DNA of 64,000 bases from an uncultured archaeon (GCA_963787445.1 CAWBCT010000005.1:384001-448000), one strand, 5' to 3'. Shown: positions 1 to 64,000, counted from the first letter of the stretch. Program-made: numbers and translations. Notes: generated from the sequence alone by a model not told the origin.

Positions 1-375
1 GTGGGGCACAGCATAGGCTGCCAGGCCATAATGCGTTACCTGGCCGGTATAAATGAAACAGTGGGTGGAATCGTTCTTGTGGCGGGTTGGATAACCCTGA
101 AGGATGAAGCGCTCAGCGAGGAGGAGTGGCTGGTTGCACAGCCCTGGTGCAGAACACCGATAGACTGGAAAAGAGTAAAGGGGAACAGCAAGCACATCAC
201 AGTAATACTGTCCAAGGATGACCCCTATGTCTCTCTGGACAATGCGAAGCTGTTTGAGGAACGCCTCGGGGCCAGGGTTCTGGTGCAGCCTGGCGCAGGG
301 CACTTCGAAAAAGTGGATGGTTTCTCAGAACTGCACGTGGCCCTCAACGAACTCATGAAGATGATTGAGAGATAG
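1..375 (+). CDS. alpha/beta hydrolase, RBBP9/YdeN-like (5' truncated by window edge)
   Basis: GHSIG nucleophile motif, DDPYV acid motif and GAGHF His motif. Confidence 0.85.
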   Translation: MGHSIGCQAIMRYLAGINETVGGIVLVAGWITLKDEALSEEEWLVAQPWCRTPIDWKRVKGNSKHITVILSKDDPYVSLDNAKLFEERLGARVLVQPGAGHFEKVDGFSELHVALNELMKMIER

Positions 376-1842
376 CTATTTTACGTCTATTTTCTGGAAA
401 AGGAAGCCCTGCTTGTTTACCTTCCCTTTGAACTCGGAGAATACGCAATCCCTGAGGTTTTGTGCGCCGGGCTCCAGGCCCAGCTGCACCGCGATCTTCT
501 CCGAAGTCTCCGGCATGAAGGGGCCGATCAGTATGCCGATTATCCTTATCGATTCAAGCAAATTGTAAAGTGCGTTTGAGAGTTCCTTGCCCTTCAGCGC
601 CCAGACCTTATTGTCGTTTATGTACTTGTTTGAGGCGCGGACCAGGTCCCAGATCTCACTCAGGGCATTGAATGTGTCAAGCGCCTCCATGTGGGCCCTG
701 ATGCTGCCCAACTTCAGACTCTTGTCGAGCTCCGGCTCTCCTTTTATCTGGCCGTCAAAACGCTCGGCCAGGGTAAGCACTCGGTAAACCAGGTTGCCCA
801 GATCGGCAACCAGCTCTCCATTTAATCTCGATATTAACGCTTTCTCGGAAAAGTCGCCATCCTCCCCGAAGGGCATCTCGCGCACCATGAAGTAGCGCAG
901 CGCGTCCGCGCCGTATTTTTTAGTTAGAACAGAGGGGTCTATCCCGTTGCCCAGAGACTTGCTCATCTTCTTGCCCTCGACTGTCCACCAGCCATGTGCA
1001 AACACGGTTTTGGGTACCTCTATGCCAGCAGACATGAGCATCGCGGGCCAGATCACAGTGTGAAACCAGTTTATCTCCTTGCCAACCACATGGACGTTTG
1101 CAGGCCAGAACTCTTTTGAGTTGCCTGCTGGCCAGCCAACCGCGGTCAGGTAGCCTATGAGCGCTTCTACCCAGACATAGATCGTATGTTTTGTATCGAT
1201 TGGGAACGGGATGCCCCACTTTATCGAGGTTCTGGTGATGCTGAGATCGTTGAGCCCCTCCTTCACCCGGTTCATCACCTCTTTTGAGCGCAGCTGCGGC
1301 GAGAGGAACGCGGGGTGTTTCTCGTAGTGCTCAAGGAGCCTGCCCTGGTACTTGCTTAGCCTGAAGAAGTAGGTCTCCTCCTTTATCTTCTTGACCGGCC
1401 TGCCGCAGATCGGGCACTTGCCGTCCGCGAGCTGGAGCTCGGTGATGAAGGTCTCGTCCGGCGTGCAGTACCATCCCTCGTACTCGCCCTTGTAGATGTC
1501 GCCGGCGTCGTAGATCTTCTTGATTACCTTTTTAACCACCTCCTCATGCAGCCCGTCGGTCGTCCTGATAAATTTGTCATCTGAAACCCCCAGAGCCTTC
1601 CACCGCTCCGTGAACTGGGCCACTATGCTGTCAGCGAACTGCTTTGGCGATAGATTTGCCTGCGCAGCCGCCTTCTCTATCTTCTCGCCGTGCTCATCGG
1701 TGCCGGTGACGAAAAAGACGTTGTCTCCGGAAAGGCGGTGCCACCTTGCCAGCACGTCGGACAGTATGATGGGATAGGCGCTGCCTATGTGCGGCCTGTC
1801 GTTTACGTAGAAAAGGGGGGTAGTAATATAGTAATTAGACAT
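376..1842 (-). CDS. metG: methionyl-tRNA synthetase, short bacterial-type lacking the C-terminal tRNA-binding domain
   Basis: YYITTP...HIGS, GTDEHG, KMSKS motifs; single Zn knuckle. Confidence 0.97.
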   Translation of the reverse strand: MSNYYITTPLFYVNDRPHIGSAYPIILSDVLARWHRLSGDNVFFVTGTDEHGEKIEKAAAQANLSPKQFADSIVAQFTERWKALGVSDDKFIRTTDGLHEEVVKKVIKKIYDAGDIYKGEYEGWYCTPDETFITELQLADGKCPICGRPVKKIKEETYFFRLSKYQGRLLEHYEKHPAFLSPQLRSKEVMNRVKEGLNDLSITRTSIKWGIPFPIDTKHTIYVWVEALIGYLTAVGWPAGNSKEFWPANVHVVGKEINWFHTVIWPAMLMSAGIEVPKTVFAHGWWTVEGKKMSKSLGNGIDPSVLTKKYGADALRYFMVREMPFGEDGDFSEKALISRLNGELVADLGNLVYRVLTLAERFDGQIKGEPELDKSLKLGSIRAHMEALDTFNALSEIWDLVRASNKYINDNKVWALKGKELSNALYNLLESIRIIGILIGPFMPETSEKIAVQLGLEPGAQNLRDCVFSEFKGKVNKQGFLFQKIDVK

Positions 1843-1918
1843 TGGCTCACCGGTACTTCCACTAAACTGTTTTCCTATAGATACTTTTTATGCGTTTGCA
1901 ACTATAATACTTGCGGAG

Positions 1919-3991
1919 GTGCTATTTGTGGACGAGATAGCTCAGAATGAGCTAAGCGACAGATTCAGGGAGTTCTTCAGCACCTACTGCGAAGAGCAGC
2001 TCAAGGACCTGTTCATAAAATATCCCAAGGAGCGCAGCCTGAACGTTGAGATAAAGCTTCTTCACAAGTTCGACACCGAGATGGCCGAACAGCTGCTCAA
2101 GAACCCGGACACGATGCTTCCCGCGGCAAACCTGGCGCTGACGAAGATGAATCCCAATCCAAATGCGGTAGAGCCGGTGTACGCGCGCTTCGGGGGCGTG
2201 GACATCGCCATGCCGCTCATCCAGGACGTCGGCTCCGAGTACATAGGCAAGCTTCTTACGCTTGATTCTTTAGTAGTAAAAAGGTCGGAGATCACTCCGC
2301 GCGTCAACATCGGCGTTTTCAAGTGCCTTTTCTGCGGCACGGTGCTAAAGCTCAAGATAGACCGCGAGAGCGTCATAGACGTCTGCCCGCAGTGCAAGAG
2401 GAGGGCGCTCAAGCAGGACAACGCCGAGTCGAAGTTCACGAACCTGCAGCGCATAGCCGTGCAAGACCCGCTTGAGAGATTGCGCGGAAACACACCGACT
2501 TGGCACCTGGAAGTATGGATGGAGGACGACCTGGTCAACACGGTCATACCCGGCGATCGCGTCGAGATAACAGGCGTACTGCGCATCAAGCCTAGGCGGA
2601 CTAACAAGGGAAAGGAGGACAAGCTGCTCTTCACCATGTTCTTCGATGCGATAGCGATAAAGGCGAAGCAGAAGGAGTTCGCGGAGATTGACATAAGCCA
2701 AGAGGAGGAGCAGGAGATAAGGAGGATTGCTTCGGACCCGGAGATATTCAACAATATCGCGAAGAGCATCGCCCCAAGCATCTGGGGGCACGATGAGATA
2801 AAGAGGGCTCTGGCGATGCAGCTGTTCGGCGGCACCGCCGAGAAGAGGCTTATTGACGGGGGAAGAATAAGGAGCGACATCCACATACTGCTCATTGGGG
2901 ACCCGGGCAGCGCGAAGACGAGATTGCTGCAGGCGGTCACGGAGATAGTTCCGAAGGGAATATACGTAAGCGGAAAGTCAACGAGCTCCGCAGGCCTCAC
3001 CGCTTCAGCAGAGAGGGATGAGTTTTCAGAGGGGGGTTGGACGCTTAAGGCCGGCGCCCTGGTTCTTGGTTCCGGCGGAGAAGTTTCGATTGATGAGTTC
3101 GATAAGATAAGCGATGATGATAAATCCGGACTGCTTGAAGCGCTTGAATCGCAGACGATCAGCGTCGCAAAGGCCGGAATAGTGGCACAGTTCAGCGCGA
3201 AGACCTCGGTTCTCGCAGCTGCAAACCCCAAGTACGGCCGCTTTGACGTGAATGCTTATCCGGCAGAGCAGTTCGACATCGCTCCGGCTTTGCTCTCCCG
3301 TTTCGACCTGATCTTCCCTATAAAGGACGTGCTTGACGAAGAGCTTGACAAGCAGATTGCCAGACACATACTCACCCAGCACGAGGCTGCGGGAAGGCAG
3401 GTCTCGGACATGGTGGTGACCGAACAGGTGCAGAAGCCGCCGCTCGACGGGGAGTTCCTCAGGAAATACGTTGCCTATGCGCGCAGGCACATAAAGCCCA
3501 GGCTCAGCAACGAGGCGAGCGCGAAGCTCCAGGAGTATTATGTTGAACTGCGGAAGCTCGGGATGAAGCAGGGCGCTGTGCCGATGACCCCGAGGCAGAT
3601 CGAGGGTCTTGTGAGGCTTGCGGAGGGCAGCGCGAAGTCGCGACTCTCGGACATTGTGGAAGTTCACGATGCGGAGCTGGGCATAGCGCTGTTCGAGCAC
3701 ATGCTCAACACCCTCGCGGTCGACAGGGGCGGGCGCAGGGACATAGACGCGATCCTCACGGGCATGCCCCGCGAGAAGGTGGACAAGGTAAACACGCTGA
3801 TGAACATTATAAAGACGCTCGACAAGGAGAACGGGAACGCCCAGGTTGTCCGCATCCTCGAAGAGGCCGAGAAGCAGGGCATCGACCGGGGGACCACCAC
3901 GAAGTACATAAACGAGATGGTGAACCGTGGAGACATCTACAGCCCCAAGTCAGGAATAATAAAAATAGTTAAGCGCGATGATGAAGGTTAG
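1919..3991 (+). CDS. mcm: MCM replicative helicase
   Basis: Zn finger, GDPGSAKT Walker A, IDEFDK Walker B, SRFD Arg finger, C-terminal WH. Confidence 0.98.
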   Translation: MLFVDEIAQNELSDRFREFFSTYCEEQLKDLFIKYPKERSLNVEIKLLHKFDTEMAEQLLKNPDTMLPAANLALTKMNPNPNAVEPVYARFGGVDIAMPLIQDVGSEYIGKLLTLDSLVVKRSEITPRVNIGVFKCLFCGTVLKLKIDRESVIDVCPQCKRRALKQDNAESKFTNLQRIAVQDPLERLRGNTPTWHLEVWMEDDLVNTVIPGDRVEITGVLRIKPRRTNKGKEDKLLFTMFFDAIAIKAKQKEFAEIDISQEEEQEIRRIASDPEIFNNIAKSIAPSIWGHDEIKRALAMQLFGGTAEKRLIDGGRIRSDIHILLIGDPGSAKTRLLQAVTEIVPKGIYVSGKSTSSAGLTASAERDEFSEGGWTLKAGALVLGSGGEVSIDEFDKISDDDKSGLLEALESQTISVAKAGIVAQFSAKTSVLAAANPKYGRFDVNAYPAEQFDIAPALLSRFDLIFPIKDVLDEELDKQIARHILTQHEAAGRQVSDMVVTEQVQKPPLDGEFLRKYVAYARRHIKPRLSNEASAKLQEYYVELRKLGMKQGAVPMTPRQIEGLVRLAEGSAKSRLSDIVEVHDAELGIALFEHMLNTLAVDRGGRRDIDAILTGMPREKVDKVNTLMNIIKTLDKENGNAQVVRILEEAEKQGIDRGTTTKYINEMVNRGDIYSPKSGIIKIVKRDDEG

Positions 3992-3999
3992 GTGCTGGG

Positions 4000-5073
4000 C
4001 TGGAACGCAGGATAGACAATAGGCAGTTCGTTGCGGTTCTCTCCCTATTCATGATAGCGCTCTTCGGCGGGATATTCCTTACGTACATCTCATTCCCATC
4101 GAGCACCGTCGGCCTGCTGACGCAGCAGGCGCAGCCTACGCAGAGCTCCACCTCGTTCCTACTGGTCTTCGTGGTGGAGATCGCGGTGATAGCCCTCATA
4201 CTCTTCAGTTTGAGGGGCTATTTCCACAGGGGGAAGAACGCGTTCTCGATCCTGGAGGCCTACATAATACTGTTCGGCTGCGGGTTCTTCTTTTTCTTCC
4301 TGCTCGGGAACCTGCTGACCTCCCTGAGCTTCTACGAGCTCATTGCGGTGTCGTTCGCTTGCGCGCTTGCAATACTTATCGCCAAGAGGAAGAAGGAGTG
4401 GAACACGCTTAGGTTCAGGAACCTGATAACGCTCGTGAGCAGCATCGGCGCCGGGATGTTCATCGGGATAAGCATAGGGGCAGAGTTTGGCGTGCTTGTG
4501 CTTTTTGCGATCCTCGGGCTCTTTGCGGTGTACGACTATCTTGCGGTCTTCGTGCTGAAGTTCATGATACCCCTTGCAAAGCAGGCATCGAACATGAACC
4601 TTGCCTTCATGATAGGCTCCTCGGAGATGGAGTTCAGGCCTTCCAAAGGCAAGAAGAACACGATAAAGAAGGAGGAGCTCGACCAGATAAAGTCGGGCTA
4701 TGTGAGAACCCTGATAAAGCAGGGCAACCTGCCGTCAGTTTCAAGCGTGATGCTCGGCAACGGGGACATAATGCTGCCCCTCGCGGTCGCATCCGGCGCC
4801 TACGTTTATACCGGAAACATCGGGCTTGCGATAATGATAGCGGTCGGGGCTGCCATGGGGCTCATCGCCACTTTCGGCGTGATCCGCAAGTATCTCATCG
4901 GGCTTCCCGCAATCCCTCCGCTGTTCGCGTTCGTCAGCCTGGCCCTCGCACTTTACGGCTTTGCCACGGGCTTCTTCAGCCTGCTGATGTCCGGTGCTTT
5001 TATTATCATAGGCGTATTCGCCCTAGTGGTAATGTACGTTACGATAATCAGGCAGGCTAAAAGCGCGAAGTAG
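4000..5073 (+). CDS. presenilin/signal peptide peptidase-like GxGD intramembrane aspartyl protease; start uncertain (CTG at 4000 or ATG at 4051)
   Basis: multi-TM protein with YD, LGNGD and LPAIP motifs. Confidence 0.88.
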   Translation: MERRIDNRQFVAVLSLFMIALFGGIFLTYISFPSSTVGLLTQQAQPTQSSTSFLLVFVVEIAVIALILFSLRGYFHRGKNAFSILEAYIILFGCGFFFFFLLGNLLTSLSFYELIAVSFACALAILIAKRKKEWNTLRFRNLITLVSSIGAGMFIGISIGAEFGVLVLFAILGLFAVYDYLAVFVLKFMIPLAKQASNMNLAFMIGSSEMEFRPSKGKKNTIKKEELDQIKSGYVRTLIKQGNLPSVSSVMLGNGDIMLPLAVASGAYVYTGNIGLAIMIAVGAAMGLIATFGVIRKYLIGLPAIPPLFAFVSLALALYGFATGFFSLLMSGAFIIIGVFALVVMYVTIIRQAKSAK

Positions 5074-5078
5074 ATTCT

Positions 5079-6428
5079 ATGGAATGGCTCTCGATAATAA
5101 AGGACTCGGACCCGGAGCTCTACGGCTACATGAAGGATGAGCTGGAGAGGCAGCGCACCTCGCTGGAGATGATCCCTTCCGAGAACTTCACGAGCGAGGC
5201 CGTGCTGCAGGCGATGGGAAGCATACTGACAAACAAGTACTCCGAAGGCTACCCTGGAAAGAGGTACTATGGAGGAAATGAGTTCATCGATAAGATAGAG
5301 AGGCTGGCAATAGCGCGCGCCAGGGAGGTGTTTGGCGTTGTGCATGTGAACGTGCAGCCCTATTCAGGGTCGCCGGCGAACCTGGCAGTTTATCTGGCGG
5401 TGTGCAAGCCAGGAGAGACGATAATGGGCCAGGCGCTCTACGATGGAGGGCATCTGACCCACGGGTCGCCGGCCAGCGCCACGGGCCAGATCTTCAGGAG
5501 CGTGCAGTATCACGTAAAGGCAGACGGATTGATTGATATTGAAGAGGTCAGGAGGCTTGCTCAGGAGAACAAGCCCAAGCTGATCTGGGTAGGCTTTACT
5601 GCCTATTCAAGGCCACTTCCATTCAAGGAATTTGCAGAGATAGCCGACAGTGTTGGAGCGTATCTCGCGGCTGACATCTCGCACATATCCGGATTGGTGG
5701 TAGGGGGCGCACATGAGAGTCCCGCCAAGTATGTTCACATAATTACAACTACGACTCACAAGACCCTAAGGGGACCGAGGGGGGCGATGATAATGGTAAC
5801 ACAGAAAGGAGTCCAGAAAGATCCTGAGCTACCATCAAAGATTGACAAGAGCATATTTCCTGGACTGCAGGGTGGTCCGCATGACCACCAGACCGCTGGA
5901 ATAGCAATCGCGCTTATGGAAGCGGCGAAGCCAGAGTTCAGGGAGTACGCGCGCCAGATTGTAGCAAATGCAAAGGCGCTGGCAGACGGCCTGATGAAGA
6001 ACGACCTGAAGGTCGTGACGGACGGTACGGATAACCACCTCATACTTGTTGATCTCTCAGGCATAGCTCCGGGAATGGGAGTGTTTGCGCAGGATGCGCT
6101 TGATGAAGCTGGAATAACAATGAACAAGAATACAGTTCCGGGCGAAAGGTCTTCACCATTCCATCCGAGCGGGTTGCGAATGGGCACTCCGGCATTGACG
6201 ACCAGAGGCATGAAAGAGAAGGAGATGGCGCTGATTGCAGAGTTCATAAGCCAGGCCATAGAACAGATAAAGGAGGAACGCTTGCCGACGGACAAGGAGA
6301 CGCGCATCGCTTATATGAAAGAGTTTAGGAAGAGGGTAGAAAGCAATTCAAAATTAAAGGAGATAAGAAAAGATGTTGCAGAATTGTGCGGACAGTTTCC
6401 GCTTTATCCTGAAATGCAGATGCTATGA
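5079..6428 (+). CDS. glyA: serine hydroxymethyltransferase (bacterial-type)
   Basis: PSENF, NKYSEGYPGKRYYGG, TTTTHKTLRGPRG PLP lysine motif. Confidence 0.98.
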   Translation: MEWLSIIKDSDPELYGYMKDELERQRTSLEMIPSENFTSEAVLQAMGSILTNKYSEGYPGKRYYGGNEFIDKIERLAIARAREVFGVVHVNVQPYSGSPANLAVYLAVCKPGETIMGQALYDGGHLTHGSPASATGQIFRSVQYHVKADGLIDIEEVRRLAQENKPKLIWVGFTAYSRPLPFKEFAEIADSVGAYLAADISHISGLVVGGAHESPAKYVHIITTTTHKTLRGPRGAMIMVTQKGVQKDPELPSKIDKSIFPGLQGGPHDHQTAGIAIALMEAAKPEFREYARQIVANAKALADGLMKNDLKVVTDGTDNHLILVDLSGIAPGMGVFAQDALDEAGITMNKNTVPGERSSPFHPSGLRMGTPALTTRGMKEKEMALIAEFISQAIEQIKEERLPTDKETRIAYMKEFRKRVESNSKLKEIRKDVAELCGQFPLYPEMQML

Positions 6429-6902
6429 GTCAATCCTCTCGTATTTCTTGTAAGTGAACTGGTCAAAGTCTCTGGTCTCTATCTCTTTCCATTGGTTAAG
6501 ATCAATTTTAGGGAAGATTATGTCGCCATCGTACTGTTTTTTCACCCAGGAAATTTGGAGGTACTTTGCCATCGGCAACATTTGTGTATACAGTTGGGCA
6601 CCGCCTATGCAATAGACCTTCTTTTTGTAAGTCGCGGCGAGTTTCAGGGCCTCTTCTACAGTCGCACATATAACTGCACCCTCCTGTAGCGGAAGGGTTC
6701 GGCTCACAATTATATTTACTCGGTCAGGTAGTGGTCTTGACTTGGGTGAGAGAGACAACCAGGTGTTTTTCCCCATGATAACTACGGTTCCTTTTGTAGA
6801 TTCCATGAAAAGTTTTGTGTCTTCAGGAATCCTCCAAGGGATGGAGAGACCTTTCCCGATTACGCGATCGTTGGTCATTGCTGCGATAATACTAATCTCC
6901 AT
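6423..6902 (-). CDS. folA: dihydrofolate reductase
   Basis: IIAAM..VIG..IPW, VIMGKNTW, RPLPDR, IGGAQLY. Confidence 0.95.
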   Translation of the reverse strand: MEISIIAAMTNDRVIGKGLSIPWRIPEDTKLFMESTKGTVVIMGKNTWLSLSPKSRPLPDRVNIIVSRTLPLQEGAVICATVEEALKLAATYKKKVYCIGGAQLYTQMLPMAKYLQISWVKKQYDGDIIFPKIDLNQWKEIETRDFDQFTYKKYERIDS

Positions 6903-6903
6903 A

Positions 6904-7776
6904 TCAAACAGCTATGTCGAACTTTATTGTAGGGTAGCTTTCATAATTCTCAATTTTCGTTGCCGTTGACTCCCACTTGAATATGTTTGTAAAGCTTTCT
7001 GTCCTAATTTGAGGTAATTTATACTTCGTTGGGTCTCTGCTGAGTTGTTCTTTCGCCCCATCAATGTGGTTTTCGTAGATGTGAACGTCTGCAAGAAAAC
7101 CAACTAGCTTTCCTTCTTTCAGATTCGCTTCCTTTGCCAAAAGATGGAGAAGAAGCGCGTAGCTTGCAATATTGAATGGTAATCCGAGCATTGTGTCGAC
7201 AGAACGCTGGTTCCACAAAAGATTGAGTTTGCCACCAATTACTGTGACCTGGAAGCAGTAATGGCAAGGTGGCAGGCCCATCTGGCCTATCTGTTGTGGG
7301 TTCCATGCAGACACGACCATCCTTCTGTCCATCGGGTCTGTTTTAAGTTTCTCGACTATTTTAGTAAGCTGATCAACACCTTTACCCTCATAGTTTGTGT
7401 CATAATTATCGTACTCCGCATTGAAGTGTCTCCATTGGAAGCCATAGATTGGGCCAAGGTCTGCTTCGGAAAGCATTCTCTTCTTTGATTCATCAGTGTG
7501 CCCATAGGGGGCCTTCTGTGGGTTTGCCCACTCATCCCAGATATGATTGTTGCGCTCCTGCAGCCAGCGTTTGTCTGTGAGTCCTTTGATGAAGAACTCA
7601 AGTTCGGAGGAGATGTTCTTGAACGGGACCTTTTTAGTTGTAAGAAGAGGGAAACCCTTTGCCATGTCGTGTTCAAAAAGTGCGCCAGCTATCGCGAGTG
7701 TTTTTACACCGGTGCGATTATCTTTCCATTCCCCTTCGGTGAGTATTCTGTTGACAATTTTAAGGTACTCCTCCAC
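6904..7776 (-). CDS. thyA: thymidylate synthase (ThyA, bacterial-type)
   Basis: RTG, FPLLTTK, LGPIYGFQWR, LPPCH, QRSVD, HIYENH. Confidence 0.97.
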   Translation of the reverse strand: MEEYLKIVNRILTEGEWKDNRTGVKTLAIAGALFEHDMAKGFPLLTTKKVPFKNISSELEFFIKGLTDKRWLQERNNHIWDEWANPQKAPYGHTDESKKRMLSEADLGPIYGFQWRHFNAEYDNYDTNYEGKGVDQLTKIVEKLKTDPMDRRMVVSAWNPQQIGQMGLPPCHYCFQVTVIGGKLNLLWNQRSVDTMLGLPFNIASYALLLHLLAKEANLKEGKLVGFLADVHIYENHIDGAKEQLSRDPTKYKLPQIRTESFTNIFKWESTATKIENYESYPTIKFDIAV

Positions 7777-7853
7777 AGAACCACTTTGAGATAGGTGTGC
7801 CTTAAAATATATTAAATGTAATCAGGCAGGCTTGTAGGAAGGTAATTTGGATT

Positions 7854-8954
7854 TTAGAATATACCAAATTTCTTCTTGTCCTTGCCTTCGTGGAGCTCCC
7901 TGAATCTCTTTATTGTTTCTTCTTCATCCCTTGAGAGCGACTTGGGAATATCCACTTTTATGGTCGCGATCAGGTCTCCCGAGCCGCTCGAGTTGAGATG
8001 CTTTATTCCCTCACCCCTTACTTTTACCTCCTCGTTCTGCTGCGTGCCCGGGCTGATCATCACGCTCTTGGGCCCTTTAAGGGTTGGGACGCTTATATTC
8101 CCCCCGAGTATGGTTGTGTAGAAGGGCACTTTCACCGAGACGTGGAGGTCGTCGCCATCCCTTTCAAACTCCCTGTCACTCTCGACCCCGATTTCAATAA
8201 ATAGGTCTCCCTGTCCGTTCTTTCCGAAGTCTCCCATGCCCTCAAGCCTGAGCCGCATCCCGTCCCTCACGCCGGCCGGTATTGAAACCTGAACTTTTTC
8301 GTTGGCGACCGAGCTGCCCTTGCCGGAACAGGTCCTGCACTTCTTCTCGTAGGTGCTTCCGGCTCCGCCGCAGTTGTTGCACACTGCCATGACCTGCATG
8401 CGGCCGAAGATTGTGTTGCTTATGGTGCGCACATTGCCGGCGCCCTTGCACTCCGAGCACTTTATCACCCTGGATCCGGGCTCTGCGCCCGAGCCGGCAC
8501 ACCTGCTGCACTTGCCTATGTGCTTTATCGAGACCTCCTTCTTTGCTCCGGTGGAGGCCTCCCTAAGGGTTATGTCCATATGGTAAAGGAGGCTCCGCCC
8601 GGTGTTTGCATCCTGGGCGCCGTACATGTTTCCGAATGGGCTGCCGCCTCCAAAGTTGAAGTTTACGCCCATCTCCCGAAGTATGTCGTTGATGTTTGAG
8701 CCTCTGAAGATGTCCTCCTGGCTGAACTGCTGGTTGAACGCGTCGGGGCCGTAGGCGTCGTACTTCTGGCGCTTCTCGGCGTCGCTCAATACCGCGTAGG
8801 CCTCGTTTACCTTTTTGAAATGCTCCTCACTTCCCTTCTCTTTGTTGCGATCAGGGTGCAGCTTCATCGCGAGGTCGCGGTACGCCTTCTTTATCTGGTC
8901 CTGGGTTGCCGATTTCGGAACTCCGAGAACTTGATAGTAGTCGTCCGCCATCAC
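7854..8954 (-). CDS. dnaJ: chaperone DnaJ
   Basis: J domain with HPD; four CxxCxGxG repeats. Confidence 0.97.
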
Positions 8955-10798
8955 TTCTCTACCTTGAAGTCCGCGTTAACGGTGTCATCCCCTCCCGGCG
9001 AGCCAGGCCCTTCTGGGCCGGGGCCCTGCTGCGGACCCATCTCTGGCTCGTTGTCCTTGTACATGCCGGCGCCGATGCCCTTCAGCTCCTCCGTCAGCTT
9101 TTCCGAGAGCTCCTTTATCTTGGGGTCGTCCTCGGCCTTGAGGGCGTCCTTGAGCTCGGTGTTCAGCTTCTCGAACTTTTCCTTCACATCCTCGGCAATC
9201 TTCTCCTTGAACTCCTTCAGGCTCTTGTCGGTAGTGTAGGTCAGCGCCTCTGCCTCGTTCCTTGTCTGCACCCTCTCGAACTCGGCCTTGTCCTGGTCTG
9301 CGAACTGCTCCGCCTCCTTCATCTTCTTGTCTATGTCATCCCGCTTCATCTTGTTTGGCGCGAGCACCTGTATCTTCTGCTCCTTTCCGGTGCCCTTGTC
9401 TTTTGCCGTGACGTGCAGTATGCCGTTGGCGTCGATGTCGAAGGTGACCTCGATCTGGGGTATTCCCCTGGCCGCAGGCGGTATGCCGGTAAGCTGGAAG
9501 TGGCCCAGGCCTATGTTGTCCTTCGCCATCTTCCTCTCTCCCTGCAGGATGTTGATGTCGACTGCGGGCTGGTTGTCTGCCGCTGTGGAGAATACCTGCG
9601 ACTTCTTTATCGGGATTGTCGTGTTCCTCTCAATCAGGGTGGTTGTCACTCCGCCAAGGGTCTCAAGACCGAGCGAGAGCGGGGTAACATCAAGGAGCAC
9701 TATGTCCTTGACCTCTCCGGTCAGGACTCCTGCCTGGACTGCGGCACCGAATGCCACGGCTTCCATGGGGTCCACTCCGCGCTCTATCTTCTTTCCAAGA
9801 AGCTGCTCAACATACCTCTGCACTATCGGCATGCGGGTAGGCCCTCCCACCAGGATGACCCGGTCTATGTCCTTGGGCTCGAACTTTGCGTCCTTGAGCG
9901 CCTGCGTGACCGGGTTGGTCGTGCGCTTGATTATCGGGATTATGACGTCCTCCAGCTTCGCCCTCGTGAGCGGGTATGCGAAATTAACCGGCTTCCCGTC
10001 CTTGCCGACTGCAAGGAAGGGCAGGTTTATCTCCGAAGTGAGGGTCGTAGATAGCTCTATCTTAGCCTTCTCTGCCGCTTCCTTGAGTCGCTGCATGGCT
10101 TGGCTGTCTTTAGTGATGTCAACTCCAAGCTTGGATACCTCGCCAAGTAGAAACTCTGTGAGCATGCGGTCCATGTCTGTCCCGCCGAGCTGCGTGTCGC
10201 CGTTGGTTGACTTGACCTCAAAGACCCCGTTTCCGAACTCCATGATGGTTACGTCAAGGGTGCCGCCGCCAAGGTCGTAGACCATGATGCGCGTGTCCTT
10301 GTTGTTGCTCTTGTCAAGCCCGTAGGCCAGTGCCGCGGCGGTGGGCTCGTTCACGAGCCTTACAACTTCTAGCCCGGCAATCTCTCCCGCATCCTTCGTT
10401 GCCTGCCTCTGGTTGTCGTCAAAGTAGGCGGGTACGGTTATGACCGCCTTGGTCACCTCTTCGCCCAGGAATGCCTCTGCATCCTTCTTTATCTTCTGTA
10501 GCACCATGGCGGAGAGCTCCTGCGGGCTGTACTCCTTTCCGAATGCCTTGTACTTGAAGCTTGTCCCCATCTTTCTCTTGAACGCGCTCAGGGTTGCATC
10601 AGGATTTGCAACTCCCTGCCTCTTTGCAGGCTCGCCTATGAGCCTTTGCCCATCTTTTGTAAATGCAACATAACTTGGGAACGACTTTCCATAGAGCGAT
10701 GTTCCTTCAGCACTCGGTATAAGAACGGGTCTGCCTCCTTCTAGTACCGCTGCTGCGCTGTTCGATGTGCCTAAATCCACTCCGATTACTTTGCTCAT
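8951..10798 (-). CDS. dnaK: chaperone DnaK (Hsp70)
   Basis: [34 protein letters not shown]. Confidence 0.99.
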
Positions 10799-10809
10799 AT
10801 TTTCACCAT

Positions 10810-11325
10810 TTATTTTTCTTCATTGTTTTCTGTTTCGGCATGGCCCTTCGATACTATCACCGAAGCCGGCCTCAGCATTATTCCATTGAAAGTGTAACCC
10901 TTCCTTACGACGTCTATTATCGTCCCTTCCTTCTCATTTCCTTCTTTTGCCAGTATTATCTCGTGCTTGTAGGGATCAACAACCCCTTTTGCTGCAAGTT
11001 CCGTGAGCCCTTCCTTCTTGAGGGTGTCAACGAAGTTGGAAAACACAAGGGCGAGCCCTTTCTCCTTTTCCACCTTTATGTCAAGGGCGTCCAAGGCGAT
11101 TTCAAACTCGTCCAGTATCGGAAGCATTTTGAGCATCATCTCCGCCTTGCCCATCAGCTTTGCACCTTCGACCTCCCTCGTCGTGCGCTTCTTGTAATTG
11201 TCGAATTCCGCTGCAAGGCGCAGGAAGCGATCCTTTGTCTCTTCCTCTGGGCTTTGCTTCTGCTCCTTCTTTTCAGGAACATCTTCCTCTTGCCTGGGTT
11301 CATTTTCTTTCTTTTCTTCGGGCAT
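10810..11325 (-). CDS. grpE: nucleotide exchange factor GrpE
   Basis: [18 protein letters not shown]...LRPASV; lies in dnaK operon. Confidence 0.95.
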
Positions 11326-11728
11326 CGGTATTCCCCTCAAGTATCTCATCCATCTTCTGTGCAAAGCTCAGCATCCTGTCGAACTCCCTGACCATCTCTG
11401 ACTGCAGGTCCTCTATCGTGCTTTCCATGTCTTCTGATCTTAGATAGTATTTTCTGCCGCGCCTTATGACAAGGCCGGAGTAGATGAACCTGTTAAGATG
11501 ATAGATGACTGTGCTGCGCGGCATCTCCAGCTTCTCGTTCAGCTCCTTGCTGGTTATCCCTTCTCCGTTAATGTTGCTCTCCGCAATTTCCTGGAAAAGC
11601 TGGGGCTCAACCGCCTCTGGATTGTTTGCAAGATCGAAAACCTCGCAGAACCATTCAGAGAGCACCTCGGCGTTCTCCTTTCCTGGCTTGTTTATGGCCT
11701 TGATCACGATCTTTGATGTTGCTGCCAT
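11300..11728 (-). CDS. winged-helix (ArsR-like) regulator heading the grpE-dnaK-dnaJ operon
   Basis: TSKELNEKLEMPRSTVIYHLNRF HTH; overlaps the grpE start. Confidence 0.8.
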   Translation of the reverse strand: MAATSKIVIKAINKPGKENAEVLSEWFCEVFDLANNPEAVEPQLFQEIAESNINGEGITSKELNEKLEMPRSTVIYHLNRFIYSGLVIRRGRKYYLRSEDMESTIEDLQSEMVREFDRMLSFAQKMDEILEGNTDARRKERK

Positions 11729-11770
11729 AGTCTAACTTATAATTGAATAGATATATAAATATTTGCTTGT

Positions 11771-11789
11771 TTTCAACAAAAAGTTGAAA
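11771..11789. promoter_or_regulatory. palindromic operator TTTCAAC-N5-GTTGAAA next to the minus-strand TATA box (~11751-11759) of the chaperone operon
   Basis: perfect 7-bp inverted repeat seen in sequence. Confidence 0.65.
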
Positions 11790-11877
11790 GAATGGTCTTT
11801 TGTTGTAAGATTTTCCCTTTGGCCTAAACGTATGGCTTATTAAAGTATTATGTCGTTAGGATATCAAGAGTGGTTAT

Positions 11878-12090
11878 ATGAAAAATACGCATTCGACTAT
11901 AGCAGGGACGGTTCTTTCGCTGTTGTTCGTAGTCATTGGTTTTGCTGCGATATATGCGGCTGTGCTGTCAGCAGGGGGAGTCCCGGCGTCCTACACAGTC
12001 TCACTTGTAATCTTCCTTATAGTGCTGTGGCTGCTTATGCTGCTCATAATGCATGACAGGGAGAACGTAGCTGCAAGAAAGCGCAGATAA
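11878..12090 (+). CDS. small two-TM membrane protein
   Basis: two hydrophobic helices and a basic tail. Confidence 0.6.
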   Translation: MKNTHSTIAGTVLSLLFVVIGFAAIYAAVLSAGGVPASYTVSLVIFLIVLWLLMLLIMHDRENVAARKRR

Positions 12091-12133
12091 AGATGATTTA
12101 AGGCGGGGGTCTTGCCCCCACCTCTTTCTATTT

Positions 12134-12838
12134 TTACAATTTGTTTCTTTTCCTTTCAGCCCGCAGTTTAAGTATGATGTTTATGTAATAAGTGACGTCG
12201 GAGGGCTTCACCTTGGTGTCCTCCTGCTCCTTCCAGCTTACGGGCATGGAGAGCGGCTGCACGCCCTTCCACTCCGACCTTACAATCATCTCGGTGTCAA
12301 AGAACCAGTGGGTATCCTTTATCTCTGGAAGCAGCCCTTTTATGAAACCTGAATCCCAGAACTTGAAGCCGCACTGGTGGTCCCTTATTCTTGATCCGAG
12401 AAGGAGGAATACCAGAAAGTTGTACCAGACACTTGCAAACAGGCGCATCGGGTCTCTGCTCACCCGGGACTCCCTCTCGTAGCGCGCCCCAACAACAACC
12501 TTGTTCCCTTCTTCGACGTGGCGCATTGCGATTGGGATGTAATTAAGTGGGACTGCCAGGTCAATGTCTATGTAGCCTATAACATTGCCTCTTGCGGCCT
12601 TTATTGCGGTCTTTAGGGCTATGCCACGACCGCGCTGCTTGTGAGGAGGGGAGAGAACCCTCACGTTCCTTAACCTTGCAAACTTCTTTGCGATTTGCAG
12701 AGTGTCATCAGTTGAGCCGTTCTCAGCGATTATGATCTCCGAGTCTCCAATCCTCTTTACCTCCTCGTAGATTCTGGGGAAGTTTTTTGACAGATTCTCA
12801 TGCTCGTTGTACACAGGAAGTATCAAGGTGAGCCTCAT
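12134..12838 (-). CDS. GT2 glycosyltransferase (dolichol-phosphate hexosyltransferase-like)
   Basis: LPVYNE, NGSTDDT, DID, DHQCGFK, WFFDTE. Confidence 0.92.
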   Translation of the reverse strand: MRLTLILPVYNEHENLSKNFPRIYEEVKRIGDSEIIIAENGSTDDTLQIAKKFARLRNVRVLSPPHKQRGRGIALKTAIKAARGNVIGYIDIDLAVPLNYIPIAMRHVEEGNKVVVGARYERESRVSRDPMRLFASVWYNFLVFLLLGSRIRDHQCGFKFWDSGFIKGLLPEIKDTHWFFDTEMIVRSEWKGVQPLSMPVSWKEQEDTKVKPSDVTYYINIILKLRAERKRNKL

Positions 12839-12910
12839 CGTATCCTGAGATATAGAACTTATATGCATATTTATTGTTTTGCGTCCAATCGATATTGCTT
12901 TGGTTGTTTC

Positions 12911-14917
12911 ATGCTTGCTCTGGGCATAATCTTTTACATCTCAAGCATACTTTTCGGAATCAGCCTAGTAAACTACTTCTTTGGCAGGCGCATAGAGGAG
13001 ATACTGGTAAAGTATGCTTTCTCCTTTCCGATTGGCTTTGCTTTCGCGACCTATCTGGTGGTGATATTCGAGGCTGTGGGAGGTTCCTTCAATGACTACT
13101 GTGTTCTGGCAGCTTCAATCATAATGCTCGCGTTCTCATACCTGCTTTATAGAGGGGCTGGGTCGCGGGAGATGTTTGATTGGAAACTCTTCAAGAAGCA
13201 GGTTAATCGTGAAACCTTATTTTATGCACTTATAACGATAGTATTCGTCCTTCTGGCGGCAATGCAGGTTGTGGGTGTTAACAACACGCCCAGGGGCATC
13301 GGAAGCGGGGGAAACTATGGCACCGACTTCCTCTTCCATGTCAGCATAGGAAACTCGCTGGTTTACAGCGGCTGGCCGCCCAGACTGCTTTACGCAAACG
13401 GCGCATCCAACGTGTTCCCATTCATCACCGACTTCTACACATCCATCCTGATGTTCAACGGGATAGGGCCTGTGACTGCGCTTTACCTAATGAACATGCT
13501 GCTTTGGTTTTCGATAGTGGTCATCACAGTTTACTTCGTCTCGCTGATAACAAAGAGGAAAGTGGCGTCCGTTTTTGGCTTCCTTCTCTTCCTTCTGTGC
13601 GGCGTGACGCTCAACGTGCTCATTCTTGCTGCCACAGGAGTAAACCTGCCGAACTCCGGGCTCGCTGGCCTGATCAGCCACTTCAATCTTTACCGGGCGC
13701 TCGGTTTTCAGCTCTTCAATTTCGCAAATCCCATAACAAACAACTTCGCCCCGCAGCACGACCTGCTGCTCGGTTTCCCGTACGCGCTGATAATATTGAG
13801 CGTCCTGTATCTGGCCTTCTTTGAAGGCGCAAAAGAGTACAAGCACACCCCTAAGGAAGGGATTGACAAGCTCTTCGTCTTGATCGGACTGATGGTCGGG
13901 CTTATGCCGCTCGTCCACCCGTTCTCCCTCGTCTTCGTGTTTATTTTCGTGGTGGTTGCTTTTATCTACTCGATGATGAAAGGCGGGAGGAAGAGCAGGC
14001 TGCTTAATCAGTGGGTGCCTTTTGGTGCTGTCGCGGTGATTGTTGGGGTGCCCGAACTGCTGTTCATTCATTCCAGCAAGTTGGCTTCCGGGTTCTACGG
14101 CCTTGTGTTGAATGGGTGGATGTGGTACTCGCCGACCACGTCGCTTCCTTCTCAAATATTACTGCATCTCTTCTTCTGGCTGGAGACGTTCGGACCGATA
14201 GTTGTTGTGGGAATTTTGGGGCTTTACTACTTCCGGAAGAGGATTGTTGTTTTCGTGCCGGCTTTCATCGCCCTGTTGGTGGTCAACCTGGTAAGATTCT
14301 CCCCGAGTTTCGGCGACTCGAACAAGATAACCATCTACTTCCTGCTGTTCATGGCCGCTGCCGCTGTCTTCCTGATGTCTGAATTGTGGAAGAGGAGCAC
14401 CTCCTGGAGAGTGGTGGTCGCCTTTGCGTTCCTCATAATAATAGTTGGCGGCGTGGCCCAGGAGGTTTATGCGCTGGCGAACGGGCCTACGATAGCGGCC
14501 TCGAATGCCGAGATAAACGCGTCCAGCTGGATACTTGCGAACACTTCATCCAACTCAAGCTTTGTGGACAGTTGCTATAACACTGTGTTCGCCCTGTCCT
14601 CCTCCCTGGCGGGAAGGAGAACGCTGATGGAGATTGAGCCGTACATCGGCCTGGTGGGGCTGCAGAACTACGACATAGGCCAGGTCGACCAGCAGATCCA
14701 GAGCTTCATGATCAGGCCCAGCTGCTCGCTTGTGAGCCAGTACAATATCAGCTACGTGATGCTTGAGAACATCAGCACTTTTGCGCCCATCTGGTGCGAC
14801 CAGGTGAATTATAGTGCATTCAGCAACTCAACCGACTTTACACTGGTAAAGAGTGTATACTACAACCTGCCGCCGGACAATGATAAAATACTAATCTACA
14901 AGTCTCTTTGCGGTTAA
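12911..14917 (+). CDS. large polytopic membrane protein, probable GT-C glycosyltransferase
   Basis: many TM helices, DxxxH loop motif, extracellular C-terminal domain with N-glycosylation sequons; divergent from GT2. Confidence 0.6.
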   Translation: MLALGIIFYISSILFGISLVNYFFGRRIEEILVKYAFSFPIGFAFATYLVVIFEAVGGSFNDYCVLAASIIMLAFSYLLYRGAGSREMFDWKLFKKQVNRETLFYALITIVFVLLAAMQVVGVNNTPRGIGSGGNYGTDFLFHVSIGNSLVYSGWPPRLLYANGASNVFPFITDFYTSILMFNGIGPVTALYLMNMLLWFSIVVITVYFVSLITKRKVASVFGFLLFLLCGVTLNVLILAATGVNLPNSGLAGLISHFNLYRALGFQLFNFANPITNNFAPQHDLLLGFPYALIILSVLYLAFFEGAKEYKHTPKEGIDKLFVLIGLMVGLMPLVHPFSLVFVFIFVVVAFIYSMMKGGRKSRLLNQWVPFGAVAVIVGVPELLFIHSSKLASGFYGLVLNGWMWYSPTTSLPSQILLHLFFWLETFGPIVVVGILGLYYFRKRIVVFVPAFIALLVVNLVRFSPSFGDSNKITIYFLLFMAAAAVFLMSELWKRSTSWRVVVAFAFLIIIVGGVAQEVYALANGPTIAASNAEINASSWILANTSSNSSFVDSCYNTVFALSSSLAGRRTLMEIEPYIGLVGLQNYDIGQVDQQIQSFMIRPSCSLVSQYNISYVMLENISTFAPIWCDQVNYSAFSNSTDFTLVKSVYYNLPPDNDKILIYKSLCG

Positions 14918-16617
14918 GTTCTGTGTATTATTGCTGGTTTTCTAATCTTTTTCCAATATATGGGTGATATAATCACAAGTAGTATCGCAGCACCCAAAGG
15001 TATGAGATATTGGTCATTATTTTGAGGGAGTATCAAAGGGGGTGCAGGGGGATTAAAGTTGTTAGATAGAAGTGATAAGGTGGAGGTATTTGCGACAGTT
15101 AAGTATACGTAGCCATTATGGATAGTAGCATTGACATCTGAGGTGTGCTCTCCGGTATCACCAAAAGAGTAAACAGAGGGAAAGGCGGTTATCATTGACC
15201 TATTTAAATACCATAGGCCTAAACTTGCATTAAGAGCCGCGAAGTTTGTGGAAGAACCATTAGAGTTGCCGCCAAACACAAGCTCCGAATCGTAATAGTC
15301 CGTGTGCCCGCTCTTGTATAGGGGTGTTACCAAGATGCTTGAAGAATTTGCTGTAAGATTTAGTGTGACATTGTCATAGTAAGTTAATGGTTGGGTGTAA
15401 TTACCGTTCTTTATTACTTCAAAACCAAATCTTACAACAGGGTTGGTCTTATTTTCTATAGAAGTTACAAGTAAAAGGGATAGGGGGGTTGTGTAATAAG
15501 TTGCATTTAATTCATATCCGTAGTAATTGGTGTTCCCCCCATCTATCCCAAAAGAGCTGCCAGATCCGCTCAGGGTTTTATTTAGATCAACTGTTTGAGA
15601 GTAGAATGATGAGGTGTTCCATATTTCATCATCTATGAAAATTGATTGGTCTGAGGTATTGAACTCTGCTACATTTTGCAGCCAGTAAGATCTAATCCCC
15701 CCGTTTAACAATCTGATGTGGAGTTCGGCGTTCATTTGTAGGCTTGCGGGTTTTGGAGCTAGTGGGGACGTGTTGTTTTGACTAAAGATGTCAATGGTGG
15801 TTATATTTGCTAGCCCGTAAATAGTATTTGTATTTATGGTGTATGGAACAAGATTTCCTGAATAATTGAATAGACCATAACTTGCAACCCCTATTGCCTA
15901 GATGCCACTTTTCAAATCACGATATGGATTAGCCAATATTGGGGTGCTGTTAAGGTAGATTAGTGCCTCGCCATTAACCCCCGATATATTTAGAGTGTAG
16001 GTGCCAGGGTTAGCTTGTAAACCCCCGTATGTTTGGTTAGTTGAATGAGTTGATGAGCATGTAGCGTTTTGGTCAAAAATTTTGTAACATAGATTGGTTT
16101 CGTTGTTTATTTGTTTCCTGAAATAGGTCCAATAGGTTCTATCCTGTTTGATCAGTGAGACATTCGCCTGTGGATCGGTTAGCACCCACTCTAAAGTATT
16201 AATTAGACTGTAGTTTTTGAGGTCGAAGGAGAACTTTCCTGGTGTTTGTATTATTTCTCCTTTTGCCTTGGGCGATACATAAAGATAGAATGCTGAAGGG
16301 GATGTTTGGGAGTACATTACTGCTCCGTAGTTCCCTGCCGTCAAGTTAACAAGTATGATTTCTGGTCCGGATGTGTTTTTTTGGTATACTGAATTACAGA
16401 CATGGCAAGATTTGTTTTCTATTTCGTAGTAATTTGAGAGGTTGTAAATGGTGATTGTGGAGGGGGTTGGAGATATTGCGTCTATTATTAATGTTGTATT
16501 TGCTGCGTTGTAAAATGTTATGTTTGTATATCCGTAAGTCTGTGGCTGGATGAAAAGATTGTGAATGGGCAAAAGAAAAAGAAGGAGAAGGAACAGGTTC
16601 ATATTGTCAAACACCAT
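14914..16617 (-). pseudogene. thermopsin-like (peptidase A5) secreted, membrane-anchored protein interrupted by one in-frame TAG at 15898-15900
   Basis: ORFs 15898..16617 and 14914..15735 are in frame; the gap reads AIGVASYGLFNY...ASLQMN; YWLQNV, DSELVFGG and DTGE motifs; visibly AT-rich. Confidence 0.8.
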
Positions 16618-16632
16618 TCATAAATATGTTAA

Positions 16633-16724
16633 TGGACTCCGCGGGATTTTCCTGCGCGAAGCGCAATTCGAACCCGCAACCTCCTGCATGCCATGCAGGC
16701 GCGCTACCGTTGCGCCAGGAGCCC
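16633..16724 (-). tRNA. tRNA-Ala(GGC) with a 20-nt intron in the T-loop (59/60; 16647-16666)
   Basis: cloverleaf GGGCTCC/GGAGTCC; anticodon arm CCTGC-ATGGCAT-GCAGG; the insert forms a relaxed bulge-helix-bulge. Confidence 0.92.
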
Positions 16725-16738
16725 ATTAAGTGTGATGT

Positions 16739-16978
16739 TCAGACCGAGGCCGGGGAGATGAAAAGTATGTTCCCGCCCCTGAGGAGTATTACCCCGAGCT
16801 TCGTCTTTGTTGAGCCGCCCTCCTCAAGCTCTTCGGAGTTTTCTAGGACTATGTTCATGTGAACGTCAAACGACTGAACCTTCCCGCGTATGTCCGTCCC
16901 GTTCTTCAAGCGTATCAGTACCTGCTGCCCTATAGCCTTGTTCAAAAGGTCGAAAGGCCTCTCGTGATTCATAGCCAT
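16739..16978 (-). CDS. Sm-like archaeal protein (SmAP/Lsm)
   Basis: RPFDLL, GKVQSFDVHMNIVL, LLRGGNI. Confidence 0.95.
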   Translation of the reverse strand: MAMNHERPFDLLNKAIGQQVLIRLKNGTDIRGKVQSFDVHMNIVLENSEELEEGGSTKTKLGVILLRGGNILFISPASV

Positions 16979-17030
16979 TAATTCACCAACAAATGCTTTT
17001 TATTAGACGGATAAAGTCTATAAAGACAAC

Positions 17031-17588
17031 CTACACGTATTGGGCGTTTAGCGCAGCTATCAGCTGGGTCGTCCTGGTGGCCGTGCCCGGCAGGCTGTAG
17101 GTCATCCAGATGTAGCCGACGTAGGAGCCGGGCCCGCCGCTGACAAAGCTGGCCAGGCCGTTGGGCCCGTAGCAGTACAGCGAGAAGCTCTTCGAGGTCC
17201 CGGTGAACATCTTGACGCCTGTCCCTGGGGACTGGCCGGATGGGTAAAACTGGATGGCGTTTGTGGTCTGGACGTTGCCGTATCTGGGGAGTTCCTGCGT
17301 GGTTGTCGTGTTTATGCTGGACGAGCAGGCTATCCCGTAGACGTTTATGTCGCCTCCGGTGGCCTGGACTATGGAGATGTTCATGAGCCCGTTGAAGAAG
17401 AGGAACATGGGGCCGCAGGAGAAGCCCGAGGAGGTGACGCACTGTTGCGAGAAGCCCTGGTGCGTCGAGGTGCTGATGGAGTAGATGACGACCAAAGCCA
17501 CCGCTATGATGATTATGAATATGCCGTAGGAAACCATGAAGTCGAGTGCTGCCTGCGCCTTTCGGGAGTTGTTGCGGTTCCGATTCAA
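17031..17588 (-). CDS. type IV pilin-like protein with class III signal peptide
   Basis: RKAQAALDF followed by a hydrophobic helix; Cys-containing globular domain. Confidence 0.75.
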   Translation of the reverse strand: MNRNRNNSRKAQAALDFMVSYGIFIIIIAVALVVIYSISTSTHQGFSQQCVTSSGFSCGPMFLFFNGLMNISIVQATGGDINVYGIACSSSINTTTTQELPRYGNVQTTNAIQFYPSGQSPGTGVKMFTGTSKSFSLYCYGPNGLASFVSGGPGSYVGYIWMTYSLPGTATRTTQLIAALNAQYV

Positions 17589-18197
17589 CTACTTCGCCTT
17601 TGCTTCCGCTTCGAAATCGGAAAGCTTGTAATTAAACTCTTCATTGGACTTTATTATGCCTTTCTCTTTGAGGAACTCGCGCGCCAGGATGAAGTAGATG
17701 AGCGAAAGAGAGCGCCTTCCCTTGTTGTTGCACGGTATCACAAGGTCGACGAACTTCATCCAGTTGTCCGTGTCGCAGAGCGCGATTATCGGGATGTTCG
17801 TCTTGCTTGCCTCCTTTACCGCCTGCCGCTCGTTGCGGTTGTCGCTGATGAGTATGATCTCGGGCTCGATGAAGTCCTCCCGGTTCGGGTTGGTGAAGAT
17901 GCCGGGCATCACCCGGCCCGTGATCAGCTTTGCCTTGGTTATCTCCGCAAACTTTGTTGCGGCTGTTATCGAATATATACGGGATGCGGTTACGACTATC
18001 TGCGACGGGTCGTATTTGGCGAGCATCTGCGCTGCAAGCTTGAGGCGGGCATCTATCGTCTCAAGATCAAGTGTGTACAGCCCGTCCTCGCGCACCTTTT
18101 CGATGAATCTCTTCATTCCCTGGGTCTTCACTTTCGTGCCCAGGTGTATGCCTACCTCTTTGTACAACAGTTGGTCTACCAGCATTTTATCAGTCAT
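17589..18197 (-). CDS. rps2: 30S ribosomal protein uS2
   Basis: GIHLGTK, GRVMPGIFTNP, IALCDTDN, PCNNKGRRS. Confidence 0.97.
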   Translation of the reverse strand: MTDKMLVDQLLYKEVGIHLGTKVKTQGMKRFIEKVREDGLYTLDLETIDARLKLAAQMLAKYDPSQIVVTASRIYSITAATKFAEITKAKLITGRVMPGIFTNPNREDFIEPEIILISDNRNERQAVKEASKTNIPIIALCDTDNWMKFVDLVIPCNNKGRRSLSLIYFILAREFLKEKGIIKSNEEFNYKLSDFEAEAKAK

Positions 18198-18207
18198 GTG
18201 AACACCG

Positions 18208-18408
18208 TCATTTCCTGCTGTAATTTATGATGTCGTCAATCAGGTCAACGTGCCCGATGAGCATGCGCCTGCAGCAGTACCTCTTCACGCCGAGCTCTTC
18301 CAGGACCTTCTTGGAGTCCTCCTTGCCCTTGTTGACGCGCTTGTCGTACTCCTCCCACTTGTCGGCAACTACCTGTCCGCATGAGAAGCATCGAATTGGT
18401 ATCATCAT
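18208..18408 (-). CDS. rpoN: RNA polymerase subunit N (Rpo10)
   Basis: IPIRCFSCG...RYCCRRML. Confidence 0.97.
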
Positions 18409-18412
18409 AAAA

Positions 18413-18970
18413 TCATCTATAGGAGGTCTGGAACCTTGCACGTGCCTTGGTGCCCAGGAACTTCTTGGGCTCTACGCGCCTGACATCGTCCACGAGCATG
18501 CTGCGGTCGTAGTCCATGTACATCTTCCTCAGGGACTCGTCTCCTGAAGAGGCTACTATTACCTTGGCAACCGCATTGCGGGCTGCCTGCGCCTGCCCGC
18601 TTATCCCTCCGCCATGGACGTCAACGATTATCTTCGATCCCGACATCAGGTTTCTGGCCGTCTTTGAAATGCGTATCGGTTCGAGTATGAGCTCGCTGAT
18701 CTCCCTGGGCTTCAGGATGGTCGCGTTTATGCCGTTCACCACTACCTCACCTGCCCCGGAAACAAGCCTCGCCCTGGCGATTGCCTCCTTGCGCTTGCCC
18801 TTCTGCATCTGGACGTTCTTTCTTGCTGCGCGCTTCGGCTTGGCCGCCTTGCTGACCGCTTTCTTTGCCTGCATCCCCTTTGCGGTTTGTGGGAGACCTG
18901 CGTTAAACTCGTTTAGGGCGTTGTCCAGGTCCTTTACTCCGCGTGGTGCGCTTGGTTTTGTTTCGGCCAT
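18413..18970 (-). CDS. rps9: 30S ribosomal protein uS9 with N-terminal extension
   Basis: [28 protein letters not shown]. Confidence 0.96.
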
Positions 18971-18971
18971 T

Positions 18972-19403
18972 TTATCCCGTGTAACCTAGCTTTGCAACTA
19001 GTTGCTTTATGGTGAATATCTTCTCGTATACCTCGTTCGCGTTCTTGAGGTGCGTAGGATCCTTTGCAGGCACCTTGATGCCCTCCGGGACGCCCATGTA
19101 GACCCTGATCCTCTTGTAGGCCGTCTTGCCCCTTGGCTGCCGGTAGGGGAGCATGCCGCGCACGATTCTCTTCACGAACATGTCGGGCCTTCTTGAGATG
19201 TAGGGTGAGTGCTCCGGGTTTGCCTTGTCCTTCAGCTCTACCTTGTTCTTGTACTTGGCGACTATGTCCTTCAGGTGGCCGCTCATGTAGATCTTCTCCG
19301 CGTTGACTATGATCACGTCGTCTCCGTTGAGCGCCTGCTTTGCGGCAAAGCTCGAGACCCTTCCGAGAATCTTCCCTTCGCCGTTTATTACATGTTCTGC
19401 CAT
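18972..19403 (-). CDS. rpl13: 50S ribosomal protein uL13
   Basis: ILGRVSS, VNAEK, VRGMLP. Confidence 0.96.
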   Translation of the reverse strand: MAEHVINGEGKILGRVSSFAAKQALNGDDVIIVNAEKIYMSGHLKDIVAKYKNKVELKDKANPEHSPYISRRPDMFVKRIVRGMLPYRQPRGKTAYKRIRVYMGVPEGIKVPAKDPTHLKNANEVYEKIFTIKQLVAKLGYTG

Positions 19404-19411
19404 GATGACCA

Positions 19412-19762
19412 CTACACAATCAGCCTTACGCCGTCCTTCTTAAGCATCTCTTCCAATGAAACCACCTGGCAGCCAGCAGCCTTCAGCTGGTGGGTCGCCG
19501 ATGTGGAGTACTCTATCGCCGCAACGGTGAACTTCTTGCCGAGAACCCCTGTTGCCAAGATCTTTCCGGGCACTATTATGTTTTCTGAGTCGCTCGCATA
19601 CTTGTTGAGCCTGCCCAGTGTTATCGAGACTCGCTCCTTGCGGGGCTTTGAGACGAACTTCAGCGCAGCTACGGAGAGTCCCGCGTTCTTAGAGTCCTTC
19701 TTGACTGCTGAGAGCGCTGCTACCCATTTCTGCGTGCTTGTCTTTTCAATTCCGTTCATCAT
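19412..19762 (-). CDS. rpl18e: 50S ribosomal protein eL18
   Basis: IIVPGKILATG; conserved position between rpoD/tRNA-Leu and rpl13. Confidence 0.93.
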   Translation of the reverse strand: MMNGIEKTSTQKWVAALSAVKKDSKNAGLSVAALKFVSKPRKERVSITLGRLNKYASDSENIIVPGKILATGVLGKKFTVAAIEYSTSATHQLKAAGCQVVSLEEMLKKDGVRLIV

Positions 19763-19778
19763 TATACACCGTTATATT

Positions 19779-19864
19779 TGCGGGGGGTGAGATTCGAACT
19801 CACGCAAACACAAAGTTACAGGAACCTCAATCCTGCGCATTTGGCCAAGCTCTGCCACCCCCGC
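19779..19864 (-). tRNA. tRNA-Leu(GAG)
   Basis: cloverleaf with long variable arm; anticodon arm CAGGA-TTGAGGT-TCCTG. Confidence 0.95.
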
Positions 19865-19868
19865 ACAC

Positions 19869-20438
19869 CTACTTCTTGAGCTCTTTGTGTATCTCTTTGA
19901 CGTTAGCTGTTATTATATCTAACGCCCTTGAGAAGATCTCCGGGGCTGGGATCTGGCCAAAAGCCTCTACATAAAACTCAAACTCCGTGCCGCTCTCGTT
20001 CGCGCTGTAGCTGGCGAGGCAGGTGGAGAACTTTGTGCTTCTTGTGCCGACCCCCAGGACCGCCTTTGCGTCTACCTTGAGGTTCTGTCCTTGTGCAAGC
20101 TTCATTATTGGGATATTTGGATTTGCCACTTCGACGTCTCCGGAGCTCTTCATGTCCTTGGAGTAGACGGTCTTTGGCCCTTCCTCTGAAAGCGAGAATA
20201 GCACTTCCTCCTTCTCGTTGAACTTCTTCGGCGTCTTCAGGGGAATGAGGCCAAGCCTATGCGCTATGTACTCGTCGAACATGGCGCTCGTGTTGTCGTA
20301 AAACGTTACATTCTCGATGGCAAAGGAGGGGATGCTGTTCATCATCACCCTGCGCAGGGAGTTCGCTATGTTGAAGGAGGCTCCGCTGAACTTTACTCGC
20401 ATTGCGAGGGGTGTGCTCTCTAAGACCGTTAGCTTCAT
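19869..20438 (-). CDS. rpoD: RNA polymerase subunit D (Rpo3), short form without Fe-S domain
   Basis: ANSLRR, NTSAMFDEYIAHRLGLIPL. Confidence 0.96.
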   Translation of the reverse strand: MKLTVLESTPLAMRVKFSGASFNIANSLRRVMMNSIPSFAIENVTFYDNTSAMFDEYIAHRLGLIPLKTPKKFNEKEEVLFSLSEEGPKTVYSKDMKSSGDVEVANPNIPIMKLAQGQNLKVDAKAVLGVGTRSTKFSTCLASYSANESGTEFEFYVEAFGQIPAPEIFSRALDIITANVKEIHKELKK

Positions 20439-20614
20439 GGAACCAGCCAAAAATAGGATTTTAGCGTTGTTAATATGCACGAAAATCTATTTAAACCTAT
20501 AGATTTAGTGGACACAGGGAACCGATTGCCCGGTGTCGAGCTAAACTTCCGATACTGCATAATTTGGTATAAGCTTTTTAAATACTTCAGTATAGTATAT
20601 CCGTAGGCGATTAC

Positions 20615-20896
20615 ATGAAGATCTCAGAAATCTATAGGATGGATATCTACAGCGACGACGGACAGTACGTAGGAGACGTTCAGGACGTTATAGTCGATCT
20701 CGAGAAGGGAGAGATAAGCAGGCTGCTTATGACCCCCTGGAAGAATGCGAAGAGCGACGCAAGCACGATTCTCAAGAAGAAGAGCATACTCTACAAGAGC
20801 GTAAAGAACATTGGAGACGTAGTCTTGGTGGGAGGCGCAAGCACCACGAGAGAGGAGTCTGCAAGCAGGGAAGAGCTAAACGACTTGGCGAGATAG
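20615..20896 (+). CDS. PRC-barrel domain protein (CdpB-like)
   Basis: IYSDDGQYVGDVQDVIVD, IGDVVLV. Confidence 0.85.
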   Translation: MKISEIYRMDIYSDDGQYVGDVQDVIVDLEKGEISRLLMTPWKNAKSDASTILKKKSILYKSVKNIGDVVLVGGASTTREESASREELNDLAR

Positions 20897-20925
20897 TCTC
20901 TCCTTTTTTCTTTTTAAATTTCCTT

Positions 20926-21477
20926 TTATTTCTTCTCCCTAGTGAGAACCTTGGGTATTCTGACGCCCTTCTGGCCGTTGTACTTCCCGCTGTAGACCTT
21001 CGAGACGGCGCTCATGGTCGAGGCGAAGATGATGTGCGAGAAGCGCACCCCTGGCGTCAGAGCGATCGCGTGGGACGTTGAGTTGAACACCTCGAGCGTT
21101 ATGTTGCCCTCGAAGCCGGCATCGATGATGGTGGGAGGCAACAGTAGGCCATGGCGCGCCCAGGTGCTTCGCAGTTCAACGAAGCCCATTACGTTGTTTG
21201 GCATCTTAATGTACTCTTCGGTTGACATCAACACCTGCTCATGCGCATTTACTATCAACCTCTCGGCATTCTTCTCTATCGTGTACTCCTTTTCCACGTG
21301 CTCCTGGTTGTAGGGGTCCAATATGAAGTCCTTGCCCATTTTGGGGTTGTGGCGCGCGAGCTCGTCCGCAAGGCGGAGGTCGACACCGTTCTCGCGGATC
21401 AGGTCCTGGTTGAAGGGCTCTATCTGGAGGCGCTTGGCGCGTATCATATTTTCCAGGTCAAAATCAGAGAGTATCAT
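20926..21477 (-). CDS. dcd: dCTP deaminase
   Basis: MILSD, DLRL, RSTWARHG, IDAGFEGNITLE, KYNGQ. Confidence 0.95.
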   Translation of the reverse strand: MILSDFDLENMIRAKRLQIEPFNQDLIRENGVDLRLADELARHNPKMGKDFILDPYNQEHVEKEYTIEKNAERLIVNAHEQVLMSTEEYIKMPNNVMGFVELRSTWARHGLLLPPTIIDAGFEGNITLEVFNSTSHAIALTPGVRFSHIIFASTMSAVSKVYSGKYNGQKGVRIPKVLTREKK

Positions 21478-22112
21478 TCGTTCACCAGTATCTCCATTAC
21501 GGCGCTAATCCCCTTAAGGATCTCTTCTGTTATCTCCTGCGGTTTCCTGCGGGCGTTGATCTTGACCCACTTGTCCGCTCCGTAGCTCTCATTGTAGAGC
21601 TTGTCGTAGAACACTTTGATTTTCTCCTGAAACGCTATATCCCTTTCGTTCCTGTCCGCAGAAAGCTGTTTCTGCTTTTTCTTCCTTTTGGATGCCTCCT
21701 TGGGGGAGATGTCGAAGTAAAACACGAGCGTTGGCCGCGGCAGTTCCATCACGTCCCGCGCTATCATCTTTATCTTCTCGTGGTCGAAGCCGCGCGAGGA
21801 CTGGTAGGCGATGGTAGAGAAACAGTACCTGTCCAGGAATACCACTTTGCCTTCTGCGAGGTCGTGCTCCAGCCGCGTCTTGTCGGCAGCCATGTCAAGG
21901 AGGAATAGGCATACCTCATCCAAAGGCGTGAGTTCTATCTTGCCTGCAAGGAACTGCTCCCGGATGATCTTGCCGTAGAACTGGTCGTGGGTAGGGTAGG
22001 AATACACGCTTGTCTTTATCCCTTCCTCATTAAGGCGCTTCGAGATGAGGGGTATCTGGGTGGACTTGCCGGAACCGTCGACCCCTTCCAAGCATACCAG
22101 AATGCCTTCCAT
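21474..22112 (-). CDS. tmk: thymidylate kinase
   Basis: EGVDGSGKST P-loop; DRYCFSTIAYQ. Confidence 0.93.
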   Translation of the reverse strand: MEGILVCLEGVDGSGKSTQIPLISKRLNEEGIKTSVYSYPTHDQFYGKIIREQFLAGKIELTPLDEVCLFLLDMAADKTRLEHDLAEGKVVFLDRYCFSTIAYQSSRGFDHEKIKMIARDVMELPRPTLVFYFDISPKEASKRKKKQKQLSADRNERDIAFQEKIKVFYDKLYNESYGADKWVKINARRKPQEITEEILKGISAVMEILVNE

Positions 22113-22176
22113 GCCTCCACGCTTATAGATTGCTGTAACAATATTTATATTACTGAATAACGCCATATAAGAATGC

Positions 22177-22251
22177 GCTCCTATCGTCTAGTTCGGCCAA
22201 GGACGCGGGGCTTTCAATCCCGCAACCCGGGTTCAAATCCCGGTGGGAGCA
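22177..22251 (+). tRNA. tRNA-Glu(TTC)
   Basis: cloverleaf GCTCCTA/TGGGAGC; anticodon loop CTTTCAA. Confidence 0.93.
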
Positions 22252-22382
22252 ATCTTCTTGTAGCACCCCACACAGATGTGATATTTAGTTACCTTGTTTT
22301 CTTTTGTGGGCGGTGAAAAAAGTAGCGCTCCAAACCTTGTGAGCTCCTTGCCGCACAGGTCACAGAGCGGTTTTATAGCCAT
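22233..22382 (-). CDS. 49-aa Zn-finger microprotein, not in the ORF track
   Basis: MAIKPLCDLCGKELTRFGALLFSPPTKENKVTKYHICVGCYKKIAPTGI; starts 8 nt after the upstream gene's stop. Confidence 0.7.
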   Translation of the reverse strand: MAIKPLCDLCGKELTRFGALLFSPPTKENKVTKYHICVGCYKKIAPTGI

Positions 22383-22390
22383 ATTAGCAT

Positions 22391-22765
22391 CTATCCGAAT
22401 ATTGCGCCGAGTCCCTGCTCGCTGCTCTCTCTTTCTCCTTCAACTAGGCTTATGACCTTTGTCTCGGTCTCCGGATCTGCGCGGGCTACGCTCTTTAGAG
22501 AGGCTTTCAGCTTCTTGTCCGCGCCAGCCAGGAACTCGTCGCTTGCGCTTAGGTATAGATAGTACTTGCTCCTGTCCAGGCCTACTGAGATTCCGTCCTT
22601 TATGCTGTAGTCCTGCCTTGTGAATATTACGTTTGCCTGGGGGTCGTCCTTCAGAGCCGCCAGCTGGACATCGGTGAGGTTTTTGTCAAGATACGGGTCG
22701 TACTCCATGAGCTTCTTCAGGTCGTTTGCCTCAGAGGCATCGCAGGTGTAGACACGCGAGGTAAT
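22391..22765 (-). CDS. hypothetical protein downstream of rps8e; probable ATT start at 22765 (first ATG 22708)
   Basis: frame stays open to a GGTGA SD that overlaps the rps8e stop; host-like codon usage. Confidence 0.7.
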   Translation of the reverse strand: MTSRVYTCDASEANDLKKLMEYDPYLDKNLTDVQLAALKDDPQANVIFTRQDYSIKDGISVGLDRSKYYLYLSASDEFLAGADKKLKASLKSVARADPETETKVISLVEGERESSEQGLGAIFG

Positions 22766-22769
22766 GCAA

Positions 22770-23165
22770 TCACCCTAGAAGGCGAGCGTTGATGCTGCCT
22801 TCCCTTCCGGGCCTGTTGGTTATGACCGCCTTTCCCTCATCGGTGTCGATCACCGTGCCCTTGGTCATGATCTTCAGACGCGCAAAGTTGCGGTTGTCCT
22901 TGGATTCTAGGATTGCCTTGATCTTTACCTTCTTGTAGGCCTTCCCCACAAGCAGGTTGGCAAATGCGGCGTACTTCAGCCTGTTCTTTACGAGGGCCCC
23001 GCGTCCGCGCCCCTTGTTTATCTTGTTTGCCTCGCCAAGCCTGGTGTTGGCGAAGTTTCCTCCCATCTCAAATCTCTTCTTGTCCCTGCTCTTCTTCTTT
23101 AGTTTGCCGTTACCGTAAGACTTTCTATTCGACTTGCCGTGAAGCTGCGATCCAAATTGGCTCAT
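22770..23165 (-). CDS. rps8e: 30S ribosomal protein eS8
   Basis: KKRFEMG, TKGTVIDT.EGKAVITNRPGREG. Confidence 0.95.
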   Translation of the reverse strand: MSQFGSQLHGKSNRKSYGNGKLKKKSRDKKRFEMGGNFANTRLGEANKINKGRGRGALVKNRLKYAAFANLLVGKAYKKVKIKAILESKDNRNFARLKIMTKGTVIDTDEGKAVITNRPGREGSINARLLG

Positions 23166-23228
23166 GCTGACACTCTCCTAAGTATTCTTATAGTATATGT
23201 TAGATAAGGATTATAATCGTTGTGGAGC

Positions 23229-23663
23229 ATGGACTTTCCCAAGACCAAACCGTATGCCTGCCTGGTACGCTCTGAAAGGGGTAAGGAGGAGCTATTGCAT
23301 ACGGCCAATGACCTATCAAAGGGCTCTACGTTCGTGCTTATCCTCAAGAATGACACAGCCGTTGCAAAACGCCTTTTCCCCGCCTTTGTATCCTCTTTTG
23401 TCAGGTACGGGGAGCGTGGGATGCGCTCCGGCAGCCTTCAGAAGGAGATTATGCTCTTTGTTGCTGGAACCATGAACATAGGCAGCGCGATAAAATCGGT
23501 GGGCGTCGTGTCCGGCGATGATTTCTTGGTATTTGCGAGCGATAGGAAGTTGTGTTCCGCTTTTCTGGAAAAAATAGATGGTAAAAAAATTAAGGACGTG
23601 GGTCTGACTCTAGACAAGCTGATTGCTTCGGAAGTGGCAACGGCCGGGATAAAGGAGAGTTAA
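23229..23663 (+). CDS. cgi121: KEOPS subunit Cgi121-like protein
   Basis: SLQKEIMLFVAGTMNIGSAIKSVG matches the Cgi121 pattern. Confidence 0.65.
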   Translation: MDFPKTKPYACLVRSERGKEELLHTANDLSKGSTFVLILKNDTAVAKRLFPAFVSSFVRYGERGMRSGSLQKEIMLFVAGTMNIGSAIKSVGVVSGDDFLVFASDRKLCSAFLEKIDGKKIKDVGLTLDKLIASEVATAGIKES

Positions 23664-24319
23664 ACAGAGTTTGCCGCCGTTTCGATCTCGGAATTTAGTA
23701 GCTGGTATATCCTGGATGCCTTTTTCTTCCCGATCTTGTTAACCTCCATCAGCTCCTCTGTTGTTGCATTGGAGATGTTGCGCAGCGTCTTGAAATGTGA
23801 CAGGAGATTCTTTGCGAGTGAGTTTCCAACGCCGGGCAGCGTACTCAGGATGGCAAGTTGCCATTGGTACAGGGTGAACGCCCTCTTGTTTCCCGATATC
23901 CTTGGTTCTCTGTGTTCTGTGCTTTGCTCCCTTTCCGCGACCTTTGAGAGGACGTAGGAGGTTTCTGTCGCATCCTCGGTGAGTATTACCTGGATGTTGT
24001 GGTCCACGTAAAGCGCCATTATCGCCCCAAGGATAACATTTTTGGAGAGTGAGGAGTAGTCGAATCCTCCCTCGATTATTAGCATCGGCCTTGTGTAACC
24101 CTCCTGCAACCGCTTCGCTTGCTCGAAAAGCCGCGAGTCGATTATGGAGCGCTCGAAGTCCTGCGCCGTCTTTCTCTCTACCCCAATCCGGTCTGAGATA
24201 ATGTAGTCCCCGACGGGCAGGGTGGTGAAAGAGAGTTTCACGTTATTGTTTGCAAGCGAATCGATTATCTCGAGGTTACGTTCCCGATTATCAATAATCA
24301 TGTGAAGTTCTTGCGCCAA
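23660..24319 (-). CDS. short XPF/ERCC4 nuclease with HhH2 domain
   Basis: IDNRE, VGDY, VERK motifs; C-terminal HhH pair. Confidence 0.92.
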   Translation of the reverse strand: MAQELHMIIDNRERNLEIIDSLANNNVKLSFTTLPVGDYIISDRIGVERKTAQDFERSIIDSRLFEQAKRLQEGYTRPMLIIEGGFDYSSLSKNVILGAIMALYVDHNIQVILTEDATETSYVLSKVAEREQSTEHREPRISGNKRAFTLYQWQLAILSTLPGVGNSLAKNLLSHFKTLRNISNATTEELMEVNKIGKKKASRIYQLLNSEIETAANSV

Positions 24320-24326
24320 GAGATCA

Positions 24327-26024
24327 TCAGTAGGATAATGTAAAGGACCTGGTTTCTATCTCTTCGTGAATTTTTGTGATGAACTCTTCGGTGGCAATGC
24401 CAAATGTCTGCTTTCCAGACCTGCTCCGAATGGTTATCTTGCCACTTTCTTCCTCTTTCTTCCCGACCACTACCATGTAAGGAATCTTCATCAGTATTGC
24501 TTCTCGTATCTTGTTCTCTAGGGTCTTATTCCCGATGTCTATCTCTGTCCTTATCTGGTTTTTCCTAAGCTCTGTGTAGATTTTTTCTGCATAGCCATTG
24601 TTCTGTTCGGAAATTGTTATGACGCGCGCTTGTACCGGTGCCATCCAGGTGGGAAACTTGCCTTGCACATGTTCCGTGAGAACGCCTATGAAACGTTCCA
24701 GGGAACCGTAGATGACGCGGTGTATCATTACAGGGGTGTGCTCCTTGCCGTCTTCGCCCGTATATTCCAGGCCGAACCGCTGTGGCTGCTGGTAATCGAG
24801 CTGCACGGTTGCACATTGCCACTCCCTACCCATCGAGTCTTTGATGTCGAAGTCTATCTTGGGCCCGTAGAAGGCCCCCTCCTTGGGCTTTATCTCGTAC
24901 TTTATGTTGTTGTGCTTGAGCGCGTGCTCCAGCGACTCTGTTGCTTTTGCCCATAGGGCCTCATCGCCAAGGTGCTTGTCCGGCATCGTGGAGAGCTTTG
25001 CCTTGTATTCAAGGTTGAACTTGGCGTACAGCTCTTTGATCATGGTCAGGAGCTTTGTTAGCTCATTTTCGACCTGCGAGTCCATAACGAAAATGTGGGC
25101 GTCGTCCTGCGTCATCTCGCGCACGCGGAAGAGGCCGGTCAGCGCGCCGCTGATCTCGTTTCGGTAAAGCTTGTCGAAATCCGCAAGCCTGAGTGGAAGG
25201 TCCCTGTAGCTCCATTTTCTTGATTTGTATATTAGGATTGTTGAAGGGCAGTTCATGGGCTTTAGCCCCATCTCCTGCCCCTCGGAGCTCAACATGAACA
25301 TGTCGTCCTTGTACTTCTCTATGTGGCCGCTCACGTGCCAGAGGGCAATGTTCGCAAAGGCCGGCGTTGCTATCTCCTTGTAATCATACTCGGTAAGCTT
25401 TTCCCGGATGTATTTTATGAGCTCCTTGAATATTATCAGCCCGTTGTTGTGCCAGTAAACCATCCCGGGCGAAACTTCCTGGAAGCTGTAGAGGTCGAGG
25501 CGCTCTCCGATGGTGCGGTGGTCCGTGTCGGGCAGGCCAGCCCAGCTGCTTTTCCTGACCAGAGAGGTGTTCACGCTCATGGGTCGGACCTTCTTGTAGG
25601 TCTTCTCCTCTGCTCCTTCAGGGTAGTAGGAGCGGGATTGTTCTGCGAGCGGATGCCCTTTTATGTCAAGGCTGAGTTTTTTGTTCCAGCCAAATGGGCC
25701 CCTGAGAACCTCCACGCCTTCCGGGGCGTTTTTGCATAGATAGTTTATTATTGTGAGGGCGTCTTCGGGGGAAGCGAGGTTGTTGCTAAGGTGTGCGTAG
25801 GGATATATCACAAGACGCTTGCGCTGCAATTTCTCTAGATAGCTTGCTGTGTCCTTTGCTGCTTTCTCAGCCATCTCGAGCGTGTCCCCCTTTTCTACAG
25901 AAACCAACAGCACCAATGCCAGGTCTATGGAAACCTTCTCCTTCTTCACGTCGTCGTAGATCTTTGCCTCTGGCTTTACCGGAAGGTAGGTGATGTTGTC
26001 TACGTCTAGCTGAAGAATCTTCAT
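24327..26024 (-). CDS. thrS: threonyl-tRNA synthetase
   Basis: archaeal editing domain (YPYAHL, KGHPLAE) plus KPMNCP, QDDAH, GAFYGPKID, HRVIYGSLERF. Confidence 0.97.
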   Translation of the reverse strand: MKILQLDVDNITYLPVKPEAKIYDDVKKEKVSIDLALVLLVSVEKGDTLEMAEKAAKDTASYLEKLQRKRLVIYPYAHLSNNLASPEDALTIINYLCKNAPEGVEVLRGPFGWNKKLSLDIKGHPLAEQSRSYYPEGAEEKTYKKVRPMSVNTSLVRKSSWAGLPDTDHRTIGERLDLYSFQEVSPGMVYWHNNGLIIFKELIKYIREKLTEYDYKEIATPAFANIALWHVSGHIEKYKDDMFMLSSEGQEMGLKPMNCPSTILIYKSRKWSYRDLPLRLADFDKLYRNEISGALTGLFRVREMTQDDAHIFVMDSQVENELTKLLTMIKELYAKFNLEYKAKLSTMPDKHLGDEALWAKATESLEHALKHNNIKYEIKPKEGAFYGPKIDFDIKDSMGREWQCATVQLDYQQPQRFGLEYTGEDGKEHTPVMIHRVIYGSLERFIGVLTEHVQGKFPTWMAPVQARVITISEQNNGYAEKIYTELRKNQIRTEIDIGNKTLENKIREAILMKIPYMVVVGKKEEESGKITIRSRSGKQTFGIATEEFITKIHEEIETRSFTLSY

Positions 26025-26118
26025 TTCATTACCGCTGCGATTGAGAGTATTTTAGATTATGTTAATATATGGTTTTTGCATTTGGCACACGGCCATGGCT
26101 CCGAAACCTATAAATAGC

Positions 26119-26144
26119 ATAATGTTATAACATTATCTAACATT
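26119..26144. promoter_or_regulatory. 18-bp palindrome ATAATGTTATAACATTAT plus an extra TAACATT half-site, between TATA box and ATG of the RHH gene
   Basis: perfect palindrome 26119-26136; third half-site 26138-26144. Confidence 0.7.
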
Positions 26145-26152
26145 GTGATGCT

Positions 26153-26371
26153 ATGGATTCAAAGAAAATAGAGGGCAGAAGATACACCTCAATAACGATA
26201 CCTGCACCGCTCTTTGTGAAGATCAAGAAGAGCATAGAGAACACGGGTTTCTCTTCCGTTTCCGACTACTGCACCTTCGTCCTGCGGGAGACGCTGGTCG
26301 AGATGAACAAGAAGAGCAAGACCAAGGGTGCGGTGATAAGGAAGCTTGAGGCGCTGGGGTATTTTGGGTGA
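26153..26371 (+). CDS. CopG/ribbon-helix-helix regulator with C-terminal LxxLGY motif
   Basis: YTSITIP strand, TGFSSVSDYCTFVLRE helices, KLEALGYF tail. Confidence 0.85.
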   Translation: MDSKKIEGRRYTSITIPAPLFVKIKKSIENTGFSSVSDYCTFVLRETLVEMNKKSKTKGAVIRKLEALGYFG

Positions 26372-26670
26372 TTCCTATGAAAAACGCTTTTGATGATACT
26401 GTGAAGGCCCTCTGGAAGAACCAGAGCAAGGCCAATTGGGAGAAGCTCCGCAGGGCTCTCAAGACGGGCGGTGTGAAGTACTATGCGGTCGCGTTTGAGA
26501 AGGGGAAGCTGAACAAGACCCAGGACCTCACCAAGTCCTACGCCGAGCTTTACGATGCAAAGGAGAGGCCTGTTGGGCGCGTGCCAATCTTCATTAAGGA
26601 GGGCAAGGGGGTCCGCGGTGCAACGATCTACCTGACAGGGCTTCTGAACACAAGAAGGGCGATAGAATGA
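26368..26670 (+). CDS. hypothetical protein in the cys operon
   Basis: overlaps both neighbours by 4 nt; host-like codons. Confidence 0.7.
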   Translation: MIPMKNAFDDTVKALWKNQSKANWEKLRRALKTGGVKYYAVAFEKGKLNKTQDLTKSYAELYDAKERPVGRVPIFIKEGKGVRGATIYLTGLLNTRRAIE

Positions 26671-27455
26671 TAAAACAAGAGTTAAACGGATTGGAGGAGA
26701 AGAGCATTTACATCATTAGAGAGTCCATGAACAACTTCAAGAACGTCGCGGCGCTCTGGAGCATGGGCAAGGACAGCACAACGATGCTTGCGCTTGCGAG
26801 GAAGGCATTCCTGGGCAAGGTCCCGTTCCCGGTGATACACATAGACAATGGGATCGACTTTCCCGAGACGTACGCGTTCAGGGAGGAGCTGGCGAAGAAG
26901 TGGAAGCTTGACCTGATAGTAGAGAAGAGCCACATAAAGAAGGAGATGTCCGGATTCGCATGCTGCGGGGCAAACAAGACGGTTGCACTGAAGAAGGTCA
27001 TGAAGGAGCACGGCTTTGATGCGCTTATCGTCTCCATAAGGAGGGATGAGCACGGGATAAGAGCAAAGGAGAGGTATGTAAGCCCGCGCGACGCTGCATT
27101 CAAGTGGAACTACAAGAACCAGCCTGCAGAGGTTTGGGGCAACTATCTCTCCAAGCTTGACAGCGGCGAGCACTTCAGGGTGCACCCGCTTCTGGACTGG
27201 AACGAGATTGACGTATGGAACTACACCAGGAGAGAAAAGGTTCCCATGAATCCACTTTACATCTCAAGGAATGGCTATAGGTATAGGAGCCTTGGATGCA
27301 CGCACTGCACGGTTGCACTAAAGTCAAATGCGGGTACTATACCAGAAATAATTGATGAACTTGAGAGTACGGGTGTTGAAGAACGTTCAGGTAGGTCTCA
27401 GGATAAAGAAAAGGCCTATGTGATGTCGAAGCTCAGATCATTGGGCTATATGTAG
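26667..27455 (+). CDS. cysD: sulfate adenylyltransferase subunit 2
   Basis: WSMGKDS PP-loop, RRDEHGIRAKER, RVHPL, YRSLGC, C-terminal LRSLGYM. Confidence 0.93.
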   Translation: MIKQELNGLEEKSIYIIRESMNNFKNVAALWSMGKDSTTMLALARKAFLGKVPFPVIHIDNGIDFPETYAFREELAKKWKLDLIVEKSHIKKEMSGFACCGANKTVALKKVMKEHGFDALIVSIRRDEHGIRAKERYVSPRDAAFKWNYKNQPAEVWGNYLSKLDSGEHFRVHPLLDWNEIDVWNYTRREKVPMNPLYISRNGYRYRSLGCTHCTVALKSNAGTIPEIIDELESTGVEERSGRSQDKEKAYVMSKLRSLGYM

Positions 27456-28304
27456 GTGTATTCGATGGCAAAGAAAGGTATCAAGCAATCTGTTGGATGG
27501 GTTCAAAAACGTGTTGAATCAAGGAGGGGTTATACGCCTTCTATTGAAACTTTGAAAAAGATGAGTGAGGCAAAATCCGACAAAAAAAACCCGTTTTTGG
27601 GTAAACACCATTCTGAATATTCAAAAGAAAAGTTCCGGAAATCTAGAGCGGGATACAGACACTCTTTAGAAACCATTGAGAAACAACGGGTTGCTAGACT
27701 AAAATATTATAAGGAGCACCCAGAGGAAATTGGTAGAATGCGTGGTGAAAGAAATCCGATGTTTGGTAGGACGGGTGAAGCAAATCCAATGTTTGGTAAA
27801 CATTTGGATCCTAATACTAGAGAGATGTTAAGCAGGATTAGGAAGAATAAATACAAGGGCGATTCTAATCCGTTCTTTGGTAAACATCACTCCGATTTAA
27901 CAAGAGAGAAAATGAGGGCAAAATGGCATACTAGGTCTTTTGCACAAAAAAATAACAAATTAGAATTAAAATTACAGATCGCGCTTATGGCGAGAGGCAT
28001 GGCTTTTAGTACTCACGAGAAAATTGTTGGGAGACCTGATATTTTCATCAAACCAAACATTTGCGTTTTTGTTGACGGATGTTATTGGCATGGTTGTGGA
28101 TGTAAGTTTGATGAGAGGAGGGGTGGGGCGCATGTTTCATATATTAAAACTAGGATTAAACACGATGCCGAGATAAATAATAGTCTTGTGACTTTGGGCT
28201 TTGTGGTGCTTAGATTTTGGGAGCACCAAATTACAGAAAATGTTGAAAAGTGTGTGAATCAAGTGATTGAAGAATCAAATAGAATAGTCATGGTGAATAA
28301 ATGA
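27456..28304 (+). mobile_element. free-standing putative homing endonuclease: NUMOD3 repeats plus Vsr/EDxHD-like nuclease domain
   Basis: NPFLGKHHSE, NPMFGKH and NPFFGKHHSD repeats; PDIF...FVDGCYWHG...LRFWEH; AT-rich; wedged between cysD and cysN. Confidence 0.8.
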
Positions 28305-29515
28305 AAGTAATCAAAGTTACAATGCTTGGACATAAAGATCATGGGAAATCGACGTTGATTGGAAACCTTGCTATACTTACCGGTTCTGCTACTGAGTATA
28401 GAATAAATGAGGCAAAAAAGACGAGCGAGGAACTGGGATTGCAGTTTGAACCTGGTTTTATATTAGATAGTTTTGAGGAAGAGCGCAGGGGTGGCCTTAC
28501 TATAGACACCACGCGGGCTCAGGTGAAGCACGGAAACTCGGCGTTTGAGTTCATAGACGTCCCAGGACATGAGGAGCTTACAAAAAACATGATCAGTGGG
28601 GCATCCTATGCGGACGTAGCGCTTCTGGTCGTTTCCGCGAAGCGAGACGAGGGAATAAAACCGCAAACAAAGAGGCACATCTTCATCGCGAAGATGCTGG
28701 GCATACGGAATTTCGTTGTCGCGGTGAACAAGATGGATCTTTGCGATTATGATGAAAAAGAGTTCAAGGATGTAGAGCATTCGCTTTCATCCTATCTGAA
28801 GAAGCTTGGTTTTGAAAAGAAGAATATGGCATTTATCCCGGTTTCGGCCTATACTGGAGAAAATCTGGTCAAGAAATCCGGCAAAATGGTGTGGTACACT
28901 GGACCGTGCCTCATAGACGTGCTTTCGGCGCTTTCCAAACCGGCAAAGAACACATTGAAAGGCGTTGTTGTTTCACTTCAGGGATTTGTAGGAGGCCAGC
29001 ATGATCTGGTCTCTGGTGCTGTCCTTCTAGGAACGGTCAGGAAGGGTTCGACGCTTAGGTTCCTGCCTTCTGAAAGCAGCGTGAAGGTTAGCGAGATGTT
29101 CGTACGCGGGAAAAAGGTGTCAACTGGAAAGGTGGGTGAGAGCATCGCGATAAAGATGGGCAAGCCGTTGAAGGGAGAGGTTCGCGGCGGGGCACTTTTT
29201 GATGATGGAATAAAGGTAGAACCCAGAAGCAAGCTTGATGTCATCATCTTTTCCACGAGAACCCTCTCGAAGACGCCGGACCTGTTGATTAATGGCATTG
29301 GCGTGGGCTGCAAGAGCTTCGAGATAACTGCTGGCTTTGACATAACAACCGGTGAGAGATCCAAGGTTACAAAGCTTGGCCCGCTTTCGGCGGCTTACGC
29401 AACAGCGCATTTGAAAAAGGAGGTTGTTGTATTACCATTTGAGCAGGTACCTACCATGGGGCGTTTTGTCGTTTATGACAAGAATAAGTTTGCCGGGATA
29501 GGAATGGTGTTGTGA
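28301..29515 (+). CDS. cysN: sulfate adenylyltransferase subunit 1 (GTPase)
   Basis: GHKDHGKST, GLTID, DVPGH, NKMD; downstream of cysD. Confidence 0.9.
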   Translation: MKVIKVTMLGHKDHGKSTLIGNLAILTGSATEYRINEAKKTSEELGLQFEPGFILDSFEEERRGGLTIDTTRAQVKHGNSAFEFIDVPGHEELTKNMISGASYADVALLVVSAKRDEGIKPQTKRHIFIAKMLGIRNFVVAVNKMDLCDYDEKEFKDVEHSLSSYLKKLGFEKKNMAFIPVSAYTGENLVKKSGKMVWYTGPCLIDVLSALSKPAKNTLKGVVVSLQGFVGGQHDLVSGAVLLGTVRKGSTLRFLPSESSVKVSEMFVRGKKVSTGKVGESIAIKMGKPLKGEVRGGALFDDGIKVEPRSKLDVIIFSTRTLSKTPDLLINGIGVGCKSFEITAGFDITTGERSKVTKLGPLSAAYATAHLKKEVVVLPFEQVPTMGRFVVYDKNKFAGIGMVL

Positions 29516-29519
29516 ATCT

Positions 29520-30641
29520 ATGAAAAATGTTCTTATAATGGAGTCGGGCTCGTTTAAGACATTTGGAGGGGCAGCCTATGAGGCCTATGACATCTACAAG
29601 TATCTCAAAAAAACGAGCGGCTTCCGTGTTTGGCTTTATGGCGATTTCTCCAAGATCGATCGCAACGCGGTAACCATAAGCGATGAACAGATGCTGTCGG
29701 GCGTTTACGATGTGGTGATGCTGAACTCCATAAGGGATGTTCCCATCATAGAAAACTATATTCTGAAGGACGTTGTGGGAAGGCCGCGGTTCTTCTATGT
29801 TGATCGTGGCAATGTCCTGCTTAATTTCAACAAGGCGGGGCCGAAGAGGCTTCTGCCAAAGATGATTGCAAGGCGGTACCTTATGGACCGCATGAAGAAG
29901 TGGCTTGACTGCTATGTTGCGCTGTCGGCAGAGCAGTATGAATTTGCAAAGGGTTTCTTTGGCAGCAGGACAAAGATAGTCTACCTCCCGATAGCCCCTA
30001 AGCAGGTGTTCCGCAAAACCAGCAAGAAGACGCCCAGCGGCGCCGCAATCTATGTGGGGAGACTGGATGAGAGACAGAAAAAGGTTGGAAAACTCATAAA
30101 AGGAATCAGCAGAGTAGTTGCCCAGAACCCAAAACTAAGAAGAAACCATCTACTGACACTAGTTGGAGCCGGCCCACTGGAGATGAGGTATAAGGCCTGG
30201 GTCGAGACTGCAGGGCTTAGGAAGAATATTACCTTTGGCGGGCGTGTCGGCGAGAATGAGCTGTTGAAATTGTACAACAGGGCGTCCTTCTTTGTCTCTT
30301 ACTCAGAGTGGGAGGGGATGAGTGCGACATTTCTGGAGGCGATGGCCTGCGGTTTGCCGATGCTGATAAATGACAGGAACAACACCATGATCAAGAAGCG
30401 CCCAGAGAGATGGCTTGTTCAGGATAACTATAACGGCCTGGTCTTTGATTACGCCGACATGGATAGCTTTGCCGGGTGTTTTTACTCACTCTATACGAAG
30501 AGTCGGCTTCGTGGGCGTCTTTCACGAAACGCCTACAGGTTTTCCAAGAAATTCAGCAAGCGGGAGAATCTGGAGTCCTACGGAAAGATTGTCGACCACC
30601 TTGTAAGAAACGTCGCAGTACCGAACCTGGTCTTCATGTAG
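29520..30641 (+). CDS. GT4 glycosyltransferase
   Basis: YVGRL, SEWEGMSATFLEAMACGLP. Confidence 0.92.
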   Translation: MKNVLIMESGSFKTFGGAAYEAYDIYKYLKKTSGFRVWLYGDFSKIDRNAVTISDEQMLSGVYDVVMLNSIRDVPIIENYILKDVVGRPRFFYVDRGNVLLNFNKAGPKRLLPKMIARRYLMDRMKKWLDCYVALSAEQYEFAKGFFGSRTKIVYLPIAPKQVFRKTSKKTPSGAAIYVGRLDERQKKVGKLIKGISRVVAQNPKLRRNHLLTLVGAGPLEMRYKAWVETAGLRKNITFGGRVGENELLKLYNRASFFVSYSEWEGMSATFLEAMACGLPMLINDRNNTMIKKRPERWLVQDNYNGLVFDYADMDSFAGCFYSLYTKSRLRGRLSRNAYRFSKKFSKRENLESYGKIVDHLVRNVAVPNLVFM

Positions 30642-30643
30642 GG

Positions 30644-32113
30644 TTATCCCACTCCAAAATACTTCCTTATCAGGGGGGCAACATCCAAAACACTCATTTT
30701 CTTGCTGTTTTTTGTGCTTGGGTATTCTCCGAATATCCCCTGCCGCGTATGGTCGCCGTGTTTCGGCCCTTCTGGTTTCATGAACAGATATTTTGGCGAA
30801 AAGTTGAATATGTCAAGCATGTAACCAGATTTCGCCTCTACAAAAAGATCTGGCGCCAGGAAGGGAGGGTTTGCGCCGTAGTACTCGCTTGCATCGTAAA
30901 CACCTTCTATTACGGATTTGCCGTTTGCGTTCTTCATTTTTGCTATCTTGTTAATCAGTTCCTTCTTGACCCTACCCTTTTCTCCCGCCTTTACAATGCC
31001 TTTGGAGAATCGGTGGTCATTTATCCAGATGGTTGCAACGTTAAGGTTTGAGATCGCCGCAAAGGCTGTTGTTTTGTCCATGTCGAAATCAAAAAGATGG
31101 ACCCGGGTGTACTCTTCTGAGCTCGCGGACGAGAGAACCTTGCTGAGCGATGCCCGCACCACCTTCTTCGCGCCCTGCGGAAGCAGATCGTAGGCTTTCC
31201 TGAGCCCGCTTTTCATCGCCTTCTCTCTTAGGGTGTAGGCGAGTGGGTTGCTCTTGCTGCTTGTGCCTTCCGGCTTGCTCTTGAGGGTCTCATTCAATAC
31301 CACATAGCCGTTGCTTACCATCCAGCCGTTGAGCAAAATTTTCTCCTTTATCGGCTGTGAGCCGTGGTCGGAAACAACGATCACCTTGCCGCTCTCCTTT
31401 TCCGCGCGCGAGACACAATAGCGCAGGAGGTCGTCCATGGCCTTGTATATTGGCAGCAGGTAGCTGTCGGCTTTGGGATGCCCCATGACGAAATGCTGTA
31501 TCCTGTCGGTTTCGGTGAAACAGACGTAAACAAAATCGTACTGTTTGTTCTCCATGGCCTTCTTTGCGATCGTGATGCGGGACTCTACGCTCTTCAGGAA
31601 GTGCTTTGCGCCCTCGTCTATCGACATCTTGCCGGCCTTCATGTCCTTCTCCACGTCCGGTTCCCCGTCAAAGTCGTGCTCTTTCATCAACTTTTTCAGG
31701 TATGGGTTGTTTGTCCTTGCCTTTAGGGGAAAGCCGGTGATCATGTCTGTGTTTGGAAATGTGGGCAGGGTGATGTTGGTCGCGGGAGTTATGAGGAGGC
31801 TCTTGTATCCTGCTTTCGAGAGGTCTTTCCAGAACGGCGGTGCCTTGTCAGGATCGTAGAATACCAGGTCTGGGGCGTAGTCTTTGGTCATTACAAAAAA
31901 GTCGGGAACGCCGTGCACTCCGGGGCCGTTCCCGGTGTACATCGCCGGCCAGGCTCCACCAGTCATGGGTGGCATGGTCGATTCCATCTCCTTTAGTGTT
32001 CCCTTGGCTGCGATTTTTGAAAAGCCAGGGAGTCTGCCGCCCTTTCCAAGCTCTTTTATAAGCCAAAGCGGGGCCGCATCGATGCCTATCAGATAAAGGG
32101 TCTTACGCTCGAT
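30644..32113 (-). CDS. alkaline phosphatase superfamily protein (type I phosphodiesterase/nucleotide pyrophosphatase-like); the N-terminus extends upstream of the first ATG (31987), probable ATC start
   Basis: IGIDAA upstream in frame; STMPPMT..W, TDRIQH, VSDHG, GDH motifs. Confidence 0.88.
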   Translation of the reverse strand: MERKTLYLIGIDAAPLWLIKELGKGGRLPGFSKIAAKGTLKEMESTMPPMTGGAWPAMYTGNGPGVHGVPDFFVMTKDYAPDLVFYDPDKAPPFWKDLSKAGYKSLLITPATNITLPTFPNTDMITGFPLKARTNNPYLKKLMKEHDFDGEPDVEKDMKAGKMSIDEGAKHFLKSVESRITIAKKAMENKQYDFVYVCFTETDRIQHFVMGHPKADSYLLPIYKAMDDLLRYCVSRAEKESGKVIVVSDHGSQPIKEKILLNGWMVSNGYVVLNETLKSKPEGTSSKSNPLAYTLREKAMKSGLRKAYDLLPQGAKKVVRASLSKVLSSASSEEYTRVHLFDFDMDKTTAFAAISNLNVATIWINDHRFSKGIVKAGEKGRVKKELINKIAKMKNANGKSVIEGVYDASEYYGANPPFLAPDLFVEAKSGYMLDIFNFSPKYLFMKPEGPKHGDHTRQGIFGEYPSTKNSKKMSVLDVAPLIRKYFGVG

Positions 32114-32192
32114 GAAATCTACCTTTACCTCTTCATGGTTTAAGAAGGTATTTATATCTAAACAGCGTATATTACTAGTTGTAGGTATCTCT

Positions 32193-32927
32193 ATGGCTTC
32201 GCGTCGTCCAACTAAAAAAATAGCCCGAAAGAAACCCGTTCATAGGAAGCATGAGCGTGTGAAGGTTCATGCCAAAAGGCATGCTGCCAGGCATCAGGTC
32301 TCCAGGAAGATAATTAAACGTGTTAAGCGCGTTCCGCACCGGAAGGTTGCGAAACCCATCAAGGTGAGGAAGGAAACGGCGCGGGAGATCCGCAAGAAGC
32401 TGGAGGCGAAGGAGAGCCTTGAGGCCTCGATGAAGGCCATAGATAGGACCAGGGAGATAATTTCAGACGGTGTTTTCAAAGAGCATCTTTCAAAAAACGT
32501 TGGGGGTGGGGCGGGGGCGATAGTGAACGCCCTTCTCGAGGGGCCGCTGGCCGACGAGAAACTTTCCGAGGCTCTCGGCATAAAGCCCAACGAGACAAGG
32601 CGCGTTCTTAATGTCCTGAACAGCTACGGCATTGTGCGCTACAACATCAACAAGGACAGCAACGGCTGGCTCACGTTCATCTGGTACATCGACCACGACT
32701 CGGTCATCACAGTGAGGGATCAGCTGCAGAAGAGCATAGAGGCGAAGAGGGCCCTTCCAGAGGACTGCAACGACTTCTTCGCATGCCCAAGCTGCTCTGC
32801 AAAGCATGCTGCGGTGCTTCCGTTCACGGATGCGTTCGAGGCCCTGTTCAAGTGTTCGTGCGGCAAGAGCCTGAAAAGGGTCAGCAAGGAGGAGGCGGAG
32901 AACATTTACAACTCCCCAGTAAGCTAA
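32193..32927 (+). CDS. tfe: transcription factor E alpha with long basic N-terminal extension
   Basis: DEKLSE..NETRRVLN WH, GWLTFIW, Zn ribbon CPSC...CSCG. Confidence 0.88.
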   Translation: MASRRPTKKIARKKPVHRKHERVKVHAKRHAARHQVSRKIIKRVKRVPHRKVAKPIKVRKETAREIRKKLEAKESLEASMKAIDRTREIISDGVFKEHLSKNVGGGAGAIVNALLEGPLADEKLSEALGIKPNETRRVLNVLNSYGIVRYNINKDSNGWLTFIWYIDHDSVITVRDQLQKSIEAKRALPEDCNDFFACPSCSAKHAAVLPFTDAFEALFKCSCGKSLKRVSKEEAENIYNSPVS

Positions 32928-32974
32928 TCCCAGGCGTGCCGTATTTATAAGTTTAGGGTTAATTCTAGAAACAT

Positions 32975-33049
32975 AGCGAGGTAGGGTAGCTCGGAGTGCC
33001 CGTCGGGCTCATAACCCGAAGACCGGTGGTTCAAATCCACCCCTCGCTA
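32975..33049 (+). tRNA. initiator tRNA-Met(CAT)
   Basis: A1-U72 pair; GGG/CCC in anticodon stem; CTCATAA loop. Confidence 0.95.
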
Positions 33050-33058
33050 TACCCCATG

Positions 33059-33153
33059 GTTCCACTAATAAAATAAGGCTGTTCCAACAAAGTATTGGAA
33101 TTATTAAAAATTAATATTTTATATATTATATAAGGACCGCCGAATAGTGGAAC
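33059..33153. other. candidate replication origin (inverted ORB-like boxes around an AT-rich unwinding element)
   Basis: GTTCCACTA at 33059-33067, its reverse complement at 33145-33153, GTTCCAA at 33081, AT-only tract ~33099-33133. Confidence 0.5.
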
Positions 33154-33170
33154 TGCACCCCGGTGCTCAT

Positions 33171-33632
33171 GTGAATGACGATGACATTTTAGAAAAACTT
33201 TACTCCCAACTTACGGAAGAGAGGAAGAGCGGTGAACTGGTGCCTCTACCCTCTGGATTCTATGCCAGCACGGCAAATACCACCGGCCTTAAAACCGAAG
33301 ACGTAGAGAGGATAAGGTCAAACAAAGACAAGCTATTAAATACTTTAAAAACAATACGTTTACAGAAGATCCTGATCTATTTGGCGTACAACAGGCAGCT
33401 GCCAAACCAGATGCCCGAAGAGGAGGAAAAGCTTTATAAGAAACTCAAGGCAACAATAGAAGAGGAGAAAGGGATAGCCCAGGAAACGGTAACGATCCTG
33501 GCCGACCTTCCGGAAGTGATCTCTCCGGATGGGAGCAAGCTCGGCCCCTACAGGAAAGGAGAGACCATAGCAACAACACCCAACGAACTGGCATTCATAC
33601 TGAAAAACAAGATAGGAGAACAAACGAGGTAA
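33171..33632 (+). CDS. GINS subunit (Gins15/51-like)
   Basis: ERKSGELVPLPSGFY, RLQKI, EEEKLY, B-domain DGSKLGPYRKGE; upstream of rpl44e. Confidence 0.8.
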   Translation: MNDDDILEKLYSQLTEERKSGELVPLPSGFYASTANTTGLKTEDVERIRSNKDKLLNTLKTIRLQKILIYLAYNRQLPNQMPEEEEKLYKKLKATIEEEKGIAQETVTILADLPEVISPDGSKLGPYRKGETIATTPNELAFILKNKIGEQTR

Positions 33633-33636
33633 TCTT

Positions 33637-33918
33637 ATGAAGATAGCAAAAGACATAAACGCGTACTGCCCCTACTGCAACAAACACACACCGCACCTAG
33701 TGAAGAACGTACAGAAGAGCAAGCAGCGCGGACTGAGCAAGGCCACCAGGAGGCACAACCGCGCAATTCGCGGGTATGTGGGAAGCGTAGAGCTCAAGCT
33801 GCACCCGAAGAAGCTCGGCAAGCGCCAGAAGGTTCTCCTTGAGTGCAAGACCTGCAAGAAATCCGTCGAACGCGTATTTGGAAAGAGGACAAAGAAGAAG
33901 CTTGAGATAAAGCGGTGA
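33637..33918 (+). CDS. rpl44e: 50S ribosomal protein eL42 (L44e)
   Basis: YCPYCNKHTPH...LECKTCKK. Confidence 0.95.
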   Translation: MKIAKDINAYCPYCNKHTPHLVKNVQKSKQRGLSKATRRHNRAIRGYVGSVELKLHPKKLGKRQKVLLECKTCKKSVERVFGKRTKKKLEIKR

Positions 33919-33922
33919 ACGC

Positions 33923-34693
33923 GTGATAGTAAAAAAGACGCTGCCTGCGGACAAGGAACTAGTCCTCGTTAAGATAACGAAAATCCTGCCCCACGGCGCC
34001 TACTGCACGCTTACGGACTACAACCTCGACGCATACCTGCCCATATCGGAGATAGCCTCCGGTTGGATCAAGAACATACACGAGTTCATAAAGGAGGGCC
34101 AGAAGGATGTCGCCCGCGTAATCTCTGTGGACCGCGAGAAGAACGTGGTGGACGTTTCGCTGAAGAAGGTCACCAAGAAGGAGCGGGAAGACAAGATCTC
34201 GGAGCAGAACACGGAAAAAAGGTCGGAGATGCTCTTCGAGCAGTCGCTCAAGCTTTCGAACACGCTAGAGAAAAAGGAAAAGATAAAGGAAGAGCTGCTC
34301 ACAAAGGTCGAGAGCTATTCGGAACTGGTCAGCAAGGTCGCGGAGAACAAAGAGTTCCTCTCCTTCTTGAAAAACAAGCCGTTCGCCGACGCCTTTACCG
34401 AAACCGTGATCAAGAACATAAAGCCAAAGCACTACGAGGTCTCCTACCTGGTGGAGCTCAGGAGCATAAACTCCCGCTCGGGAATAACGACCATCAAAAA
34501 GATATTTGGAGAGATAGAGCAGATGGGTGTTAAGGTGCTGTACGTGGGTGCGCCGAGGTACCGCCTGAGTTCTGAAGGGTCAAGCTACCCCGATGCCGAG
34601 GAGAGGATAAAAGAGGCAAGGAAGACCCTGGACGCAAACTCAAAAAGCATTGCGTACACAATAAAAGCCGAGAAATTGCCCAACAACAACTGA
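33923..34693 (+). CDS. eif2a: translation initiation factor 2 alpha
   Basis: S1 domain HGAYCTL, ISEIASGWIKNI, VDVSLK, GAPRY. Confidence 0.96.
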   Translation: MIVKKTLPADKELVLVKITKILPHGAYCTLTDYNLDAYLPISEIASGWIKNIHEFIKEGQKDVARVISVDREKNVVDVSLKKVTKKEREDKISEQNTEKRSEMLFEQSLKLSNTLEKKEKIKEELLTKVESYSELVSKVAENKEFLSFLKNKPFADAFTETVIKNIKPKHYEVSYLVELRSINSRSGITTIKKIFGEIEQMGVKVLYVGAPRYRLSSEGSSYPDAEERIKEARKTLDANSKSIAYTIKAEKLPNNN

Positions 34694-34697
34694 TTGC

Positions 34698-35459
34698 ATG
34701 AAGAAAACAAAAATATTTTACGATAAAAAGCAGAAGCTTAAGGATCCTGTGCTGTTGGTCGGACTGCCGGGCATAGGAAACGTGGGCAGCCTTGTCGCAG
34801 AGCACATCAAGAACGAGCTTGGCGCCAAGAAGTTCGCCATACTCTATTCATCCTACTTTCCGCACCAGGCGATAATGCTGCCCAACGGCGGGCTGCGCCT
34901 GATAAGCAACAGGTTCTACCACTGCAAGAACAAGGACGGGAAGAGCATACTTCTGCTGGTTGGAGACACCCAGCCAACGACCACGACCGGCCAGTACGCG
35001 GTAAACGAGAGGGTGATCAGGTTCTTCAAGTCCATGGGCGGCAAGACAATTTACACCATAGGCGGGTACAGCGCAACAAACCAGTACGTCCATCATCCCA
35101 AGGTCTTTGGAGTGACAAACGACCCCAAGGTTAGGAAGAAGCTCGAGGATGCAGGAATAGTATTCGGCAAGGCAGGCGGAGCCATCTGGGGCGCGGCAGG
35201 ACTGATCCCGGCCCTCTCCAAGCGCCAGGGGATAAGCAGCGCCTGCATAATGGGCGAGACCGGCATGATAGAGATTGACGCCAATGCGGCCAAGGTGGTC
35301 CTGGAGCACGTAAAGGGCGTGCTGAACATAGACCTGAAGATGAACAACCTTGACAAGATAAAGAAGGAGACCGAGAAGCTGCTCAAGGACATGGAGGAGG
35401 CGCAGAAGATGCAGGAAGGCCAGCCGCCCTCAAAGGACAACGTCACCTATATAAGGTAA
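34698..35459 (+). CDS. PAC2-family proteasome assembly chaperone-like protein
   Basis: GLPGIGNVG, LVGDTQ, GAAGL, MGET. Confidence 0.9.
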   Translation: MKKTKIFYDKKQKLKDPVLLVGLPGIGNVGSLVAEHIKNELGAKKFAILYSSYFPHQAIMLPNGGLRLISNRFYHCKNKDGKSILLLVGDTQPTTTTGQYAVNERVIRFFKSMGGKTIYTIGGYSATNQYVHHPKVFGVTNDPKVRKKLEDAGIVFGKAGGAIWGAAGLIPALSKRQGISSACIMGETGMIEIDANAAKVVLEHVKGVLNIDLKMNNLDKIKKETEKLLKDMEEAQKMQEGQPPSKDNVTYIR

Positions 35460-36139
35460 AGGAGCCGCAGGAGCACGAAAAGCAGCAGCGAGAACAGCGC
35501 CGCGAAGCCCGCGCAGGCAACATTCGTGGTGAACTTGCTTCCGATCCCTTTATTCTCATAATACCCAAAGAGAGAATCAACCACGTCCCCAAACATACCT
35601 GCGATGATTATCAGCACTAATGCAACAATTCCTAGTCCAAAGAGGAAACCCACGCCGGCGATAAGGGCGGCACCAAGGAGACCGGCAGCAAAACCCAACA
35701 CCGAGACCCCGCCAGAGACCCCCGGGCGCACCCTATCCCTGCCTATGAGCATGAAGACGTGCTTGTCAAGAATTCCTATCTCGCTTGAGAACTTGTCTGC
35801 AGTGATCGCCGCAACGCTCGCCAGGAAAGCAACCGTAAGCGCAAGGCTCCCAAAACCGTACAGCAAATAACACAGGAAGTAAAGGAAAGCGACGAAGAGC
35901 GGGACCGAGCCGTTGGCCAAAACGTTCTTCCAGCCCCTGCTCGGCTCGTACACTCCCAGGGCTGATTTTCGGTTGATTTTAACCCTTGTGACCACCGCAG
36001 AAACCACCAGGAAGAAGAGCATCCCCAGGAAAAACAACAGGGCGTTCGCTCCGCCAAAGAACAACAGCAAGATTCCGAGGACAACCGCTACCGCGACGCC
36101 CCTCCAATCAAGCGTAAAAACCGTTCTCATAAAAACCAT
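35447..36139 (-). CDS. DUF92/TMEM19-family membrane protein
   Basis: RGWKNVLANG, ADKFSSEIG, PGVSGGVS, DSLFG. Confidence 0.9.
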   Translation of the reverse strand: MVFMRTVFTLDWRGVAVAVVLGILLLFFGGANALLFFLGMLFFLVVSAVVTRVKINRKSALGVYEPSRGWKNVLANGSVPLFVAFLYFLCYLLYGFGSLALTVAFLASVAAITADKFSSEIGILDKHVFMLIGRDRVRPGVSGGVSVLGFAAGLLGAALIAGVGFLFGLGIVALVLIIIAGMFGDVVDSLFGYYENKGIGSKFTTNVACAGFAALFSLLLFVLLRLLYLI

Positions 36140-36373
36140 GAATTTGAAATATTCCGCTATTTCCAAAGCTTTATAAATCTACTTTTTGTTAATAATATTA
36201 CGTTTTCTATATAAGGAAGAGTATACTGGTCGCCTTGCTGGCGCACTCGCGTGTGCTAGCCTCTTCCTTATCATCAATCATCAGCCCAGCAAGCCGTTCG
36301 TATCCCATTTGCTAACTGTTTATTTATATCTTTCTTTGCCTATTACTATTGTAAACCGATTTCTGGTGATGGG

Positions 36374-37324
36374 ATGGCAAAAGAGAAGAGCATCAAGGAG
36401 ATAGAGGACCTGCCGGGGATAGGTCCCACGACCGCCGAGAAGCTCAAGGAGACCGGCCACGGCACGCTTGATGACATAGCCGCCCTCAGTCCGCACGAGC
36501 TAGCAGAACTGACAGGCATGAGCGTGGACAAGTCAAAGGAGGCCGTGGCCGCGGCAAAACAGGCCTCTGTGCTCGAATTCAGCACAGGCTCCCAGGTGTA
36601 CGAGGAGCGGAAGACCGTAGGGCGCATTTCAACCGGGTCGAAGGACCTCGACGAGCTCCTTGGGGGAGGAGTGGAGGCAAAGGGCATAACAGAGGCTTAC
36701 GGCAAGTTCGCCTCGGGCAAGACACAACTCGGGTTCCAGCTGTCGGTCAACGTCCAGCTCCCGGTTGGCAAGGGCGGCATGGCAGGCAAGGTGCTGTTCA
36801 TAGACACAGAGGGCACCTTCCGGCCGGAGCGCATAGAGGCCATCGCAAAGGCCGCTGACCTGAACCCCGAGGAGACGCTTTCAAACATCCTTGTCGTGCG
36901 CGCCAACAACACGCAGCAGCAGATACTCTCCATAGAGAAGGCCGACAAGACAATAAGGGAGAACAACGTCAAGCTTGTTGTCATAGACTCGATGATGGCG
37001 CTGTTCCGCTCCGAGTTTCCCGGAAGGGGTGCGTTAGGGGAGAGGCAGCAGAAGCTCAACTCCCACGTTCACAAGCTCCAGCAGATAGCGGACACGCACA
37101 ACCTCGCGGTTTACATAACGAACCAGGTGATGGACAATCCTGGCATCCTGTTCGGCGATCCCACGACTCCGGTAGGCGGCAACATCATCGCCCATGCGGC
37201 GACCACCCGCCTCTACTTCAGGAAGAGCAAGGAGGACAAGCGCATCATACGCCTTGTGGACTCGCCAAGCATGCCCGAGGGCGAGGCCGTGATGAAGATA
37301 ACGCCTAATGGGATTAAAGATTGA
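36374..37324 (+). CDS. radA: DNA recombinase RadA
   Basis: N-terminal HhH, GKFASGKTQ, IDTEGTFRPER, RQQKL. Confidence 0.98.
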   Translation: MAKEKSIKEIEDLPGIGPTTAEKLKETGHGTLDDIAALSPHELAELTGMSVDKSKEAVAAAKQASVLEFSTGSQVYEERKTVGRISTGSKDLDELLGGGVEAKGITEAYGKFASGKTQLGFQLSVNVQLPVGKGGMAGKVLFIDTEGTFRPERIEAIAKAADLNPEETLSNILVVRANNTQQQILSIEKADKTIRENNVKLVVIDSMMALFRSEFPGRGALGERQQKLNSHVHKLQQIADTHNLAVYITNQVMDNPGILFGDPTTPVGGNIIAHAATTRLYFRKSKEDKRIIRLVDSPSMPEGEAVMKITPNGIKD

Positions 37325-37328
37325 AAGT

Positions 37329-38306
37329 TCATCTATCAATCCGCTTTGCGTACAACAGGCCGTTAGTCATCTTAAACCTCTCCACATAACAGTTTATGCT
37401 CTTTCTCGGTCCATTGTGCCAGACCTCAAAACCAGCACCCTCCAGCCATTTCTCCAGGTTCAGATACCCATAATGGTACTCCATTATTATACTCTTAAAA
37501 TGGCGAAGAGTTTCAACACTGGATTTTTCTATGATACCATATTCATAACCCTCACAATCCATTTTTAATACCACATCCCCAAGATTTATTTTTTTGATGA
37601 TATTGGCAAGGGTCTCAATCCTAATCTTCTCACCATTTTCAAAATTCCTTAGGTTGCTACCCCCTGTACTGTTATATTCCGGGTCCAGATTCACACTCCC
37701 TTTGTCACCACCGCAAGCCTCGTTGTAAATATCGATCTTCCCACCTAACTTATTGAGTTGTATGTTCTTCTTTGCAAGTCTATATGAGTGTGGATATGGT
37801 TCAAAGCAATACACATGCTTTGCACCCCTAAGTGCGAAATATATTGCCGTATCACCTATGTGTGCACCTATATCCAATACTGTTTCCCCTTTAACCTGAA
37901 TTTTGCCATATTCATCACCAAGAAATATGGACTTGATTGCCGAGACGGCACCCAACCTTTGCATGCCTGTTTCATAATGGAGCTTCACATCATGGCCCAC
38001 AAAACCGAACACAACCTCACTTTTCCCAATGCGTATGGGTGCCTTCAGTGACTTTACCAGACTCTCCTGCACCTCAGGACGTTCAAGCACAGTAAGAAGG
38101 TCGTTGAGCGTTTTAATCTTTATTTTGTAACCACTCCTGAACCTCAGCGAGAACGGCTTCTTACACCCGCCGAAGTAAAAGATCAGCACATCATACCAAT
38201 TCTGCACTACGTAAAAGAACTGGGGGGCGTCTTGCGCAAGCCTGGCTATGGAAGTAATCTTATCCACCGCAGTTATATTCTCGGCTACATCAGGCAGGCT
38301 CTCCAT
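37329..38306 (-). CDS. FkbM-family methyltransferase
   Basis: LDIGAHIGD, FEP, LKMDCEGYE, MEYH. Confidence 0.9.
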   Translation of the reverse strand: MESLPDVAENITAVDKITSIARLAQDAPQFFYVVQNWYDVLIFYFGGCKKPFSLRFRSGYKIKIKTLNDLLTVLERPEVQESLVKSLKAPIRIGKSEVVFGFVGHDVKLHYETGMQRLGAVSAIKSIFLGDEYGKIQVKGETVLDIGAHIGDTAIYFALRGAKHVYCFEPYPHSYRLAKKNIQLNKLGGKIDIYNEACGGDKGSVNLDPEYNSTGGSNLRNFENGEKIRIETLANIIKKINLGDVVLKMDCEGYEYGIIEKSSVETLRHFKSIIMEYHYGYLNLEKWLEGAGFEVWHNGPRKSINCYVERFKMTNGLLYAKRIDR

Positions 38307-38341
38307 GGATACTCCTAGTCAAAACAATATTTTATCTCTTT

Positions 38342-39421
38342 TTAAAATGCCTGCCCCAATTTCGACCTCTTCACGAGCCTTGGCACAACCGGCAATTCCC
38401 AATACTTGAAAGTGTATGTAAGGGCGGCGAATCCAAATGCCTCAACAAACCAGATGTTTACAATCCTGAAGAAGATTGTTATTATTGAGGCAAGCCCAAA
38501 ATCTATGCCTACTCCACCAAAGAAGAGGGTAAGATAACTTATCATCGCAGCATCAGTAACACCTATGGTTGCTGGTATCCCACTCACCCATCCCAGCATC
38601 AATGAGGATGAAAACACAAATATCACCAAAGGCATAGCAGACAATGGCAGGTTGACTCCGAATGCCAGAATTACAAGGTACAATGCAATGCCATTAAGCA
38701 GTATCGCAGGCACCGTGATGATTACCGAGTAGGTGTAAGTCCATATATCTAGTCTCCCCTTATTCCGGAAGTAAAGGCGGGCGTTGTCAAAAAATGGGCG
38801 CAACCTTTTAATACCACCAAACCTTTTGCTTATAAAGTTGAACGGCCCACGGACATAAAGGAAAATGAACGGTATTGTGAGAATTATGGTTATGAAAATT
38901 GTAAGCGCAACATACTGGTTCAGGAACAATGCAGCACCTAGGCACACGATTATGAAGCCGATGAAATCAGTCAGGATGTCAACGACAATTGCAGGAAAAG
39001 TTCTGCCAAACCTTATTCCTGTCAGTTTGTTTAGCGTATATGAGACCACCCCCCTTCCCCAACGCCCTGGCGTTATTTCCATGGAATACATAGAGAGATA
39101 GATTGCCATGTTCTTTCCCATGCTTATCTTTACACCAAGTTTCTTCATGTAAAGGTCCCATTTTGGGTAACGCATCAGGTAGCTGATGAATATAACTATG
39201 AAGGAGAGACCAAAGTAAAATGGGTTTATGGAAAGCAACGAAGCAACGAACCTGTCTACACCCTCATTTAGTATTGCTAGCGCCGCTATCACCAGAAAAA
39301 CAACGAAGCTTGCGGCAAAGACCCAGAGAAGTGCATTTCGCACGTTCCTTATTCTCTTCTTGTGGTGTTCAAGGTCACCTATACTGTGTTCGTCTTTCCT
39401 AACCAATCTCTCACTTCTCAA
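38342..39421 (-). CDS. lysylphosphatidylglycerol-synthase TM / flippase-like membrane protein
   Basis: multi-TM; TPGRWG and PATIGVTD motifs. Confidence 0.8.
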   Translation of the reverse strand: MRSERLVRKDEHSIGDLEHHKKRIRNVRNALLWVFAASFVVFLVIAALAILNEGVDRFVASLLSINPFYFGLSFIVIFISYLMRYPKWDLYMKKLGVKISMGKNMAIYLSMYSMEITPGRWGRGVVSYTLNKLTGIRFGRTFPAIVVDILTDFIGFIIVCLGAALFLNQYVALTIFITIILTIPFIFLYVRGPFNFISKRFGGIKRLRPFFDNARLYFRNKGRLDIWTYTYSVIITVPAILLNGIALYLVILAFGVNLPLSAMPLVIFVFSSSLMLGWVSGIPATIGVTDAAMISYLTLFFGGVGIDFGLASIITIFFRIVNIWFVEAFGFAALTYTFKYWELPVVPRLVKRSKLGQAF

Positions 39422-40448
39422 ACTTTATTATCCTCGCAACAGCTGAGGCCTTATCCCTGCACAGAAGCGCGACGTAGCTGTGGTCATGGTAATCGACCAC
39501 CTCATAGCCCGAAACCTCCGCAATCCTTTTGGCAAACTCGAGTATCTCCTCCTTCTTCGGGGTGTTTTCGTAGGAAAGCCCGCGCTTCTCGTTTCTTGCG
39601 CCTCCGACAAAAGAGAAGCCCTTCACCTCAACGTAATGCGGCCTGCCTATCCTGATAAGCTCTGCATAACCCTCAAAATCAGTCAGGCTAAGCCCCTTCA
39701 CTAGCGTCAGCCTGAAGACCCGCCTTGTCTGAAGGCCTGAAAACACACAGAGGAACTCCAGGAAGTTCTCCCATGTCGCAGTGAGGTTCTTCGGCCGAGT
39801 TATCTTCCCGTAAAGCTCCCTGTTCGGCGCCTGTATCGAGACGTAGAGCTGCGTCGGCATGACCGTTAGGCCCTTCAGCGCATTCACGAGCGTGCCATTG
39901 GTGACGAGAAAGGTACTAATCTTGTACCTGTGGAATTCCGCGAGCAGCTCGTTCATCTTCGGGTAGAAAAGCGGCTCGCCGGTGAGGCTCAGCGCCACGT
40001 GAGCCGGGTCCCGCGACTCCTCCCACCTCTTCTGGTCGACATCGGGATTGCCGCCATAGCCGCTGACGATCTTCCTGTGCTCTTCCACAAGACCCCTGAC
40101 TATCAGCTTCGGGTCGTCCCACTCGCGCATGGCGTTTATCTCGTTCCACCTGAAGCCCTCGTCCTCTGGTATTATCCTCCAGCAGAAGGTGCAGGAGAGG
40201 TTGCAGCCTATCGCGCTGGTCGCCTGGATGCAGCGCCAGCTCTTTATCCCGTAGAACTTGTGCTTGTAGCACGTAGGCCCCCCCTTGAGGCTGCCCGAAG
40301 TATAATTGCAGATCTTCGTTGCTGAGTGCCTTCCGACGAAGTGGTAGCCCTGCTTCTCCATGGTTGCTGCCAGCTCCGCGGGCACATGGGGCTTGCTCGG
40401 GAGTTTTTCCCTTTCAACAAGCAGCTCCTCCGTCTGCGCAGTAGCCAT
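39411..40448 (-). CDS. taw1: 4-demethylwyosine synthase (radical SAM Taw1/TYW1)
   Basis: HSATKIC, CYKHKFYGI, CNLSCTFCWR, SLTGEP, YVEVKG. Confidence 0.95.
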   Translation of the reverse strand: MATAQTEELLVEREKLPSKPHVPAELAATMEKQGYHFVGRHSATKICNYTSGSLKGGPTCYKHKFYGIKSWRCIQATSAIGCNLSCTFCWRIIPEDEGFRWNEINAMREWDDPKLIVRGLVEEHRKIVSGYGGNPDVDQKRWEESRDPAHVALSLTGEPLFYPKMNELLAEFHRYKISTFLVTNGTLVNALKGLTVMPTQLYVSIQAPNRELYGKITRPKNLTATWENFLEFLCVFSGLQTRRVFRLTLVKGLSLTDFEGYAELIRIGRPHYVEVKGFSFVGGARNEKRGLSYENTPKKEEILEFAKRIAEVSGYEVVDYHDHSYVALLCRDKASAVARIIKFEK

Positions 40449-40510
40449 AATAAAACCTGCTTTTTATATTATAGGTAAAGGAATATAAAACAAAACTCAC
40501 GGCAGATACG

Positions 40511-41665
40511 ATGCTCGAACTACGTTATGTATCACGCAACAACCTCTACGCCGAGGACCAGTCAACCAGGGACCTGCTGAAGAAGGGTTTCTTCGGAAAG
40601 CAGGAAGGCGGAAAGCTGAAGCTTAGCATAGACGAGGCCCTGTACCTCATGGACGTGAGGAACGCAAGGTGCCTGGGCAAGGATGGCGAGGTCTCTTTCA
40701 GCGACCTCTCCTCAAAGTTCGCAAACGGGACCAAGTTCATGGCGCGCTACTTCACCTACAGGGACTGGCGGGAGCGAGGCCTTGTCATAAAGGAACCGGA
40801 ATTCGCAGAAGGGGAAGCAGCAAAGCACACAACAAAGTCCTATCCTGCAGGGAAACTGCGGCTTCCGGACTATAAGCTGCACGGCACGTTCTTCAAATCC
40901 GACCTCACCTGCATAATGGAGGAAAGCGAGCACGGGAAGGAGCTGTATGAAAAGTTCTGGCTGGGACAGTACGGCTCTTACAAAGCCGCAGAACGCGGGC
41001 AACTGAACAAGCTCGATGTTTATGAAACCCTCTTCCTATTGGACAAGGGTCTGCTCACGCTAAAAGGGACCACGCGAAAAGCAGTAATCAAAGCAGCAAC
41101 ATCGAGACGCAAGGACTTTCTCAAATTATACGAAGTCTACAGGGACTGGCGCGAAAAGGGGTTCGTAATAAAAACCGGATTCAAGTTCGGCACAAACTTC
41201 CGCGTGTATTTCCCAGGAGCAAGGCCGATAAAAGATGACAACGACTGGGTGCACTCCAAGCACGTCATCCACGTCTTTCCAAAAGAGTCCAAGCTCCTGA
41301 TCTCGGAATGGGCGCGGGCGATACGGGTCGCTCACTCGGTGCGGAAGACCTTCATACTCGCCGTGCCCGGAAATGTGCCGGAGAAGAAAATGAAGGTTGA
41401 TTTCATATTATACCATAGGAGGGGCGGCGAGTCCGAGAATCCCGATAATACCCCGCCGCGCTATGCTATGCTCTCACTCAGCGAGGAGGAGTACATAGGA
41501 GGCAAGGAGTTTGCCGGAGCGATAAAGGAAGCGAAAAGCATGAAACTCGACCTCATTCTTGCAATTGCGGACAGGGAGACGGCCGTGACCTACTACAAGG
41601 TGAGGCAGATAAAACTGCCAGGCAGCGCCTCAGACTACTACGAGATAGACTGGATGCAGCCCTGA
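40511..41665 (+). CDS. endA: tRNA splicing endonuclease, probably the three-unit epsilon2 type
   Basis: repeated EndA units; KTGFKFGTNFRVY, HS, RVAHSVRK catalytic motifs; 384 aa. Confidence 0.92.
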   Translation: MLELRYVSRNNLYAEDQSTRDLLKKGFFGKQEGGKLKLSIDEALYLMDVRNARCLGKDGEVSFSDLSSKFANGTKFMARYFTYRDWRERGLVIKEPEFAEGEAAKHTTKSYPAGKLRLPDYKLHGTFFKSDLTCIMEESEHGKELYEKFWLGQYGSYKAAERGQLNKLDVYETLFLLDKGLLTLKGTTRKAVIKAATSRRKDFLKLYEVYRDWREKGFVIKTGFKFGTNFRVYFPGARPIKDDNDWVHSKHVIHVFPKESKLLISEWARAIRVAHSVRKTFILAVPGNVPEKKMKVDFILYHRRGGESENPDNTPPRYAMLSLSEEEYIGGKEFAGAIKEAKSMKLDLILAIADRETAVTYYKVRQIKLPGSASDYYEIDWMQP

Positions 41666-41709
41666 CCTCCCCTAACAACCTTTATAATAATTAGATACGA
41701 CAGGGATAC

Positions 41710-42603
41710 ATGCGCCAAGAAAATCCACAACCCCGGCTCCAGTCCGCAATGGAGTACCTGATGACCTATGGCTGGACCATACTTATCATCGCAATAGCCC
41801 TCGCAGCGCTATCCACGATTGGAATATTCAACAGCAACTATTTTGCACCGAAGGCGCAGCCCGGCAGCTGCAAGGTTTACAGGCCCATCGGGGCCGGCAG
41901 CACAGCTGGCATTAGTCTGGAAGGTGTCTGCGGTGGAGAACTGCCGCAGTATACGGCACAGTTCAACGGCCAGAACAGCTACATTGGCGTGGGGAACCCA
42001 TCGGCATTACAGCTTCAGTACTTCACTGCGGTTGCGTGGGTTAATATGCCTATAAATTCGGGCAACGGTTTCGCATTTAGTCATGCGCCAATTGGGAGTA
42101 GCGGTTGGGGGATGGGGGTGGGGGCTGGGTCTGTTGGTTTTGATAATGCATGGGTGGCCACCGTCACAACAGCGTCAATTCCCAATGATGGAAATTGGCA
42201 TCAGGTAGGCATTTTTAGAGCTAGCAACAACACCGCTGGTATTATTATTGATGGCAAAATTGTTGGAACAACGACCTACAGCACAACTTTTGGATTTGGT
42301 AATTTTTATATTGGCGACAGAGGCGGCCCGAGTGGCACTTTAGGAAACCCGCCGGGAAACTTTCCGGCACCTTTTAATGGCACAATGGCAAACCTCCAAG
42401 TCTACAACACCGTACTAGCCGCAAACAGTGTCCAGAATCTATATCAGGAAGGTATCGGCGGCGCCCCAATAAACATTCTGAACCTGGTGGCCTGGTGGCC
42501 CCTCAACGGCAATACAACTGATTACTCGGGGAACGGTAACAACGGCGTTCCAGCGAACATTGTGTTCACGGGTTCCTGGACCAACGGATACACAGCCCCT
42601 TAG
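41710..42603 (+). CDS. class III signal peptide (pilin-like) protein with LamG domain
   Basis: RLQSAMEYLMTYGW; AQFNG..SY; LYQEGIGG.P...WWPLNGN. Confidence 0.85.
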   Translation: MRQENPQPRLQSAMEYLMTYGWTILIIAIALAALSTIGIFNSNYFAPKAQPGSCKVYRPIGAGSTAGISLEGVCGGELPQYTAQFNGQNSYIGVGNPSALQLQYFTAVAWVNMPINSGNGFAFSHAPIGSSGWGMGVGAGSVGFDNAWVATVTTASIPNDGNWHQVGIFRASNNTAGIIIDGKIVGTTTYSTTFGFGNFYIGDRGGPSGTLGNPPGNFPAPFNGTMANLQVYNTVLAANSVQNLYQEGIGGAPINILNLVAWWPLNGNTTDYSGNGNNGVPANIVFTGSWTNGYTAP

Positions 42604-43245
42604 GAGGATAAATCGACCGGCCCTTTAGATGGCGGATACCTGGGTGTAAATTACATTGGTCGGCACACCACTATTTCCATTACCGCTGTTATCCCTCGTA
42701 TTTCCATTCAAGGGCCACCACCCAACAAGATTCTGTGAACTGATTGGCACACCTCCGATACCCTCCTGGTATAAATTCTGGACGCTGTTTGTGCTAAGTG
42801 CGGTATTGTAGATCTGGACATTGGAGATGGAACCCTGGAAATAATAACCATTTCCCCCAATGAATTCCGTATTTGAGCTTGTTTCTATGGGGTTCGAGTC
42901 GCTACAAGTCCCTTGAAGTGCTCCATTGACATAGAAGACTCCGCCGGATAAAGTATTATAGGTATAAGTCAACATATACCATGTGTTGGCCGAGAATGGA
43001 GAAGATGCGGTAACAATGCAACTGCCAGAAGCGGAATCAGTAATATATCCTCTGAACTTATTTCCAGATGGTGATTCGTCTATTTTATAAGAATTGTCTA
43101 CAGAAGCAACCTTCTTTACTATTGTTGCATAGATTGACCCAGAAGAGGCGGGAAAGACCCATACAGAAATAGCAATATTAGATGTGGGATTCAAGACGGA
43201 ACTATAAGGCAGTGTGACGTAGCTGCTCACGCCGTTGAACTGTGC
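41956..43245. repeat. 15-bp perfect inverted repeat GCACAGTTCAACGGC (41956-41970 and 43231-43245) at the LamG domain boundaries
   Basis: seen directly; same codon phase in both genes. Confidence 0.8.
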
Positions 43246-43740
43246 TACGATCAGTGTGCTTGGAATTGGGGTGTCTGTGACCGGCTTAACAATAACACTG
43301 CCCTGGGCGTACTCCTGGGCGCCGCTTATGGCGTTTGTGTACTTAATGGCCAGGTTCCCTTCAAATGGCGATTCTGAGTAGTCGGAGAATGCGCTGCCGC
43401 TGGAGGTGTAGCACTGGATTGTTGCAGAGAAGCTGGAACCGTCGGGGATGTATCCCTGTGAAGGGGCCTGGAATATCATGTTTGACACGTTCTGAGAGCA
43501 CCCTATTCCGGTCACGTAAATGGGTGAGGTACCCGTCCACGTAATCTTGACCTGAAGATAGCCGCTGGTGTTCATGAGGTAGCTTGTACAGCTAAATTCA
43601 CTCTGTAGCACGCACTGGGATCCAGCTGCGCCTTGCGGATTGAAGACTCCCAGCTCGTAGAATGCGCCGATCAGCACGGCCAAAATGAGAATCGCCCAGC
43701 CGTAGGCTGTTAGATATTCAACAGCATTCTGCAGCTTCAT
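42625..43740 (-). CDS. class III signal peptide (pilin-like) protein with LamG domain
   Basis: KLQNAVEYLTAYGW; AQFNG..SY; same conserved C-terminus as the neighbouring gene. Confidence 0.85.
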   Translation of the reverse strand: MKLQNAVEYLTAYGWAILILAVLIGAFYELGVFNPQGAAGSQCVLQSEFSCTSYLMNTSGYLQVKITWTGTSPIYVTGIGCSQNVSNMIFQAPSQGYIPDGSSFSATIQCYTSSGSAFSDYSESPFEGNLAIKYTNAISGAQEYAQGSVIVKPVTDTPIPSTLIVAQFNGVSSYVTLPYSSVLNPTSNIAISVWVFPASSGSIYATIVKKVASVDNSYKIDESPSGNKFRGYITDSASGSCIVTASSPFSANTWYMLTYTYNTLSGGVFYVNGALQGTCSDSNPIETSSNTEFIGGNGYYFQGSISNVQIYNTALSTNSVQNLYQEGIGGVPISSQNLVGWWPLNGNTRDNSGNGNSGVPTNVIYTQVSAI

Positions 43741-43865
43741 CAAGACCCCTCTTTGTAATATAAAATGGCAGTTATTAAAATACACCACATTCCAGCGCTA
43801 CGCTTTTTGGACGTGTTTCTGCCAAGTATTTTAGAGCTATGCCGCAAATGTCTAGTGGAGGTCTG

Positions 43866-44939
43866 ATGGCAGTAGACATTGACAGCTATATACGAGAGCG
43901 TGCCAAGGATGTGGACGCCCAGCTACTGTTGCAGATAGACAAGGTTTCATCAGACGCGTTTCTGGAGAGGCTTCTGGGGAAAGCCCGTTACAAGTACAAC
44001 ATCGAGGCCCCTGAGAAGAGCATACTCGACCCTACCTGGTACTTCCTGGGTCTTGGCGGCAAGCGCTGGAGGCCGGTCCTGATGCTTCTTTTCATCGAAG
44101 CGCTTGGAAAGAACCCGGAGGAATACATAGAGTTTTCAACAATTCCAGAGATAATCCACAACTCCACGTTAATACACGATGATCTTGAGGACAACTCACT
44201 CACCAGAAGAGGATCACCAGCAATACATGTGAAGTACGGCGTCGATGTCGCAACAAACCTCGGCGACTTCCTCTTCTTCTTCCCAATGCACATACTCATG
44301 AACAGCAAGAAGCTCTCATCCTCAATGAAGAACAAGGCCTTCAACTACTACCTGCAGGAGATGACCCGCGTAACCATTGGCCAGGCAACCGACATCGCAT
44401 GGCACGCGGGCATGGTTGACGGTAGCAAGATAACCGAGAAGGAGTATCTGCAAATGACAAACGACAAGACCGGCGTGCTCGCTCAGTTCGCGTGCAAGCT
44501 TGCAGGAGTACTGGCAGGCGCAAACAAGAGCACGATAAAGAAGATCGGAAGGTTTGGGGCAAGCATAGGGATCGCCTTCCAGATACAGGACGATCTGCTC
44601 AACATCTACGAAAGCAAGGTCTCCCAGAGCAAGGGCGGGATAGGGGACGACATCTCTGAAGGGAAGATAACCCTGATGGTCATACACGCGTTCAAGAAGG
44701 CGAACGAGACGGACAGGAAACGCCTCCTTGAGATCCTCTCAATGCACACCAAGGACCAGGCACTGATACGGGAGGCAATAGCGATCATAGACAAGTCGGG
44801 CGCCAAGGCCTACTCGGAGGAGGTGGCCCGGAAGATAATAACAGACGCCTGGGACGCTCTCGACCCGATCCTACCTCCCTCCGATGCAAAGGACAAGCTC
44901 AAGGCGTTCGCGGATTTTTCAGTAAGCCGCTCAAGATAG
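43866..44939 (+). CDS. idsA: polyprenyl diphosphate (GGPP) synthase
   Basis: GGKRWRP, HDDLED...RRG, KT, FQIQDDLL. Confidence 0.93.
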   Translation: MAVDIDSYIRERAKDVDAQLLLQIDKVSSDAFLERLLGKARYKYNIEAPEKSILDPTWYFLGLGGKRWRPVLMLLFIEALGKNPEEYIEFSTIPEIIHNSTLIHDDLEDNSLTRRGSPAIHVKYGVDVATNLGDFLFFFPMHILMNSKKLSSSMKNKAFNYYLQEMTRVTIGQATDIAWHAGMVDGSKITEKEYLQMTNDKTGVLAQFACKLAGVLAGANKSTIKKIGRFGASIGIAFQIQDDLLNIYESKVSQSKGGIGDDISEGKITLMVIHAFKKANETDRKRLLEILSMHTKDQALIREAIAIIDKSGAKAYSEEVARKIITDAWDALDPILPPSDAKDKLKAFADFSVSRSR

Positions 44940-44949
44940 GGGCTTTCCA

Positions 44950-45024
44950 TGGGCCCGGTGAGATTTGAACTCACGACATCTGGCTTATAAGACCAGCGCT
45001 CTGACCAGGCTGAGCTACGAGCCC
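44950..45024 (-). tRNA. tRNA-Ile(TAT)
   Basis: cloverleaf GGGCTCG/CGGGCCC; anticodon arm CTGGT-CTTATAA-GCCAG. Confidence 0.93.
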
Positions 45025-45105
45025 ATGTGAATAGAATTAAGCCGCAATAAGATAGATATACGTTATTGTCCCATTATTATCTATATACTTTTTGTAAGTG
45101 TGAAA

Positions 45106-46416
45106 ATGGATCTGGGAGAAGGACTGCGCAAGGCCATAGCAAAGCTACAGGGCGCCACAATCATCGACGCCAAAGTCATACACGAGTTCAACAAGGAGCT
45201 GCAGCGGGCGCTCATAAGCGCCGATGTCGAGCTTAGCCTAGTCTCCCTGCTTACGAAGAAGATCGAAGACGCCGCACTCAAGGAGAAGATCCCGGACGGA
45301 GTCAGCCCGAAGGACTACATAACCAACATGGTCTACGAGGAGCTCGTCAGGCTGATGGGCAAGAGCTACGAGCCCGAGCTGAAGCCAAAGAGGATACTTC
45401 TGGTGGGAATGTACGGCGCAGGAAAGACAACGGCCACTGGGAAACTATCCAAATTCTACCAGGACAGGGGGTTCAGCGTAGGAGTGATCTGCTGCGACGT
45501 CTCAAGGCCAGCCGCCTATGAACAGCTGGAGACCCTTGCAAAGCAGACGAACGCCTCGTTCTTCGGCCTAAGAAATGAGAAGAACGTAAAAAAGATTGTC
45601 AGCGAGGGCCTTAAGGCACTGAAGGACAGGAAGATAATAATCTGCGACTCCAGCGGAAGGAGCGCTTTCGATGCGCAGCTGGTCCAGGAGCTGAAGGACA
45701 TCTCCAACACCTTCAAGCCGGACGAGAAGATGCTGGTGATAAACGCCGACACCGGGCAGGTCGCCGGGAAGCAGGCGCGAGAGTTTAACGATGCAGTGAA
45801 GATCACGGGCGTAATCGTCACTAAGATGGACGGCTCAGGGAAGGGCGGCGGCGCGTTGAGCGCAGTCAGTGCCGCAAATGTCATGATCACGTTCCTTGGG
45901 GTCGGGGAGAAGATGAACGCGCTAGAGCTTTACAGCGCGGACAAGTTCGTGGGCAGGCTTCTAGGCATACCTGACATAGAATCGCTTGTCAAGAACGTGA
46001 ACCAGGCAATCAAAGAGGCGCAGATCAAGCCAGAAGACCTCAACACCGAGCAGCTCAACTTCGACACTTTCTACACGCAGCTCAAGACGATGTCCAAGAT
46101 GGGACCGATGAAGAACATGCTCGGCATGATGGGGATGTCGGATGTGCCAAAGAACGTCATAGAGGAAGGCGAGGGCAAGCTCAGCAAGTACAAGGTGATA
46201 ATCGGGTCGATGACCCCTAAGGAGAGGCGCAGCGGAGAGTTGGTCAAGGACCACAGCAGGCTATCAAGGATAGCGAAGGGCAGCGGAACATCTGAAAAAG
46301 ATGTGCGCCAGCTGCTAAGCGACTTCAACAAGATGAAGAAGTTCTATGAGATGTTCAAGAACGACAGGGGAATGAAGAAGAACCTGTCAAAGCTAATGGG
46401 TGCAGGAGCCCAATAG
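45106..46416 (+). CDS. srp54: signal recognition particle protein Srp54
   Basis: GMYGAGKTT, DSSGR, TKMDG, Met-rich M domain with RIAKGSG. Confidence 0.97.
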   Translation: MDLGEGLRKAIAKLQGATIIDAKVIHEFNKELQRALISADVELSLVSLLTKKIEDAALKEKIPDGVSPKDYITNMVYEELVRLMGKSYEPELKPKRILLVGMYGAGKTTATGKLSKFYQDRGFSVGVICCDVSRPAAYEQLETLAKQTNASFFGLRNEKNVKKIVSEGLKALKDRKIIICDSSGRSAFDAQLVQELKDISNTFKPDEKMLVINADTGQVAGKQAREFNDAVKITGVIVTKMDGSGKGGGALSAVSAANVMITFLGVGEKMNALELYSADKFVGRLLGIPDIESLVKNVNQAIKEAQIKPEDLNTEQLNFDTFYTQLKTMSKMGPMKNMLGMMGMSDVPKNVIEEGEGKLSKYKVIIGSMTPKERRSGELVKDHSRLSRIAKGSGTSEKDVRQLLSDFNKMKKFYEMFKNDRGMKKNLSKLMGAGAQ

Positions 46417-46440
46417 GTCATTGGCACAGGTTGATTGCTT

Positions 46441-47544
46441 ATGCAAGGTCTTGAAGAAAAAATGGAGGAGCTCAAGGAGCAGTACAAGAAGACCAAGTAC
46501 AACAAAGCCACCAACAAGTATCTGGGCCAGCTCAGGAAAAAGATCGCCAATATAAAGAAGGAGATAGCCTCGAAGAAGGGCCCCACCGGAACCGGCTTCG
46601 CGGTAAAGAAAAACGGCGATGCAAGCATCGCTCTTGTCGGCTTTCCAAACACCGGCAAATCCTCTTTTCTAGGTGCCGTAACCGACGCAGAGTCGAAGGT
46701 CGCAGCCTACGCCTTCACAACACTGACCGTAGTACCTGGAATGATGGAGTACAAAGGCGCCAACATACAGGTGCTGGACGTTCCCGGCCTGATAGAGGGG
46801 GCGAGCCTGGGCAAGGGCGGAGGGAAGAAGGTGGTGAGCGTTATACGAGTCGCCGATTTCATCGTGTTCATGGTCGACGTAAACAGCCCCTGGCAGCTTT
46901 ACAAGCTTCTGGACGAGCTGTACGCTTTCGACATAAGGGTGAACACAGGACCGCCGCTCATCCGCGTAGAGAAGAAGAAAGCAGGAGGGACAGAGATTGA
47001 GCCAAACGGCCACAAGATTCCCGACAAGCAGAGCATAATTGCGCTCCTGAGCGAGGCTAAGATCTTCAACTCAAACATCGTGTTCTACCAGGACTCGACC
47101 ATAGAGCAGTTCTGCGACATCCTCGACGACTCGATACTCTACATGAATGCGATAGTCCTGCTCAACAAGATAGACACCGTCGACCCGGCCTACACCAAAG
47201 CGGTAAAGGAGGAGCTCCAGAAGACCACCGGGATGTCCGTGACCCCGATAAGTGCAAGCAAGGAGCTGAACCTTGAGGCGGCAAAGGAGGCGATCTTCAA
47301 GAAGCTGGGCCTCATGCGAATCTACCTCAAGCCAAAGGGCGGTGTTGCGGACATGGTGAAGCCGTTCATAGTCAAGAGCCCGTGCACGGTCCTGCAGGTG
47401 GCAAGGTCATTGCACCCCAAGTCAATAAACAAGTTCCGCCACGCATTCATAACCGGCAAGAGCGCGCGCTTTGAGAACCAGAGGGTGGGCAAGGAGCACA
47501 AGCTGTCGGACGAGGACATACTCACCCTCATCTATGACAAATAG
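46441..47544 (+). CDS. DRG/OBG-family GTPase with TGS domain
   Basis: NKAT, GFPNTGKS, YAFTT, DVPG, NKID, TGS tail. Confidence 0.95.
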   Translation: MQGLEEKMEELKEQYKKTKYNKATNKYLGQLRKKIANIKKEIASKKGPTGTGFAVKKNGDASIALVGFPNTGKSSFLGAVTDAESKVAAYAFTTLTVVPGMMEYKGANIQVLDVPGLIEGASLGKGGGKKVVSVIRVADFIVFMVDVNSPWQLYKLLDELYAFDIRVNTGPPLIRVEKKKAGGTEIEPNGHKIPDKQSIIALLSEAKIFNSNIVFYQDSTIEQFCDILDDSILYMNAIVLLNKIDTVDPAYTKAVKEELQKTTGMSVTPISASKELNLEAAKEAIFKKLGLMRIYLKPKGGVADMVKPFIVKSPCTVLQVARSLHPKSINKFRHAFITGKSARFENQRVGKEHKLSDEDILTLIYDK

Positions 47545-47573
47545 TTAAATGCCTTCAATAGAAACATGATATT

Positions 47574-48071
47574 ATGAAATACTTCGACATTGCCGGCTAC
47601 AAGGTAGACCCCTCGTTAGCCAAGCGCCTGGGCTACGCAAAGATATTTCCCAACGATGAGATCAGCCTTGAAACCAAGCCGATAAACAGAAAGACGCAGT
47701 ACATACTTTACAGCTCGGATCCGAGCCAGGTCCACCGCGCCCTTAAGGACCCCCTGTGCCTGGGCCTTGCGCTCCATGACAACACTCTTGTCAAGAAGTC
47801 CATCGAGCAGCTTAATGACAATGAAAAATGCCTGTTTTTGATAACCTCCAAGCTGATAGGCTCGGAGAGCGGCTCTTCGCTAAGGTCCTTTGGCCGGGCA
47901 AGGCAGCTTCTTGCCTCTGCAAGAAGGTCAGGTGCAAAGGTGGCGCTTGTGACCATGGCCAACGATGCCGCTGATCTGCTCTCCCCGTTGCAGATGCTCG
48001 GGATCGCAAAGCTTCTTGGGGCCGACGACGAGTACGCCAAGAAGATGCTAAACGCCTGGTGCGATGAATGA
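47574..48071 (+). CDS. divergent RNase P subunit Rpp30-like protein
   Basis: C-terminal A..AADLLSP...IAKLLG pattern; coupled to Pop5. Confidence 0.6.
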   Translation: MKYFDIAGYKVDPSLAKRLGYAKIFPNDEISLETKPINRKTQYILYSSDPSQVHRALKDPLCLGLALHDNTLVKKSIEQLNDNEKCLFLITSKLIGSESGSSLRSFGRARQLLASARRSGAKVALVTMANDAADLLSPLQMLGIAKLLGADDEYAKKMLNAWCDE

Positions 48072-48388
48072 TAATGAAACGCAAGCTTAGGTACATACTC
48101 GTCGAGTCGTCTGAGCCTACGGGCGAGGCGGACCACAAGGAGCTCGCCCGGAAACTCGAGGGCCAGCTTGGCCTCTTCGGGCAGCTGGACGCCAATCCCA
48201 GGGTCCTGAAGCAGTTTGACGCCACCCACTTCGCCATAAGGGTCAACAGGGGCGCTGAAGGGAACGTCGTCCTGGCGCTCTGCTTCCTGAAGAGCCTCTC
48301 GGGCAGGAGGATAGGCCTGTACACCCTAAAGACCTCAGGAACCCTCAGGAGCTTCATCCCGTACCTGAGGAAGATAGGCGTCAGATAG
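48068..48388 (+). CDS. RNase P subunit Pop5/Rpp14
   Basis: KRKLRYILVE, LGLFG, TSGTLR. Confidence 0.85.
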   Translation: MIMKRKLRYILVESSEPTGEADHKELARKLEGQLGLFGQLDANPRVLKQFDATHFAIRVNRGAEGNVVLALCFLKSLSGRRIGLYTLKTSGTLRSFIPYLRKIGVR

Positions 48389-48476
48389 GGTTTCTAACAC
48401 AGTGTTAGACTAGGCTTCTGGAAAGGTTAATATATTTTCTGTGACTAAATGTATTGTCTTATTATCGGTGAATGGA

Positions 48477-48845
48477 ATGAACATAAGCGAACTAAAAGCA
48501 GGAGCTACAGGCGTAGAGCTTGAAGCGGACGTGGCAGAGAAGTCAGAGCCTCGTGAAGTGATAACGAAGTACGGCAAGCGCCTGAACGTTGCAAATGCGG
48601 TCCTAAAGGACGACACGGGAAGCATAGCGATCTCCCTTTGGGGCAACGACATAGCGGCTGTCAACGTGGGAGACCATGTTAAGATAACGAACGGATACGT
48701 AAGCGAGTTCCGCGGAAACCCCCAGCTGTCGACAGGCAAGTACGGCAAGATAGAGGTAGTCGGAAAGGGTTCCGGCGCCCCAAGCAAGCCAAAGAAGGCT
48801 GCGGCAGAGGACGAAGAGAGCCTAGAAGACGAAGCTGAGATGTAA
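48477..48845 (+). CDS. ssb: single OB-fold ssDNA-binding protein with acidic tail
   Basis: DDTGSI..SLW, NGYVSEFRG..QL; acidic C-terminus. Confidence 0.9.
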   Translation: MNISELKAGATGVELEADVAEKSEPREVITKYGKRLNVANAVLKDDTGSIAISLWGNDIAAVNVGDHVKITNGYVSEFRGNPQLSTGKYGKIEVVGKGSGAPSKPKKAAAEDEESLEDEAEM

Positions 48846-48912
48846 TTTTCTTTTTTGACTGATGTTGTGCCCGTAAAAGGGCATAACACAAACTATTTTT
48901 ACAGACTTTTAA

Positions 48913-49263
48913 TCAGCAGCGGACGCTTTCGGCCACCGGAGGAAGACCCAGCGCTTCGAGGGTCGCCTCATCTCTCCCGGTTTTGGCAACACTGCGGAGG
49001 GCAGCCTTCAGATAAACCGATAAGGCGACATTGTGGGCCTCTTCAGATCCAAACGCGTCCGAAAGCACGCCCACCAGCGCCTCCCTCACCCGTCGATCTC
49101 CACGTCTAAAAATGTCCAAGATCACCCTGGATGTGCGCTCCGCATCCTCGCGCAACGCCTGCTCCGACCTGGGGCCAGAGCCGATCGCGAGCTCCCTCCT
49201 CAACTTAACCGAAAATTCAGCCACGACGCCTGCCGGTTCCCTTTGCAAAATACGAGCAGCCAT
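48913..49263 (-). CDS. hypothetical protein
   Basis: ATG 11 nt after the beta-CASP gene stop; no motif recognised. Confidence 0.45.
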   Translation of the reverse strand: MAARILQREPAGVVAEFSVKLRRELAIGSGPRSEQALREDAERTSRVILDIFRRGDRRVREALVGVLSDAFGSEEAHNVALSVYLKAALRSVAKTGRDEATLEALGLPPVAESVRC

Positions 49264-49273
49264 GTTATCCCAA

Positions 49274-50524
49274 TTAGAAGTCCACCTTCACGCTCTCCCC
49301 TACCTTTGGCATTTCAGCATCGTAGCCCTCTGCCTGCAGCCAGTTCAGGAACTCCCCGCCTGCTTCTGGATCGCCGTGAACAAGGATCACCTTCTCCGGC
49401 TCCGAGCCCTTCACATACTGGTGAAGGTCCTCCTGGCCTGCGTGCGCGGAGAAGTCGTAGAACGCGAACGGCGTCCTAACGGAGAACTTGCGGCCGTCGA
49501 TGTTCAGAGGTTTCTCTTCAAGCAGCCTTCTCCCGTTCGTGTCCTCTGCCTGGTACCCGGTTAGGAAGATCATCGAGTGGCTGTTGAGCTTCTGTATGTA
49601 GTCTAGGACAGGGCCCCCGTTGAGCATCCCTGCCGTGGTTATGATTATGTTTCCGCCACGAAGCGCCTCGGCCCTGTCGCTGAGCTTGCCTATCTGCACC
49701 GTATTGCGCACGGCCTCCGCCAGCAGGTGTCCGTTCTTGACATACTGCGGATGCTTCATCACGATCTCGGTAGCCTTTCGGCACATCCCGTCCATGTAGG
49801 TGTTGCCGGAGAGCTTGTGCTTGTGCAGAAGGGCAAGAATCTCCTGAGACCTGCCGACCGCAAACGCGGGAATCAGCGCGACGCCGTTGTTCTCTATGAC
49901 CTCCTTTATCGTGTTTATGAACAGCTTAACGACACCCTCCTTCTCCGGGTGCTCGCGCCCGCCGTAGGTCGACTCTATGATGAGCGTGTTGCCCTTGATT
50001 ATCTCGGCGCCGTCGTGCAGCGTCTGCGGCTGGAGCTTGAAGTCGCCGGTGTAGACGATGCTCCTGTCGCTGTTCTGCTTCTCTATCTTCGTCACGGCGC
50101 TGCCCGGGATGTGCCCGGCGTCGTGGAAGCTTATGGTGTAGTCCTCGTAGTCGAAGCGGTCGTGGTACTGGTAGGTGTGGTAGTTCTGGGAGAAGAGGGT
50201 TGCCTCCTTCTTCGAGTAGTGGCTCTTGGTGCGGTTCAGCTTGTTTATCTTTATCGAGTCCTCGATGAGGAGCTCGGAGAGCCCGAGCGTCGGTTCTGTG
50301 CCGAATGCCGGAGGGACCCCGGTGCGGTAGAGTGCCGGAGCGTTGCCGCAGTGGTCCAGGTGCGCGTGGCTCAGTATAAAAGCGTCGACCTCGCCCGCAG
50401 GCAGAGGGTACTCCACATGCCCGTTTATCTTCAAACCGTAATCCAAAAGTATGTTCTTCTTGTCCTTCAGCAGGATTCCTGACCTGCCAACTTCGCTAGC
50501 CGCTCCTAAAAATCGTATTTCCAC
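49274..50524 (-). CDS. MBL-fold beta-CASP ribonuclease (aCPSF-like, no KH domains)
   Basis: EVGRS, SHAHLDH, AGHIPG, TGD, FSAHA, LVHG. Confidence 0.93.
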   Translation of the reverse strand: MEIRFLGAASEVGRSGILLKDKKNILLDYGLKINGHVEYPLPAGEVDAFILSHAHLDHCGNAPALYRTGVPPAFGTEPTLGLSELLIEDSIKINKLNRTKSHYSKKEATLFSQNYHTYQYHDRFDYEDYTISFHDAGHIPGSAVTKIEKQNSDRSIVYTGDFKLQPQTLHDGAEIIKGNTLIIESTYGGREHPEKEGVVKLFINTIKEVIENNGVALIPAFAVGRSQEILALLHKHKLSGNTYMDGMCRKATEIVMKHPQYVKNGHLLAEAVRNTVQIGKLSDRAEALRGGNIIITTAGMLNGGPVLDYIQKLNSHSMIFLTGYQAEDTNGRRLLEEKPLNIDGRKFSVRTPFAFYDFSAHAGQEDLHQYVKGSEPEKVILVHGDPEAGGEFLNWLQAEGYDAEMPKVGESVKVDF

Positions 50525-50593
50525 ATTATCACAACAATATCTTTCTATTTAATAGTCTTTTTATTTATTCTTATAGTATAAAAGAGTGATACC

Positions 50594-51292
50594 ATGGCGG
50601 ACGAAGTTAACTTTTTGGACATTGCAGTGCTTTTGAAGATCACACCCAACACGCCCCTAGAAAAGCTCGGCAGCCTGCTCAACGCGAGCATCTTCGACGC
50701 ATCCAACCTCGCAGGAACCCTGAAGCAGAAGAACCTGATAGAGTTCTCCGCCTATTATCCGGGACCGAACAGCATAACCGTGACCGAGACCGGCAAGGCC
50801 CTCATAGCAGATGCCGACGCAAAGAGCGCCCTGCCCTTCGACGCCCTCGACGACTCGATACTGAAGCAGCTCTCGGGCGGCAAGCGAGCCCCCGTGGAGC
50901 TCCAGAGCACCCTCAACCTTCACCCGAAGGACCTTGCGCTGAGGCTCTACAAGGTGAGCAAGCAGGGCTTCATAACCTACGAGCTCAAGAACGCCACTGT
51001 GGACCTCATGCTAACCGAGAAGGGCTTCCTAAGGGCGAAGGGAGGCACAGACCAGATGGCAACACCCGGCGCCCCACCGGCACCTATGGCACCACCGTCC
51101 ACCGCCCCGATGCAGCAAGCGGCAACCACACCAATGCAGCCTCCACTCCAGCCGGGAACACCACAACCAGCAACCCCTCCAGTTCCGCCGGCACTGCATG
51201 GCAAGCCGATGAACAGGAAGATAATAGTCATATTCGTGGTTCTTATCGTGATCCTCGCCCTGGCCTACGTGCTTATACATTACGCCCTCTAG
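50594..51292 (+). CDS. tandem winged-helix-like protein with Pro-rich linker and C-terminal TM anchor
   Basis: two wHTH-like repeats ending TETG and TEKG; P/Q/A-rich linker; hydrophobic tail. Confidence 0.7.
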   Translation: MADEVNFLDIAVLLKITPNTPLEKLGSLLNASIFDASNLAGTLKQKNLIEFSAYYPGPNSITVTETGKALIADADAKSALPFDALDDSILKQLSGGKRAPVELQSTLNLHPKDLALRLYKVSKQGFITYELKNATVDLMLTEKGFLRAKGGTDQMATPGAPPAPMAPPSTAPMQQAATTPMQPPLQPGTPQPATPPVPPALHGKPMNRKIIVIFVVLIVILALAYVLIHYAL

Positions 51293-51300
51293 GAGTGAAC

Positions 51301-51915
51301 ATGCAAACGGAATATTTTAAGGGCAAGGCGCTTCTCGACAAGTACGGCATAAAGAGCATCCCAAGCTCCTATGTGGAAAGCGCGGAGTCGGCCGTAGGGT
51401 TCTCAAAGGGGCATCCGATAGTCCTGAAGGTCATCTCTGAGAAAGCACTACACAAGTCAAAGGCCGGCGTCGTTAAGGTCGGCATTGCAACGCCCGCCGA
51501 GATAAAGTCCGCCTACAGGGAGCTCGAGGCAAAGGCGCAGAAACTGAAGCCCTACAAGATACTCGCCCAGCGCCTGTCGAAAGGGGGCATCGAGATAATA
51601 CTCGGCGGCAGGAGCGACCCCCAATTCGGGATGCTGGTGCTGCTAGGCCTCGGCGGGATATACGTGGAGACGTTCAGGGACTTCGCGCTGCGCACCTGCC
51701 CCATAACAAGGTATGACGCGGAGCAGATGATTGAGCAGCTCAGATCGCGCAACCTGGTGACCTACAAAGGCGCAGCCTCCAAGATGCTCGTAGAGCTTCT
51801 CCTCAAGGTGTCAAAGATGCTTAATGATAATCCAGAGATAAAGGAGCTCGACCTGAACCCGGCATTCATCCGGGAGAGCGACTACGACGTGGTCGACATA
51901 AGGATCCTGAGGTAA
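51301..51915 (+). CDS. acdB: ADP-forming acyl-CoA synthetase beta subunit (ATP-grasp)
   Basis: HKSKAGVV, DPQFG, GLGGIYVE, ELDLNP. Confidence 0.92.
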   Translation: MQTEYFKGKALLDKYGIKSIPSSYVESAESAVGFSKGHPIVLKVISEKALHKSKAGVVKVGIATPAEIKSAYRELEAKAQKLKPYKILAQRLSKGGIEIILGGRSDPQFGMLVLLGLGGIYVETFRDFALRTCPITRYDAEQMIEQLRSRNLVTYKGAASKMLVELLLKVSKMLNDNPEIKELDLNPAFIRESDYDVVDIRILR

Positions 51916-51919
51916 TGCC

Positions 51920-53314
51920 ATGGAAAAAATCCGCAAACCGCTCGATATAAGAATGATGTTCAAGCCAAGGCGCATTGCGATAATAGGCGCATCCAGGGAT
52001 CCCGAAAAGGTCGGGCACATAATACTCCAGAACTACATCAATGGCGGCTATGACGGCAAGCTCTATCCTGTGAACAAGAACGCAGACAAGATAATGGGCC
52101 TGAAGGCGTACCCTAGCGTCCTTGACATAAAAGAGCAGGTTGACCTGGCGGTCATCGCCATACCCGCGCCCCTTGTTCCCGAAGCGATCGAGGAGTGCGG
52201 CAAGGCGGGGATAAAGACCGCGATAGTGATAAGCGGCGGCTTCTCCGAGATCGGCAACGTTGACCTTCAGGAGAAGATGGTTGCCGTGGCGAACAAGTAC
52301 GGGATAGCCCTGTTGGGCCCCAACTGCCTCGGGGTGATGGACCCGAGGTCCAGGGTGGACACGCTGTTCCTCCCCTCCTACAAACTGAGCAGGTCGCCGG
52401 TTGGTGGAGTGAGTTTCGTGGCCCAAAGCGGCGCCGTCGGAAGCACCGTGCTCGATCTAATCTCCCAGGAAGGGTTCGGGCTCTCAAAGTTCATCTCCTA
52501 CGGCAACGCCGCCCAGGTGGACGAGGTTGACATACTGCACTACCTGATGAATGACCCGGAAACAAAAGTAATCGTCATGTACATTGAGGGGATAAAGCGC
52601 GGCAAGGCATTCATAGAGCTCGCACGGCAGATAACCAGGATCAAGCCCGTGGTGGTGCTCAAGGCCGGGCGCACAGAGGCAGGCGCATCCGCGGCGCTCT
52701 CCCACACCGCCTCTCTGGCGGGCAGCTACGAGGCCTACGAAGCGGTGTTCAGGCAGTTCGGCTTCACCATAGCCAGCGACATAAGCGACCTGATATATTT
52801 CTCTAAGATATTCTCCACAGAACCGGCACCGAAGGGCAACCGGGTTGGAATAATAACAAACGGCGGCGGCACCGGGGTCCTCACCGCAGACGCGATAGCA
52901 GGCTACAGCGACTTCGTGCTCGGGGAGTTCAGCAAGTCAACGGCCGATACGCTCAGGAAGGAGATGCCTCCGCTTGTAAACATCAGGAATCCGCTTGACC
53001 TTGCCGGAGACGCCGACAGGAAGAGATACGGCGATGCACTTACAAACCTGGCAAACGACCCCAAAATAGACATACTGGTGGTGATAGTGCTCTTCCAGAC
53101 CCCCGGGGCGGACTCAACGCTCGCGGCAGAGGTCATAGGCATCAAGCAAAGCCTTGACAAGCCGATGATCGTCATCAGCATGGGCTCCTCCTACACCGAG
53201 ATGCACAAGATAATGATGGAGAGTGCAGGAGTGCCGGTCTTTGACTCGCCGGCGGCCGCGGCCAAGGCGCTCGACGGGCTGTACCTCTATTGGAAGTACC
53301 GCAGGGCTCACTGA
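51920..53314 (+). CDS. acdA: ADP-forming acyl-CoA synthetase alpha subunit
   Basis: IIGAS, GPNCLG, QSGA, SHTASLAG, NPLDL. Confidence 0.94.
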   Translation: MEKIRKPLDIRMMFKPRRIAIIGASRDPEKVGHIILQNYINGGYDGKLYPVNKNADKIMGLKAYPSVLDIKEQVDLAVIAIPAPLVPEAIEECGKAGIKTAIVISGGFSEIGNVDLQEKMVAVANKYGIALLGPNCLGVMDPRSRVDTLFLPSYKLSRSPVGGVSFVAQSGAVGSTVLDLISQEGFGLSKFISYGNAAQVDEVDILHYLMNDPETKVIVMYIEGIKRGKAFIELARQITRIKPVVVLKAGRTEAGASAALSHTASLAGSYEAYEAVFRQFGFTIASDISDLIYFSKIFSTEPAPKGNRVGIITNGGGTGVLTADAIAGYSDFVLGEFSKSTADTLRKEMPPLVNIRNPLDLAGDADRKRYGDALTNLANDPKIDILVVIVLFQTPGADSTLAAEVIGIKQSLDKPMIVISMGSSYTEMHKIMMESAGVPVFDSPAAAAKALDGLYLYWKYRRAH

Positions 53315-54525
53315 TCAGAAAATAGTTCCTGCAACGCGTTCTTCACCGCCGTCTCCTTCTTCTCATCAGAGCTTAGAATCTCAAACAACTTTGAGGGACC
53401 CACCCTGAGCGCGTAGCCGTCCTTCTTTATCTTATCCAAGAATATTCCCAAACCGTAATCGCGCACCGAGAGATTGCCAACCATCCCATCCTGAACCGCC
53501 TTTATCTCTGTCTTAGACACCGAATCCTCAACCTTCTCCTTTGAAATGTCGACTATCGCATCGGGGTAAACGCTCGCTGCATCTCCCAGAAAGATATCGG
53601 AGCGCCTGAACCCCTTCTTTACCTCCCCGCTCACATCAACCTTTATAACGCACCTCTCTTTTCCGCTGTTGCTTTCTATAACCGCCCTAATCTTCTTATC
53701 TATCATCTCCTTGCACTGCGCTGGTTCCATGCCGCTTATATCTATCTTCAGCAATCTGAACGGCCTTGACTTTATTTTATGGAATGCATACTTCCCAGTT
53801 TCAGTGTCAAAGACGTAGAACCCCTTTCCATCCTGCTCGCTTTCCCTCAACTGCGTAATAACAGTGCTTCCTGGTATCAGGAATGGCTTCCCATGGCAGG
53901 TGTCCTCAACCCTGCTGTGGATGTGTCCATCAACGTACAGATCAAAACCCTTCGGGAGCTCATCCATCTTCGCAAACTCCTTGCTGTAGGGGAGCAGTTC
54001 GTACAGCGTCTGGTGGAACATGAAGATGTTGAAGGCGTCTTTCTCTGGCTTGAAGTCGGTTTGTGCTATAATGTCTTTAAATCGTTCATCCGCCACGCCG
54101 CCAATCCCAAAGACCGCTACTCTCTCAACCCTGGCCCCTCTCTTTTCCACAACAGCCTTGCACCTGTTCACGCTTACGGCCAGTCCTGCCAGGGAAAGAA
54201 GGTCCACGGAGTCGACTGCGAGCTCCGAGCGCCGCTCATGTGTCCCAGGTATTACTATTATCGGTTTGTCAGTGTAGATCTGACCCTTCCCATCAAACTC
54301 GACAACCTTCCCGCCGAATTCGTGCCTGGAGAGATCCCTAAAAAGGTTTATCGCCTCCGCGATCGTTTCCGGCTTCGGATGCCTGAAATCAAAAATGTCC
54401 CCGGGAACTATGATCATGTCTGAAAGCCCCGCAGCAGTCTCTAGGGCCTCCCGTGCCTGCACGTAGGCATCTTCTATGAATCGTTCGTAGCCAAGATGGA
54501 GGTCACTCACTATCGCAACTTTCAA
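53308..54525 (-). CDS. mre11: Mre11/SbcD-family nuclease
   Basis: SDLHLG, GDIFD, GTHE, FHQ, DGHIH. Confidence 0.9.
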   Translation of the reverse strand: MKVAIVSDLHLGYERFIEDAYVQAREALETAAGLSDMIIVPGDIFDFRHPKPETIAEAINLFRDLSRHEFGGKVVEFDGKGQIYTDKPIIVIPGTHERRSELAVDSVDLLSLAGLAVSVNRCKAVVEKRGARVERVAVFGIGGVADERFKDIIAQTDFKPEKDAFNIFMFHQTLYELLPYSKEFAKMDELPKGFDLYVDGHIHSRVEDTCHGKPFLIPGSTVITQLRESEQDGKGFYVFDTETGKYAFHKIKSRPFRLLKIDISGMEPAQCKEMIDKKIRAVIESNSGKERCVIKVDVSGEVKKGFRRSDIFLGDAASVYPDAIVDISKEKVEDSVSKTEIKAVQDGMVGNLSVRDYGLGIFLDKIKKDGYALRVGPSKLFEILSSDEKKETAVKNALQELFSDQ

Positions 54526-54574
54526 GACACCACGCTGCTAATAATTGCCTGCCAAGTTATTTATTCTGTGCATC

Positions 54575-55447
54575 TCAGTGCGCCAGGATTGAGAACAGGA
54601 GGTTTCCATAGGCGAGGGAGATGGCCAGCCCAACAAAGATAAATGCGGCAAGCGGCACGGCATTTTTGTATACTGGGATAAGTTTTCTCTCAGATTTCAG
54701 GTCCGTAAGAAGCCGGCGCGTCACGAGCCTGCCAAAGGCCTTGGATTTTTTATTGAAGTAGTTCACCTCGGATTTTTTCATGAGGTTCGTTGCGATCATG
54801 TCTCCCGGCGTGATGCTCTTCGGGAAAACCAACGCGACCATCCTGCAGTTTATTTTTCGCTCAAACACGATTAGGATTCCAGACGGGACCGCAAGGAGCA
54901 GTAGCAGGACAGTGCCGACGAGCGTCACCCCCACAAGGAGGTACAGAGCCACTATCAACAGCGCGTACAGCACGATGATCGCCATCCCCATCGCCATCTT
55001 CCTGCTTTCCAAGCAGAAGTTTTTCTCAAGCGGACTTGGCTTCACAAACACGAGGTAGTAAATCACAACGCCGATCAGCGAGGCGTAGCCCGACGCCACG
55101 AACACCGAAAGTATGAACGGCAGTGCCGGCTGTAAAGCCGCTCCAAGAAAAGGAGCCGGCTGCAACGGGATTATCAAGGTTATTATGGCTGCGAGGAAAA
55201 CGTCGCCGGCGCCAAGAACGCCCGACCTGTAAAGCAGGTAGCCGCCGGCACAGATTGCAATTGCGGTGGTCACTGCAACATCAAATGCGAAACCAGAGTA
55301 GGTGAACGCTAAAAGCACAGCCAGGGCCAGGCTTGCATAGGCAAAAATGTCAGGAATCTCGCGATTGTTGAAAATGTCAAGAGCCGCGTACACAAACGCT
55401 ATCGCCAGTACGGCGACAACGCGGACACTCTCCAGATCCCAAAACAT
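54575..55447 (-). CDS. A24 prepilin/prearchaellin peptidase-like protein
   Basis: multi-TM; LDIFNNREIPD and GAGD aspartates; C-terminal P..AFI. Confidence 0.75.
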   Translation of the reverse strand: MFWDLESVRVVAVLAIAFVYAALDIFNNREIPDIFAYASLALAVLLAFTYSGFAFDVAVTTAIAICAGGYLLYRSGVLGAGDVFLAAIITLIIPLQPAPFLGAALQPALPFILSVFVASGYASLIGVVIYYLVFVKPSPLEKNFCLESRKMAMGMAIIVLYALLIVALYLLVGVTLVGTVLLLLLAVPSGILIVFERKINCRMVALVFPKSITPGDMIATNLMKKSEVNYFNKKSKAFGRLVTRRLLTDLKSERKLIPVYKNAVPLAAFIFVGLAISLAYGNLLFSILAH

Positions 55448-55526
55448 GAACACACGAATACGGGTTTGTAGAAAAAGCTTAAATATCTTGTCTAGAAATG
55501 TGATAGTGATAGTAACTAGGTTCGAA

Positions 55527-55668
55527 GCATGCAAAACTTGAAGCTGTGGGATACGAAGAGGCACATAGCCTTGAAGGTAGCTTCCGCAATTAATAAGTTT
55601 TGCATGTATGGATTGGTTCTGCCATCTGCATAAGAGCGTAACTCTCTTTTTTTCGGTGCTCGTATGCA
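55527..55668 (+). promoter_or_regulatory. structured 5' leader (candidate cis-regulatory RNA) of the wHTH gene
   Basis: 12-bp IR 55528-55539/55595-55606; nested GAAGCTG/TAGCTTC; hairpin plus T7; alternative stem covering the ATG. Confidence 0.45.
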
Positions 55669-56029
55669 AGTGGCTAAACTATTAGTTAGAAGTGCAAATG
55701 TTGCTCAGCTGGAGCAGGAGCTAAGTGAGAAGGAGCTTCTCCTGCTTTCGGAGATAGGACTTGACCAGATCCCATCCGCGAGCAGCTTCGTCTCATACGT
55801 AGCCGAGCAGTACGGTCTGTCGCAGAGCGGTGTCTGGTACATACTGAAGAAACTCAAGCAGAAGAGGGTGGTGGATTTCACGGAGAAGGGTGAGGGGCAG
55901 AAACCCCTCACTCTCACAGAGTTAGGCGTCAGGGCGTTCCGTCAGCAGCGGAGCGGCCCGACCTACGCACCAGCGCCAGCCCAGCAGAGGAACGCCGTAG
56001 GGCACACGGTGCTGCCTGGATTATACTAA
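55664..56029 (+). CDS. winged-helix DNA-binding protein
   Basis: SQSGVWYILKKLKQK HTH; LTLTELG wing; GGTG SD. Confidence 0.75.
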   Translation: MQVAKLLVRSANVAQLEQELSEKELLLLSEIGLDQIPSASSFVSYVAEQYGLSQSGVWYILKKLKQKRVVDFTEKGEGQKPLTLTELGVRAFRQQRSGPTYAPAPAQQRNAVGHTVLPGLY

Positions 56030-56039
56030 GGTGGGAAAA

Positions 56040-56255
56040 ATGGAAACAAAAACAACGAGACAAAAAAGGCCGGGGAATGCAGTTGCAGCAGAACCGCGTG
56101 GTGTTACCGAAGTCTTGCGTAGGTCCATGCCTCCTAAAGGGGCGGCATCCGAAACAAACACCGAAACAATCCCGGATAGTGTGCTTATTAGTGGCTCCTT
56201 AGACTCTTCGAGCCTTTTCCTCATGCTCCGCCTGGGAAATAGATTTGGTGGTTAA
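56040..56255 (+). CDS. possible small disordered protein
   Basis: AAGGTG SD before ATG 56040; no motif. Confidence 0.3.
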   Translation: METKTTRQKRPGNAVAAEPRGVTEVLRRSMPPKGAASETNTETIPDSVLISGSLDSSSLFLMLRLGNRFGG

Positions 56256-56264
56256 AAATCAAGA

Positions 56265-56579
56265 CTAATGGGCAATCGCAGCCTCAATACCAAGGAGCAG
56301 CCTCTTAGTAGGTATGCCGAGCCCGAAGCCCCCAATCCCACCAGACGCGACAACGCGGTGGCATGGAATCAATATTGGAAATGGGTTTGCGTGCAGGGCA
56401 TTGCCTACCGCTCGCTGCGCGTTGGGTCTTCCAACATAGCGAGCCATTTGTGAGTAGGTCCAGGTCTCTCCAGGTTTTATGTCTAGGAGCGACATTATCA
56501 CGTCTATCTGAAACTTTGTAAGACCTTTGGCGCGTAGAAGCCTTGCCATTGCACGCGCATACAATGTTTTATTTTTCAC
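56265..56579 (-). CDS. ogt: methylated-DNA--protein-cysteine methyltransferase (C-terminal domain only)
   Basis: RAVGNAL..NP, IPCHRVV active-site motif. Confidence 0.88.
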   Translation of the reverse strand: MKNKTLYARAMARLLRAKGLTKFQIDVIMSLLDIKPGETWTYSQMARYVGRPNAQRAVGNALHANPFPILIPCHRVVASGGIGGFGLGIPTKRLLLGIEAAIAH

Positions 56580-57157
56580 TCGGACACCTTACTTATTTTC
56601 TTTATAACCCTACTTAATTTATCCCTTAGCGCCTCAAGCGTGCCCGTATTTGATACCCTGTAATCCGCCTGCTTCATCACCGTCGCAAGGCCGAACTTCT
56701 CCTCGCCCTTATCCGCCATAAACCCCCTCCTGTTCCTCGCCTCAAGCCACCTAAAGTCCTCCACTGTTTTGGGATCCTCTGGCTTGTTCCTGGCCCGCAT
56801 GCGTTCAAATCTAAGGCTGAGCGGCGCCGTCAAGGCAACCACGACAATTTTGTCCTTCGCGTTCTTCTTAAGGTGGTCTATCTCGTAGGTGCTTCTAACC
56901 CCCATTATGACCACCTTCTTCATCGACGGATCTATGCGCTCAAGGGCGTACCTTGCGTACACGTCCTTGCCTTCCCTAAGACGCAGTTGAAGCGTGAACT
57001 CTCTCCCGGCCTTCATGTCCTCCTTGGGAATCTTCGCCTTAACAAGCAGCTCCCTCCAGATGTCTCCCAGCTCTATTATCTGGAATCCCTCTTCGCGCAG
57101 CATATCCGCAGCCACCGCCTTCCCGCAGCCCTGCAATCCGACAACAACCAAGATCAT
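56576..57157 (-). CDS. P-loop nucleotide kinase (UPF0200/dephospho-CoA-kinase-like)
   Basis: VVGLQGCGK, GVRS..E, RFERM. Confidence 0.75.
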   Translation of the reverse strand: MILVVVGLQGCGKAVAADMLREEGFQIIELGDIWRELLVKAKIPKEDMKAGREFTLQLRLREGKDVYARYALERIDPSMKKVVIMGVRSTYEIDHLKKNAKDKIVVVALTAPLSLRFERMRARNKPEDPKTVEDFRWLEARNRRGFMADKGEEKFGLATVMKQADYRVSNTGTLEALRDKLSRVIKKISKVSE

Positions 57158-57165
57158 CTCATCGC

Positions 57166-57495
57166 CTAGTGTATCCTGCTCCCGTTGGCGAGCTCTTTGT
57201 CGGGGCCAAGCAGGGAAAGGTTCCCCTCGTCCTCAGCGGCCAGCACCATGCCCTGCGAGGCGATGCCCGCAATGCTCTTCGGATCCAGGTTGACAACGCA
57301 GGCGATCTGCCTGCCAAGAAGCTCTTCCCGGGAGTACCTGTCCTTTATCCCAGCAACCACCGTCCTTAGGCCCACCTCGGGCCCGAAGTCTAGGGTGAGT
57401 TTGTAGAGCGGCTTCCTGGCTCCTTCCACGTCCTCCACGTTGGTTATCCTGCCCACTCTCAGTTCCAGCCTAGCAAAATCGTCAATGGTTGCCAA
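57166..57495 (-). CDS. stand-alone tRNA-binding OB protein (Trbp111/CsaA/MetRS C-terminal-like)
   Basis: DFARLELRVG, VVAGI, VVNL.P, SQGMVLAA. Confidence 0.92.
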   Translation of the reverse strand: MATIDDFARLELRVGRITNVEDVEGARKPLYKLTLDFGPEVGLRTVVAGIKDRYSREELLGRQIACVVNLDPKSIAGIASQGMVLAAEDEGNLSLLGPDKELANGSRIH

Positions 57496-57560
57496 TGAAC
57501 TCCCTCCAAAACACCAAGCTTTATCCCCTAAAATCTAAATGTTGTTGCCCAAACGCGGCA

Positions 57561-58136
57561 TCATTTCAAAACAGCCCTTACGACCCCATCCACGGTCGTT
57601 GTGTTAAGCAGCTCCCCGGGCCTGTAGATCCTGTTTTGCAGGAGCAGGTTGTAGGGCATCCCTGTCTTTGTGTCGATCACCACGTGCCTTAGGTTGGTCC
57701 CGAAGAGGTCAACCTCCGTAATCTTGCAGGGGATAATGCCGTGAACGTACTCCACAAAGCGGAGCAGCTCCTTGTGTCCGTTCTGCAGGCCGATGGCACG
57801 CAGCTCCAGGTTGTGCTTTCTGCTGCTCGGGAAGAGCTTCTGGAGGGAGGTGCGCAGGCTCTTCGGCATGACGTCCTTCACCCTGACGGCAGCGATCGCA
57901 GGCGAGTTTACATCATAAATTGTCAGAAGAAGGTCAAAGGCGAGGTTCTTCACCGCCAGGTATCTGGACTGCTCGGAATATCCCTGGAAGAGCTGCTCGC
58001 CGGGCTGCACCCAGGCGTTCCTGCCCTCTATGCTCGCGAGCGAGCAGTTGTGCCTCTCCCCGCTGCTCAGCCTGAGCTCCTGCAGGCCCAGATTGGCATG
58101 CAAAAGCTCCTTTTGGAAGGTGTTCCAGAGGTCCAT
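57561..58136 (-). CDS. hypothetical protein
   Basis: long ORF with host-like codon usage, divergent from the DEAD-box gene. Confidence 0.6.
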   Translation of the reverse strand: MDLWNTFQKELLHANLGLQELRLSSGERHNCSLASIEGRNAWVQPGEQLFQGYSEQSRYLAVKNLAFDLLLTIYDVNSPAIAAVRVKDVMPKSLRTSLQKLFPSSRKHNLELRAIGLQNGHKELLRFVEYVHGIIPCKITEVDLFGTNLRHVVIDTKTGMPYNLLLQNRIYRPGELLNTTTVDGVVRAVLK

Positions 58137-58264
58137 GATTACACGACAAACAAGCGACAATACGATTGCCCTCAAAAGCTTAATATATCTTGATATCCAT
58201 AAGTAATACAGAGAATAAGAGCACCGCAAGGCGTTCCAAAACTTCTTTTAATTACGGTGTTGAA

Positions 58265-59641
58265 TTGACAACTTTTGAAGAGATGGGCCTAAATGAGCCC
58301 TTGATAAGGGTACTTAAGAGCCTGAACATAAACTCACCCACAGAGGTGCAGGAGAAAGCGGTTCCGCTTCTCATGTCCGACAAGGATTTGATAGTAAAAT
58401 CAAAGACTGGCAGCGGGAAGACGCTGGCATTCCTGATCCCCATGTTAAACAAGGCCTACGCGGGCAAGCACCACACCACTCTGGTCCTGGCGCCCACTCG
58501 CGAATTGGCGCTGCAGACAAGCTCCGTGGCCCAGAAGCTCAAGCCAAGGGACTACGGCATCGCAACCATATACGGCGGCGCATCCATGAACATACAGATA
58601 GACGCGCTGGCAAGAAACCCACGCCTCATAATCGGGACGCCGGGCAGGATAATAGACCTGATGAAGAGGAACGCGCTCCATCTTGACGTAGTAAAGACGA
58701 TAGTCATAGACGAAGCGGACACCATGCTCGACATGGGCTTCATAGAGGACGTTGAGTACATCCTCACCTCCGCCCCAAGAACGCGCCAGACAATCCTTTT
58801 GTCTGCCACGATGCCGGAAAAGATCATCGGGATCTCAAGAAACTTCATGACCAACCCGACCCTACTCAAGATAGGCGACGAGGACGAGGTCACAGTGCGC
58901 AAGATAAAGCACTTCTATTTCGTAGCTGACGGCGCTCGCAAGCTCGAGGCGCTTTTGGCCTACATAAACACGCACAACCCGAAGAAGGTGATAGTCTTCC
59001 TCAGAACAAAGCACGAGGCAGACCTGATCCACAACTTCCTGAAGAGCCAGAACCTGGATGCGGTTCTGATGCACGGCGGCTTGACGCAGTCAAAGCGAGA
59101 GCACTCGTTGCACGGCTTCAGAAAAGGCGTCCGCTTCCTCATTGCAACAAACGTTGCAGCAAGGGGCATAGACGTTGACGACATCTCGGACATAATAAAC
59201 TTCGACATTCCCGAGGATCCCCTGATCTACGTTCACAGAGTCGGCAGATCAGCCCGTATGGGCAAGGAAGGAAAGGCCTTCAGCCTAATCGGCAACAGGC
59301 AGCGCAACATGATTGAGGACATTCAGTACATGGCCAAGATAAAGATGGAACCCATCCGCCTTGAAACCTTCCAGTACAAGGAGCTCGTAAGCAAGTTCCT
59401 AGCAGAGAACCGCGGAAGAAGGTTCAGGGACAGCGACAACGAGCGGCCAGGCGGCTTCAGAGGTCATGGCTCAGGCCGACCAACCTTCCATCGTGAAGGA
59501 AGCAGCGGAGGCTATCGTGATCGTCGCGGTGGTGGCTCCGGCGGCGGTTATGGCGGAAGCCATCGTGGAAACCGCTATGGCGGAAAGCGAGACAACCGCG
59601 AAAACCGCGACACGTCAAGGAGGTTCAGGCCTTTCCATTAA
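58265..59641 (+). CDS. DEAD-box RNA helicase with G/R-rich tail
   Basis: Q motif, TGSGKT, PTRELA, DEAD, SAT, HRVGRSAR. Confidence 0.96.
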   Translation: MTTFEEMGLNEPLIRVLKSLNINSPTEVQEKAVPLLMSDKDLIVKSKTGSGKTLAFLIPMLNKAYAGKHHTTLVLAPTRELALQTSSVAQKLKPRDYGIATIYGGASMNIQIDALARNPRLIIGTPGRIIDLMKRNALHLDVVKTIVIDEADTMLDMGFIEDVEYILTSAPRTRQTILLSATMPEKIIGISRNFMTNPTLLKIGDEDEVTVRKIKHFYFVADGARKLEALLAYINTHNPKKVIVFLRTKHEADLIHNFLKSQNLDAVLMHGGLTQSKREHSLHGFRKGVRFLIATNVAARGIDVDDISDIINFDIPEDPLIYVHRVGRSARMGKEGKAFSLIGNRQRNMIEDIQYMAKIKMEPIRLETFQYKELVSKFLAENRGRRFRDSDNERPGGFRGHGSGRPTFHREGSSGGYRDRRGGGSGGGYGGSHRGNRYGGKRDNRENRDTSRRFRPFH

Positions 59642-59725
59642 TTCACCTGCGGCCTTCTTTTATCCGATTATCCCCTAGCTTCGCAAAACAATATAAGATT
59701 ATAACGAGAAGGGAAAGCGGAGGCA

Positions 59726-60520
59726 ATGGACAGTGAACCTAACCCAGAGCAGAAGCCGCCTGTAGCGCACCCTTCTATACTAAAAGTTATAGACCAGCGT
59801 AAGCGCGTGAAGGAACGACTCTCCGGGATAAAGAACAAGGTCGGAGTTTACAGCGCAAAAGGCGGCGTTGGAAAGACAACGACCGCAGTTAATCTGGCAT
59901 TCACCCTAAAATCAATGGGCTATTCTGTAGGTCTTCTTGACGCCGACATAGACTGCCCGAATGTTGCAATGTTTATCGGCATAGACAAGATGGCTGACGA
60001 CTCCTATCCCCTCAAACCCATAGACAAAGATGGCGTAAAGATAATCTCAACGGCGATGTTTGTAGATGACAACAAAAAGCCGATAATTTGGAGAGGGCCG
60101 ATGATTGGAAAGATGATTGCGGACTTTTTGGAGAACACAGAATGGGGAAATCTTGATTACCTAATAATAGATCTTCCTCCAGGAACGAGCGATGCACCAC
60201 TGTCGATAATACAGCTGCTTGACCTCAAGGGTTTCGTTCTCGTCACAACCCCGCAGCACATTCCTGCGATAAACGCGATAAGATCTGGGATGATGGCGAA
60301 ACGCCTCGGCGTCCCTCTAATCGGGGTGGTAGAGAATATGTCAACCGGCTTACCAAGGGGCGGAACCGAGGTCGCAACAACGCTTGGCTGCGACCTGCTG
60401 GGAGTTATAAAAAACAACCCAACCCTGTCAGAAGCCAGCGACGCCGGAAAGATCGCCGTAATTGAAGATAAACAGATAAGGGAGGAATATTTAAGTATAG
60501 CAAAGAAAATTATACAGTGA
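59726..60520 (+). CDS. Mrp/Nbp35-family ATPase lacking the C-terminal CxxC
   Basis: KGGVGKT, IIWRGPM, DLPPGTSD, VENMS. Confidence 0.9.
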   Translation: MDSEPNPEQKPPVAHPSILKVIDQRKRVKERLSGIKNKVGVYSAKGGVGKTTTAVNLAFTLKSMGYSVGLLDADIDCPNVAMFIGIDKMADDSYPLKPIDKDGVKIISTAMFVDDNKKPIIWRGPMIGKMIADFLENTEWGNLDYLIIDLPPGTSDAPLSIIQLLDLKGFVLVTTPQHIPAINAIRSGMMAKRLGVPLIGVVENMSTGLPRGGTEVATTLGCDLLGVIKNNPTLSEASDAGKIAVIEDKQIREEYLSIAKKIIQ

Positions 60521-60524
60521 TAGC

Positions 60525-61754
60525 ATGGCAGAGCCGTTTGCGGATTTATTCAAGGATTCAGCGATATTCGCAAACCGCGAAGTGCTTTCACCACACTACC
60601 TGCCGAATAATCTGCTTTTCAGGGACAAGCAAATCCACGAGATAGAGAAGTCATTGACTCCTTCCCTACGAGGCGAGCGCGGAAGGAACGTTTTCATCTA
60701 CGGAAAGACCGGCACCGGAAAGACCTCGTGTGTCAAGCATGTAGTCGAAAAAGTGAAGGTTCTCCCAATACTCAAGGCGAAGATCTCCTATGTGAACTGC
60801 AGAATATACAACTCCAGGTACCGCGTGCTGGGGAAGATAGCGAGCGACCACATACCCCTCTACGCGAAGCGCGGCTACGGCGTAATCGACATATACGAAA
60901 GGATAATCAACTGGATCGAGGAGGACAGCAAGGTCCTCGTAGTCGTGCTGGACGAGGTCGACATAGTCCGGGACCTTGACGACCTTATTTACACGCTCAC
61001 CAGGGCGAACAGCGACATCAAGGCAGGCGGGATAACGATTGTCGGAGTGTCAAACAAGATCTCCTTCAAGGAAGTGCTGGACCCGCGCAGCCTCTCAACC
61101 CTTTACGAGAACGAACTCGTATTCCCTCCATACAACTCATCGGAACTCGCATCTATACTGACCCAACGTGTCGCCCAGGGATTCAAACCAAACGTCGTAG
61201 ATCCCGCGTCCGTGAACCTGGCTGCGGCAATAGCGGCAAAAGAGAGCGGAGATGCAAGACTTGCACTAAAGATCATCTCAAAGGCCGGAGAGATAGCCGA
61301 TGAAGGAGGATTGAAGTCAATTACGCCAAAAGAAGTGAACGAGGCGGCGCACCTTGCCGAAGAGGAGATCGCCTACGAGCTCATTGGCACCCTGCCGGAG
61401 CACCAGCGCCTGATAATATACGCCATAGCGCTCATGTCACTGAGCGGCGGCAAGTACCGAAAGCTGACGAGCAACCAGGAGGACGAGGCCTTCCTGCTCA
61501 GCGGGGAGATCTACGACAGGTACGTCTCCATCGCCCGCTCGCTCAACAAGGAGCCCAAGAGCTCGCGCTTCTACAGGCGCTACATAGTCGACCTGGAGAT
61601 GCAGGGCATAATAACCACCTACACTTCCGGCAAGGGGGTTCGGGGCCACACCCGGCTAATCCGCCTGAGCTACCTGCCGGACAAGATCAAACTCATGATA
61701 GAAAAGGGGCTGTTCAAGGAGAACGAGGCCGAGGAAGTGTCGAAACCGGCCTGA
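60525..61754 (+). CDS. cdc6: Orc1/Cdc6 replication initiator
   Basis: GKTGTGKT, LDEVD, FPPY, GDAR, C-terminal WH. Confidence 0.96.
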   Translation: MAEPFADLFKDSAIFANREVLSPHYLPNNLLFRDKQIHEIEKSLTPSLRGERGRNVFIYGKTGTGKTSCVKHVVEKVKVLPILKAKISYVNCRIYNSRYRVLGKIASDHIPLYAKRGYGVIDIYERIINWIEEDSKVLVVVLDEVDIVRDLDDLIYTLTRANSDIKAGGITIVGVSNKISFKEVLDPRSLSTLYENELVFPPYNSSELASILTQRVAQGFKPNVVDPASVNLAAAIAAKESGDARLALKIISKAGEIADEGGLKSITPKEVNEAAHLAEEEIAYELIGTLPEHQRLIIYAIALMSLSGGKYRKLTSNQEDEAFLLSGEIYDRYVSIARSLNKEPKSSRFYRRYIVDLEMQGIITTYTSGKGVRGHTRLIRLSYLPDKIKLMIEKGLFKENEAEEVSKPA

Positions 61755-61857
61755 CGACATACCTTTCTCAAAAGCTTTCAGTAAGCTATATAAGCCTATT
61801 ATACGCATATATAACAAAGTCTTTTTATCCCATTAAAAAACGAAAAAAGGTTCTATT

Positions 61858-62553
61858 ATGTACCCAAACGTGCAAGCATACGACCGCGGCGTGATGTTCA
61901 ATCCAGACGGAAGGCTATTTCAGGTAGAGTACGCCAAGGAGGCAGTCCGAAAGGGCGCCACCTCCATCGGCATAATAGCGAAGGATGGAGTGGTCTTCGT
62001 AGCCCACAAGAACTTCACCGAGCCCCTTGCAATCTCCTCAACCATACAAAAGGTATTCAGGGTTGACTCGCACATCGGCGCAACCTACAGCGGAATGGTG
62101 GCAGACGGACTGCACATAATCGACGTCGCGCGCACAAGGACCCAGAACCACCGACTAATATACGATGACATCAAGTCCGTAGAGTCGCTCGCAAAGGACA
62201 CCTCTGCCTACATGATGCAGGCAACCCAGTACGGCGGCCTAAGACCTTACGCAGTTTCAGTTCTCGTCGGAGGAATCGACGACCAACCAAGACTATTCGA
62301 GATAGAGCCCGGCGCATCCTTCCTTGGCTACAAGGCAGACGCAATAGGGGCCGGAAAGAAAGTGGCAACCGAGATACTCGTGAAGGAGTACAAGGATAAC
62401 ATGAGCATAGAAGATGCAATCATGCTCGGAGTCAAGATCCTCAAGAAGATAAGCGAGGAGAAGCTAAGCAAGGACAGCCTTGACATCGGCTACATACAGC
62501 AGGGTTCCGAATATCGCCTCCTGACCCAGGACGAGATCGTAAAGTACCTGTAA
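61858..62553 (+). CDS. psmA: proteasome alpha subunit
   Basis: YDRG..FNPDGRLFQVEYA. Confidence 0.98.
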   Translation: MYPNVQAYDRGVMFNPDGRLFQVEYAKEAVRKGATSIGIIAKDGVVFVAHKNFTEPLAISSTIQKVFRVDSHIGATYSGMVADGLHIIDVARTRTQNHRLIYDDIKSVESLAKDTSAYMMQATQYGGLRPYAVSVLVGGIDDQPRLFEIEPGASFLGYKADAIGAGKKVATEILVKEYKDNMSIEDAIMLGVKILKKISEEKLSKDSLDIGYIQQGSEYRLLTQDEIVKYL

Positions 62554-62572
62554 TCCTAATCAAGTGGACAAC

Positions 62573-63256
62573 ATGTCTAAGACAGTAACAGCCAAGTATA
62601 CCCATATGGGCGAGACGTTTGAGATCCTTGTGGATTCAGACCAGGCCTACGATTACATAACCGGCAAGCAGAAGAACCCGCTCGCGCCGCTCCAGGCGGA
62701 AGAGATCTTCAAGGATGCGAACAAAGGGGAGAAGCAGTCACAGGACAAGATAAAGAAGGTATTCAACACGGTCGACCTGGCCCAGGTTGTCGACATCATA
62801 CTGAAGAAAGGACAGCTCCCGATAACAACGGAGCAGCGGCACAAGATGGTGCAGGAGAAGCGCAAGCAGATAGTCAACATAATCGCGGTCAACTCGATCG
62901 ACCCAAGGACAGGCGCGCCGCACCCGGCGCAGAGAATAGACAAGGCCCTTGACGACGCAAAGATAAACATCGATCCGTTCAAGAACGCAAACGAGCAGGT
63001 AGAGGAGATACTTAAGAAAATAAACATGGTGCTCCCGCTGAAGTTCGCAACCGCGAAGCTGGAGGTGCTGATTCCTGCCGCCTATGCGGGCAGGTGCTTC
63101 AACACGCTGAAGCAGTACGGGGCGAAGTCGGAGGAGTGGCAGTCAAACGGCTCGCTGAAGGCAAGGCTGGAGTTTCCGGCAGGCCTTCGCGACGAGCTGT
63201 ACGACAAGTTAAACAGTCTTACAAAAGGAGAAGTTCAAATTAAAAACGAGGCGTAA
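62573..63256 (+). CDS. ribosome maturation factor SBDS/Sdo1
   Basis: FEILV, IFKDANKG, DPRTGAPHP. Confidence 0.95.
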   Translation: MSKTVTAKYTHMGETFEILVDSDQAYDYITGKQKNPLAPLQAEEIFKDANKGEKQSQDKIKKVFNTVDLAQVVDIILKKGQLPITTEQRHKMVQEKRKQIVNIIAVNSIDPRTGAPHPAQRIDKALDDAKINIDPFKNANEQVEEILKKINMVLPLKFATAKLEVLIPAAYAGRCFNTLKQYGAKSEEWQSNGSLKARLEFPAGLRDELYDKLNSLTKGEVQIKNEA

Positions 63257-63258
63257 AA

Positions 63259-63879
63259 ATGAGAAAAGTAGTAGTGCCTGGAGAGATGGTTGAAGATAAA
63301 CCCCTGCATCTCCTTGACACAATAATCGAAGACAACAAGACGTACGCAACAGTCATCAGCGTATACGATGACGAGAAGAAGACCCTGGTTCCACTGGAGG
63401 GGCTGTGGTACCCCGACCGGGACGAGATGGTGATCGGAGTAATCGAGGAAGCCAAGCTAAACACCTACACGGTGAAGCTCAACGCGCCCTACAAGGGACT
63501 GATAATCTCCAAGTATGCAGAGAGCACCATGGCCAACGGCGACATAATCGAGGCCTACGTGAAGGAGCTAGACAAGACCGGCACGGTCATACTTTCAAGG
63601 CCGCGCGTCCTGCCAGGAGGCAAGGTGATAACGGTGAAGCCGGCAAAGATCCGCAGGCTACTCGGGAAGGCGGACACGATGATAAAGCAGATAACCAACG
63701 GCACCGGAACCCAGATAGCAGCCGGGATGAACGGACTGGTCTGGCTAAAGGGAGGCAACATAGACAAGGCCCTAGAGGCGATCATCCAGATACAGGAGGA
63801 GGCCCACGTATCCGGGCTGACCGAGCGCATCGGAAAGATGTTCGGGAACGCCGCCGCACCACAGCAACCAAGAGCGTGA
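63259..63879 (+). CDS. rrp4: exosome RNA-binding subunit Rrp4
   Basis: VVVPGE, S1 and KH domains, GMNGLVW, GLTERI. Confidence 0.93.
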   Translation: MRKVVVPGEMVEDKPLHLLDTIIEDNKTYATVISVYDDEKKTLVPLEGLWYPDRDEMVIGVIEEAKLNTYTVKLNAPYKGLIISKYAESTMANGDIIEAYVKELDKTGTVILSRPRVLPGGKVITVKPAKIRRLLGKADTMIKQITNGTGTQIAAGMNGLVWLKGGNIDKALEAIIQIQEEAHVSGLTERIGKMFGNAAAPQQPRA

Positions 63880-63883
63880 TAGC

Positions 63884-64000
63884 ATGAAGTCAGACACAAT
63901 AAAGCTAATAGAAAATGGAAAGAGGCTAGACGGCAGGATGCCGGGAGACCTGCGCGCCATCTCGATAGTCGCAAATGTCGTTCCAAACGCAGCCGGATCA
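63884..64000 (+). CDS. rrp41: exosome subunit Rrp41 (partial, runs off the window)
   Basis: MKSDTIKLIENGKRLDGRMPGDLRAI...NAAGS; follows rrp4. Confidence 0.88.
   Translation, partial: MKSDTIKLIENGKRLDGRMPGDLRAISIVANVVPNAAGS

What the first reader, a model, noticed from the sequence alone, without database searches (positions are those of the whole stretch)
33059..33153. Candidate chromosomal replication origin not adjacent to cdc6
Seen: inverted GTTCCACTA 9-mers (33059-33067 and 33145-33153) plus TTCCAA-N7-TTGGAA flank a ~35-nt stretch of only A/T, between initiator tRNA and GINS. Housekeeping gene orientation flips here. To the left, the dnaK operon, ribosomal operon, rps8e, thrS and metG point left. 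To the right, GINS-L44e-aIF2a, radA, srp54, cdc6 and the proteasome/exosome genes point right. Established: archaeal origins have inverted ORBs (GTTCCAGTGGAAAC-like) around a DUE. Inference: oriC with divergent mini-ORBs, in a lineage whose origins are poorly characterised; cdc6 is ~27 kb away.
Basis: partly seen in the sequence, partly recalled or inferred. Interest (0 to 1): 0.75.

Follow-up and report, generated by a model that had tools for sequence, protein, structure and literature searches.

The report
Minimal replication origin of Micrarchaeota
A 111-base stretch between the initiator tRNA gene and the GINS gene, made of two inverted 19-base boxes around an A/T-rich core, is most likely the chromosome's replication origin in this order of tiny archaea, and it lies far from the initiator gene cdc6.

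Summary
The 9-mers are the cores of two inverted 19-nt boxes (33051-33069 and 33143-33161) around a 73-nt spacer of 25% GC. That spacer holds the only A/T-only run of 30 nt or more in the 1.05 Mb assembly.

The module tRNA-iMet, box, A/T spacer, box, GINS recurs in all 28 GINS loci recovered from 31 genomes of the order (Ca. Micrarchaeota), with spacers of 73-125 nt. An exact pattern finds it in 41/54 and 50/74 genomes of two families, against 24/172 elsewhere in the class.

The arms show no compensatory covariation, so they read as protein sites rather than an RNA stem. Strand composition at third codon positions switches sign at this locus in four genomes at replichore scale. cdc6 lies 27-103 kb away.

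The polarity is the reverse of the bacterial one. However, rRNA, ribosomal-protein and RNA polymerase genes point away from the locus in 9 of 10 cases, and the opposite switch is diffuse. Both favour origin over terminus.

The box shares the TTCC core and a C-string with Pyrococcus ORBs but lacks the second half of the dyad. Verdict: an ORB-type origin, new variant, predicted in silico only (confidence about 0.8).

The parts
32112..32927 (+). TFE (TFIIE-alpha homologue), the conserved left neighbour; about 110 aa K/R/H-rich N-terminal extension
   Evidence: Pfam PF02002 E=1.5e-11; translation. Its C-terminal coding sequence is visible upstream of the tRNA in most relatives.
32974..33050 (+). 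Initiator-type tRNA-Met(CAT), the left landmark; the left box starts right after its 3' end
   Evidence: ARAGORN; Rfam tRNA 62.7 bits at 32975-33049. Present upstream of GINS in 28 of 28 loci.
33051..33069 (+). Left ORB-like box ACCCCATGGTTCCACTAAT; C-string distal and TTCC..TAWT proximal to the spacer
Evidence: PWM score 24.1 bits, the best in the whole assembly.
33070..33142 (.). A/T-rich spacer, candidate duplex-unwinding element; 73 nt, 25% GC
   Evidence: Spacers in relatives are 73-91 nt in 26 of 28 loci, with GC 0.12-0.34 against 0.26-0.51 for the surrounding locus.
33082..33100 (.).
   Evidence: upstream regions compared by eye.
33099..33133 (.). 35-nt A/T-only run
   Evidence: The only A/T-only run of 30 nt or more in the 1,048,747-base assembly.
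33117..33133 (.). Alternating TA / TATA-like element, 9 nt inside the right box. Candidate first-melting site and/or GINS promoter TATA box.
   Evidence: The module box-C(G/A)-N7-10-TTATATWATATA sits on one arm in nearly all 28 genomes, GINS side or tRNA side.
33143..33161 (-). Right ORB-like box (reads GGGGTGCAGTTCCACTATT on the minus strand); the outer half is the G-rich variant
Evidence: PWM 16.2 bits. The AGGGT variant appears in 7 of the 56 arms used for the matrix, or 8 counting this GGGGT arm, and in 3 further arms of the L44e-anchored set.
33171..33632 (+). GINS (Gins51-like) gene. Probable start GTG 33171, preceded by GGTG at 33162-33165. The open frame also allows GTG 33147, inside the box.
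   Evidence: ORF list. Pfam Gins51_C 2.2e-5 and Sld5 6.9e-4, both below cut-off. N-termini of relatives. Followed by L44e 33637-33918 and aIF2-alpha 33923-34693.
60525..61754 (+). Orc1/Cdc6, the only copy found in the assembly; presumed trans-acting initiator, 27 kb from the boxes
   Evidence: Single Cdc6_C match in the assembly. Pfam Cdc6_lid and Cdc6_C. Best solved relatives 2qby_A (1.8e-65) and 2v1u_A (9.9e-57).

Best explanation
The 111-bp module at 33051-33161 is the chromosomal replication origin of this Micrarchaeota genome and of its order. Two inverted 19-nt boxes (consensus A-C-C-C-Y-n-C-A-n-T-T-C-C-R-S-T-A-W-T) flank a 73-nt A/T-rich core. The proposed mechanism follows.

1. Inferred: each box binds one monomer of the single Orc1-1-type Orc1/Cdc6 protein, which is encoded 27 kb away and acts in trans.
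2. Inferred: the two oppositely oriented initiators load MCM onto the spacer, whose alternating-TA element melts first.
3. Partly shown by strand composition: forks leave in both directions.
4. Inferred: because the right box lies between a TATA-like element and the GINS start, initiator binding may also gate transcription of the GINS-L44e-aIF2alpha operon.

Shown here: the anatomy, its conservation, its uniqueness in the genome, the absence of an RNA-stem signal, and the coincidence with a replichore-scale switch in strand composition. Not shown here: protein binding and actual initiation.
For: Conservation. All 28 GINS loci recovered from 31 genomes of the order carry tRNA-iMet, two inverted boxes and an A/T-rich spacer. 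The spacer is 73-91 nt in 26 of them, and 104 and 125 nt in the other two. C12, C13, T16 and A17 are invariant in 56/56 arms. In an L44e-anchored set of 31 Micrarchaeota loci, 25 have the pair; 18 of those have arm sequences not in the first set. The exact pattern TTCCNNTAWT-N65-95-AWTANNGGAA matches 41/54 genomes of family f1 and 50/74 of f3. It matches 24/172 genomes of other families of the class, against 12/172 for the reversed-pattern control.

One locus per genome. The left box is the top PWM hit in G000, and the next hits are scattered at 16-17 bits. The only A/T-only run of 30 nt or more in the assembly lies in the spacer.

Protein site rather than RNA stem. Across 46 genomes the two arms of one genome are no more alike at variable positions 2-8, 14, 15 and 18 than arms drawn from different genomes. 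Potential G-U pairs number 37 and 34 of 221 mismatches on the two strands, which is the chance rate. Rfam finds only the tRNA.

Replication signal. After the coding effect is removed, the cumulative minimum of the third-codon (AT3-GC3) component falls next to the locus. It is -173 nt away in G000, -84 nt in G024, +583 nt in G013, and after the gene just left of the tRNA in the single-contig genome G026. Genes pointing away from the locus differ in composition from genes pointing toward it, symmetrically on both arms (G026 AT3 p=4.5e-52; G000 GC3 p=4e-20). With genes within +/-15 kb left out, the best step still falls inside that window in 3 of 3 assessable genomes. In G000 the 31 genes between the locus and cdc6 already have right-arm composition (p=8e-12 against the left arm).

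Origin rather than terminus. The uL2 cluster (4/4), 16S rRNA (3/3 assessable) and rpoB (2/3 assessable) point away from the locus. uL2 also points away in 5/5 further genomes. Of coding bases within 400 kb, 53-57% point away. The switch here is sharp, while the opposite one spreads over about 100 kb.

Initiator. The one Cdc6 is closest to the ORB-binding S. solfataricus Cdc6-1 and A. pernix ORC1.

Motif. The box shares CATTTCCACT and a C-string with the P. furiosus ORB1/ORB2 oligonucleotides printed in PMC1904270. The layout ORB-DUE-ORB is the core of Sulfolobus oriC1 (PMC12141716, introduction).
Against: No experiment supports the call; everything rests on sequence.

Polarity is the reverse of the bacterial rule. 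Raw cumulative GC skew on C5 peaks here, and to the right of the locus the plus strand is A>T and C>G at third positions. By the convention quoted in PMC7111523, a peak marks a terminus.

The all-gene strand bias is weak: 47-63% depending on genome and window size. rpoB of G000 points toward the locus. The uL2 results are linked by conserved synteny, so they are not independent.

In a fifth genome, G311 (800 kb of 929 kb read), only the AT3 minimum sits at the locus. The combined measure is dominated by an odd segment at 680-740 kb.

The box lacks the 'GAA' half of the ORB dyad that PMC1904270 calls perfectly conserved, and its C-string lies about 6 nt closer to TTCC. There are only two boxes, and no initiator gene is adjacent; the review PMC4010727 treats adjacency as typical. 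The PWM was built from the same loci it scores, so those scores are partly circular.
Confidence: 0.8

Rival explanations
1. The locus is the replication terminus, or a fork-convergence point, rather than the origin. The boxes would then be something else, such as a fork trap or a resolution site.
For: The raw cumulative GC skew has its maximum here. Right of the locus the plus strand is C>G and A>T at third positions, which in bacteria marks the lagging strand. PMC7111523 states that the cumulative curve peaks at the terminus.
Against: Nine of 10 assessable highly expressed markers would then be head-on to the forks. Only 43-47% of coding bases would be co-directional. The switch here is sharp, and the opposite one is spread over about 100 kb and lies in a low-GC region in G026. 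PMC12999951 reports that in H. volcanii, whose origins are mapped, third-codon and non-coding GC skew run opposite to gene strand bias, so inverted polarity has a precedent in archaea. Inverted ORB-like boxes around the most A/T-rich stretch of the genome are origin anatomy. From recall, a Xer/dif site has arms only 6-8 nt apart, not 73 nt or more.
Confidence: 0.08
2. The module is only the promoter and operator of the GINS-L44e-aIF2alpha operon. The boxes would be sites for a transcription factor, and the true origin would lie elsewhere within about 15 kb.
For: A TATA-like element lies 9 nt upstream of the right box, and the right box sits between it and the GINS start. The skew signal alone localises the switch only to about +/-15 kb.
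Against: In about half of the genomes the box-proximal TA element lies on the tRNA side and faces away from GINS. That does not fit a dedicated GINS promoter. The box pair occurs once per genome, not as a regulon. No other origin-like feature (repeat cluster or long A/T run) lies nearby. Origin and promoter roles are not mutually exclusive.
Confidence: 0.06
3. The inverted repeats form a long-range RNA stem, such as a processing stem of a tRNA-GINS co-transcript or a regulatory 5' structure.
For: In some genomes the arms are perfectly complementary over 17-19 nt (L010, L029). In many genomes the right G-string doubles as a Shine-Dalgarno-like sequence.
Against: There is no compensatory covariation. 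Positions 14-15 differ freely between the arms of one genome. G-U pairs are at the chance rate and equal on both strands. In G000 and at least five relatives the outer halves of the arms are not complementary. Rfam gives no match.
Confidence: 0.02

Closest known systems
Sulfolobus oriC1 core (ORB3-DUE-ORB2, bound by Orc1-1)
   Same: Two inverted initiator boxes flank an A/T-rich unwinding element. Each box binds a monomer with defined polarity, and both boxes are needed in vivo. The DUE carries an extra asymmetric motif, the ucm (PMC12141716, introduction read). The G000 Cdc6 is closest to Sso Cdc6-1 (2qby_A).
   Different: That origin lies directly upstream of its initiator gene cdc6-1 and has a third ORB (PMC4010727 passages). 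Here cdc6 is 27-103 kb away and only two boxes are detectable. No homologue of the ucm or of UBP was looked for.
Pyrococcus oriC ORB1/ORB2 and mini-ORBs
   Same: Both share the core CATTTCCACT and a run of C on the same side. Both have an inverted ORB pair and A/T-rich regions (PMC1904270 passages).
   Different: Pyrococcus ORBs are 34 bp and complete the dyad (TTCCACTGGA), with 'GAA' conserved. They are accompanied by many 13-bp mini-ORBs and sit next to cdc6. The Micrarchaeota box is 19 nt and ends in TAWT instead of GGAA. By comparison with the printed oligonucleotides, its C-string is 3-4 nt from TTCC rather than about 9.
Haloarchaeal oriC1 (ORBs with a G-string)
   Same: Inverted ORBs with a terminal G/C-string that is essential for function (PMC4010727). 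An inverted third-codon GC skew relative to gene strand bias is reported for H. volcanii (PMC12999951).
   Different: Linked to cdc6, with longer ORBs and multiple origins per genome.
Origin of the DPANN archaeon Ca. Forterrea predicted by skew
   Same: A DPANN genome with a two-replichore cumulative skew (PMC5905446 passages).
   Different: [quoted passage not shown] Here it does not.
Gins15-L44E-S27E-aIF2alpha-Nop10 supercluster (Berthon et al. 2008)
   Same: The gene context to the right of the module is this archaea-wide replication/translation cluster (PMC2643942 passages; Pfam).
   Different: The passages I read do not place an origin beside that cluster. They place predicted origins next to cdc6.

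Membership tests
Archaeal ORB-type replication origin (oriC1 type) | A/T-rich unwinding element flanked by inverted repeats | tested here: met
   Boxes at 33051-33069 and 33143-33161, spacer 25% GC with a 35-nt A/T-only run. The same layout is present in 28/28 loci.
Archaeal ORB-type replication origin (oriC1 type) | ORB core motifs 'TTCC' and 'GAA' (dyad), as defined in PMC1904270 | tested here: not met
   TTCC is met (C12 and C13 in 56/56 arms, T11 in 54/56). The second half is T-A-W-T, not GGAA/GAA. This is a half-dyad box.
Archaeal ORB-type replication origin (oriC1 type) | G/C-string beside the core | tested here: met
   ACCCC in most arms and the variant AGGGT in a minority. Its spacing to the core is shorter than in the P. 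furiosus oligonucleotides.
Archaeal ORB-type replication origin (oriC1 type) | Initiator gene (cdc6 or whiP) adjacent to the origin | tested here: not met
   cdc6 lies 27 kb away in G000, 79 kb in G026 and 103 kb in G024, and is not on the same contig in G013.
Archaeal ORB-type replication origin (oriC1 type) | Strand-composition switch at the site | tested here: met
   Switch at the locus in G000, G026, G024 and G013. Only the AT3 component shows it in G311. Polarity is the reverse of the bacterial rule.
Archaeal ORB-type replication origin (oriC1 type) | Specific binding by Orc1/Cdc6 and initiation of DNA synthesis at the site | not testable with these tools
   Needs EMSA, footprinting, ChIP, marker-frequency analysis or 2D gels. 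Only contig-level DNA runs were on offer.
Archaeal ORB-type replication origin (oriC1 type) | An Orc1-1-class initiator is encoded in the genome | tested here: met
   One Cdc6_C match in the assembly. Best solved relatives are 2qby_A and 2v1u_A.
Structured RNA / processing stem | Base pairs kept by compensatory changes | tested here: not met
   Shuffle test on 46 genomes with G-U counts; no Rfam family.
Xer/dif resolution site | Two short arms separated by a 6-8 nt central region (recalled, not taken from a call) | tested here: not met
   Arms are 73-125 nt apart. Xer genes were not searched.
Archaeal promoter (BRE/TATA) of the GINS operon | TATA-like element about 25 nt upstream of the transcript start, oriented toward the gene | tested here: inconclusive
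   The TA element at 33117-33133 is suitably placed in G000. Across the 28 genomes a strict TA-run score classed the box-proximal element as tRNA-side only in 7, GINS-side only in 8, on both arms in 11 and on neither in 2. No RNA data were available.

The most novel reading that the evidence does not exclude
In this order the ancestral link between origin and initiator gene has been lost, and the origin has shrunk to a two-box module of about 110 bp. It is embedded in the control region of the GINS-L44e-aIF2alpha operon, so that initiator occupancy could couple origin firing to expression of a helicase cofactor and translation factors. The asymmetric TA-rich core has been flipped repeatedly during evolution, plausibly by recombination between the origin's own inverted boxes. 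That would make this an invertible origin core.
Probability: 0.3. Interest if true: 0.75.

Novelty: new variant of a known kind. Interest (0 to 1): 0.6.

Why it matters
In the library I searched, no paper describes a replication origin in Micrarchaeota. For another DPANN lineage, a skew-predicted origin next to cdc6 is in print (PMC5905446). Origin finders for archaea lean on ORB clusters beside cdc6 (PMC4010727, PMC4164010 listing), so they would probably miss this site.

A conserved and very small origin gives a defined DNA fragment and a single initiator protein for binding and helicase-loading tests. It also gives a fixed reference point for growth-rate estimates from metagenome coverage, and an anchor for checking assemblies of these genomes. 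Finally, it shows that in this lineage skew polarity cannot be read by the bacterial rule.

Tried and rejected
- RNA structure: Rfam found only the tRNA, and the covariation and G-U tests were negative.
- Expression data: no RNA holder was listed. The four DNA runs are contigs only, so depth is uninformative. They show only that one contig spans 31418-33281 without any difference, and that a strain variant covering 33030-33675 has its listed differences at 33230 and beyond.
- Coverage peak: not obtainable, because read laying takes at most 20 kb and no raw reads were on offer.
- The search for related loci with the GINS alignment failed because no stretch was conserved enough. I used L44e instead.
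- Automatic best-inverted-repeat search was erratic in the A/T-rich spacers. I replaced it with consensus scoring.
- Gene strand bias by all ORFs gives no global flip in C5 and only 47-63% co-orientation.
- Exact repeated 11-mers found no ORB-like cluster in non-coding DNA. A pair of TTCCNNNGGAA on C12 belongs to direct repeats whose three detected copies start 279 and 561 nt apart, overlapping small ORFs. It is not an origin-like inverted pair.
- Idea dropped: that GINS translation starts inside the right box (M-E-L-H-P). The N-termini of relatives fit GTG 33171 better.
- Earlier notes of this scan returned nothing.
- A fifth genome could be read only to 800 kb of 929 kb.
- Structure and complex prediction were not used. 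The complex tool as described offers no DNA chain.

Full report
**Observation**

The window is G000:C5:384001-448000, from a 1,048,747-base assembly of 19 contigs that is 82% complete.
- GTTCCACTA lies at 33059-33067 and its reverse complement at 33145-33153.
- TTCCAA-N7-TTGGAA lies at 33082-33100.
- An A/T-only run of 35 nt spans 33099-33133.
- tRNA-Met(CAT) at 32974-33050 is on the left.
- A GINS-like ORF is on the right, with Gins51_C at 2.2e-5 and Sld5 at 6.9e-4, both below Pfam's cut-offs. It is followed by L44e, aIF2-alpha and PAC2.
- The gene on the left is TFE.
- cdc6 is at 60525-61754, directly after an Mrp/NUBPL-type P-loop ATPase gene.

The 9-mer repeat alone is not beyond chance. 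The window holds 31 such repeats against 25.4 +/- 7.3 in shuffles, and P is about 0.04 for this region. The A/T run, by contrast, is unique in the whole assembly. The claimed flip of gene orientation is weak: 17 of 33 ORFs on the left are on the minus strand, and 21 of 36 on the right are on the plus strand.

**Anatomy and conservation**

A GINS search in 31 genomes (G000 and 30 relatives of its order, 0.6-1.1 Mb each) found the gene in 28. In all 28 loci the upstream region has the same layout:
- tRNA-iMet;
- a 19-nt box;
- an A/T-rich spacer;
- the same box in reverse complement;
- then GINS.

The box consensus from the 56 arms is A-C-C-C-Y-n-C-A-n-T-T-C-C-R-S-T-A-W-T. C12, C13, T16 and A17 are invariant, T11 is present in 54/56 arms and T19 in 55/56. 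The C-string is distal to the spacer and TTCC..TAWT is proximal. Spacers are 73-91 nt in 26 of 28 loci, and 104 and 125 nt in the other two. Their GC is 0.12-0.34 (mean 0.22) against a mean of 0.40 for the surrounding loci.

In G000 the boxes are 33051-33069 (24.1 bits) and 33143-33161 (16.2 bits). The second has a G-rich outer half, a variant also seen in a minority of arms in relatives.

A second sample was anchored on L44e. It gave 31 loci whose record titles name Ca. Micrarchaeota or Micrarchaeaceae (two titles carry bacterial names). Of these, 25 have the pair at 14 bits or more with spacers of 71-89 nt. Three have one box, two have none, and one lacks the upstream sequence. Seven of the 25 repeat arm pairs already seen, which leaves 46 distinct pairs in all.

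An exact pattern for the inner halves (TTCCNNTAWT-N65-95-AWTANNGGAA) matched 116 of 301 genomes of the phylum sample.

| Group | Genomes with a match |
|---|---|
| Family f1 | 41/54 |
| Family f3 | 50/74 |
| All other families | 24/172 |
| Reversed-pattern control, other families | 12/172 |

These tallies include the genomes G211 and G046, which the tool flags as unpublished. Five genomes from other families of the class have GINS, but neither the tRNA motif nor a box lies within 1.5 kb of it. Among the genomes searched, the module is therefore a trait of this order.

**One locus per genome**

The position matrix finds no second site in G000 above 17 bits. No cluster of repeated 11-mers lies in non-coding DNA. 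The canonical dyad TTCCNNTGGAA occurs twice in the assembly, is never clustered, and is absent near cdc6.

**Protein site or RNA stem?**

In 46 genomes the two arms of one genome are no more alike at the variable positions (2-8, 14, 15, 18) than arms taken from different genomes. Only positions 9 and 10 carry lineage-specific letters shared by both arms. Where the arms differ, a G-U pair would form in 37 of 221 cases on one strand and 34 of 221 on the other, which is the chance rate. In G000 and several relatives the outer halves are not complementary at all. Rfam finds only the tRNA. This is the signature of a sequence motif read by a protein in two orientations.

**Replication signal**

Raw cumulative GC skew on C5 rises to about 415-420 kb, stays on a plateau to about 450 kb, and then falls. 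To separate replication from coding effects, I took third-codon skews per ORF, subtracted the mean coding-strand effect, and signed the result by strand.
- In G000 the GC3 component is positive from 125 to 420 kb and negative from 420 to 659 kb. The AT3 cumulative curve has its minimum in the bin 400-420 kb.
- In G026, a single contig of 952,257 bases, the AT3 component is positive from the locus (905.7 kb) through the contig ends to about 400 kb. It is negative from about 440 to 900 kb.
- G024 (contig of 438 kb) and G013 (587 kb) behave likewise.
- At gene resolution the cumulative minimum of AT3-GC3 lies -173 nt from the locus in G000, -84 nt in G024 and +583 nt in G013. In rotated G026 it falls after the gene just left of the tRNA.
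- Genes pointing away from the locus differ from genes pointing toward it, equally on both arms. In G026 the AT3 means are 0.176 and 0.165 against 0.008 and 0.042 (p=4.5e-52). In G000 the GC3 means are -0.073 against 0.045 (p=4e-20).
- Divergent, highly expressed clusters next to the locus could pin the minimum artificially. I therefore left out all genes within +/-15 kb. The best step still falls in that window in G000, G026 and G024. G013 has too little sequence on one side to judge.
- In G000 the 31 genes between the locus and cdc6 already have right-arm composition (p=8e-12 against the left arm). The switch is therefore not at cdc6.
- cdc6 is 27, 79 and 103 kb from the locus in G000, G026 and G024.
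- A fifth genome, G311, is weaker (800 of 929 kb read). Its AT3 minimum is at the locus, but its GC3 curve is dominated by an odd segment at 680-740 kb.

**Origin or terminus?**

The polarity is opposite to the bacterial rule, under which the cumulative curve peaks at the terminus (PMC7111523 passages). Here the strand leaving the locus is A>T and C>G at third positions. Skew polarity is not reliable in archaea. PMC12999951 (results section and passages read) reports that in H. volcanii, third-codon and non-coding GC skew run opposite to gene strand bias. It adds that this lack of correlation is more common in archaea than assumed.

Independent evidence favours the origin.
- The uL2 ribosomal cluster points away from the locus in 4 of 4 genomes.
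- 16S rRNA points away in 3 of 3 assessable genomes. G013 counts here because its 16S gene lies beyond the second switch.
- rpoB points away in 2 of 3 assessable genomes.
- uL2 lies 5-7 kb from the locus and points away in 5 of 5 further genomes (G314 is flagged unpublished). These cases share synteny, so they are not independent.
- Of coding bases within 400 kb, 53-57% point away.
- The switch at the locus is sharp. The opposite one spreads over about 100 kb and, in G026, lies in a segment of 28-33% GC.

**Comparison with known origins**

The review PMC4010727 (passages read) defines archaeal origins as an A/T-rich region flanked by ORBs beside an initiator gene. The introduction of PMC12141716 gives the functional core of Sulfolobus oriC1 as ORB3-DUE-ORB2. 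There each ORB binds one Orc1-1 monomer with polarity, and the DUE holds an extra motif.

The P. furiosus ORB1 and ORB2 oligonucleotides printed in PMC1904270 share CATTTCCACT and a C-run with the present box. They differ in continuing with GGA, which completes the dyad, and in having their C-run about 6 nt further away. That paper calls 'TTCC' and 'GAA' perfectly conserved.

The single Cdc6 of G000 is closest to the two initiators solved on ORB DNA, 2qby_A (1.8e-65) and 2v1u_A (9.9e-57). The module therefore works like an ORB origin, but it fails two family criteria: the dyad and adjacency to the initiator gene. The gene context on the right is the known Gins15-L44E-aIF2alpha supercluster (PMC2643942 passages).

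**An asymmetry worth noting**

One arm is followed inward by C(G/A), 7-10 further bases, and an alternating TA element such as TTATATWATATA. In G000 this is the right arm, with the element at 33117-33133. A strict TA-run score over the 28 genomes gave the following:

| Position of the box-proximal TA element | Genomes |
|---|---|
| tRNA side only | 7 |
| GINS side only | 8 |
| Both arms | 11 |
| Neither arm | 2 |

Reading by eye for the full motif (box, C(G/A), N7-10, TA run), I count about 13 genomes with it on the GINS side and 15 on the tRNA side. Both orientations occur in each of the two families. This suggests that the core has been inverted several times, plausibly by recombination between the boxes (inference). 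It argues against the TA element being only the GINS promoter.

The GINS start is probably GTG 33171, preceded by GGTG at 33162-33165, judging from the N-termini of relatives.

**Prior reports**

Four full-text searches found no paper on an origin in Micrarchaeota:
- Micrarchaeota with 'origin of replication';
- DPANN with 'origin recognition box';
- Micrarchaeota with Cdc6 or GC skew;
- Micrarchaeum or Mancarchaeum with oriC, replication origin or Orc1.

For the DPANN archaeon Ca. Forterrea, a skew-predicted origin next to cdc6 is in print (PMC5905446). Subscription journals and supplementary files were not searchable.

**Verdict**

This is most likely the single chromosomal origin, of ORB type, in a compact form unlinked from cdc6 and conserved across an order of Micrarchaeota. 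My confidence is about 0.8. The main remaining doubt is origin against terminus, and a coverage profile would settle it.

Noticed in passing
G000:C5:1-80000 (outside the window): The first 80 kb of the contig have 63-71% GC against about 52% for the rest. This may be a chimeric join, a contaminant or a foreign island. I left this part out of the G000 skew tests.
   Followed up: no
G000:C5:100900-123100 (outside the window): About 22 kb of minus-strand coding sequence, densely repeated (6212 repeated 11-mer triplets), with raw GC skew 0.23-0.37. It looks like one or more giant repeat proteins.
   Followed up: no
window 32112-32927: The TFE homologue has a K/R/H-rich N-terminal extension of about 110 residues ahead of its TFIIE-alpha domain (residues 126-201). 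Its true start codon is uncertain.
   Followed up: partly
window 44949-45025 (minus strand): ARAGORN calls a tRNA-Ile with anticodon TAT. From recall, most archaea read AUA with a modified CAU tRNA instead, so this may be of interest for decoding in this lineage.
   Followed up: no
window 59726-61754: cdc6 follows an Mrp/NUBPL-type ParA P-loop ATPase gene with a gap of only 4 bases. There is no room for an upstream origin of the usual kind.
   Followed up: partly
G000:C12:87-1100 (outside the window): Direct repeats whose three detected copies start at 87, 366 and 927 (279 and 561 nt apart), overlapping small ORFs. Each unit contains TTCCTCCGGAA.
   Followed up: partly
G026:C1:400000-430000 (loci L051-L052): A segment of 28-33% GC in a 39% GC genome lies where the strand-composition component changes sign gradually. 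It is a candidate terminus zone or an acquired island.
   Followed up: no
G311:C1:680000-740000 (loci L201-L203): The third-codon GC component reaches 0.16-0.46 over 60 kb, far outside the rest of the genome. This swamps the combined skew measure there.
   Followed up: no
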